This document shows positions 1 through 44,491 of a stretch of DNA of 44,491 bases, piece after piece (positions within the stretch are counted from its first letter, which is position 1; every line of letters begins with the position of its first letter). The stretch is from Chiloscyllium plagiosum. Its lineage: Eukaryota. The notes beneath the pieces are model-generated. The model did no database searches, was not told the DNA's origin, and was given only the letters and a program-made list of their open reading frames with translations. The stretch spans positions 3,916,832 through 3,961,322 of the forward strand of contig NC_057759.1 of assembly GCF_004010195.1 (NCBI RefSeq), written 5' to 3'. Both the position numbers and the translations under genes were made by a program.

Positions 1-2675
1 TGAATAAATGAGAAAGCTCTACTCATTGAATTAACACAAGCAGTTTGTTTCATTGAATGAATGTGTTAATCTCGACACTTAGATTGAATGAGAGAAGCGA
101 TAAGCATTGAATTAATATTTGCAGTCATTTCCATTGAATGAACGCGTTCAGTTTGTTTCACTGAATGAATGCGTTAAGTTCATTGCACTGAATGAATCAG
201 AGGCTCTCTTCTCATTCTATTAACATGTGCAGTAGCTTATTTACGGTAAGGTCGAGAAAAAGAAAAAAAAATGAGAGTGGCTCTACTCATTCAATGAACA
301 CGTACATTCTGTTTCATTAAAGGAATGTGCACACTTTGTTTCATGGAAAGAATGCGTTAATCTCGTGGCATTGAAAGAATCAGAAAAGCTCTACTCATTG
401 AATTAACACGAGCACTCTGTTTTATTAAATGAATGAATTAAGTTTGATGCATTGAATTTGTGAGAGAATCTCTACTCATTGAAGTAACACTGCATTCTAT
501 TTTATAGAATCAGGTCTTCATTGAATGAATGAATGCAATTGTATTCATAAAGAAAATGTGTTAATTTCGTTTCATTTATCGATGAAAAACTTTAGATACA
601 AAGAACCAATGATTGAAGTTTGATTCTTTCAATGCCACGAGATTAACGCATTCATTCAATGAAACAAACTGTGCACATTCCTTTAATGAAAAAAATGTAC
701 GTTAATTGAATGAGTAGAGACACTCACATTATTTTCATTTTCTCGAACTTAACGCAAATGAAGCCACTGCACATGCGAAAAGAATGAGTAGATAGCGTCA
801 CATTCATTCAGTGCAATTAGCTTAACTCATTCTATCAGTGAAACAAACTGCATTCCTTCCTTTATTCATTCAAAGAATCGAACATTATTCATTGATTCAA
901 TGAAAAGAACTTAACATCTCTATTTCATTCAATGTTTCAACCTTTACTCCTTCATTCGATGAAGCAAACTGTACGTTATATTTCAATGAGCAGAGATTCT
1001 TCCATTCACAGAATGCAAGGAGCATAGCACAGAATTAATGAACAAACTGCTCGCATTCATTCAATGTAACAGATTGCCCGTGTTTAATCAACGAGTAGAA
1101 ACTTCTCTCATTCATTCAAATTCATTCAACAAAACAAACTGCATGTGTTAATTCATTCAATGCCACGAAGTTTCTACATTGACTCAATGAAACAAACCGC
1201 ACACAATCATTCAATGACACAGACTGCACGTGTAAATTCACTGAGTAGAGCTTTCCTCAATTATTCATTGTCTTAAGCTTATCGAAATCATGCAATGAAA
1301 CAAACTGCATTCTTTCATTCCTTGAATCAAACTTCAATCATTGAAGTATCTGAGGTTTTTCCTCGATGAATGAAATGAACTTTACACATTTACTTTATGA
1401 ATCCAATTGCATTCATACATTCAATGAAGTCCTTGATTCTATAAGATAGACTGCAGTGTTACTTCAAGGAGTAGAGCTTCTCTCACAAATTCAATGTGTC
1501 AAGTTTTATTGATTCATTTAATGATGCAAAGTGCTTCAATTAATGAGCTTAACGCATTCATTCAATGAAACAAATTCCACACATTCATTCAATGAAATAT
1601 ATTGCACGTGTTCATTCAATGAGTAGAACATCTCTCTTTCATTCAATATATCAAACTTATCTCATTCATTCGATGAAGCAAACTGTACGTTTTATTTCAA
1701 TGAGCAGAGTTTCTTCCATTTATACAATGCAACGAGCATAACACATAGAATTAATGAAACAAACTGCACGCATTCATTCAATGAAAGAGGTTGCCCGTGT
1801 TTAATCAAACAGCAGAAACCTCCCTCATTCTTTCAAATTCATTCAGCAAAACAAACTGCATGTGTTAATTCATTCCATGCCACGAGGTTTATACATTGAT
1901 TCAATGAAACAAACCGCACGCAATCATTCAATGACACAGACTGCACGTGTAAATTCACTGAGTAGAGCTTTCCTCAATTATTCAATGTCTTCAGCTTATC
2001 GAAATCATGCAATGAAACAAACTGCATTCTTTCATTCCTTGAATCAAACTACAATCATTGGTTCAATGTATCTAAAGTTTTTCATCGATCAATGAAACGA
2101 ACTTAACACATTTACTTTATGAATCCAATTGCATTCATTCATTCAATGAAGACCTTGATTCAATAAAATAGACTGCAGTGTTACTGAGTAGAGCTTCTCT
2201 CATAAATTCAACGCATCAAACTTAATTCATTCATTCAATGAACAGAGTGCTCGTGTTAATTCAATGAGTAGAGCTTTTCTGATCTTTCAATGCCACGAGA
2301 TTAACGCATCCATTCAATGAAACAAACTGTGCACATTCCCTTAATGAAACAGAATGTACATGTTAATTGAATGAGTAGAGACACTCACATTTTTTTCATT
2401 ATCTCGAATTTAACGCAAACGAAGCTACTGCGCATGCTAAAAGAATGAGTAGAGAGCCTCTCATTCAGTGCAATGAGCTTAACGCATTCATTCAGTCAAA
2501 CAAACTGCGTTCGTTCAACTGAAATGACTGCAAATATTAATTCAATGCTTATAGCTTCTCTCATTTATTCAATGTGTCAATATTAACACATTCATTCAAT
2601 GAAACAGACTGCTTGTGTTGATTCAATGAGTGGAGTTTTCTCATTTATTCAATGTCTCGAGCTTAACGCTTTCAT
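1..2675. repeat. AT-rich satellite-like array built on a CATTCATTCAATGAAACAAACTG-type motif, with higher-order units and an internal inversion
   Basis: The motif recurs throughout. ~951-1545 repeats at ~1666-2260 (offset ~717). 1-626 is the reverse complement of ~2041-2651. Confidence 0.9.
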
Positions 2676-2797
2676 TAAATTTGCCCGTAGTGTTTGTGGC
2701 AGGGGTAATTGTAGGGAAATGGGTCTGGGTGGGTGCGCTTCGGATGGTCAGCTGTGGACTTGTCGGGCTGAAGGACTGTTTCCACACCAAGTAATTT
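2675..2797 (+). mobile_element. HE1-type SINE, 3' fragment
   Basis: GGGAAATGGGTCTGGGTGGGTGCGCTTCGG...GGGCTGAAGGACTGTTTCCACAC matches the 3' half of the SINE at 31991-32313. Confidence 0.8.
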
Positions 2798-2854
2798 AAA
2801 AAAAAAACTGCGGGGTGCGAGAGGTTTGGGGAAATGATACAGGAGAGCTCGAGC

Positions 2855-3235
2855 TCGAACGTTGTAGAATTCAATATTGAGTCCAGAAGGCTGTCGAGTT
2901 CCCAAGCACAAAATGAGGTGCTGTTCTTCCAGCTTGCCGTGAACTTTGCTGGAGCACTGCAGCAAGCCTGAGACAGAGATGTTGGCCAAGGTACAGGATG
3001 GTGTGTTGAAGTGGCAGGCAACTGAAAGCTCCAGGACATTTTTTCTAGACAGAATGTAGGTGTTCTGCGCAGTGGACACCCAATCTACACTCATTTAACC
3101 CCGCATCGAGAAGACCAAATGGCAGCTAGAAAAATGCACACAATCGCTTCTGAGGAGGGGTCACTAGACCTCAAATGTTAAGTCTGATTTCCCTCCACCA
3201 ATGCTGCCAAACCTGTGAATTTTCCAGCAATTTTT
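2855..3235 (-). mobile_element. Penelope-like element relic: GIY-YIG endonuclease C-terminus plus inverted pLTR piece
   Basis: Translation VACHFN...GLLQC...KLEEQHLILCLGTRQPSGLNIEF is typical of the PLE endonuclease end. A degenerate hammerhead-like CTGAGGA-GGGGTC..GACCT-CAAA lies at ~3150 (+). Confidence 0.8.
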
Positions 3236-3244
3236 GTTATTAAT

Positions 3245-3765
3245 TTCTACTTGTCAGTTTCTGTGCTGTAAACAGGAGTGTCATTATCAAACTGTACATG
3301 TCAATGTATGCGATTTGAAACAGGGGAGTGTTCCAATAAGTTTTGATGATGAGAATGTCGTTATCAGTCTTCCTCTGAGATGTCCTGCCACGTGCACATG
3401 TGTATGATTGACCAATCTGTCCCTGTTATATTCTGCTCTGTGTATCTCAGGATGGAGTTGCGAATCTCTATCTGTCAGCATCTTATTTATAAATGTGCAA
3501 ATGTATTAACCAGACTGTAGCTGCCAGTGTTTGCTATGTGTTAGTTTAGTTGTGTGTGGGTGCGCGCGTGCGCACACTTGTATATTTACGTATCATTCTT
3601 TCCCTTTCAGTTTCTGCAGAGTGAATATGTGAGAGCAGCTATCAATCGACACCTGTCAGTTTTTGTTATGTCCACATGAGTGTTTTGGAATTGATCTATA
3701 CTTGTCAGTTCCTGCTGTGTGACTGTGCAAGTACTCAATCAGTGCCAACTATTTTCAACTCTTTT
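3245..3765 (+). repeat. Degenerate ~49-bp minisatellite (copy 1)
   Basis: Recurring (T)ATCAATCTGTACCTGTCAGTTTCTGCTGTGTGAATATG-like units; same family as 34270-34400 and 38920-39770. Confidence 0.65.
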
Positions 3766-3789
3766 ATGTATGAAAGTTGCTTAATTCTC

Positions 3790-4010
3790 TGGCAGCGAAT
3801 AATATTCTAAGAGTCCAATCATCGCCAGGAATTTATGGTTAATTTTTCAGGAAAACCCATCTGGTTCACTAATGTCCTGTAAGGAAACTGTAATCCTTGT
3901 GTCTCCAGACCCACAGCAATGTGGTTGACTCATAACTACCCCCTGAGCAGTTAGGGATGGGTAATAAATACTGGCCTAGCCAGTGATGCCCTCATCCCAT
4001 GAATGAATTT
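3790..4010 (+). mobile_element. Second SINE family (family not assigned), 3' part
   Basis: AAAACCCATCTGGTTCACTAATGTCC...CAGACCCACAGCAATGTGGTTGACTC...TTAGGGATGGGTAATAAAT...CATCCCATGAATGAAT is shared with 11230-11560 and 22345-22560. Confidence 0.75.
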
Positions 4011-6182
4011 AGGAATTTAGGAAACAAAGAATCCTCTGTGACTGAGATTCATTCTGTGATAGTAGTTTTTAAGGGTATTGTGATTGGGCCTTAAACTCTT
4101 CTGCATTTAGTGATTTATGACAGAGTCACAGAAATGATACAGCCATTCAGCCCATTGTGTCTGCACTGGGACATGCTATTGTTCATCTGTTCTCCATACT
4201 AATTTCCACTAATTGTTGGGTGTATCACAAGGTAAATGCTAATGTGAGATTTGTTCTGCAGTATTCTGCCATTGGATAACTGTAGTGCCAGTTTGGTTTT
4301 GTATGCAACAGCATCAGGTGGAGTGTGTGAATCTCATTTTCTTTATACGTTGAGTTGTATTTGTTTGGTCCGAGTGTTAGATAAACTCGATCAATATTCA
4401 CTAACACTTTGTGTGTGAGGGATTAATGTTGATTCAATGTTTATCTTTGCCATGAATTTGAATGTTATTGTTTTCAGACTTTTTTAAAAAACATTTTGTG
4501 TATGCAGGAGTCTTTATCAGTTCCTGCTGGATTCTGTAAAATGTAACATCTATTACTAACTCAAGCGATTAATGGTTTGGTGTGTCAATTTATAACTGCC
4601 CATATTTGGAAATACCTGGATCTAAATTTCATTCTTTTATCCCTTTCACCATTAACTGGCTGAGTTTTCTGTTGTGCTGCCAATCTGTATCACTTTAAAG
4701 GAGCGATACTGGCCTATACCACACTGACAGTTTCTGTCTGTCTATCTCCTTATGTTTCCAGTTCTGCATGATCTGATGCACTGAGGAAGGTTTAATTCCT
4801 TATAAATCAGTGTTTCATCCATTAAAATGTATGGAAATGTTTCTGCAATACTCAGGCCCTCAACCAGAATGCGAGTGTGGATAAAGTCAGCACCAGGCCA
4901 ACAGTAAGAACAGAATTCAATCGATCAGTCTCTGATACTTGATACCAATATGGTCCTTATTCTTGGTTATTGTATCTCACAGTCGTTCAGTGTCATCTAA
5001 ATTGAAACATGTCACTTTTAGTAACTGCAAGCATAATTAATTGTTTAAACTTCTGCTACTTCACATGAATGAGGTTTTATTCATTGGCACTGGAGTCAGC
5101 TCCCGTCAGTGAAAGTGGATGTGTTTCTATGTCTGCTAATATTTGGCCTCGTACATGTAGTTGGATAATGTCCACAGCCTATATTCTTTAGTTTTAGATC
5201 CTCTCGGATCCACGGACAGGTGAACATGCAACACATTACAGCAGAAAATCATCTGTGCTTTTCTTCAGAATCAAGGGGAGAAAAGCAATAGACTTTTGTA
5301 ATTCTTATATTGCAGAATCTAACCAGGAACAGTGGGGATATCAAGGTCTGGTTTTCAGGATGCTATCATTTTTTGCACAGTGCTATACTTTACCAATGAA
5401 TTAATGATCAGTATTAACCGATTCAATTTGTAACTAAGTGAACACTTCAACTGCATTGCAACTGACTGAAGACAATGCTCCTTGTGCAGAAAAGAGAATT
5501 GGCTAATTCTATTTTATTTACCAAGCTGGTCAGGATCTGGTGCAAACCATTAGCAGTATTCTTGCGTTGCTCTCTGGTATGGCGGGGGAAAACAAAAGGT
5601 CTTTTATTTTCCACTATCGGTGAAGAATATTTAAACAGTCAAATTCAATTTAATGAACAATCAATCCTTGTTGGTTAAAATAAAGGAGCTGCTTGACAAA
5701 CGTATCAATTTTTCTTTCTTTCTGCACTGCTTTAAATAGTAATGATCTGATTCCATTGACTCCTTGACAAAACTATATCCTGATTCCTTTTGCAATAATC
5801 TTCCCAAACGTGTTTTTTAAAGAGAAGTCTTCTTAACTAAGAAGAATGGCACAGGAAATGGCAAACAAAGCGAAGAGAAAACAGGAGAGGCAAACGAAGG
5901 GATAAATAGTAGGTAGAAAGTTACAAAGCAAAATGTGCAGTTGGAATGATACATGAATTAGAAACCAATCGGGCCATCATGCACTTCATATCAATTTATA
6001 TTTCTGCCTCTACTTCGATAGGATTGGACAGTCAACAGTTCCCATTGAGCTACAGACAGGACACGTGCTGCTTCTCTGCTGTTTTTCCTCTTATATTGCT
6101 TTGACGTTCTATCTACTTTGCAATTTCTAGGACACTGGCAAAAATAATGACATATTTATTTCCATTCCCTTTTGTTTTCCAG

Positions 6183-6212
6183 TGAATCTTGCTCTCTTTG
6201 TGATCAGCCAAG
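6183..6212 (+). CDS. Candidate 30-nt internal micro-exon of the ITIM-receptor gene, (x)NLALFVISQ(G)
   Basis: Strong acceptor TTCCCTTTTGTTTTCCAG and donor AAG|GTAAGA. Read phase 1 to 1, it splices in frame to 8338. Confidence 0.5.
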
Positions 6213-6719
6213 GTAAGAGGGAACTGTATTTTTTGGATAAACATTTACAAGTCACAAGTCTTGCTATGAGTGACCTTTCATTGACCTTTTCCAAACATGC
6301 ATCAAATTCGACTTGATCCCAGTCTTCCTGATCAGGAGTTAGGGATATCCTCTGAAAGACACTGGAATCATTGTCAATCCTTCTCCCGTATGGGTGCCCC
6401 ACCAATTATAATGAAGACTAATAGCCATTTTTAACTTAGTCACATCCGACAGTGTCCACTCAGTAAATCTGTACCAGAGTTTAAATTCATCACAATACTT
6501 CAAATGAGCATGAGATTTAAAAGTTTGTGAAAATACGAAGTTATGATAATTTTGGAAGGGAGAATAGAATATTATTTAAACTACAGACAGCTGCACCAGA
6601 AATGGACTTGATCGGAACCGGAATTTGTGTGTGTGCCTGCATGAGAATGACAGTGGGGCATATATTTGGCATCCTTTCATCCTTATTTGAGTTTGACATA
6701 GCTATTTTTCACATAAAAC

Positions 6720-6895
6720 GTAGAACTGCGGATGCTGGAGATTGGAAACAAAGTTTGGAAAAGCGCAGCATGTCTGGCACTGTCTGTGGAGAGAGAAAGA
6801 GAAATTGAGATAACATTGAAGGTTATAAACACAGAAAGTGCTGGAACGATACAGCGGGTGTGGCAGCATCTGTGGAGAGAGAGAGAAAGCAATTT
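6720..6895 (-). mobile_element. PLE pLTR-like fragments (tandem partial copies)
   Basis: GAAAAGCGCAGCATGTCTGGCAC..TGTGGAGAGAGAAAGAGA appears twice; same motif at 13130-13230 and 20040-20275. Confidence 0.6.
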
Positions 6896-7009
6896 CTAAT
6901 TCATGATAAAGCGCTCAAGACGCATTTTCCAAAAGCTACTGCCTGCAGATTTGAAACGATAGATAAAATAGAAACATTGCATGTCAAATTGTTGCTCAGA
7001 AGAATAATT

Positions 7010-7321
7010 TTAGATTAGATTAGATTACAGTGTGGAAACAGGCCCTTCGGCCCAACAAGTCCACACCGACCCGCTGAAGCGCAAACCACCCATACCCCTA
7101 CATTTACCCCTTACCTAACACTACGGACAATTTAGCATGGCCAATTTACCTGACCTGCACGTCTTTGGACTGTGGGAGGAAACCGGAGCACCCGGAGGAA
7201 ACCCACGCAGACACGGGGAGAATGTGCAAACTCCACACAGTCAGTCGCCGGAGGGAGGAATTGAACCCGGTCTCTGGCGCTGTGAGGCAGCAGTGCTAAC
7301 CACTGTGCCACCGTGCCGCCC
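7010..7321 (-). mobile_element. Full-length HE1-type tRNA-derived SINE
   Basis: On -: GGCGGCACGGTGGCACAGTGGTTAGC (A box), GGTTCAATTCC (B box), (TAATC)n tail. Confidence 0.92.
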
Positions 7322-7963
7322 GATGCTTGTCAACAACCACAAGGGACATTGAACTGGCCTTGGCCTTATGCACAATCACATCTGTCTCTCAGAACACATT
7401 CTAGTCCTTGTCTCAGGGATGAACAGTCAAAGGTTACGTTCTACCGGACCATCTTCCTGCTCTCATTAGAATGCAAGAGAGAGAAAGAGAGGACTGGTAG
7501 GTGGTTTAATTTAAGGGTCATCATGCGTCTTAAGAGGGGAGAGTTTCAGAAGGAGAGTTCTTCAGGGTAATTTCAGCTGGTGTGGGAATTTTACCCTTGC
7601 TGTTAGCAAGGATTAGCATATAATGCATTGCAAAAAAAACATCTATCCAGCTAAATTAACTACGCTTAACTATAGCAGCAGACGGCAGTTAAAACCCAAA
7701 TGTATGCGTTATGCATAGGTCACTCCTGTCTTCCATGTACAACAACTGAGCAAGTGACGCAAAGGTTGATAAGCTTAAAACAGCCTGTTGACTGACCCAC
7801 AATCTATAAGCTGACACTCTGTCGTATTGATATGAAAACAAATTGTATGATTGAGACAGAGTGAGTTTTCTAAATGGGATATTATGAAATGTCTGGATTG
7901 ATTGAAGGGAGAATTCAGAAAGTGTTGCACTGATATTTTTTACAAAGTTGACTAAAACACAGA

Positions 7964-8222
7964 GGGGCGGCACGGTGGCTCAGTGGTTAGCACTGCTGCC
8001 TCATAGTACCAGAGTCCAGTTCATTCTCCCTGTGCCTGCGTGGGTTTCCTCCCACAGTCCAAAGATGTGCGGTTTGGTGAATTGGCCATGCTGAATTGTC
8101 CATAGTATTAGGTGAATGAGTTCGAGGGAAATGGGTCTGGGTGGGTTACTCTTCGGAGAGTCAGTGTGGGCTGGTTGGGCCGAAGGGCCTGTTTGCACAC
8201 TGTAGGGAATATAATCTAATCT
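7964..8222 (+). mobile_element. HE1-type SINE with internal deletion
   Basis: A-box head GGGGCGGCACGGTGGCTCAGTGGTTAGC, B-box region deleted, tail ATAATCTAATCT. Confidence 0.88.
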
Positions 8223-8337
8223 GTACTTTCAAAAGAATAAACTACATCTTTGATGTTGATCAGCCCTCAATGGGTCCAGATCAAATCGTTAATGCCTGCA
8301 AAACGTTTTTTCCCCTCTCATTCTGTTTTATTTTCAG

Positions 8338-8372
8338 GCAACAGTATTGGTTTATCCTCCGATGGGAAGAAG
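8338..8372 (+). CDS. 35-nt cytoplasmic exon of putative inhibitory receptor, (G)NSIGLSSDGKK
   Basis: Acceptor TTCTGTTTTATTTTCAG and donor AAG|GTATGT. Phase 1 to 0, the phase needed to join the terminal exon at 10340. Confidence 0.65.
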
Positions 8373-8499
8373 GTATGTTACATTGTAAATCTAAATAGAC
8401 CACAGCTATTGTCAAAAAAAGTGTAAATAGATGTATACCCTGCATCCCCAACGTAAAATGTCAACTGTTGATTCATTTCAGATTAATCAAAGGATACGT

Positions 8500-9310
8500 C
8501 ATAGGAAGAACGATCAGGCCCTTCCAGGCTACGCTCCCCATTCAATAGGATCATCCAACTCAGTCCCCTGTCCCCCCACGTTACCCCTTTAGCCCTTAAA
8601 AATTCTATCCAACTCCTTCTTGATAAACATTCAATGTTCCGGCCCCGACCACTTTCTGTGGTAGAGAATTCCTCAGGATCCCTGCTTACTGAGTGAAGAC
8701 ATTTCTCCTCCTCTCTCTCGTATCCTGTCTCCTTTAGACTGTGAGTCTCTGGTTCTGCACTTCCTCCGATTCATCAGGATCATCCTTCCTGTGTTTACCT
8801 TGTATAGGCCTCTCAGAACTTTGCAGATTACTATTAGATTACCCTTCATTCCTCTAAGTTCCAATGTGTCAAATGCTAACTGATCCCAAGCATCAGTCTA
8901 TGAAACCTTTGTTGCAATCCTTCCATAGCCAGAAAATCCTTTATCAGATCAGGAGATCACAAACTGTACACGCAATACTCCCGTGTGTGCTCTCACCCTG
9001 TCCAATTGCAGCAAGACATTCCTGCTCCTGGACTCAAATCCTCTCACTATGAAGGCAACATCCTATTTACCTTCCTCACTACCTGCTGTTCCTGCAAAGC
9101 TCACTTTCAGCAATTTATTGCATATGCAATCTTACCCAGTGCATTGCTATTCAGATAATAATCACATTTCTGTATTTGATCTCAACTGAATAACATCACG
9201 CCAATCCACATTAAATTGCATCTGTCTTACATTGGCCTACTCACTCAATATGTCTATGAAGCATCTCTGAATTCTCCTTCTCTGCTTCCCTTTCCTCCTA
9301 GCTTTGTGTC
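8500..9310 (-). mobile_element. CR1-type LINE 3' relic
   Basis: Degenerate RT C-terminal/3' UTR sequence, e.g. LRGMKGNLIVICKVLRGLYKV. Confidence 0.75.
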
Positions 9311-9494
9311 TAACTTTAAACACAGTAGAAAATAAACATCAATGCTTTCTCAATAGAGTAGATCAAACAGTGTTTCTCATTCTCTTACAACGCCCAGGAA
9401 CAAGTCGGTTTCAATATTGTTTTTCCCAGTTACTTCTTATACATTATTAAAGCATCACTGAATCTTGACGCTAAATCGTTGTCAGTCCATTGTC

Positions 9495-9865
9495 ATTTGC
9501 ATCCAATTGGTAGCTGCAGTGTGTACCATCTATAAGATGCACTGTAGAAAGTCACCAAAAATCCTTAAACAGCAACTTCCAACCCACAACCACTTCAAGG
9601 TCGAAAAACAAGGGCGGCAGATGGGATCACCACCCCTTGCAGGTTCCCTTCTGAGCCACTCAGCAACCTCTGGAAAAACATCAACCATTCCTTCAGTATC
9701 GCTGGGTCATAATGCTGGAACTCCCTCCCGAAGTGAATCTACAGCACGGGGGACTACAGTGGCTCAGGAAGATAGCTCACCGTCACATTCTCAGTAGAGG
9801 AACTAGAGGCAGGACAACAAATGCTGGGCTCTGCTAGAGATGCAGATGTCCCGTAAATGAATGGA
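9495..9865 (+). mobile_element. LINE 3' end whose tail is shared with the second SINE family
   Basis: GCAGTGTGTACCATCTATAAGATGCACTG...GGACAACAAATGCTGGGCTCTGCTAGAGATGCAGATGTCCCGTAAATGAAT resembles the tail at 3950-4010. Confidence 0.6.
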
Positions 9866-9879
9866 AAAAAGATTTTAAG

Positions 9880-10090
9880 CCCCTCTGCCTTCTCTGCTCC
9901 AAAGAAAACAACCCCAGCTTTTCCAGCTGCTCTTCATCACTGAAATGCTCCATCCCAGGCAACGTCTTTGCGAATCTCCTCTGAACCCCCTCCAGTGTAT
10001 CACATCCTTCTAATAGTGCAGAGATGATAACTGCACACAATGCTCCAGCTATGGTCTCCCCAAAGTCCTGTTCCACTCCAACGTCATCTT
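9880..10090 (-). mobile_element. CR1-type LINE RT C-terminal fragment
   Basis: LEGVQRRFAKTLPGMEHFSDEEQLEKLGLFSLEQRRQRG. Confidence 0.85.
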
Positions 10091-10339
10091 CCCGCTTCTA
10101 TAAATTATATGGCACACCATAGGAGCAGGTAGGACTTGAAACATATCCTCCTGGTTCAGATGCAGGGACATTACCATTGTGCAACTAGCTTCCTAACTCG
10201 CAGTCCCAGAACTGCCTGCTGGTGATTCTCATTTTCCCCTGATACTGAATTCCACCTGTACCCCGAGTGACCTCTCCGTCCCCTTCAGCTTCCTGCTCCC
10301 ACTCAGTACCCATTTCATTTCAATATCATTCAACTGCAG

Positions 10340-10459
10340 GATGCCAAGACTGACCCTGATGATTATTGTATCACATACGCCACACTGAACCTCAGTGGAC
10401 ACTCGCAAGAAGAAAACGGAGCAGATGGGAACATTTACGCGAATATTCCACGCAACTAA
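10340..10459 (+). CDS. Terminal coding exon of an ITIM-bearing (inhibitory-type) receptor: DAKTDPDDYCITYATLNLSGHSQEENGADGNIYANIPRN*
   Basis: Acceptor ...ATCATTCAACTGCAG (phase 0) and an open frame to TAA at 10457-10459. Canonical ITIM ITYATL plus a C-terminal NIYANI tyrosine motif. Confidence 0.8.
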   Translation, partial: DAKTDPDDYCITYATLNLSGHSQEENGADGNIYANIPRN

Positions 10460-11229
10460 GAAGCAAGAAGTCAGGCTGTGTGGGGGAGGGGTGTTCGTTC
10501 GATTCTATACACCTTCTGGTGAAGCGGTACAATGTAACTCCTGTGTACAGATAACAAACTTGTGAACTTGATGATGGAAACCTTGTTTCACAACACTTTT
10601 GACGCCACTCATTTTCTTTCAGAGAAGTTATTTTTACGCCAGTGTGACCATCAATCTGTTCTGGATCTCACTGGGTTTTGTATTTGACAAACTATTTTGG
10701 CTGTTGGGTATCTTTGGAAATTTAATATTTGCCTCTTCTTTGCTCTCATGTACATATCTGAGGATTAAGCTTTGAGTTTGTTCCACGTTTAAGGGGATGA
10801 ATGCACCACCTGTCCCCTTCTATGAATGAGCTATTTGGAATCTCTCCCATTCTGACCAACTCAGAACAGAAATTGTCAGACGGTCCTGACAGGTGGGAAA
10901 TAGTAAAACAGAAAACAGGCAGTTTTAATGGTTAGTTTTTAGGGTGAATGTCTCCTGGAGCATGGGTCATGAATTTGCAACTTCTGGCCCCACGGACAAA
11001 ATGTACCTGAGCCACAATCCACTGAAGATCCAGATGGAGGAAGCACAGCTGATGGAGAGTCTCCATGGTGAAGAGATCTCTCAACAATCCGAAACCCCTG
11101 CTGGATGCTTTGGCTTGGCCTTCTGAGATTCCGAACACCATTGTTGTAATATATGTTCTGTAAACGCCATGCTTATGGGGATGGGGTTATCACAAACCTT
11201 CAGAGCAGCAGACTTGAATTTTGAATACG

Positions 11230-11562
11230 GTGCGATGGCCTGGTGGTGTTATCCGTGGACTATTAATCCAGAGATCTCTTAGATATTCTAGGGACCCGGG
11301 TAAATCCCACCATGGCAGATGGTGGATTTTAATATCAACAAATTTCTGGACCAAAGAGGCTGATTGTGACCAATAACCAATTGTCAGTAAAACCCATCAC
11401 GTCCTTTAGGGAAGGAAACTGCCATTCCTTTTCTGGTCAGGCCTACATGTGACTCGAAATCCACAGCAATTCGATTGATTCTTAACCACCCTGTGGGCTT
11501 TTAGAGATTGGTAATAAATGCTGACCTATCCGGTGGTGCCCTCCTCTCATGAATAAAATAAA
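11230..11562 (+). mobile_element. Second SINE family, near full length
   Basis: tRNA-like head (TGGCCTGGTGG...GGGTAAATCCCACC), core GTCCTTTAGGGAAGGAAACTGCC, tail ATGAATAAAATAAA. Confidence 0.75.
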
Positions 11563-11796
11563 ATTTGAACTCTCAGTCTAGAGTTATTAACACTACCATA
11601 GCACCACATAAGGGCTCAGCTTGATGTAAATACAGGCTTTGTTGAAGATGTCAATATTTTAACACCGCCCTCGTACAGATCTGATAACGGCTGTCCATCA
11701 AGACAGGAACAATGCAGGTCTGATTACAAACCGGTAAATGCCATCAGAGATGATGACAGCATGAGGGCCGAAGATTCTCGTCAATAGGTACCACAT

Positions 11797-11887
11797 TCTG
11801 GATTAGTGGTGCTGGAAGAGCACAGCAGTTCAGGCAGCATACAAGGAGCAGTAAAATCGACGTTTCGGGCAACAGCCCTTCATCAGG
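11797..11887 (-). mobile_element. 91-bp PLE-derived insertion flanked by a ~14-bp TSD
   Basis: AATAGGTACCACAT (11783-11796) and AATAGGTGCCATAT (11888-11901). Confidence 0.8.
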
Positions 11888-11890
11888 AAT
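11855..11890 (-). ncRNA. Minimal type I hammerhead ribozyme motif
   Basis: AUUC-CUGAUGA-A-GGGC(UGUU)GCCC-GAAA-CG-UC-GAUU; intact catalytic core, one mismatch in helix I. Confidence 0.75.
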
Positions 11891-12054
11891 AGGTGCCATA
11901 TGTCTTTCAATGGAACAGAAGACTATGTCGATGAATTGTTAAGCATTAGAGCGAGCAACGACAGTGACTGAGTTATCGGTTTTGAAACACCGTGGTCCCT
12001 CATTCAGGGAAAGGATGTAGGGCATTGCTGGCAATGACAGCATGTGTGCTTATA

Positions 12055-12620
12055 ATTATAGAGCCATACAGCACGGAAACAGATCCTTCAGCCCAACTCA
12101 GTCATGCTGTCCAGGCTTCCTAAACCGAACCATCCCCATTTGACCCATGTCTCTCGAAACCTTTCCTATCCATGGACCTGTCCAAATGCCTTTAAAATGT
12201 TGTAACTGTACCTGCTTCCATAATCTCTTGTGGCAGTTTGATCCATATACGCACCACCCATTGCCTGAAAAATTGCCCCTCATGTCTCTTTTAAATCTCT
12301 CCACTGTCATCTAAAAACTATGCCCTCATTTGGACTCTCCTAACCTGCATAAAAGATCGCGTCTATTCACCTTATCTATGCCCCTTATGATTTTATAAAC
12401 CTCTATAGGGTCCACCCCTCAACCACAGACCCTCCGGGGAAAACATCGCCCTAACCTATCCACCCTCTCCCTATTATTAAAACCCACCAGCCTTGGTAAC
12501 ATTCTTGTAGATCTTTCCTGCACCCTTTCCAATTTAATAACATCTTTCCTACAGCAGGGCGACCAGAATTCTATGCAATACTCCAAACGTGGCCTTGTCA
12601 ATGTCTTGTACAGCCATAAA
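12055..12620 (-). mobile_element. CR1/HER1-type LINE 3' fragment
   Basis: RPRLEYCIEFWSPCCRKDVIKLERVQERSTRMLP plus the typical 3' UTR. Confidence 0.88.
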
Positions 12621-13239
12621 TTGGCAACCCAACTTCAGTCCTCAATTCACTTTTCCATCGCCATTCGGGTAATAATCCACCTTCGTGGTCTCGCTCCCAC
12701 ATTGGCTAACCTAATGTTGATCCACATTAAACTGTTTCTGTCTTGTATTTTCCCACACACTCAATTTGTTCAAAGCACACTAAAGCATCTCTGCATCCTC
12801 TTTCACAGCCCTCCTCCCCCCTCCGCACTCTGTGTTGAGATGGAAAACAAATGAAAACATGATGGATGCGGTATTTATTAAGCAATGGGAACTTCCCTTC
12901 ATGGATGGTGTACATGGGATGGGTCTGATCTATCTCTGAGTTACTCTAAATGCAATTTCTTGGTGGGCTTTGCTTTTGTATACATTACTTATGTATTCAG
13001 TAATGAACAAAATTCCAGTTCATAACATATTGGGAGTTTTTTTATTGAGTAGATGTAAGCTAGTGAAACCATGTTGATGAGACAGTTATCACAGAGTGAA
13101 AAAGAAAAAAAATATGAATGTAGTAAATCAGAAACAAAAACCGAAATTGCTAGACAAGCCCAGAAAGTTTGGTTGCATCAGTGGAGAGAAATCAGAGTTA
13201 AAGTTTCAGGCCAAGTGACCCTTATCAGAACTGTATGGG

Positions 13240-14160
13240 TGTAAGAGAGATAGAATGGGAAGAGTTTGGAGAGAGAAGAAATGAGAGGAGCTGGGATGGA
13301 GTTGGGGCGGGGGCAGGGAAAACACGAGAGTGGCACTGTGTCGAGGCGGTACGAGAAACAGGGGAGCGGGATAGCTTGTGAGCAGGGCAAACAAGGGAGG
13401 AGTATAGAGTGGAGGATTGTAGGCGAAACAGGAGGTGGATAGAGTGGGGGCCGAAGATAGAGGGGAGAGGGATAGAGTGGGGCTGGGTAAACAATGAAGG
13501 GCTTTAGACTGGAGGGTGGCAGGGGAAACAGGGGAGGGGGTAGCGTGAGGGTGGCAGGGGAAACACGAGGGTATGGTGGGGTAAGGGCAAACGGGTAGAA
13601 GGGGAAGGGGATTCATGGGAGTGGGAACGAATGGGGGCCAGGTGAAACATGGGAGCGGTATAGAGTGAGGGGCAGCGGAAGCAGGAGAGGCGGATAGAGT
13701 AGGGGCAGGGAAACGGGGGTAGCGATAGAGAGGGGAGCACATAAAACACGAGAGGGGGATAGAGTGGTCGGCAAGGGAAACAAGGCGGCGAGATAGAGTG
13801 ACGGGTCGAGGAAACAGGGGAGGTAGATAGAAATGTGGGACAGGGCAGCAGGGGAGTGGGATAAAGTAGGGGCCAAGGGTAACAGTGGAGGGATAGAGTG
13901 GAGGCAGGGTCATCCCTGCTAGGGTGGAGTGCAGGGAAAATAGAGAAGGGGGACAAACGATCCCTCTCCCCATTCCATCGCTCTCCATCCCATGCCCCCT
14001 CATTCTCCCCCAACTCTATTCCCCTTCCCCATTTCCCCTCAATAAGCCCTCCTCTGAACTTCGCTACCCCACTTTATTCACCTCCCCATCTCCCTATCTC
14101 ATTTCTGTTGAGCCCCGCTCTATCCACTCCTACTTCCCATATCCCCCACTCTACCCTTTA
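13240..14160. repeat. Degenerate ~30-bp G-rich minisatellite (GGATAGAGTGGGGGCAGGGAAACAGGGGAG-like) that flips to the C-rich strand near 13955
   Basis: Repeated GATAGAGT/GGGAAACA units to ~13950, then CTCTATCC/CTCTATTCCCC units. Confidence 0.75.
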
Positions 14161-14173
14161 TTTTTGTGTGACC

Positions 14174-14232
14174 CGGTCGCTCAGTGGTTAGCCCTTTTGC
14201 CTCACAGCGCCAGAGACTTGGGTTCAATCCTG
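14174..14232 (+). mobile_element. HE1-type SINE head fragment
   Basis: GCTCAGTGGTTAGC...GCCTCACAGCGCCAGAGACTTGGGTTCAATCC. Confidence 0.75.
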
Positions 14233-14912
14233 TTGAATGGGGGGGTGGGGGAGGTGGGGGGGAGGGGGAAGCCGGCTGGAAGGGCCTATTCCTGCTTCTA
14301 TTTGTGATGTGTCTATAATTTGTTGTGGTCACGTGAGGTAACTTTACACAGAAGCAACATTTCTCTTGCCTGTCACCTCGGCGTTGTGACTGTGATGGAC
14401 AGAATATGTGATTTGTGTTGTCTCGACCCATATACCACAGACTGGTTAGTGTGCACGCTCCCACAACACCGCCGGATTAACCTGTGGCTGGGGAGCACAT
14501 TGATGACATTACTCACCGTCATTTCCACACCGAGCTGCTTCACATGAACAGTGCCTTTAAAGTTCAGTTTCACCCCCTGCCGGTCAAATATTTTACAACA
14601 GGCAGGTTACTGTCGGGGGAGTGGGGGTGGGGAGTGTGGGTGGGGGGTGGGGTGGGGTGGTGGGGGGGTGGAGCTCACCCAGATAGATTGAAGCAGAGAT
14701 CGATCATTGAAAATTCATTTGGCACTCAAAACTGTCCTGCGCAAGGGCAATGGGCTGAAGGTCCTCCTTCAGTGCTTTCCCGTCTCCATCAGTCCAAAGG
14801 ACACATCATTACCAATCCCGGGAATGTAACTCACTCAACTCACTTCACATTGATAAAAGATGACTTTTTTTTTACATTCGATCATGGGAAGTGGATGTCA
14901 CTGACTGGCATC

Positions 14913-16730
14913 CAGGCTGCCAGAGGTAGTGGTGGAAGCGAGTGCAGTTTTGTCATTTCAGAAACATTTAAGCATGTACATGAAAGGGATAGGTTTGGAA
15001 GAATATAGACCAAACACAAGTTCATGGGACTAGTTCAAAATGTGAAAACTGGGCACCACTGACAATTTGGCCCAGAGGAACTGTTTCCATGTTGTAAAAA
15101 TATCTGACACTATGTCTCTAACCTCTCACATACTCATAATCTGTCTCTGTCTCTGTCACTCACACAGACACACACAGACACACACACAGTCACTTTCTGA
15201 CACACGCACACACACACACTCTGCTTCACACACACGCTCTCAACCAAAAACACACTCTGTCTCACGCAAACTCTCTCTCACACACACAGTCTCACATCCC
15301 TCCCTCCCTCACACACAGACAATCTGTCTCACACATACATTCTCTCAAACAAACGCACACTCTGTCTCACACACACTCCCCCTCTCTCTCTCTCTCTCTC
15401 ACACACACACGTTCTATCTCAACTAAACACACACATTCTGTCTTACACATAATCTCTCCCTCTCTCACACACACACATTGTGTCACACATTCTCTCTCTC
15501 ACGCACACAGTATCACACTCTCTCACACAAACACACTCTGTCCCACACACACTCTTTCTCACACACAGACTCTGTCTCTGTCTCTCTCATACACACTTGT
15601 TCCTCTTTCACACACGTTTACACCGAAACTTACTCTCATCAACTCTCTATCACTTTTTGTCTCACATACACTCTCACAGACACAGTTTATCCCCTCATCC
15701 CGAATTGCCCCAGCGGCAGGGAGTTGCATAAGTCTGCAGCACAGAAAAAGGCACATCGGCCCATCGCGTCTGCGTGTCAATAGTTACCACTTAACTATTG
15801 TCTAATCCCATTTCCCCAGCATTTGGTTCATTGCCTTGGCATCATTAGTGAACATATACATCCTTGTTCAATGTGATCAGGGTTTCTTCATGGTGAGAGG
15901 GGAGAGATAAGAAAGAGTCCAGTGTCCGAATTCTTTCCAACAGAGGGCAGTGAGTGTCAGGAACAGGCTGCCAGAGGTAGTGGTGGAAGCGAGTGCAGTT
16001 TTGTCATTTCAGAAACATTTAAGCCTGTACATGAAAGGGATAGGTTTGGAAGAATATAGACCAAACACAAGTTCATGGGACTAGTTGAAATTGTGAAAAC
16101 TGGACACGACTGACAATTTGGCCCAGAGGAACTGTTTCCATGTTGTAAAAATATCTGACACTATGTCTCTAACCTCTCACATACTCATAATCTATCTCTG
16201 TCTCTGTCTCTGTCACTCACACAGACACACACAGTCACTTTCTGACACACGTGCACACACACACTCTGCTTCACACACACGCTCTCAACCAAAAACACAC
16301 TCTGTCTCACGCAAACTCTCTCTCTCTCACACACACAGTCTCACATCCCTTCCTCCCTCACACACAGACACTCTATCTCACACATACATTCTCTCAAACA
16401 AACGCACACTTTGTCTCACGCACACACCCTCTCTCTCTCTCACATACACACACACACGCTCTGTCTCAACTAAACACACACATTCTGTCTCACACATAAT
16501 CTCTCCCTCTCTCTCACACACACACATTGTGTCACACATTCTCTCTCTCACGCACACAGTGTCACACTCTCCCACACACACTCTGTCTCGCACACACTCT
16601 TTCCCATACACACTCTGTCTCTGTCTCTCTCATTCACACTTGTTCCTGTCTCCCACACGTTTACACCCAAACTTACTCTCATCAACTCTCTATCTCTTTT
16701 TGTCTCACATACACTCTCACAGACACAGTC
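14913..16730 (+). repeat. Direct duplication, offset 1051 bp (CR1 3' end plus CA/CT tract)
   Basis: CAGGCTGCCAGAGGTAGTGG at 14913 and 15964; identical ORF starts at 15067 and 16118. Confidence 0.9.
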
Positions 16731-18520
16731 TGTCTCACTCACACACTCACACAGTCACACACTGTGTCTCACATGCTCTCTCTCATACACACCTAATCCC
16801 TCTCTCACACACACTTAACATACACACATACATTCTCTCACACACATACTCTCTCACAAAGAATTCCGTTCACACAATGTCTCAAACACACTCTGTCACT
16901 CTGTCTCACACATAAAGTGTCACTGACACGCACACTATCTCACTCACTCTCTCTCTCACAGACACACATACACGCACACACACACAGTCTGTCACACACA
17001 CGCTGTTATATACACTCTCTCATACAAGCACACTGTCACACACGCTATCCTTCACATATAGACTGTTTCTCTCTCACACACACTTTTTCCTCTCTCCCAC
17101 ACTTTCCACTCATCCTGACACGCATACTTACTCTCATTAACTCTATTTTTATTTGTTTCACGCACACTCTCTCACAGACACACTCTGTCTCTCACACACA
17201 CCCAAACACACACTGTGTCTCACACACTCTCTCACACACGTAGTCTCTCTCTCTCTAAAACATGCACACACATTCACACATACACTCTCTCACACAGACT
17301 CTCTCTCTGACACACACATTCTCTCACAAACAATCCCGTTCACACAATGTCTCAACCACACTCTCATACATACATTCTCACACATAAATCTCTCACACAC
17401 CCACAATGTCTCTCTCACACACATACACAGTGTCACACACACAGTCTCTCTCTCTCTCATACATACACTCTCTCACACAGTCTCACACACACGCACTCTC
17501 TCTCGCACACATACTCACTCACAAACAATCCGGTTCTCACAATGTCTCAAACACACTCTCTCACACACAAAGTCTCTCAGATAAGTATCACACCCACCTA
17601 CAATGTCTCTCAATCTCTCTCGCTCTCACACACACACGTACACAGTGTCGCACATAATCTCTCTCTCAGACACATACACATAGTGTCACACACATATTGT
17701 CTCACACGCACACTTTGTCTCATACACTCTGTCACACCCACAAGCACACAGTATGTCACACAGACTCTCTCTCTCACACACGGTCTCTCTGACACACGTA
17801 CACACACATACTCTCTCACACATGGTTTCTCTCTCTCTGTCACACACTCATATATACACACACTATCTTTCTTTCGCTCTCACACACACACAGTCTATCT
17901 CACACAAACATACACTCTCTCACACACAGTCTCACACACACGCTCTCTTTCTCTCACACACAAGCTCTCACAAGCAATCCCGTTCTCACAATGTTTCAAA
18001 CACACTCTCACTCTCACACACATACATACACAGAGACTGTCACACACACAGTGTCACACATACTTTCTCTCTCAGACACAAAGACACACACAGTCACGCA
18101 CACATACTCTCGCACGCTCTCTCTCACACACGTTTCTCTCTCTCTGTCATGCTCACACGCTCACACATACATTTCTCTCTCTCTTTCACACACACACTCT
18201 GGCACACAAACTTTCTTCTCAGCCACACTCTCCTTCTCACCCTCACACACATACACACACGCACACTTACTCTTATCAAATTTCGCTCTCTTTCTGTCTC
18301 AGGCATACGCTCTCACACAGACACACTCTGTCTCTCTCTCTCTCTCACACACTCTGTCTCACAGACTCTCTCATATACACATTCTGTAGCATGCACACTT
18401 ACTCACACACATTCTGTCCCTCATGCACACTCACACCCACCCACACACAGACGCTCTCTCAGAAGTCTGTGCTCTTTCTCACTTTACTCCACACTTCCTC
18501 ACGCACCCTCTCTCACAGAG
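15120..18520. repeat. Long compound (CA)/(CT) microsatellite, interrupted at ~15690-16170
   Basis: Imperfect CACACA/CTCTCT mosaic, source of the His/Thr/Ser/Leu pseudo-ORFs. Confidence 0.95.
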
Positions 18521-19269
18521 ATCCTATTCATCCGTTCCTTATATCAGCAACAAGCCAGTTGAAGATACAATGACTGGAATGAGGGGAAACCTCTGAATTC
18601 TGTAAAAGATTGACTTTCTGTTCAGTCAACAGCTAAACTGCCCAAGTACACAAAACAGAGTGCTAAAGTAATAGCCATATGGATAAGTTGCAAAGAGAGT
18701 GTAATGAACCGATTAGCAAATTTTTTAACAAGTCAAAAGAAAGGGGAAGAGCAAACGGTTGCTTTAAACATAAATAGAAAAAGAGAATTAAATCGAGGCA
18801 TGGACATATTAGGCACAGAAAGAGGGGACAGCTAATGCAAATTTGTGGCGAATGCTGATTTTACAGAGGGGCGGGAACTAAATTATCTTGTTCCTCAGGG
18901 AGAAAATATCGCCCACTGAATAAGATTAGCATAAGGTCTGCCCACTGGAGATCTCAAAACATACCGTCACACTCTGCAACGCTGTCTGATGTTGTGGTAT
19001 ATGAGCAACATATTTAGAAACACCAACTGCACTTTGCAAAAGTACACCTCAAGCAGTTGAAAAAATTAATTCTTACGATCCAGGTGTTGCTTGGATTCCA
19101 AAGGCTGAAGCAACTTCTGACAAATTTGAAACACATTCCCATGGAAAATTTACGTATGCGAGGCATCGGGAAGTCATTGTTAGTGAATAACAACAAGAGC
19201 ATCAACGTTTAGCAGCTCACAGGGGAAGTAAACAACTTTTATTTCAAAGAGAATGGTGAATAAAAGTTC

Positions 19270-19870
19270 GGACGTTTTACTTAAACACTATACCAGGCAC
19301 CGGTCAGACCACAGCTTGGAGACTGTGAATAGTTTGGGGGATCCTTATCTGAAAGATAGACTGCGCATTGGAGGCAGTCCAGAGAAGGTTCACTCAGCTG
19401 ATCCCGGGTATGGAGGGACAGTCTGACGTGGGAGAGGTTGGGTAGGTTGGGCCTGTCCTCATTAGAGTTAAGAAGAATGAGATGTGATCTTATTGAAGAT
19501 TCTTAGAGTGATTTGGCAGGGGAGATGTGGAGAGGGGTTCTCCCCTTGTAGGGGAAAACATGGGACCAGAGGGGCGTCATCACAGATTAAGGGAGGGGTC
19601 GCCCATTGAAGACAGAGAGGTGGAAGAATTTCTTCTTTCAGAGGGGATAGAATCTGTGGAATTCTTTACCACAGAGGGCTGGAAAGGCTTGGTCTTTCCG
19701 CATATTCAAGGCAAAGATAGAGAGATTTTTAATCAGAAATGGAATCGAGGGTTATAGGGGAAAGGTGGTGAAGTGGATTTGAAGACGTTCAGATCAGCCA
19801 CAAACTCTTTGAATGCGAGAGAAAACTCGATGGGCTGAATTGCTTACTCCTAGTCCTATAGTTGTATGGA
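19270..19870 (+). mobile_element. CR1-type LINE 3' fragment
   Basis: TTGGAGGCAGTCCAGAGAAGGTTCACT (LEAVQRRFT) followed by 3' UTR GATGGGCTGAATTGCTTACTCCT. Confidence 0.85.
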
Positions 19871-20729
19871 CCCCATTCCCATAATATGTAGTCACATAAT
19901 CCTGTGCTTCCTTCCTGATAGAGCGATGTAAAGTTATGTTGAAACGTGACAGCTTCGTCATTCCTCTTGATTGAACAGCCGTGGGCACACTTTCACCAGG
20001 AGCGGGACCACTGGCATCTGATACAAAGAATATATTTTGTCAGGTTCCAAAACCAACGCAGTGCAGGATTCTGGAGATCTGAAACCACCACAGAGAGCAC
20101 TGGGTAAACTCAGAAAATCTGGAGGCATCTCTGGAGAGAGAGAAAGACAAAGAGAGGGAGATAGAAAACAGAGTTATATCAGTTATAAACACAATATGCT
20201 GCAGAAACCTAGCAGGTCTGGCAGCATCTGTGCAGAGAAAGAGAGAGACAGAAAGAGAGACAGAGTTAACATTGTGTGTGTGTTGACTCCACATCAATCC
20301 CTTTGTCTTGCTGGTAAGTGTTTCTATCAGATAAGGAGCTCGCTGTGTCAACCAGTGATGCTTAGTTCCTTTTTCTTAGTGTTTCAGTTACAGGCAATCC
20401 GTCAGACTTGTCTTTGTGTATCATTTCCTGTTCTCTAACCCAAGGTCGCCCCACAGACACCGCTAGAGTTTCCCTGTGACCCCATAGCTGATGATTCAGA
20501 ACTGCAGACCGATGTGCAGAAGCCAGATCCTTTAGATTTTATCCCTGGTTCATGAGGTGGGAGGCGTGGGGCGTAATCCTTTCAGGGTCATGTACCCTTT
20601 GGAAAGGCCGTGCTTGTCTGGCTTACTGATGGGAGAGAAAGGGGAAGGAAAACTGGAGGCAATTTACTCTCTTTGAAGATCGATTGGAAAGATTGAACCT
20701 GGTGAGAAATGAATGAAATGCCTGAGGTG

Positions 20730-21225
20730 CTACAGGAAAGATGTTATTAAACTGGAATGTGTGCCGAAAAGATTGACAAGGGCTGGAGAATTCGAGTTGT
20801 AGGTAGAGGCTGGATAGGCTGGGACTTCTTAACCCTGGAGTGTAAGAGGGATAACCTTATAAATGTTTCTAATATCATGAAGGAAATGGATAGGGTGAAT
20901 AGCCAAAGTCTTTACCCCGGGAGGGGAGTCCAAAGCTAGAGGGCATAGGTTTAAAGTGAGCTAGGAAAGATTTAAAAGGGATCTGGGGCGTACTTTTTTC
21001 ACAAATGATGCTGCATATTTGGAATGAGCTGCCAGAGGAAGTGATGGAGATAGATAAAATTGCAACATTTAAAAGACATTTGTTGTGGATTGTATTGCTT
21101 TCAATTAGAAAGGTTTCACAGGATAGGGCCCAATTGCAAGCAAATGGGGCTAGTTCAGTTTAGGAAGCCTGGTCAGCATGGACGAGTTAGGCCGAAGGGC
21201 CTATTTCCGTATAGTATTATTCTAT
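20730..21225 (+). mobile_element. CR1/HER1-type LINE 3' fragment
   Basis: GGAAAGATGTTATTAAACTGGA...AGGGCATAGGTTTAAAGTGAG...GGCCGAAGGGCCTATTTCC. Confidence 0.8.
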
Positions 21226-21372
21226 GTTTGCTGAACTCTCTTTACTTGCCGCAGTTAAAGGGAAAAATATTGGAAAAGGGGGAGGTGGATAGAAATCCAT
21301 TTGTAATGCACAGATTGCAATTGTCCACCGCTGGTAGATGGAACGAGTGGCCTCATTCCCTGCGCAGTGAAG

Positions 21373-21643
21373 ATTAGATTACATTACAGTGTGGAAACAG
21401 GCCCTTCGGCCCAACAAGTCCACANNNNNNTACCCCTACATTTACCCCTTACCTAACACTACGGGCAATTTAGCATGGCCAATTCACCTGACTTTGGACT
21501 GTGGGAGGAAACCGGAGCACCCGGGGGAAACCCACGCAGACACGGGGAGAATGTGCAAACTCCACACAGACAGTGTGGAGGCGGAAATTGAACCCGGGTC
21601 TCTGGCGCTGTAAGGCAGCAGTGCTAACCACTGTGCCACCGTG
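21373..21643 (-). mobile_element. HE1-type SINE containing an assembly gap (N at 21425-21430)
   Basis: Near-identical to 7010-7321 apart from the gap and a small deletion. Confidence 0.9.
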
Positions 21644-22344
21644 AAGTCACAAATCCATTTACTTTCAGCCTCGGGAAGGCCGGAGAAGAAATTAAGGGTC
21701 TCCATGTAGTATTTACCCTCCCGAAGAGAGAGTAGTCGAGTTTATTTTGGATTCCACATAATATTGCATGTGAATCCGTTTTGCATGCTTGTTTTCTGTA
21801 ATTTCAAACTCAGAGCGACACAAGGAAAACGCCCCCAATGGGGAAACTGTGGAAATGTGGGGACTGTGGGAAAGGATTAAAAAAAAAGTGCTGATGGTTA
21901 GTGGGGGAAGGAGTGAATGATATGTGGAGTGAGGGCCCAGAAAGAGTGAAAAGCACTTGAACGCACAAAGGAGCGGCTGAAGGTTAGCCTGAGAGAATAA
22001 ATGGCTGCTCATGGGGACTGTCAGTGGCTGACAATAGGTTTGTGGTAGCAGCTTGTGTGGGGTCTGGAGTGAGGGGTTGTGGGGTTGTGGTAAGGACATT
22101 GGAGTAAGGAACACATATATGCTAATAGCAAAACTGACCACCTTCCAATTGCCTGCCATTTCAGCACCCCAATGTTCGAACACGGAAAACAATGTACAGA
22201 AACGTTTCCTCAAAACTAGCAGTTCTGAGGAAGGGTGAGTGGATGGAAAACGTTCACTTTGCTTTACCTCCACATATGCCTCTTGACCTTCTGAATATTT
22301 ACAGTTATTTCTGAAAATATCTTTAAAGTTGATTTTCTTTTCAA

Positions 22345-22560
22345 ACATTCATGGGATGCGGGCATCCCCGGCTTGGCCTGGCAGATTTTGCTTACCATGC
22401 TTAATTAGCTACAGGGCAATTAGGGGTCAGCCACATTCCAGTGGGTCTGGAGTCACATGTGGGCCACACCAGGTAGGAGTGGCAGATTTCCTTCCCTGAA
22501 GGACAAGAGTGAATCAGACAGGATTTTACTGCAATGATCATCATTAAACTCTGAATTCCA
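22345..22560 (-). mobile_element. Second SINE family, 3' part
   Basis: Reverse complement of the CAGACCCAC..AATGTGG/GGGAAGGAAATCTGCC core. Confidence 0.7.
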
Positions 22561-23027
22561 GGTTTTATTTTAGTTGAATATAACCGTTAAAATGTTCCTT
22601 TATTTATCTATGAAAGAAATGAAACCAACATGGTCATTCTCAAAGATGTCATGGTAGGATTTGAAGGTGTGTGAAAACTATGAAATGAACATAAAGGAGA
22701 TGACGAGAAAGAAACAGAATCCAACAAGAGAAATGTGGTGCGGAGTTAACTTGTCCATCCAATCATTCTGTGCTCTATCGTGGTTTCAGTCACCAATCAG
22801 CTGAACTGTGATCCTACAAACTGAATTTTTTCACGAAGTGACGGTCAGACCCAGAAACGAAACCTCACCTTTTTGTTGAGTGTATTGAATATGGTTGTTG
22901 CCATTTATTGATGCAGTGGTATAGAGTTAATGTTGCTTAAATGTAACACTCAGGTTAATAGTTTGAGGATTTGGATTGAAATCTCACAGTGGTAGCTGGT
23001 AACATTTGAACTCAGGACAAATCTGGA

Positions 23028-23850
23028 GTTAAAACTCACGCAACACCAGGTTATTGTCCAACAGGTTTAGTTGGAAAGTGCTAACATTCAGAGCGTTGCT
23101 CCTTCATCAGGTGGTTGTGGAGTAAAAGATCGTAAGACACAGAATTTTTACCAAAGTCTACAGTGTGATGTAACAGATATTATATATTGAAAAAGATCTG
23201 GATTGTTTGTTTCATTTCTCATCTTTGATAATGACCATATTGGATTCAGTGCCTTCATATATAAGTAAAGGAACATTTTAAAAGTTATATTCTCAAGTGA
23301 ACACTAACAATAAATGCCATGTCGACCCCGATAACGCATTGAAGATGTGAGGTCCCTTGCGTGAGGATGTCTGTGCCCCAATGTTCAGACTGATTCTATT
23401 TCTAAAATAATGAGATTTACAGAATCTTACATGGATTCATACAGTTTTTGAGCAAAATACAATCTAATTCTGCACGTACAAATTCACCCCACAAACCTAT
23501 ATGTGAAAGTATGTGTGCGCATGGGGCTTGGGGGTGGGGTAGTCTGAGTGTCTGTGAGACAGTGTGCGTATGTGTGTGAGTTTGATTGTAAAGGATCATA
23601 AGTCTGTCAGGCAGTCCATGTGTAGGTGTGAGTGTGGAAGTGTATGTGTGAGCGTATAAGACAGAGCTTGTGTCTGAGAGAAGGTCTGTGTGAGCATATT
23701 GGTCAGGAGGATGTGTGTGTGTATGTGTGCTTGCATTGTGGAGTTGCGTCACCTGTAATGTGACATGAACCCCTATAGATATTGAACATGGTTATCAGCC
23801 TCTGCTCGCCCACTTTGCATTGTTGCCTGTCCCGAAGTCTCATGTCCCAC
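23028..23850 (-). mobile_element. Penelope-like element (second family): endonuclease end plus pLTR
   Basis: LRDRQQCKVGEQRLITMF at ~23790-23845; hammerhead-like CAC-CTGATGA-A-GGAGC..GCTCT-GAAT at ~23080-23113. Confidence 0.7.
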
Positions 23851-23919
23851 AAGTAAATTTTTAAAATGTTTTTGTTTTGCTGAATGCAAGTGACTCGTTG
23901 GTTCCTGTAATTCAGTGGA

Positions 23920-24590
23920 ATTTTGGCATACTGCCCTCTACACCACTGACGACAGTTGCCAACTTGCGGACACATCCTCCTACTCCCCGTTGACCAAGAC
24001 ATCACCTCCCATCACCAAACCATCATCTCCCAGACCAAGCATAACCTCATCACCTCAAGGGATCTCCCATCTACAGCCTCCAATCTCATTGTCCAGAAAC
24101 CGCACACTGCCTGGTTCTTCCTCCAACCCAAGATTCACAAATCTGAATGCCCCGTTTGACCCATCATCTCCACCTGCTCCAGCCGAACCGAACTTATCTC
24201 CGCATATCTGAACCATCTTGTTCAGCCTTCGCCCAGGAACTCTCCACAAGCCACCCACGCTGTCCAACTCCCCCATGACATTGATTCCTACCTGTCCATC
24301 TTTCTTCCTTCCTATCCATCTACTTCACCCTGCCTTCCGACCTATCATCTTTACCCCTGCCGCCTGCACCTATTTATCACCTTCCAAGCTACCTTACCCC
24401 ATTCCTACTCCCACCATGCTATTTATCCTTCAGCCCCTTTCTTCTTCTCCCAACAACACATCCCTAATGAAGGTTTTATGCCCGAAACATGGATTGTCCC
24501 GCTCATCAGATTCTGCCTGACCTGCTGTGCTGTTCCAGCACCATACTTTCAATTCTGATCTCTAGCATCTGCCGTCCTCACTTGCTCTCT
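23920..24590 (+). mobile_element. Penelope-like element relic: frameshifted RT fragment plus pLTR
   Basis: QLADTSSY../HHQTIISQTKHNLITSRDLPSTASNLIVQKPHTAWFFLQPKIHKSECP matches the PLE RT motif PKIHK. A degenerate hammerhead lies at ~24463-24494. Confidence 0.85.
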
Positions 24591-24606
24591 TGTATTTCTG
24601 AGCTCA

Positions 24607-25446
24607 AACCTTGCATAAATAAAACTAACATTCTTTACAGACTGTTGTTTCTTGCAAACATAACATGTGTCCATTCTAATTGCCCAGAGGGACAGTTAGG
24701 ATGAACATATATTATTTGGGTTTGGAGACACAGCTCGGCTGCACCAGATTAAGTCCTTCCCCTAAAATATAATAATAATCCAAGGCAATGGGCTGAGAAG
24801 TGCGGCAGCTGTAAATTAATAACAGTATTAGGCTGTACAGATTCAGTGGGCCGAAGGGCCTCTCACACCACATATAATTGGATGACAAGCTTTGGAGTTT
24901 CCTGAATGTGTATGGGGGAGAGAGAAGGAGGAGCTTGGGAGAAGGTACTGGTGATTAACAACTAGCAGAAAGTGCACTTTGTAACCAATCTTCTGAAGAA
25001 ATATTAGAAATAGCAAGTGAATCGATAACCTTGCATAAATAAAACTAACATTCTTTACAGACTGTTGTTTCTTGCAAACATAACATGTGTCCATTCTAAT
25101 TGCCCAGAGGGACAGTTAGGATGAACATATATTATTTGGGTTTGGAGACACAGCTCGGCTGCACCAGATTAAGTCCTTCCCCTAAAATATAATAATAATC
25201 CAAGGCAATGGGCTGAGAAGTGCGGCAGCTGTAAATTAATAACAGTATTAGGCTGTACAGATTCAGTGGGCCGAAGGGCCTCTCACACCACATATAATTG
25301 GATGACAAGCTTTGGAGTTTCCTGAATGTGTATGGGGGAGAGAGAAGGAGGAGCTTGGGAGAAGGTACTGGTGATTAACAACTAGCAGAAAGTGCACTTT
25401 GTAACCAATCTTCTGAAGAAACATTAGAAATAGCAAGTGAATCGAT
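24607..25446 (+). repeat. Near-perfect 420-bp tandem duplication
   Basis: 24607-25026 equals 25027-25446, with one difference noticed (T25002 vs C25422). Confidence 0.95.
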
Positions 25447-27384
25447 TCCCTCTTCGAGGTTTATACCCCTGTTGAGGAGACGTGAACAGATCCTTTCGCT
25501 CCCCTGCGGAAAGTTTAACAAAAGAGCATTTTATTGCCATAATAACATGGAATGCATGGCAAAATGTTAGCTTATGGGCATCCTGCAAACATTATGAAAG
25601 TATCTGCTGAACGGAGCCCAGGTTATGGGTCCCTGCACACACATAGAGAATGTTCTGTAGTTATATCATAGATTGGCTTGAAATGAAAGACAAATAAACA
25701 AGCAGCAAATAAGCAAATTCAGTGTAGAGCTAATTATTTTGTGGAAGGAGTCTCATGAATACTCATGAGAATGTAAGTCCATTAGATATAGTAGCCTTTT
25801 AAATCATTCTGCCATTCAATCGGAGCTGATTGAGTTTGACAAACCTTTCTCGTGCCAACTCCTCATAACTCATGATCCCCTGATCAATCGAGAACCTCAC
25901 TATCTCTGTCTTAAAAAAACATTCACTGACTTGGTCTCCGCAGTCCTCTGCAGCAATGTGTTCCCCAGACTCACCCCTCGCTCGGGCTGACGAAATTCCC
26001 CTTCATCTCAGTTTTCAAGTGTTATCCCTTCCCTTCACTTTGAAGCCCGTAAAAACAGAGAATGTACCTGTTAGTGAATGGGTAAATGGACAGTCAAGAG
26101 TAAGGTAGGTATTGGGGTGTTTGATAAAGATAGCAGATATTCAAATAAATTGATAACTGGGGCCATCCACTTCAGGAATTTGACAGCATGCATTGCAAAC
26201 TAAATAATATTCCTGCTTTATTTCAGCTTCCATGAGATCGTTATTTACTCACGAGATTTAAAAAAGTCTGATAAGTGACGATCTCACCATTTCCCCTTAA
26301 CATTCTGTGAATGTTACCAGTGATGATTATTCCACTATCCAAAGTACGGGGATACCTTTAACTGGAATCTGAACACGAGCAGCCATATGGTGTACAACTT
26401 TGATCCCCTTACTTGGTGAAAGATGTGAATGGATCAACATTTGGCAGACAGGGTTTGATGTGGCTAAGTGTGACGTTGGAATTTTTTTAAAAAGTGCCAT
26501 TCTCTAAATTGAGAGAATCTGCACAGTGCAGAGGGATCTGTGTTACCTTATGCACGTTATCACAGAAAATGAGCGCATAGGATGTGTGTGCCTCTAACTG
26601 CCCAGTATTGTTGCCCATTCATTGTTGCCTTTGAACTGATTGGCTTGCTAAACCATTTCACAAGGTAATTCAGAGTCAACCTTACTGTAGGTCTGGAGCC
26701 ACATGCAGGCGAGAACAGATAAGAATGGCAGATTGAAGGGAATGAATGAAGCAGATATCTTTTTCCAATGATAGCGGTTTCAATTTTTTATTCCAGATTT
26801 TCTTATCATATTTAATTCAAATTCTACCATTTTCTGACGTGGTATTTTAACCCAGGTTCCCCGGAGTATTAGCTGAGTAGTTAGATTAATAATTCTAGCA
26901 AAAACACCACTATCTCCTTGTGCACATTAGTTAGCAATTCGATGTTAATTTGACCATGCAATTGTCTTTGAGAGAGAAAGTATAGGGCTATGTTTCCATC
27001 TGCCCAGTTGCTGAAATGCATAACATATTTTCATCTGTTTTTGAGGATTTCTTGCATTTGCCCTGATAAAATATTTGGGCACCGCAGTCCATTGTGTAAC
27101 AATATTCAACCATGTGGTGACATTCTGGTGAGCTCATCATTGAAGGAAGTGCGAACAAACATTGAATTTATTGATCGAGGAATGAGGAATCAAAGGTTTA
27201 CATAGACTTAGCTAACTGAAAATAATTGAGTAGAAAATGGATTAAAGGAGAAAATATATCACAATCTCTAGAATTTACACAATTTCCAATTGCAACTGTA
27301 ACACTCGTAAATTCAATAGGACAAAAAAAAAAGCTTATTATTTGATGTTATAGTTGATAATGCTACCTTTAGAGTACTATAGAT

Positions 27385-27790
27385 AGTTCTGGTCACCCTG
27401 CTATGAGAAGAATATCATTAACTTGGAGTGGGTGCAGTAAAGATTTGCAAACGTATTTCCGGGACTGGAGGATATGAGTGAGATCAAGAAGCTTGGTAGA
27501 TTGGGACCTCTTTCCCTTGAGTGGAAGAGGTTGGGTGGTGACCTTATAGAAGTGAGGGACATAGATAAGGGGAATAGACAAGATATTTTCTCTGGGGAGT
27601 GGAATTCAAAACTAGAGTGCAAATGTGAAATTAGAAACGTGCAAAATTAAAAGAGACTGGTGGGGGGGGGGGTGACGTTTTCACACAGAGTGTGATTGAT
27701 GTCAGGGTGGAACTGCCAAAGGAAAGTGTAGATGTAGTTACAGCTACAACATTTATAAGACATTTGGAAAGGCCATACTACCAATGGATC
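27385..27790 (+). mobile_element. CR1-type LINE 3' fragment
   Basis: TTCTGGTCACCCTGCTATGAGAAG (FWSPCY)...GGTGACCTTATAGAAGT. Confidence 0.75.
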
Positions 27791-28090
27791 ATGGGGCTGC
27801 TGTCTTGCTGGAGGGAGAGGGAGGGGTCGGAGTTGGATTTTTATCTGAGGGTCACTACACATCAGGCACAGGATGAGCAGGAGAAGGGGAGTCGTTCATG
27901 GTAACATCAGCCAGTGTCAGGAGCGAACCTATGTATTTGCATCATTCCGTATTAACAAACTGTCTGCCCAGCTAACTGCCCGCCAGTGTAATGTGGAACT
28001 TGCCAAGGCAGAAAATGGAAACAAGTGTAAGGGAACATCGAGGATTTAGAGCCAAAGCAATAATGGCCATTTTACTTGTCAGTATCAAAC

Positions 28091-28186
28091 CGTTTGTAAA
28101 ATGTTCGACAATGATGACCACCATCATAATGAGCACGAAGACACTGAGGCAGAGATGCACCAAAGTCACAGCAGTATGGTCTCGTT
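28091..28186 (-). CDS. Transmembrane exon of an LRC/FcR-like activating-type receptor: (E)RDHTAVTLVHLCLSVFVLIMMVVIIVEHFTN
   Basis: Acceptor TTTTTCTCCTTGTGCAG (phase 1). The DHT..xLxH-hydrophobic-EH pattern parallels NKp46 [27 protein letters not shown]. The 3' boundary is uncertain (donor after 28091 or 28076, or read-through to the stop at 27972). Confidence 0.72.
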
Positions 28187-28449
28187 CTGCACAAGGAGAA
28201 AAACCCAGTTTAGATCGCTTAGTGTTGGGGAACTGACCAGATTGACAGAAATGATTGAAGAGCAGAGAAGCACCGAACTCCTCATTGAATATCCAAATAA
28301 CCTTGGAACGGTTACAATGAAAGCCAACGAGTTCGGATCAGAAGGGAGGAGTAAGAGTGTAACTGTGTTGTCCACAAAAGCAAAGGAAGGGAGGGTTAGA
28401 ATTTGCCTGAATTGGTCAATGGAAGGGATTTCCAGAAACCAGATGCATA

Positions 28450-29460
28450 CAAAAAAACAAGAGGCCCTTCAGCCCATCAAACTTGTACTACAGAAACGTA
28501 CACTCCTGCCCAAATATCCACTGTAGGCCCATTTCCTTGAAAGTGAAGAAACCTCAAGTGGATATTTGTGTACTTCTTCAAGATAGTGAGGTTCCCTGCA
28601 TCCCAGGCAGTGCATTTCAGACATTACTGTGCTCTGGGTGATAAATAGATCCTTAAATGCCTTCTAAGGCGCCAGTCTTTCACATTAAGTTGATACCACC
28701 CCTTGTTTTTGGCCCTTCGATTCAGGGGAACAGCTACTTCCTATCCCCATATCCATGCCCCTCAATATTACACATCTTTACCAAACCTCCACTTTTTCAG
28801 TTCCAAAGAAAACATCTTGCTGAATCTCCTCTGTAAACCGACCGCTACCCACCCCCCAACCAAAGTAACCACATTTTTCCTACAGTGCGGAGACTGGATC
28901 TGTACGCAGTGGCAGTTGAGGTCACTTTTTTATCGCTGGATTGTAGGAGCTTTAGGGGTGATCTTATGCAGGTTTACAGAATCATGAGGGGCATATATAA
29001 GGTGCATTGGCAAGGTCCTTCCCTCAGTAGAATGTGAGGACTGCCGATGATGGAGGTCAGAGTCAAAAAGTGTGGAAAAGCACAGCAGCTCAGGCCGTAT
29101 CCGAGGTCCAGGAAAGCGGAATCTCAAACTAGAGGGGATAGGTTTAAGGTGAGGGGAAAATACTTAAAAGGCAATTGTTTCTCATTGAGGGTGATGTGTT
29201 TATATAGAATGAGCTGCAGTTTAAGTGGTAAAGGTGGGTACAATTATAACATTTAAAAGATCTTGATCGATACATGCTGAAAATGTGTTGCTGGAAAAGC
29301 GCAGCAGGTCGGGCAGCATCCAAGGAGCAGGAGAATCGACGTTTTGGGCATGAGCCCTTCTTCAGGAAAGGGCTCGATACATGGCTAGGAAACGTTAAAA
29401 GGGCATGGGGACCAAATGCAGGTAAATGAGATTGGGTCAGTTTGGGATGGCTGGCCAGTG
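28450..29460. mobile_element. Nested CR1 fragments (both strands) with PLE insertions
   Basis: CR1 3' motifs GGTGATCTTAT..AGGTTTACAGAATCATGAGGGGCAT and AGAGGGGATAGGTTTAAGGTGAG interrupted by pLTR-like pieces. Confidence 0.7.
29277..29373 (-). mobile_element. 97-bp PLE-derived insertion with 10-bp TSD and mutated hammerhead
   Basis: TSD TCGATACATG (29267-29276 and 29374-29383); CUGAAGA-A-GGGC(UCAU)GCCC-AAAA-CGUC at 29334-29369. Confidence 0.8.
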
Positions 29461-31063
29461 CGGTTCGAGTTGGACACAACCAAACAAATTGTTTTCTTCC
29501 ACCTTCAAATCACCATGACGTTTTCTTTCTTTTTATCCATAAACTGCCACCAGTTAACCAGCCAATCAGATATTGACAAGGAAAGCCCATTCTCGATAAT
29601 ATAAACATTAACTGAATGACTTTCCCATCATCAATTCACCCTGCCTTTCATTTTGTTTTTGAAACGACAAATCACTACCAGAACTCGGTCTGATTTTTAA
29701 TTTTCTTTTAACCCAGATGTCTTATCACACACGGCTTTCCAACCACCAAAATCTCTGACCTACACTTTTTTTTTCTTTTCTCCCCTCTTTTCTATCTGTG
29801 AGCCGCCACCAGTAAATCACCAATTTGCCATTTACCTGACCATGAAATCCATTAAAAGTGTGGAGGATGTAGGGAAAGTGGTCAAACCAAGATGGAATTA
29901 GGCGGAGAAAAAAGCATTGTATCTATTGCGGTGCTCACCTCTCTCGAAAGGCATTGAGAGCAGTAGGAGACAGCAATTGCTCTCGCCACAATGACAGCCA
30001 AGCATAGATGTGGGCAGGGGTTCGTTTTATTAAAACATTATTTCTAACGAATCTTTTCAGAGTTGCTATTGAACACTTCTGGCGGACGTGGGTCTTGAAC
30101 CCTGGTCTCTTCGTTCAGTGGAAGGGGCAGAACCTCTCCATCACAAGAGGTACGGGAGCTGGGGGTGAGATGATGCTTCATTTTTCTTTCTCTCTTGTGC
30201 CTTTTTGGCTCAAAGCCCTCTATTTTATTTTCTTCCCCCAAATCACCCGCGTTAATGTATATAGTGATTTTCTCTATTTGTAGATATAGTGAGACAGTAG
30301 GAAAAGACACTGTTATGAATGGACTGGATTATGTATACGTTTTTCCATCACAAAGAAAACACCCGAGTGGCTAAGTATTTATTAAAAAGCAATGCCCATT
30401 AAGGGCAATGCCTATATTAAAAAAGTGAAAGAGAATAGGGAGAAAGGGAGGGAACTAAATCAGATTGAAGTTGAAGGAGAAAATAAAGCACTTTATCCCT
30501 CGCAGTTCCCAGCTCAGGCTAAAGACACCAACGAATTTCTGTCATTCAATTGGATAGTCCCACCCAGTCCTCTGTTCTCCGCTTTGATGGCTTTAGTGAG
30601 GAACTATATCAGAACCTAAGGGGCAGGTCATATATACTGGTCATATCACAGACTAGCAATCGAGCAGACCAAGGTGGCAATCCACAGGGTGGGTTCAAAC
30701 CCCCCTGCTTCACTTTGAGAGTCATTGGGTAACAGCGATTCAGTCTCTGTCAAAACCATGCCATCCACCCACTTGCCATCCTCAGAATAGTCCTTCCTGG
30801 AGACCACTGCCTGTCCTTAACCCTTCCCTTTCCAGATCCAATTGCCACCAAACTTCGAATGGGCAAGCTACCCAGTACAAGGGTATGTGGCTCACAATGT
30901 GGCAGCAATGCCTGAGACAGGTGGGGTAGACAAGATGGGTGAAGGTCACCGTCAATCGATTCCGTGAATATTCATGAACCTTTGTGCAGCCTTGTTTATC
31001 TTTAGGAATTATTAGAAACACCCCAACAAAGAGGTTGGTTTATCTAAGAGTGGTGAGCCTCAC

Positions 31064-31339
31064 AGGATATTCTCACAAGAATGCTATTACTGTAGGGTGT
31101 TTTATGGGTCGATGTGGAAGTTTAGCATCTGTACTCCCCATCATCCTCCTGTCTATCAGCCTCTATGATGTAAGTCTTCCCTTTGAACTCTTCGATCATG
31201 TTGTTTACGATCCAGTTATAGTTCGTCGCACGTACCTCCCGACCGGCATCGCAGCTAAGAGTGATCCGGTCGCCCATGAACAATCTGTCCCACATTGACT
31301 CCATCGTTAGTACGGGTAATCCAGTCTCCACTGAGGAAC
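31064..31339 (-). pseudogene. C2-type Ig-domain exon of an Fc receptor-like (D1-type) protein with one in-frame stop
   Basis: GSSVETGLPVLTMESMWDRLFMGDRITLSC..NYNW..DDGEYRC*TSTSTHKTPYSNSILVRIS. Cys pair with 41 residues between, conserved W and DxGxYxC. Phase-1 acceptors (exon start 31339 or 31330) and phase-1 donor T|GTGAGG. TAA at 31124-31122. Confidence 0.82.
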
Positions 31340-31567
31340 CTAATCCGTACAAAAACACGCACAGCCACAAGGGAAAGAACTGAAATCAGCGTGTTGCAGT
31401 AGCTTGCCACTCTGACAACTCAAGCTGTCTTGGGTTGATGAGTGGTAAGTAACATTCCCACTTCACACATCGCAGGCAATTACTATCTCCAATAAGAGAG
31501 AATTGAACCATCACCCTCTTGACATTCAATTGTGTTAGCATCTCTGAATCGCCTCAATATCAATATG

Positions 31568-32365
31568 CATAGTCCAAACATGTGCAGGTTTGCTGGATTA
31601 GCCATGGTAAATTGTCCTGTATTATTCAAGGATGTGCAGTGTCAGTGGGTTAACTGTGGTAAACGTGGAGTTACATCTGCATCTGCATGGGATCCGCTTT
31701 GTAGAGTTGTTGCAGGGGAATGGGCCAAATTACCTCTCCCTGCACTGGGAAATTCTATGTGCTGTAAATGAAAGTGAGACTTTTTCTATCATTGTCAGTC
31801 TCAACAGTGTAAAGCAGTTTGGATCATTTTCACAACTTTTATTCAATGGTAGTTTTTAAATTGTAAGTTATATTCTGCATCTGTATTTTGCATTTATTGT
31901 TCACATGTTTATAACCAGACCACTTTATGAGAGCTTTCGCATTCTGTGTCCAATAACCTCTGCGTACGGCACGGTGACACAGTACCTCTGGGCGGCACGG
32001 TGGCACTGCTGCCTCACAACGCCAGAGACCCGGGTTCAATTCCCGCCTCTGGCGACTCTCTGTGTGGAGTTTGCACATTCTCCCCGTGTCTGCGTGGGTT
32101 TCCTCCGGGTGCTCCGGTTTCCTCCCGCAATCCAAAAATGTGCAGGTTAGGTGAATTGGCCATGCTAAATTGCCGTAGTGTTAGGTGAAGAGGTAAATGT
32201 AGGGGAATGGGTCTGGGTGGGTTGCGCTTCAGCGGGTCGGTGTGGACTTGTTGGGCCGAAGGGCCTGTTTCCACACTGTAAGTAATCTAATCTAATCTAA
32301 TCTAATCTAATCTATCTGTATGAATGTGTACCTCTTCATGTCAATATTTGATTTCCTTTAGGACA
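31568..32365 (+). repeat. Diverged segmental duplicate of ~40010-40590
   Basis: Colinear match, e.g. TTATTGTTCACATGTTTATAACCA.ACCACTTTATGAG.GCTTT.GCATTCTGT.TCCAATAA.CTCTG in both copies. Confidence 0.85.
31991..32313 (+). mobile_element. Young HE1-type SINE with (TAATC)n tail
   Basis: B box GGTTCAATTCC, long perfect tail; absent from the paralogous site near 40533. Confidence 0.92.
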
Positions 32366-33480
32366 GGTATGATGTTTTGGAAAGTGTAGGGGTTGATGGC
32401 TGTTCATGCTACGTTCCCCTGAGAATCCAAGTTTCTGGTACTGAGACTGGCTCTAATGCAACAGGGGTATGTTGGCTTCCAAGAGATCAATTATGTTAGG
32501 TGGTTGTGTAGTCAGAGGTACAGACAGATGTTTCTGTGACCAGCAGCGATAAAGCAGAATGGTGTGTTGGTTCTCTGTTGCGAGGATCAAGGATGTCTCA
32601 GAGAGGGTACAGAATGTTCTCACATGGGAAGAGGGGGCAGCAAGAGGTCATTGTCCACATTGGAACCAACGACAGAGGAAGGGAAAAGGTTGAGATTCTG
32701 AATGGAGATTACAGAGAATTAGGCAGAAATTTAAAAAGGAGGTTACTCTCAGTGCTACAAGCTAGTGAGGGCAGGAATAGGAGGATAGAGCAGATGAATG
32801 CATGGCTGAGGAGCTGGTGGATGCGGAAGGATTCACATTTTTGGATCATTGGAATCTGTTTTTGGGTAGAAGTTACGTGTACAAAATGGACGGATTGCAC
32901 CTAAATTGGAAGGGGACTAATATACTGGCAGGGAAATTTCCTAGGTCTGCTCGGGAGGATTTAAACTATAGTAAGGTTGGTGGGGTGGGGTGGGGGGGGG
33001 GGTGAGAATGGCGGGTGGGAACCAAGGAAATAGTGAGGAAAGAGATCAGTCTGAGACTGGTACTGTTGAGAACAGAATCGAATCAAACAGTCGCGACTCA
33101 AACAATCAGGGCAAGCAGAGACAAAGTAGGACTAATAAATTAAACTGCATTTACTTCAAAGCAGGGGGCCTAACAGGTATAGACAGGATAGATCGAGTGA
33201 ATCCTTAGAAGAGTATACAGGAAGTATGAGTATACTTAAGAGGGAAAGATTTAAAAGAGACCTAAGGGACACACAGAGGATGGTACGGGTATGGAATGAG
33301 CTGCCAGAGGAAGTGGTGGAGGCTGGTACATTTGCAACATTTAAGAGGCGTTTGGATGGGTTTGGAGGGATATGAGCCAGGTGCTGGCAGGTGGGACTAG
33401 GTTGGGTTGGGATATCTGGTCAGCATGGACAGGTTGGAACAAAGATTCTGTTTCTATGCTGCACATCTCTATGACTCTAT
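32362..33480 (+). mobile_element. Internally deleted CR1 LINE: ORF1 SGNH-esterase, start of ORF2, then 3' end
   Basis: VIVHIGTND, GFTFLDHW..DGLHLNWKGTNILAG and LNCIYF, then 3' UTR ending CTCTATGACTCTAT. Confidence 0.88.
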
Positions 33481-33941
33481 GAGACATAAGGGGCAGTTTT
33501 ATTTTTAAACAAAGAGAGTGGTAGCATTGGAACACACTGCCAGGGGTGGAGATGGAGGAAGATACAATAAGGATATTGAAAGGACTTTTAGGTAAGCAAT
33601 GAACATGTACGAAATGGAGGGTTATGGACCTAGACCAGGCAGAAGAGATTAATTGCATTTTGGCGGCATGTTTGGCACAACATGGTGGGCAGAAGGAGCC
33701 TTTCCTGTCCTGTACTGTTCGATGTTCAGATTTTAATTCAGGATATATTTTGGATGAGAATTCGTTCAAGTTGATTGGAACTGGGTAGGATGCATTTAGA
33801 ATATAGATTTAAAACTATAAAACTATAGTGATTGACTCTTGGTTTGAACATATCTCTCTGGGAATGGAGCTCAATGTGAGTCTGACTCAATCCACGCTGA
33901 CTGTGGAAAGGATGTTCTTCGCTCTGACAGTAATAACATAC

Positions 33942-33996
33942 CTGCTGTCTGTTCGAAGCAGCTGTCACACATTATCTTGGTCCTTTGAGTACTTGC
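33942..33996 (-). CDS. Candidate 55-nt exon, ASTQRTKIMCDSCFEQTA
   Basis: Strong acceptor TCTCTTCTGTCTTTCTCCAG and donor CAG|GTATGT. Only the phase 0 to 1 frame is open. Confidence 0.45.
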
Positions 33997-34400
33997 CTGG
34001 AGAAAGACAGAAGAGATACCTCCTGTAATTCAACATCAGCTGTGATTGGCAATATCAATGTAACATTCAGTTCCTCATCATTAAGGTTTTTTTTATTTAA
34101 AGCCAGCAATTTAAACAGAACCACGTGTCTGATTCCACTTCTGCCCTGAGCTGTTCCTTGTCCATTTTTTAAAATTCTAAGCCCAAAGGAATGAGATCTA
34201 GAAGTGAAACAACACCCATACAGCTCCATAAATGGAGCCTACCTGATGCAAGTGGGTATGTGGATATGTGAGTTTAGTTATTGATCTATACCTGTCAGTT
34301 CCTGCTTGGAGAATGTGAGAGTGTAGCCATCAAACTGTAACATTCAATATATGGTCAATATATTTACATACACTGTACAGACTGGCAGTGTCCAATTGAT

Positions 34401-34617
34401 GGTGAAACTTTATTGCTGGAACAGCACAGCAGGTCAGGCAGCATCTAGGGAACAGAAGATTCGACGTTTCGGGCACATGCCCTTCTTCAGGAATGTTCCC
34501 TAGATGCTGCCTGACCTGCTGTGCTCTTCTGTTCCCTAGATGCTGCCTGACCTGCTGTGCTGCTCCAGCAATAAAGTTTCAGCTTTGATCTCCAGCGTCT
34601 GCAGACCTCACTTTCTC
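34401..34617. mobile_element. Fold-back PLE insertion with perfect 15-bp TSD
   Basis: TSD CAGTGTCCAATTGAT (34386-34400 and 34618-34632); inverted pLTR arms. Confidence 0.88.
34459..34494 (-). ncRNA. Minimal type I hammerhead ribozyme motif (intact)
   Basis: AUUC-CUGAAGA-A-GGGC(AUGU)GCCC-GAAA-CG-UC-GAAU; perfect 4-bp helix I and 4-bp helix II. Confidence 0.8.
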
Positions 34618-34639
34618 CAGTGTCCAATTGATACCTATT

Positions 34640-35850
34640 GAATCATAAAACTAATACAGCACAGAGGGGGCTATTCGGCCCATCTTGTTCATGCCAACCC
34701 AAAGACCCCCAGAGGCCCTTTCTCATCCTATCTTCTTGCATCAGCCCGTAGCCTTGCAGTTAATGGAACTGGAGGTGCAGTTCCAGGGATTTTTGTTTAA
34801 AAGAGTTTAGGGTCTCTGCCTGTGCCACCAAATCAGGCAGCGAATTCCACATACCCACCACTCTATGATAAAAAACATTTTCCTCACATACACCACTTTG
34901 TTTGAATCAATGATCCCTGGTGTTTGAACTCTCTGCCAAAGGAAACAGGTTCCTCCTGTGAACGATATTCTCTCCCTATTTCGTGAAAAATCACACAACA
35001 CCAGGTTATAGTTCAACAGGTTTATTTGGAAGCACGAGCTTTCGGAGTTCTTCTCCTTCATTAGTAGCTCACTATTTAATATTCCTTAATCATGTCACCT
35101 CTGTTCCAAAGACTATAACCCCAATCTCTCCAATCCCTCCCGATAGCTACAATTCACCAGCCCTGGCAACATTCCAGTAAATCTCTTCTGCACTCTCTCC
35201 AGAGCTATGACATCCTTCCTGTGATGTAGTGACTTGACTGGAACAATACTCCGGTTGTAGCCTGAACAGTGCTGCCTTGTACGGTTTCATTGTTATATCC
35301 CTACTTTTGTATTTCATCCCTCTGCCCGTGAAGGAGAGCATTTCATGTGCCTTCTTTACAACCCCATCTACCTTTAGGGACTTTACAACCCCATCTACAC
35401 TTGCACACCAAGATCTCTCACTTACCCTGCTCCCTCAGCAGATTCCCATTTATTTTCTATTCCCATTTACTGTTTGACTTCCCAAAATGCATTCCCACAC
35501 ACGTTATCAGAGCTGAACTCCATCTGCCACTTTCCTGCCCACTCCACCAAACCATCTGTAATAATTTTGGAGCTTACAGCTATCCTCTACACTATCCATT
35601 AAATGGCCAATTTTTGTGTCATCTGCAAATTTCACAAACCTGCCCACCACATTCAAGTCCAAATCCTTAAAGTATAAAACAAACAGGAGAGGTCCCAACA
35701 CTGAGCCATGCAGAGCACCACTTGAAACAACGTTCCATTCACAAGAGTAGCCATCAACCATTACCATTTGTTTCCTCTTACTAAGCCAACTTTGCATCCA
35801 ATTCAACACATTACCCTGTAACCCACAGCTTTTACTTTGTGAACCAGTCT
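34640..35850 (-). mobile_element. CR1 LINE RT region with nested PLE fragment (~34983-35065)
   Basis: SWLSKRKQMVMV..GSVLGPLLFVLY..KFADDTKIG. Confidence 0.9.
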
Positions 35851-35853
35851 GAT

Positions 35854-37556
35854 GTGATATTGTTGCTCCTTTAACAAGCCTGTAAAATACACAGGCTCTG
35901 AAAAGTCTGACTTGATGGGTTTTAGGGACATTTTAATTATAGCTCATAGATAATGCCTCAGGCAAAAGGCTTCCACATTTTTCAAAAGAACACTTGTACA
36001 ATGAAAGCGGAGTGTCCCAGTTTTCCCAGCTCAGCTTTTCTCTGGTTTGATTTAGTTTTTGGCTGTCTGGCTAATGACTGAAAGTAGTCAGGCAGTTGAA
36101 AAAGCTGCTGAACCCAAAGAAGCCAGTCTATGCTGGAACTCTCTCTCTCTAACATCCCTGCTTTAAGACCCTGTGTTTGATTTTATCTTTTTGTGCCAAA
36201 GGGTGTTTGTGGGAACTATTGCAAGCGTTGGGAACAGCATCATTAAGTTGGTATAATCTGTAGGCTTTTCGGATAGGTAAAGTTATTTAGTATCCTGTTC
36301 TCTTTTAAGGCATTTGTTTCATTTGATAATCTTGTAAATCAGTTCTGTTTTGTTTAAAACTACGTGGGTGGACCAGCTACATCATTCCTGGAATATCCGA
36401 GTACACCTGCCTAAACCAACTAGCAAAGTTAGGATCCTGGCTACTTGAAATGTTTTGAGGGGGTCTGTAGTTCTGATTTGGGATTAGGGTTGTTGAACTT
36501 GAAGGCAGCGAGTGGTAAGTGTTAGTGTCTTTTGTTCCGGGTTTTGAATTCAGTTGGTTTAAACAGTGCTTGGGATAGCAATGGCTCTTTCAGTCATCAA
36601 GAGTTTTCTGTGGATGGAAGAAGTGATTTTGGGCCTCTTACAAAAGGTGATTAAGGGTAAGCTGCTGGAAATAGCAGACAAGCTGGAATTGAGTCTGTGT
36701 CCTTTCATGTGGAAAGGAGAGATAATTACAGCAGGAGCTCAGCATTTCCATTTGTTGGAAACACCATCAGAATCTTCTGAGATGGCTGACATTCAATCGA
36801 AAATGCAGCAACATGAGTTAGAAGCACAAGACAAGGAAAGGGCAACAGAAATGACATCTTTTGAAATATGATTAAATGGAGAAGAGAGAGCGGGGAGAAA
36901 GAGAAAAGAAAGGAAGGAAGATATGGAGTTTGAACTTTGGAAATTGGCACTTAGACAGGAGTTCAAAAATTCACTTCCTGAAGCAGTGAAAACCTATGTG
37001 GAAGATCAGAGAGTTAAAACAGCAAGATTGGCATCTGAAACGCCTGATGGTTATGAGTTGTTCGAAGTTTTGGCTTCTAAAACCAATTTCAATCCATGAG
37101 AGATAGAAGTTGAAGATAAGAGAAATCCTCACCTGGAAAGGAAACGATAGATCTCAGTGAATGTCGTAAGAATGACTTATCACAAGTTAAAAAGGAAACA
37201 CTTGAAGGGGAAAGAGAAGTTAAAAAGCTCTGGTGTTTTCCCTGCAATAAAGTAGGCTATGCGAAATCACAGTGTTGGTGGGTTCGGAAAAACACTGGGA
37301 AACCAGATATAGGAAACAGGATAAGCCAGTGAAATTTGTTGAGGTGGTAACTGAAAGTACAATGGAGGCTCGAAAGCTGCACCAGAATGTACAAGCTGAT
37401 CCGAGGTGACAGATCTTGTCAAACCATCCACCTCTGAAGGTAATGTTTACCTGCATAGGAGGATCAGGTAAAGTGGTTACAATATTAAGAGATACAATCT
37501 GTGATGCTGAAAGATGAGGAGATATGCACCTCTGAAGGACTATTGCCAGAAAAGTC
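35854..37556 (+). mobile_element. Gypsy (Gmr1-like) LTR retrotransposon relic: putative 5' LTR, gag, protease start
   Basis: Gag start MALSVIKSFL (36581); SCAN-like EFKNSLPEAVKTYVEDQRVKTA (36959); zinc knuckle CFPCNKVGYAKSQC (37234); VTILRDT protease motif. LTR limits are approximate. Confidence 0.8.
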
Positions 37557-37903
37557 AATCAATCAATAGAAAGCAGGAGACAACAGCTTCGCTTCACTTG
37601 GAAGTTGCCACTGATGATGTTACCTAGCCAGGTTTTGAAACGACTAGATATCAAACCTACAGCTCAGCAAGCGAACATACACCATAACCCCCCCTATCCC
37701 CCTGCTTGTGCCAGTTTCTAGACTATTGCCAGAAAAGTCAATCAATCAATAGAAAGCAGGAGACAACAGCTTCGCTTCACTTGGAAGTTGCCACTGATGA
37801 TGTTACCTAGCTAGGTTTTGAAACGACTAGATATCAAACCTACAGCTCAGCAAGCGAACATACACCCTAACCCCCCCTATCCCCCTGCTTGTGCCAGTTT
37901 CTA
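37538..37903 (+). repeat. 183-bp tandem duplication carrying a third PLE-type pLTR with degenerate hammerhead
   Basis: GACTATTGCCAGAAAAGTCAATC at 37538 and 37721; CCA-CTGATGA-..ACCT(AGCC)AGGT..GAAACG at 37608 and 37791. Confidence 0.9.
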
Positions 37904-38016
37904 GCTAATCAATAGTTGTATAATATCCTAACAATTTATTGCTTTGGAAGTGACTCATTATTTCATTCTGTAACTGCCAGTTTATTGTTTCTAATCTTGT
38001 ATTTACTCAGTTTCAG

Positions 38017-38155
38017 AGGAGAAAGTGAGGACTGCAGATGCTGGCGATCAGAGCTGAAAATGTGTTGCTGGAAAAGCGCAGCAGGTCAGGCAGCAGCCAG
38101 GGAACAGGAGAATCTCGTCTGACCTGCTGCGCTTTCCCAGCAACACATTTTCAGC
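38017..38155. mobile_element. Fold-back PLE insertion with perfect 15-bp TSD
   Basis: TSD TTTACTCAGTTTCAG (38002-38016 and 38156-38170); inverted arms GCTGAAAATGTGTTGCTGG / CCAGCAACACATTTTCAGC. Confidence 0.88.
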
Positions 38156-38919
38156 TTTACTCAGTTTCAGTCAATCACTGGCATGTCAGAGAACAAATCT
38201 CTCAACATCTCGAAGTTTCTGTTGAAATGGATGGCTAATCTTTTTTCACTCCATCCCTGGTATATCTCTGATAACTAAATTGATCAGTATGTCATCTATG
38301 AGCACACACATATCAGTACGTTAAAGATAAAGTGCATGGTGAATGATGCTGCAGATACAGTGGATATGCTGCAGTTATTAATTTCTTTCAGGCTTGTGTC
38401 ACTTTAAATATCTCAGAGCAGAAGCATGAGAATTCTGTGACATTTCTATCTGTCTGTGTGTAATCTGTCAGGAGAACAGATCACAAAGGCTTTAGTTATG
38501 ATCTTCATCTCATTTTGATGTTTAGTGCCCATAACCAAAGACTCCCTTACATATCAAAAAAGATATATAGCTACATTAGCATAAATTAAGCTGATAACTC
38601 AACCCTAACTGTTCTGTGTGGAACAGAACAAGGCGAGAATGTTCTGCATTGCTTTCTTAGACAGAAGGCTTCCTGTTCAACACTGTGTCCCTTACTCGGG
38701 ATTCTCTCATTAGCATTGACAATCTCCCAGCATCAACTCTGTCAACTGCCTTCAGATCATTTTCTTTTGCCTTAAATATGATAAATTGTTCTTCAAATCA
38801 CCAGTGAGAATATGCCCAACTATTTTATACTTACAATTAGAGCCTACATATCATTATACAGCTCTATGAAGGTGCAGGTATCACTCTGTCCCAGTAATAT
38901 TCTGCTATGTGCATACTTG

Positions 38920-39770
38920 AGTGAAGTTATCACTCTAAACCTGTTGGTTTCTACTGTGTGAATATGTCAGTTTCTGCTTTATGAATGTGATAGTTTAATT
39001 ATCAATCTGTCCATGTCCGTTTCTCCATTGTTGAAATGTGAACGTAGTTATCAATGTCTATCTGCCATCTTCTCCTAAGTGAACATGTGGGTGTCCGTAT
39101 TGAAATGTACTTGTCGCTTTGTGACACGAATGCATGAGTGTAGTTATCAATCTTTCCCTGTCAGTTTCTGCTATGTGAATGTATTGATGTAGTTATACAT
39201 CTGTACTGATGAAGGGGCCTTTAACCAAAACGTTGATTCTGCTACTTCCATACCTGCTGTGCTTTTCCAGCACCACACTCTCAACTCTAATTTCCAGCAT
39301 CTGCAGTCCTCAGTTATGCTCATCCATCTGTACCTGTCAGTTTCTGATCTGTGAATATGGAAGTATGGTTATTGATCTGTCCATCAGTTTCACCAATTTG
39401 AATATGACAACCTCTCTCTATCAGTTTCTGTGATGTGAAGATGACAGTCCAATTATCTATCTGCCCCTATCAAATTCTGCTGTATGAATATGAGAGTGGC
39501 ATTATCAGTCTCTACCTGAGCTTTTGCGACGTCAGTGTGATTTTAGGTATCAATCTGCCTCATTAGGTTCTAGGTGAATGTAAAAATGTAGTTATTATAT
39601 ACCTGTGAGATTCTGCTCTGGGAATATAGGAGTGTATTATGAAATTGTCAGTTTCTGCAATGTGAATGTGTTTGTGCAATCATCAGTCTATCACTGACAG
39701 CTTCAACTATATGAATGGATGAGTGCATCTGTACCTGAAAGTATCTGTGCCCGTCCGTTTGTGTTCTGTG
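38920..39770 (+). repeat. Degenerate ~49-bp minisatellite (largest copy), interrupted by a PLE insertion at 39207-39324
   Basis: ATCAAT-like anchors at 39001, 39050, 39099, 39146 and 39195; CATCTGTAC flanks the insertion. Confidence 0.75.
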
Positions 39771-39896
39771 AATAAGTGAGTACTTATATATTTGTCTCTG
39801 TTTAACATGACACTTGCAGAAACTGCAGGAGCTCTTTTATTCTTCAAATCTCAGTTGCTCAACATGAATAAGACTTTACCTGTTGCCATCCATGTC

Positions 39897-40315
39897 AGGG
39901 TGGCATGGTGGCACAGTGGTGCCAGGGATGCAGATTCAATTCCAGCCTTGGTTCATTTCCTGTGTGCAGTTTGCATGTTCTGCCCATGTCTGCATAGGTT
40001 TCCTCTGGTCCAAAAATGTGCAGGTTTTCTGGATTAGCCATGGTAAAATGTCCTGTAGTATTCAATGATGATCAGTGTCAGTGGGTTAAAACTGGTAAAA
40101 ACAAGGGCTGCTGATGCTGGAAACCAGATTGCCTGAAACGTCGATCTTCCTGCTCCTCGGATGCTGCCTGAACTGCTGTGCCTTTCCAGCACCACTCCAG
40201 TATCAGTGGGTTAACTATGGTAAATGTTGAGTTATGGTGAGGTCTACATCTGGCTGGGATCTGCTTTGGTGAGTTGTTGTGGGGCGATGGGCCAAAATGA
40301 ACTCTATCTGCACCA
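39897..40315 (+). mobile_element. Old HE1-related SINE with nested fold-back PLE insertion (40090-40202)
   Basis: Head GGGTGGCATGGTGGCACAGTGG; TSD TCAGTGGGTTAA (40078-40089 and 40203-40214). Confidence 0.75.
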
Positions 40316-41809
40316 AGATATTATATCTACTGTAATTGAAAGCAAGACTTTTTTTAGTACCATCTTCAGTCTCTGACAGCGTAAAACAGTTTGGGTAATT
40401 TCCACAACTTTTACTCTATGGTACAGGTTTGATTGTAAGTTATATTCTGAATGCGCATTTTTAACTTATTGTTCACATGTTTATAACCAAACCACTTTAT
40501 GAGCGCTTTTGCATTCTGTATCCAATAATCTCTGGGGATCTGTCTTAATGTGTACCTTTTCATGTTAATATTTAATTTCCCTTTGGACCACTTGAAAACA
40601 ACGTATTCATTCAGTCATTTTGTATGAGATGTATTCAGTTTTCACTTTGTGAAAAGAAATTAAATTGCAATATTTGTTTTAACCTAGCACTTGGCATGTT
40701 ATCTAATTCCTCCAGTTTGGACAAACAGAATTGATACATGAATTATGTACAGTCATAGAGTCAGACAGCAAGTTTAAACCATGATGAGATAATTGGAGGA
40801 ATAATTAACTTGAATATTTATTTACTTCTTTCCCTATTTAAGTGGAATACATTGTTAGCATGCAATAGGTTCAGTATTTCCAAATAAACAAGTGGAGTTT
40901 ACTTTTTGACCAACATTATACTATGCATTAAAATTCTATAGGAAGTTCTCTTGTACACTGGGACTGACTCTTACCTCTCTTACCTTTCCTGTTTCATTGA
41001 AGGAAACGGTAGCTCTCCCAACCATGTGATCCTAGTAGGCATAATTTTGCCTACTAACCTGACAGTGTTTTTGTGCTTTGTAAATTATTCTGTACCCACT
41101 GTGTGTTGATATCATCTCACTCTTTGTTGTGTCCAGAAACCATTCAGTATCTTGCAAATCCTTCATTACATAAATAAGGACAATAACTGATGCAATCTGC
41201 AACTATTTGTTCTTCTCTGTGACTGCAGAACTAATCTTGTTTCTTCCACTCACTTGTACGGTTTGTGTACTTGGGGAGTACTCTCTCCCTGACAGTCTGT
41301 GCTATTCAATTGGACTGTTGATATGGTTTATTGTCCTTCAAAACTCTGCTCAGATGTGACAGACTGTGATCAGATTAGGGACATGTTGCTTAGTGAAAAA
41401 CTTGAAACTAAAATTTAATGTTGACTATTTGGACTGTTGTGTGCATTTTATGTATAAAGTGGTTTGTGAAAGGAACAGTTGTTATGATACAGGAAGGATG
41501 CCCACACTCGATTGATTCTGCTTCAATCGTCCTGCATTGTGTTACTGAGCAGTTTAAATGTTTACTATTAAATGGACAGCCAGTTAGCAAAGGAGAGAGT
41601 TTTCAGTTCATGTTTCCTGAAGTGAATGGGAAAGAGCTTATTTTCTTTGACCGTATCTGTAAGAGTCCAGACAAGTGAAACCACAGCACTTTGTCACAGA
41701 AAGGATCTGGGCTGTTCTTCAGCGTCAAGGAGGTAAAAGCAATGGACCTTTGCACTTCCGATAGTGCAGAGTCTAACTGGGAGTAGTGATATCAAGGTGT
41801 GGCCTTCAG

Positions 41810-42420
41810 AGAGTCACACAGTTATACAGCACAGAAACAGATCCTTTGGTCCAAGTTGTCCATGCTGACCAGAGATCTTAATCTGACCTGGTCTCATTTA
41901 AGTTAAAAATCTCAACACCAGGTTATAGTACAACAGGTTTACGTGGAAGCACTAGCTTTCAGAGCGATGAAGGAGCAATGCACTGAAAGCTCGTGCTTCC
42001 AAATAAACCTGGTGTACAACAAATTGGCAGTGTGATTCTTGACATTGTCCACCCCAGTCCAGCACTGGCACCTCCACATCATGGCTAGTCACATTTGCCA
42101 GCATTTGGCGCATATCCATCAACACTGTTCCTATTCTTGTATATATCCAGGTGGCTATAAAAGGTTGTAATTGTACCCACCACCTCCACTCCCTCTGGTA
42201 GCTCATTCCATACAAGCACCACACTCTGTGATAGTAAAAGCCCACAGGCCCTTTTAAAATATTTTTCCACAATTCAAACCTGTGCCTGCTATTTTTGCAC
42301 TCACCCACTCGGAAAAAGACCAGTGCTATTCATCCTATCATGCCCCTCATGATCTTCTCAACCCATACAAAGGTCACACCTCATTCTCTGACAGTCCACG
42401 GAATAAAGCAACATCCAGTT
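41810..42420 (-). mobile_element. CR1/HER1 3' fragment with nested inverted PLE (family 2) piece at ~41900-42083
   Basis: CR1 tail ACAGCACAGAAACAGATCCTTTGGTCCAA; head-to-head GGAAGCACTAGCTTTC / GAAAGCTCGTGCTTCC. Confidence 0.75.
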
Positions 42421-43399
42421 TACCCACCCCCCAACTCAAAACCTCCAGTCCCGGCAATGGAACATCCTGATGAGAGTGCAGTTGACGTGGTTTACATGGA
42501 TTGCTGTAAGGCCTTTGTCGAAGCATAACCCCTGACTGGGAAGAAAGACTCAGCACGCAGGCAGGCAGCATTCAGGCAAGTGGTAGGTGCTTATTCAAGC
42601 AGAAACAGGTGGTTAGTGCAGGGTGAGGGTCAAATGATCTACCCCAGAGACTGGCCTCAGAAGAGAGGTCCATGACACATTTTTTTTGTTACAATAAAAA
42701 GCAATATTGCTTATGAACTTTCTGATATCAATCACATACAACTTGATTATGATGTTCCTCCCTTTTACTTTGCATACCCTATTCAATGAGACACTGAATG
42801 GACAGCCCCAGGAACCCCTGACATCTGAGAGTTTAGAGGACACTGTAATCTCTAGGCCTTGAAATCTTTCTATGCATCCTATTCATTCACATTCCAAAGT
42901 TATTTTCTGTACAGCCTCGGGTTTCTCTCAGGCTAGCTTCTCTTTCAGGACAATAACAACTTGAATGTTGTTATTCATTGTATTCCATTTTATCAAGATC
43001 AATTGCTGCTCTGATATAATTCGGACAGTGGGGAAATATACGAAGAAAACCAAAAGGACAGATTGTTTTGACTTACTTGCCACAGACTTGTAATTTTAAT
43101 TTGTTATAAAATCTTAGTTACAAAATGTAAAGTAATTTAGATATCCCAACTATTAGCACTTTGTGATTAATGGGCTGTGAGCAATCTGTTGTGTTCTGGG
43201 TGTAAAAGAAGTCATTTCCTAAAGCTTCACTTCCAGGTTTATATGCTTCTTTTCCCCTTTATGCTTTAGTATTATGCATCTATTTTTTATGCTGGCGTAG
43301 TATTTGCCTGCCATTGCTTTTCACATCCTGCTGTTTAATTCTTAAAGGTTAGTTTGTGTAAACAGACATGGGCAACTCTATTCTTGCCAGATACACGCC

Positions 43400-44491
43400 A
43401 CCCCTACAGCCTTTGACAAAGTCCCATATAAAAGACTGGCTCTCCGAGTTTCAAGCAACCTGGATCTGAAATGAGCTTGCAGCCAGGATGCAAACTATAA
43501 TGGTTGTGTTTGTGATTGGAAGCCTGTGACCAGTGGTGTACCACAGGGATCAGTGCTGGGACCCTTGTGAATGCAGAATGTATAATTAGTAAGCCTGCAG
43601 ATGAATTTTTCATGTGGAATTATATGTTTCAATGCTGCCTTGAAGTGCAAAGGGCCTGTTTCTGTGCGGTATTGTTCTTTGTTCTATGACATGAAAGTCG
43701 GTGGCGTTGTTGACAGTGTGGGGGATGGTCTCAGGCTACAGTATGAGAACATTGGGCACTGCAATGACAGATGGAATTTAGTCCTGATAAATGTGAGGTA
43801 ATGCATTTTGGAAGGTCTAATAAGGCAAAGAATTACACAATGAAAGATTGGTCCCTCGGCAGTACTGAGGAACAAAGATTACTTATTTAAAGTGTGGAAA
43901 CAGGCCCTTCAGCCCAACAAGTCCACACTGACCTGCCGAAGCGCAACCCACCCAGACCCATTCCCCTACATTTACCCCTTCACCTAACACTACAGGCAAT
44001 TTAGCATGGCCAATTCACCTAAACTGTACATTTTTGGATTGTGGGAGGAAACTGGAGCACTCGGAGGAAACTCACGCAGACACGGGGAGAATGTGCAAAC
44101 TCCACACACAGTCGCCTCAGACAGGAATTGAACCCGGGTCTCTGGCTCTGTGAGGCAGCAGTGCTTACCACTGTGTCACCATGCTGCCTTGATGTTCAAG
44201 TCTATCGATCACAGGAGGTGTCAGTACAGGCAGACAGGCTGCTGAAAAAGGCATACGGAATGTTTTCCTTCAGTACCAGAGCGGCCAAATATAAGAGCAA
44301 GGGAGTCTTGTTCCACCTTTATAAAGCAGATCAAATACTGTGTGCAGTCCTGACTGCCACACAATTGGAAGAATGGGATTGACTGGAGAGGATGCAGTGG
44401 GTTGGAAAGTTTCCGTCAAACGGGGCGACCGTATGATTGGGTTTGGTTTCCCTGGAGCCAAAAGGTGTTGAGGAAGGAATTGACTGAGCTA
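43400..44491 (+). mobile_element. CR1 LINE RT relic, interrupted by a SINE
   Basis: AFDKVP (GCCTTTGACAAAGTCCCA), SGVPQGSVLG (AGTGGTGTACCACAGGGATCAGTGCTGGGA), KKAYGMFSF. Confidence 0.85.
43876..44188 (-). mobile_element. Full-length HE1-type SINE
   Basis: High similarity to 7010-7321. Confidence 0.92.

Follow-up and report, generated by a model that had tools for sequence, protein, structure and literature searches.

Among the 44,491 nucleotides of Chiloscyllium plagiosum DNA analyzed here, which are referred to as the window, two short exons together encode a cytoplasmic tail with tyrosine motifs, which raises the question whether they form the end of a working immune receptor or what is left of a broken one. 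The first-pass annotation of this DNA favored an unannotated, ITIM-bearing and possibly functional receptor. Judging from the exons and splice sites in the window and from related proteins, we give a little more than an even chance to the reading that the locus is a recently and internally deleted copy of a shark Fc-receptor-like (FCRL) gene, in which case it would most likely be an ordinary broken duplicate and not a hidden working receptor.

The two tail exons, their splice sites, the intact frame, and the motif ITYATL were all present in the sequence as the first-pass annotation had claimed (Table 1). Sequence inspection revealed that the phases of exons 8338-8372 and 10340-10459 are compatible and that the frame stays open through to the TAA. 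Moreover, protein alignment established that the proteins of relatives run through both exons in identical register, which supports the 8372/10340 splice on basis of these relatives rather than of reads from the locus. The terminal exon shares 25-31 of its 39 residues with ten long relatives, a set that includes close isoforms as well as orthologs and thereby represents fewer genes than rows, and the relatives share 20-38 of these 39 residues among themselves (median 27, 45 pairs). The smaller exon has 7-10 of 12 residues identical in 10 of 11 relatives, and the eleventh, P0020, reads intron at this position and is without the distal tyrosine in the alignment. Homology extends into the flanking DNA, with the intron read-through tail of isoform P0052 aligning at 8250-8282 (8/11, E 0.004) and at 8327-8365, and the aberrant C-terminal extension of P0004 aligning at 11009-11110 (73.5% over 34 residues). 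Further downstream, AATAAA occurs at 11513 and 11552, in both cases within a repeat.

Table 1. Position and properties of the features recognized in the window.
Feature	Position	Strand	Properties
Probable first leader exon (S1-like)	5543..5576	+	Hydrophobic; ends in phase 1 at donor CTG/GTATGG; moderately supported
Second leader mini-exon (S2), FCRL family	6183..6212	+	30 nt; phase 1-1; NLALFVISQ
Gap between S2 and tail	6213..8249	+	Expected place of Ig, transmembrane, and first tail exons; inferred deletion or misjoin point lies within
Intron end before penultimate exon	8250..8337	+	Homologous to the intron that a C. plagiosum paralog has before its corresponding exon
Penultimate cytoplasmic exon	8338..8372	+	35 nt; phase 1-0; acceptor ..TTTTCAG; donor AAG/GTATGT
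Terminal coding exon	10340..10459	+	39 codons plus TAA; acceptor ..CTGCAG
ITIM ITYATL	10370..10387	+	Agrees with the ITIM consensus given in PMC12250417; the same hexamer occurs in 7 of 13 distinct tails
Distal tyrosine motif NIYANI	10430..10447	+	Y-x-N-I type
3' flank	11009..11110	+	Homologous to sequence that follows the stop codon in a C. punctatum paralog
Orphan Ig exon, second FCRL subfamily	31065..31340	-	In-frame TAA at 31124; GG in place of acceptor AG

Decay of the tail was assessed by column conservation, which revealed changes in 1 of 16 invariant and 9 of 34 variable columns; intact relatives that were left out in turn had 0-3 changes per 16-19 invariant columns, a range that includes the tail. 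The lack of visible decay implies that either the loss was recent or the gene is whole. No Pfam match was obtained in the terminal exon, and there was no RNA run among the 17 listed sequencing runs that match 10340-11100. Four of these 17 runs, all from one study, contain 0.77-0.87 of the words of this segment, and they were not counted as support because they may be the assembly's own source.

The family to which the tail belongs was approached by several protein searches. The terminal exon gave seven candidates, four of which matched at E 2e-11 to 2e-10; these four proteins are all from Chiloscyllium punctatum, and three of them bear the name Fc receptor-like protein 2 or 5. In a full HMMER scan, eight matches were obtained (best E 9e-11), including four from sharks (C. 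plagiosum, Stegostoma, and a partial C. punctatum model); the other four (P0017 and P0021-P0023) were dismissed as chance, having 32-57% identity over multiple stretches, one with a bacterial name and three unnamed. A search with the tail of one relative retained 7 of 1,476 candidates and added Rhincodon and more C. plagiosum genes. Both exons correspond to the last two exons of RefSeq-annotated FCRL proteins in Chiloscyllium, Stegostoma, and Rhincodon, and the tail frame is kept in related sharks, which is the conservation on which the first-pass annotation had made its reading depend. The relatives P0027 and P0037, which are Ig_2/Ig_3 arrays according to Pfam, have human FCRL5 (PDB 9loc) as their best solved-structure match (E 1.7e-65 and 2e-72, respectively), and in this PDB search with two tail relatives FCRL4, CEA, and Fc gamma RI followed far behind. 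On such best-match evidence the tail exons appear to descend from FCRL / FcR-like genes, and with genuine exons, a consensus ITIM, and FCRL homology the earlier assignment to the cytoplasmic tail of an inhibitory-type receptor holds. A split leader and an ITIM tail are shared with human FCRL5, FCRL4, and Fc gamma RI, whereas the FCRL5 match runs via the ectodomains of the relatives, which are absent from this copy, and implies no single human ortholog.

The carpet-shark relatives in RefSeq (XP_072422740, XP_072422997, XP_043539724, XP_043539735, XP_043539714, XP_048379850, and XP_048477059) are named 'Fc receptor-like protein 2/5', 'PECAM-like', or 'Fc gamma RI-like' in the source. They share with this locus the last two exons in register, the same ITIM, the distal Y-x-N-I, and the 30-nt second leader exon, but in addition possess Ig domains and, as a rule, a TM helix along with two earlier tyrosine motifs (LEYAVV and LVYSEV types), none of which is present in this copy. 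PECAM-1 identity, which the database names suggest, is not supported, as no PECAM-1 entry occurs among the listed PDB matches. By best PDB match, many RefSeq 'PECAM-like' shark models (among P0018-P0054) are FCRL relatives, and the 'pecam1' of shark B cells (PMC11372145) might be such a relative as well. The protein searches with the terminal exon and with the tails of relatives returned no protein identical to this tail. The term unannotated is thus appropriate for this copy, which is without a protein record in the searches, and not for its family, which is known and annotated in RefSeq.

The accessible text of a 2014 survey (PMC4016189) reports no FcRL in shark genomes, and that of a 2026 review (PMC13337447) repeats the absence of FCRL genes in cartilaginous fish. 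In the accessible parts of two other papers, a 2024 single-cell study (PMC11372145) presents fcrl-named genes in bamboo-shark B cells, and PMC6795676 cites a 1988 paper on a shark IgM Fc receptor. No dedicated study of a shark FCRL cluster was found in the literature searched, which consisted mostly of sources other than subscription journals. Whether sharks possess FCRL genes is a matter for a proper phylogeny and not a discovery of the present work, as genes with such names are already found in RefSeq and in PMC11372145.

The ITIM on its own is chance-level evidence, and it is homology that makes the tail real; the six frames of the window contain 150 ITIM-like hexamers, two of which are accompanied by a second tyrosine motif and a stop. 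A tandem ITIM suited to SHP-1/2 had been proposed, of which the proximal half stands: ITYATL agrees with (I/V/L/S)xYxx(L/V/I). The distal NIYANI, with Asn at -2, fits neither the ITIM nor the ITSM (TxYxxV/I) consensus as worded in the accessible text of PMC12250417; this -2 residue is Asn in 10 of 13 tails and Ser in the other 3, which belong to the other subfamily, and Y-x-N-I is kept in all 13 distinct tails. The tyrosines of the terminal exon are its residues 9, 13, and 33, which puts the distal tyrosine 20 residues from that of the ITIM, instead of the 21 given before. The sequence pY-x-N is the consensus for the SH2 domain of GRB2. According to the accessible text of PMC13071153 and PMC12250417, FCRL1 binds GRB2 and c-Abl SH2 via Y281ENV, with which the shark tail has the Y-x-N-hydrophobic motif in common; Y281ENV is membrane-proximal, whereas the Y-x-N-I of the shark tail is C-terminal, and the likeness is one of motif only. 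One ITIM plus one probable adaptor site would fit this tail better than a tandem ITIM. A possible likeness to the tails of PZR and BTLA was put aside after full-length FCRL relatives had turned up.

The next exon of the family upstream of the tail is the second leader exon, which starts approximately 2.1 kb before it. Compared with the leaders of six relatives, this stretch took first place among the 88,798 nine-codon stretches of the two strands; AG and GT lie exactly at its 30-nt bounds, its donor has 8/9 consensus positions, and 7 of 9 residues are identical to P0037. A cruder earlier test had ranked it second of 232, after a candidate with a poor acceptor. Moreover, this 10-residue block is the sole difference between the RefSeq isoforms P0049 and P0054. 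The accessible text of PMC2413239 describes FcR-like genes as having a signal peptide split over two exons of 30/21 bp, and the second exon has the length of 30 nt here, the call of the first being weaker. The S1-like stretch was the best of the 6,150 ten-codon stretches within 1-6180 when compared with the first ten residues of six relatives, and its donor (6/9 consensus) lies one codon later than theirs. It has no in-frame ATG (GTG at 5540), both ATGs in 5401-5576 are out of frame, and the true first exon could sit outside the window. S2, the 35-nt exon, and the terminal exon constitute one open frame (phases 1-1 and 1-0). Upstream of the leader, two small plus-strand exon candidates with fair splice sites (4856-4903 and 5198-5219) may be 5' untranslated exons.

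A transmembrane segment and an ectodomain had been expected upstream of the tail. However, when 10 relatives served as tblastn queries, no exon of this subfamily for an Ig domain, the TM segment, or the earlier part of the tail was detected in the window (E<=0.05), and the only matches were to a minus-strand Ig exon at 31 kb. Neither FcR-type Ig domains (D1-D5) for this copy nor an exon for a TM helix that would put the tail in the cytosol was found in the window, including the 8.3 kb of upstream DNA visible, and the sole hydrophobic stretch is the leader; the suggestion that the gene may be functional thereby loses the exons of this subfamily on which a receptor would be built. Compared with five relatives, 637-898 residues (about 640-900 codons) are missing, and the corresponding gap of the relatives contains 5-8 Ig exons, a TM exon, and at least two tail exons. 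Self-blast revealed two repeat copies in 6213-8249 (about 7010-7320 and 7965-8222), which we take to be SINE-like, and the GC content changes from 0.375 to 0.437 across the gap. The intron homology at 8250-8337 places the join within 6213-8249; an extension of this homology to about 7950 was rejected, with scores of 18-19 and best matches elsewhere.

The preferred reading of an internally deleted copy is based on the combination of a leader exon and a tail on the same strand, from the same family and in compatible phase, on the rank of S2 together with its exact splice bounds, and on the absence from the window of any Ig, TM, or earlier-tail remnant. It is further supported by the lack of an in-frame ATG in the S1-like stretch, by a second broken FCRL piece 20 kb off, by truncated or degenerate relatives in the databases (P0037 isoforms and P0020), by the failure of the searches to return a protein identical to the tail, and by the FcR-like gene fragments that are also reported in the accessible text on Xenopus (PMC2413239). 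In the simplest history, unequal recombination within a repeat-rich tandem cluster would have removed the middle of the gene, and recently enough that splice sites and motifs are undecayed. Against this reading, the tail displays no clear decay, with both splice sites and both motifs intact; the call of S1 is weaker than that of S2, so the true ATG exon may be outside the window; and the assembly of the window shows signs of imperfection, with only 8.3 kb of DNA visible upstream.

In a rival reading, the tail would belong to an intact, unannotated FCRL receptor, as in the first-pass annotation, with its Ig, TM, and first tail exons upstream of the window and a stray leader fragment in an intron of more than 8.3 kb. 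The undecayed tail, an identity to relatives that resembles the identity among these relatives, and an intron end before 8338 of the matching paralogous type are consistent with such a gene, but a second event would be needed to place leader exons of the same family, with an 8/9 donor and compatible phase, in the intron, and the searches returned no gene model with this tail; we consider an intact gene unlikely. The signs of imperfect assembly bear on a reading that is about as unlikely, a misjoin via a repeat that would connect the 5' end of one FCRL gene with a 3' end from this or a different gene, the real gene being whole. The multi-copy cluster, the repeat copies inside the 2-kb gap, and, in other parts of the window, the run of N and the nearly perfect tandem pairs argue for it, as does the GC shift, which a real deletion would give as well; yet 6213-8337 holds no N, and the repeat copies of the window are about 79-91% alike, which is too unlike for easy collapse, while closer copies may exist elsewhere in the genome.

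It is very doubtful that the locus is an expressed and selected mini-gene without Ig domains. Upstream exons would then provide the start codon, and either the former leader would stay uncleaved and anchor the product in the membrane, with the ITIM/YxN tail acting as an inhibitory adaptor that needs no ligand, or the peptide made of leader and tail would be secreted. Leader and tail are indeed open in frame, and a chain via 4856-4903 and 5198-5219 yields an open frame of 94 residues, in which one stretch of 19 residues has a mean hydropathy of 2.1. However, 205 of 8,820 possible upstream chains are open, which is chance level, and rescue of the frame by an upstream ATG was rejected on this count. 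In addition, this hydropathy is like that of the leaders of relatives (1.3-2.1) and not of their TM helices (2.4-3.0), the net charge is 0 on both flanks and gives no push to a cytosolic tail, and the protein searches with the terminal exon returned no such short protein from any shark. That the deletion itself made a new expressed gene, i.e., an Ig-less FCRL derivative with its signal peptide as anchor for an ITIM + Y-x-N tail, is most improbable; if true, a ready-made inhibitory adaptor of the LAT/PAG/SIT type would have arisen from the two ends of a receptor gene, and this is the only reading of wider interest.

If the deleted copy is transcribed, the phases 1-1 and 1-0 would join leader to tail in frame; as S1 is seemingly without an ATG, probably no protein is made. 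In any protein that is made, the leader would most likely direct the tail to the secretory pathway, out of reach of Src-family kinases and SH2 proteins. By established topology, tyrosine motifs in the secretory pathway cannot signal, and a tail located there, as envisaged for this copy, could not do so either. In the intact parent receptor, ligand or co-ligation with the B-cell receptor would lead to tyrosine phosphorylation as in the mammalian FCRL2-5, after which the ITIM would be expected to recruit SHP-1/2 or SHIP, and the distal Y-x-N-I probably an adaptor of the GRB2 type, by analogy with the family.

Xenopus XFL and mammalian FcR clusters share a birth-and-death pattern with 1-2 exon fragments and pseudogenes. 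For example, the accessible text of PMC2413239 describes gene fragments of 1-2 exons on Xenopus FcR-like scaffolds and names misassembly as an equal option, and that of PMC4016189 describes Fc gamma RIB/RIC pseudogenes in the mammalian FcR cluster; a leader-plus-tail remnant is, by contrast, not described in the accessible text of either. In C. plagiosum, the paralog of the P0037 cluster has a full ectodomain, and all its 11 isoforms are without both terminal exons. This cluster is the mirror image of the present locus, whose leader mini-exon it matches most closely; the idea that it hides an isoform with this tail was rejected (0/11 members). The locus itself is of little import, being one more piece of a birth-and-death immune-receptor cluster, and it adds to the evidence for an expanded FCRL cluster in carpet sharks, in which ITIM tails occur together with the family-typical split leader.

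The second FCRL piece in the window, the Ig exon at 31065-31340, matches Pfam Ig_3 with E 2.8e-6, below the curated cut-off, and shares 73-74% identity with proteins of Hemiscyllium and C. punctatum; no companion exon or leader exon was found for it in the window. The annotated proteins related to it have VTYASL and xxYQNI motifs at their C-terminal ends. A C. plagiosum protein named 'histone H4-like' (P0015, XP_043539666) consists of 57 residues of this type of FCRL Ig exon followed by histone H4; it is probably a gene-model chimera, which hints that the FCRL cluster adjoins a histone cluster. Near 28 kb, a plus-strand open frame of 158 codons (28050-28526) has an Ig-like-looking GHFTCQY start and no match to FCRL relatives, and neither of the two ORFs in this region, including this one, had a Pfam match. 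Finally, the window contains two tandem pairs, 24607-25446 (420 nt x2, 99%) and 37538-37904 (183 nt x2, 98%), which are possibly assembly artefacts, 6 N near 21426, an AT-rich degenerate 27-nt minisatellite with larger duplications inside (1-2650), a 780-nt duplication at 14913-16729 (92.6%), and a long degenerate CA/CT-rich tract at 15100-18400.

What the first reader, a model, noticed from the sequence alone, without database searches (positions are those of the whole stretch)
28091..28186. LRC-type TM exon with the NxxR adaptor motif changed to TxxH
Seen: RDHTAVTLVHLCLSVFVLIMMVVIIVEHF. Known: NKp46, LILRA, OSCAR, GPVI and FcalphaRI use a D(Y/H)TxxNxxR juxtamembrane/TM motif whose Arg pairs with FcRgamma/CD3zeta. 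Here Thr (ACT, 28166-28164) and His (CAT, 28157-28155) are each one substitution from Asn (AAT) and Arg (CGT, a CpG transition). Inference: this is either decay of an activating receptor or a His-based adaptor-binding variant. It suggests the NxxR module predates the bony/cartilaginous fish split.
Basis: partly seen in the sequence, partly recalled or inferred. Interest (0 to 1): 0.75.

Follow-up and report, generated by a model that had tools for sequence, protein, structure and literature searches.

The report
Histidine-type receptor membrane anchor in sharks
A likely broken shark immune-receptor gene carries a real membrane-anchor exon with histidine where land vertebrates have arginine, and the same histidine stands in all six related carpet-shark gene models found, so sharks likely have their own version of the anchor that would dock a signalling partner, an anchor so far described in the papers read only from amphibians, birds and mammals.

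Summary
The exon is real (28186-28076, minus strand, AG/GT, phase 1). Its histidine is not private decay. A search of 1.84 billion proteins gave two hits (E 5e-7), and follow-up gave six gene models in four carpet-shark species. His stands at the Arg position in 7 of 7 sequences, Arg in none. The Asn position holds N in 2, T in 4, M in 1; whale shark reads DHTAVNLVH. The cassette follows FCRL-type and OSCAR/LRC-like ectodomains, two families that carry NxxR in Xenopus. A review reports that human CD89 Arg-to-His still assembles with FcRgamma. So this is likely a His variant of the NxxR adaptor-docking helix. Binding and homology to tetrapod TMs were not tested residue by residue, and shark FcRgamma was not confirmed. 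This copy is likely dead: its only Ig exon (FCRL D1, 31339-31064) has an in-frame TAA, the direct D1-TM junction makes TAA, no D2-D4 or leader exon was found, and a newly found tail exon (25503) is frameshifted. RNA gave 0 reads, a weak test. All homologues come from one shark order. The scan had not noted this on other DNA.

The parts
28076..28186 (-). TM exon (111 nt, phase 1-1): xRDHTAVTLVHLCLSVFVLIMMVVIIVEHFTNGLILT; acceptor AG 28188-28187, donor GT 28075-28074
   Evidence: homologues
28155..28157 (-). His codon CAT at the position of the NxxR arginine; His in 7 of 7 aligned TMs
28164..28166 (-). Thr codon ACT at the Asn position; N in 2, T in 4, M in 1 of 7
31064..31339 (-). FCRL-type D1 Ig exon (276 nt, phase 1-1), 72-73% identical to D1 of intact bamboo/epaulette-shark FCRL-like models; upstream intron also homologous, so a genomic duplicate
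31122..31124 (-). in-frame TAA just after the second Cys; Gln in 8 of 8 homologous D1 rows
25424..25503 (-). cytoplasmic-tail exon (acceptor TTTCCGCAG at 25505-25504). Starts ERKDL like P0015; an inferred 13-nt loss shifts the frame, so the homologous end (SVHVSSTGV, stop 25463-25461) is out of frame and the in-frame stop is 25426-25424

Best explanation
The 111-nt exon at 28186-28076 encodes a membrane helix that carpet sharks share among Fc-receptor-like and OSCAR/LRC-like receptors, in which a conserved histidine likely takes the place of the NxxR arginine and would pair with the acidic residues of an FcRgamma or CD3zeta dimer; the copy in this window is likely a pseudogene. Shown: the exon, its splice sites, the homologues, His in 7 of 7, the two ectodomain types, and the stop codons. 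Inferred: descent from the same ancestor as the tetrapod NxxR helix, adaptor binding, the 13-nt loss in the tail exon, and the copy being dead. Mechanism of intact members: ligand binding by the Ig domains; His near the top of the helix (helix 238-266, His245, in the P0018 model) pairs with the adaptor's Asp pair; the adaptor's ITAMs signal. The short tail has no tyrosine motif in P0015 or P0018 and ends in TTG(V/L). Neighbouring FCRL-type genes with a neutral TM and ITIM-like tails (P0002, P0003, P0007, P0022) would be the inhibitory partners.
For: (1) phmmer of the 34-aa TM against 1,835,955,588 proteins gave exactly 2 hits, P0014 (whale shark, E 5.1e-7) and P0015 (C. punctatum, 6.0e-7), both with His. 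(2) A profile search returned 10 proteins; 5 carry this TM, all with His; the other 5 have a neutral TM or none. With P0017 and the window: His 7 of 7, Arg 0 of 7; D 7 of 7; DHT 5 of 7; Glu at His+17 in 6 of 7 (P0020 leaves the frame first); N at -3 in 2 of 7. Isoforms P0016 and P0025 were left out as duplicates. (3) These match the features PMC6557307 lists for the class: DYT at the N-terminus, NxxR, acid at the C-end. (4) The ectodomain families match those named in Xenopus. P0014 is 62% identical to P0002 D3-D4, whose best PDB match is FCRL5 at 1.5e-37. P0015 matched 21 PDB sequences, all LRC. The P0018 model's top Foldseek hit is OSCAR, 8e-13. Xenopus FCRL, SLAM and LRC receptors share the NxxR TM. 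(5) Between the two LRC-like lineages the TM is 71-83% identical and the ectodomains 35-39%, which points to constraint or exon sharing. [quoted passage not shown] (7) Pseudogene: TAA at 31124-31122; D1|TM junction codon TAA; tail frameshift; no further Ig exon by tblastn, Pfam (1 of 119 ORFs) or HMM; no leader exon found.
Against: No tetrapod NxxR TM reached E 0.001, and the TM profile found nothing in the PDB at E 10. Within orthologous LRC-like pairs the TM is not more conserved than the ectodomain (62% vs 70-71%). Asn is replaced in 5 of 7. Shark models have a separate tail exon, whereas Xenopus TM1 genes encode TM and tail in one exon. FcRgamma was reported absent from sharks; only cd247 is confirmed in bamboo shark. 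The profile of the LRC-like set ranks FCRL5 first, then 17 LRC and 2 further FcR-family entries among 20. P0019 has two TMs and P0020 a frameshift, so 2 of 6 models are suspect. All searches were seeded with the His form, and at least two further genomic copies in this species were seen without their codons. All homologues are Orectolobiformes.
Confidence: 0.6

Rival explanations
1. The TM and tail exons here belong to a working gene whose ectodomain exons lie beyond the window, or join through an unseen mini-exon; the stopped D1 is an unrelated fragment in an intron.
For: The TM exon itself is open with good splice sites. It is about equally close to FCRL-linked P0014 (27/36) and to LRC-linked models (26/36; 22/25 to P0020), and its tail start matches LRC-linked P0015. 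LRC-like models have short stalk segments before the TM. A changed tail may be tolerated.
Against: No LRC-like Ig exon lies in the 16 kb upstream. The tail exon is frameshifted and loses the TTG(V/L) end kept in 3 of 3 models with this tail type. 0 RNA reads lay on the TM exon in X21, but only about 2% of the run was read and the D1 region drew about one paralogue read, so this test is weak.
Confidence: 0.17
2. The His cassette descends from or resembles NxxR but no longer docks FcRgamma/CD3zeta; it acts through another partner or through the conserved C-terminal TTG(V/L), a class I PDZ-binding-type end (consensus recalled).
For: His is mostly neutral at pH 7 (general knowledge); Asn is lost in 5 of 7; FcRgamma was reported absent in sharks; the TTG(V/L) end is kept in P0015, P0018 and P0019.
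Against: His is invariant while its neighbours at -3 and +2 vary; CD89 tolerates Arg-to-His; CD3zeta is present in bamboo shark.
Confidence: 0.13
3. The shark helix arose independently of the tetrapod NxxR helix, and the likeness is convergence.
For: No statistical hit to tetrapod TMs; different exon layout; no member found outside carpet sharks.
Against: Four positional features co-occur (DHT, N, basic residue, C-end acid), and the cassette sits on two of the ectodomain families that use NxxR in Xenopus.
Confidence: 0.07
4. One reading: Thr and His are recent neutral changes from Asn and Arg in this dead copy.
For: Each is one substitution from AAT/CGT, and the copy carries other lesions.
Against: His is in 6 of 6 homologous models and Thr in 3 of them, in other genes and species.
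Confidence: 0.03

Closest known systems
NxxR-type TM of activating LRC receptors (LILRA, NCR1/NKp46, FcalphaRI/CD89, GPVI, OSCAR, TARM1, IGSF1; PMC6557307)
   Same: D-aromatic-T start (DHT in 5 of 7), Asn three residues before a basic residue (2 of 7), basic residue near the top of the helix, Glu at the C-end, short tail; P0018 ectodomain closest to OSCAR by sequence and fold.
   Different: His, never Arg; Asn mostly Thr; separate tail exon ending TTG(V/L); adaptor binding untested; LRC synteny untested.
Xenopus XFL (FCRL) receptors with TM1 (PMC2413239)
   Same: FCRL-type ectodomains occur with either a charged TM and short tail or a neutral TM and tyrosine-motif tail; the same TM type is shared with an LRC-like family.
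   Different: TM1 has Arg, and TM plus tail lie in one exon; XFL2 dependence on FcRgamma is shown by experiment.
RefSeq models XP_048476977 (LOC125488132, Rhincodon typus), XP_072405153 (Chiloscyllium punctatum), XP_043541774 (LOC122547209, C. plagiosum), XP_059497408 and XP_059498368 (Stegostoma tigrinum), XP_048476646 (R. typus)
   Same: Same TM exon, 26-27 of 36 residues identical (P0020: 22 of the first 25), His invariant.
   Different: They are automatic models, five named 'uncharacterized' and one 'IGSF1-like'; the window copy has a stopped D1, no other Ig exon and a shifted tail.
Human CD89 Arg-to-His mutant (as reviewed in PMC13107469)
   Same: His in place of the adaptor-pairing Arg; CD89 reads QNLIR, whale shark VNLVH.
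   Different: An engineered mutant in a human receptor; the shark His is natural and lineage-wide. The primary papers were not read.

Membership tests
NxxR-type TM | Arg near the N-terminal end of the TM | tested here: not met
   His in 7 of 7, Arg in 0 of 7
NxxR-type TM | Asn three residues before the basic residue | tested here: inconclusive
   Not met in the window (Thr); met in 2 of 6 homologues. PMC6557307 writes 'Asp at -2', which I read as a slip for Asn at -3; taken literally it is not met
NxxR-type TM | DYT-like motif at the N-terminus | tested here: met
   DHT in the window and 4 of 6 homologues, D in all; feature; the spacing to N is recalled
NxxR-type TM | Acidic residue at the C-end of the TM | tested here: met
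   Glu at His+17 in 6 of 7
NxxR-type TM | Short tail, encoded in the TM exon | tested here: not met
   The tail is short but has its own exon at 25503; Xenopus rule
NxxR-type TM | Association with FcRgamma or CD3zeta | not testable with these tools
NxxR-type TM | Clusters with tetrapod NxxR TMs in a tree or profile | tested here: inconclusive
   No hits; a short hydrophobic query has little power; no tetrapod TM sequences were on hand
FCRL/FcR family (window Ig exon) | FcR-type Ig domains | tested here: met
   72-73% to D1 of P0002/3/7; P0002 best matches FCRL5, FCRL4, FcgammaRIII, FcepsilonRIalpha
FCRL/FcR family (window Ig exon) | Intact reading frame with leader, Ig and TM exons | tested here: not met
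   TAA in D1, TAA at the direct junction, no leader or D2-D4 found
FCRL/FcR family (window Ig exon) | Synteny with SLAM/CD2 genes | not testable with these tools
   No whole genome held
LRC family (relatives P0015, P0017, P0018) | LRC-type C2 Ig domains | tested here: inconclusive
   21 of 21 PDB hits LRC; 18 of 26; OSCAR top by fold; but the profile ranks FCRL5 first and the Atlas ranks HIDE1 first; no domain tree was built
LRC family (relatives P0015, P0017, P0018) | Linkage to TTYH1/RPS9/LENG8 | not testable with these tools
   No genomic context for the protein hits

The most novel reading that the evidence does not exclude
Sharks have a working paired-receptor system in which one exon-shuffled NxxH/TxxH helix couples both FCRL-type and OSCAR/LRC-type ectodomains to a zeta/gamma adaptor. 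The LRC activating module, and its sharing between FcR and LRC families, then goes back to the jawed-vertebrate ancestor, and sharks run it on a titratable histidine, which could make docking pH-sensitive.
Probability: 0.45. Interest if true: 0.72.

Novelty: new variant of a known kind. Interest (0 to 1): 0.55.

Why it matters
[quoted passage not shown] PMC6557307 calls the origin of the LRC unclear and traces the NxxR helix only to amphibians and birds. A shark version on both ectodomain types would move the module to the base of jawed vertebrates. It would also give a natural Arg-to-His experiment, testable by ordinary co-expression. Limits: FCRL-named genes are already in shark annotations and in a single-cell study, and I recall, without having retrieved it, a 2021 Immunogenetics paper (Wang, Belosevic, Stafford) reporting fcrl genes and an LRC-like gene in elephant shark. 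The new part is the His helix. The window copy itself is likely dead.

Tried and rejected
No whole genome was held, so paralogues could not be counted. A word-based search with the TM alone found no candidate; HMMER did. Run search: no RNA holder listed. Read laying at 80% likeness: X22 laid nothing. X21 (about 2% read) gave 0 depth over 27868-28893 and about one read on D1 with 21 other differences; no joint was listed at the acceptor. DNA contigs from two studies show further copies of the TM region (27880-28456 with 65 other letters in both; 27949-28286 with 51). Repeats filled the tables and the letters at the N/T, His and TAA codons were among 688 rows not shown. One contig spans D1 with 2 differences at unlisted places, so the TAA is not confirmed in a second animal. 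The TM profile found nothing in the PDB. P0020 gave only 2 weak non-LRC PDB hits. The Atlas search on the TM part gave a feature score of 0.79 and structure scores under the bar, a lead only. Supplements of PMC6557307 and PMC2413239 held none of the motifs searched; their alignment figures are not held and may bear on spacing. The PMC11372145 supplement (cut when stored) does not list LOC122547209; all 7 FcRgamma-description rows were in the tongue-sole sheet, and of 16 'fcer1g' rows I saw the first two (zebrafish) by that term; absence from a marker list shows nothing. Rejected: the 70-residue read-through with a second hydrophobic stretch, since homologues splice at 28075; the donor at 28090; a retrocopy origin of D1, since the upstream intron is homologous. 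Literature searches finding no shark NxxR/NxxH description: (open-licence library only; most subscription journals missing).

Full report
OBSERVATION. The sequence is as described. On the minus strand a pyrimidine tract ends in AG at 28188-28187, and a phase-1 exon reads xRDHTAVTLVHLCLSVFVLIMMVVIIVEHFTNGLILT up to the donor A|GTAAAA at 28075. Thr is ACT (28166-28164) and His is CAT (28157-28155). It is the most hydrophobic 19-mer in the six frames. Motif plus hydrophobic run arose in 0 of 150 simulated windows. The best proof that it is an exon is homology, below.

ORGANISM. All protein hits are carpet sharks. Earlier scan notes call this genome a bamboo shark; I did not test that beyond the homologies. 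No whole genome was held.

THE LOCUS. Three minus-strand exons were found. (a) An Ig exon, 31339-31064, is 72-73% identical to domain 1 of annotated FCRL-like genes of Hemiscyllium and Chiloscyllium. One of these, P0002, best matches human FCRL5 in the PDB (E 1.5e-37); these genes have a neutral TM and ITIM-like tails. The window exon has TAA at 31124-31122, where 8 of 8 homologous rows have Gln. It ends in T|GT, so splicing straight to the TM exon gives T+AA, a second stop. (b) The TM exon. (c) A tail exon starting at 25503. It begins ERKDL like P0015 and holds SVHVSSTGV-stop one frame off. Against P0015 this implies a 13-nt loss at a repeated TCTG (inferred from protein length). No other Ig exon was found: 1 of 119 Cys-containing ORFs matched Pfam Ig, and tblastn and HMMs of both ectodomain families found only D1. 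No leader exon was found. The copy is therefore likely a remnant. Whether D1 and the TM ever belonged to one gene is open: whale-shark P0014 joins FCRL D4 to this TM, but the window's tail start resembles the LRC-linked P0015.

IS THE HISTIDINE DECAY? No. phmmer with the 34-residue TM against 1,835,955,588 proteins gave 2 hits: P0014, whale shark LOC125488132, and P0015, C. punctatum. A profile search returned 10 proteins. Five carry this TM (P0014, P0015, P0018, P0019, P0020); P0004, P0007 and P0022 have the neutral TM; P0021 and P0023 have none. With P0017 (cluster mate of P0015) and the window, the alignment has 7 rows; isoforms P0016 and P0025 were left out. His 7 of 7, Arg 0 of 7; at -3, Asn 2, Thr 4, Met 1; DHT 5 of 7; Glu at His+17 in 6 of 7. 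Fourteen of 37 columns are invariant, so invariance alone is not striking. Caveats: the searches were seeded with the His form; clusters can hide Arg members; P0019 has two TMs and may be a chimeric model; P0020 leaves the frame after the TM core. DNA contigs from two studies show at least two more copies of this region in the window's species, whose codons I could not see.

WHAT IT IS ATTACHED TO. Two families. P0014 is FCRL-type (62% to P0002 D3-D4). P0015, P0017 and P0018 have two Ig domains whose PDB matches are LRC receptors: 21 of 21 for P0015 and 18 of 26 for P0018, OSCAR first. An AlphaFold model of P0018 (pLDDT 74.9; helix 238-266 with His245 near its top) has OSCAR as top fold match, E 8e-13. 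Against this, a profile of the set ranks FCRL5 first, the Atlas ranks HIDE1 first and FcalphaR second, and P0020 alone gives no LRC hit. Between the two LRC-like lineages the TM is 71-83% identical while ectodomains are 35-39%; within one orthologous group it is 62% against 70-71%. This is the Xenopus pattern, where the NxxR exon serves FCRL, SLAM and LRC genes.

MECHANISM. In CD89 an Arg near the top of the helix pairs with both Asp residues of the FcRgamma dimer. [quoted passage not shown] I infer that intact shark members dock a zeta/gamma dimer through His and signal through its ITAMs, as activating partners of the ITIM-bearing FCRL-like genes. This was not tested. CD3zeta is expressed in bamboo-shark T cells. 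FcRgamma was reported absent from sharks, and one search for it found no paper, so the partner may be zeta. The three models with this tail type end TTG(V/L), a PDZ-binding-type end by recalled consensus; the window copy loses it.

EXPRESSION. Not shown. X21 gave 0 depth on the TM exon, but only about 2% of the run was read and even paralogous D1 transcripts gave about one read; X22 laid nothing. Alternative isoforms in the whale- and zebra-shark models usually imply transcript support (my knowledge of the annotation pipeline, not checked).

COMPARISON WITH WHAT IS KNOWN. It likely works like an NxxR-type TM but fails membership on the defining Arg and on the one-exon TM-plus-tail layout; it meets the DYT-like start and the C-end acid. 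Homology to tetrapod TMs is argued from positions and partners, not from a significant alignment. A search for 'NxxR' listed 15 papers, 3 on these receptors; 'shark' does not occur in the main text of those three. Nine further searches found no description of a shark His form. The library lacks most subscription journals. I recall a 2021 Immunogenetics paper reporting fcrl and LRC-like genes in elephant shark; it was not held and may discuss TMs.

PAPERS SEEN. PMC2413239: passages, section 6, supplement searched. PMC6557307: passages, sections 3 and 13, supplement searched; Fig. 1 not held. PMC4016189: passages, section 13. PMC13337447 and PMC4536121: passages. PMC13107469: passages, section 13. 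PMC11372145: passages, supplements searched (one cut). Morton 1995 and Bakema 2006: reference lines only. Others: search listings only.

VERDICT. A real exon in a likely dead gene copy, which exposes a lineage-wide His variant of the NxxR adaptor-docking helix in carpet sharks. New variant of a known kind. Confidence in the best explanation 0.6; interest 0.55. The scan's index held no look-alike finding.

Noticed in passing
window 10341-10459 (+): Last exon of a convergent inhibitory receptor: acceptor CTGCAG, then an ITIM-like ITYATL and a second tyrosine motif NIYANI before TAA. No upstream exon of it was recognised in the window, and it matched no Pfam family and none of the shark proteins used in tblastn.
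   Followed up: partly
P0008 (XP_043539666, C. plagiosum): A RefSeq model named 'histone H4-like' fuses a D1 piece 77% identical to the window's D1 to histone H4, leaving D1 just before the second Cys; likely a chimeric model over another broken D1 copy.
   Followed up: no
P0019/P0025 (Stegostoma LOC132207175): Model with an LRC-like ectodomain, a neutral TM and then the His TM, which is 97% identical to the whale-shark FCRL-linked one; either a read-through or alternative TM exons. Its contig has the same length (15,641,076) as that of FCRL-type P0022/P0023, so the two families are likely on one scaffold there.
   Followed up: no
window 24607-25446: Near-perfect 420-bp tandem duplication (99.8%) that overlaps the last 23 nt of the tail exon's shifted frame; a recent duplication or an assembly artefact. 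A similar 183-bp pair lies at 37538-37904.
   Followed up: no
window 1-2680 and 14913-18400: A 27-bp minisatellite in direct and inverted blocks, and a long CA/CT-rich tract with a 780-bp duplication at 92.6%.
   Followed up: no
window 35510-35932 (-) and 36563-37329 (+): Reverse-transcriptase remnant (Pfam RVT_1, E 8e-4) and a nearby broken frame with a zinc-knuckle-like Cys pattern; likely decayed retroelements.
   Followed up: no
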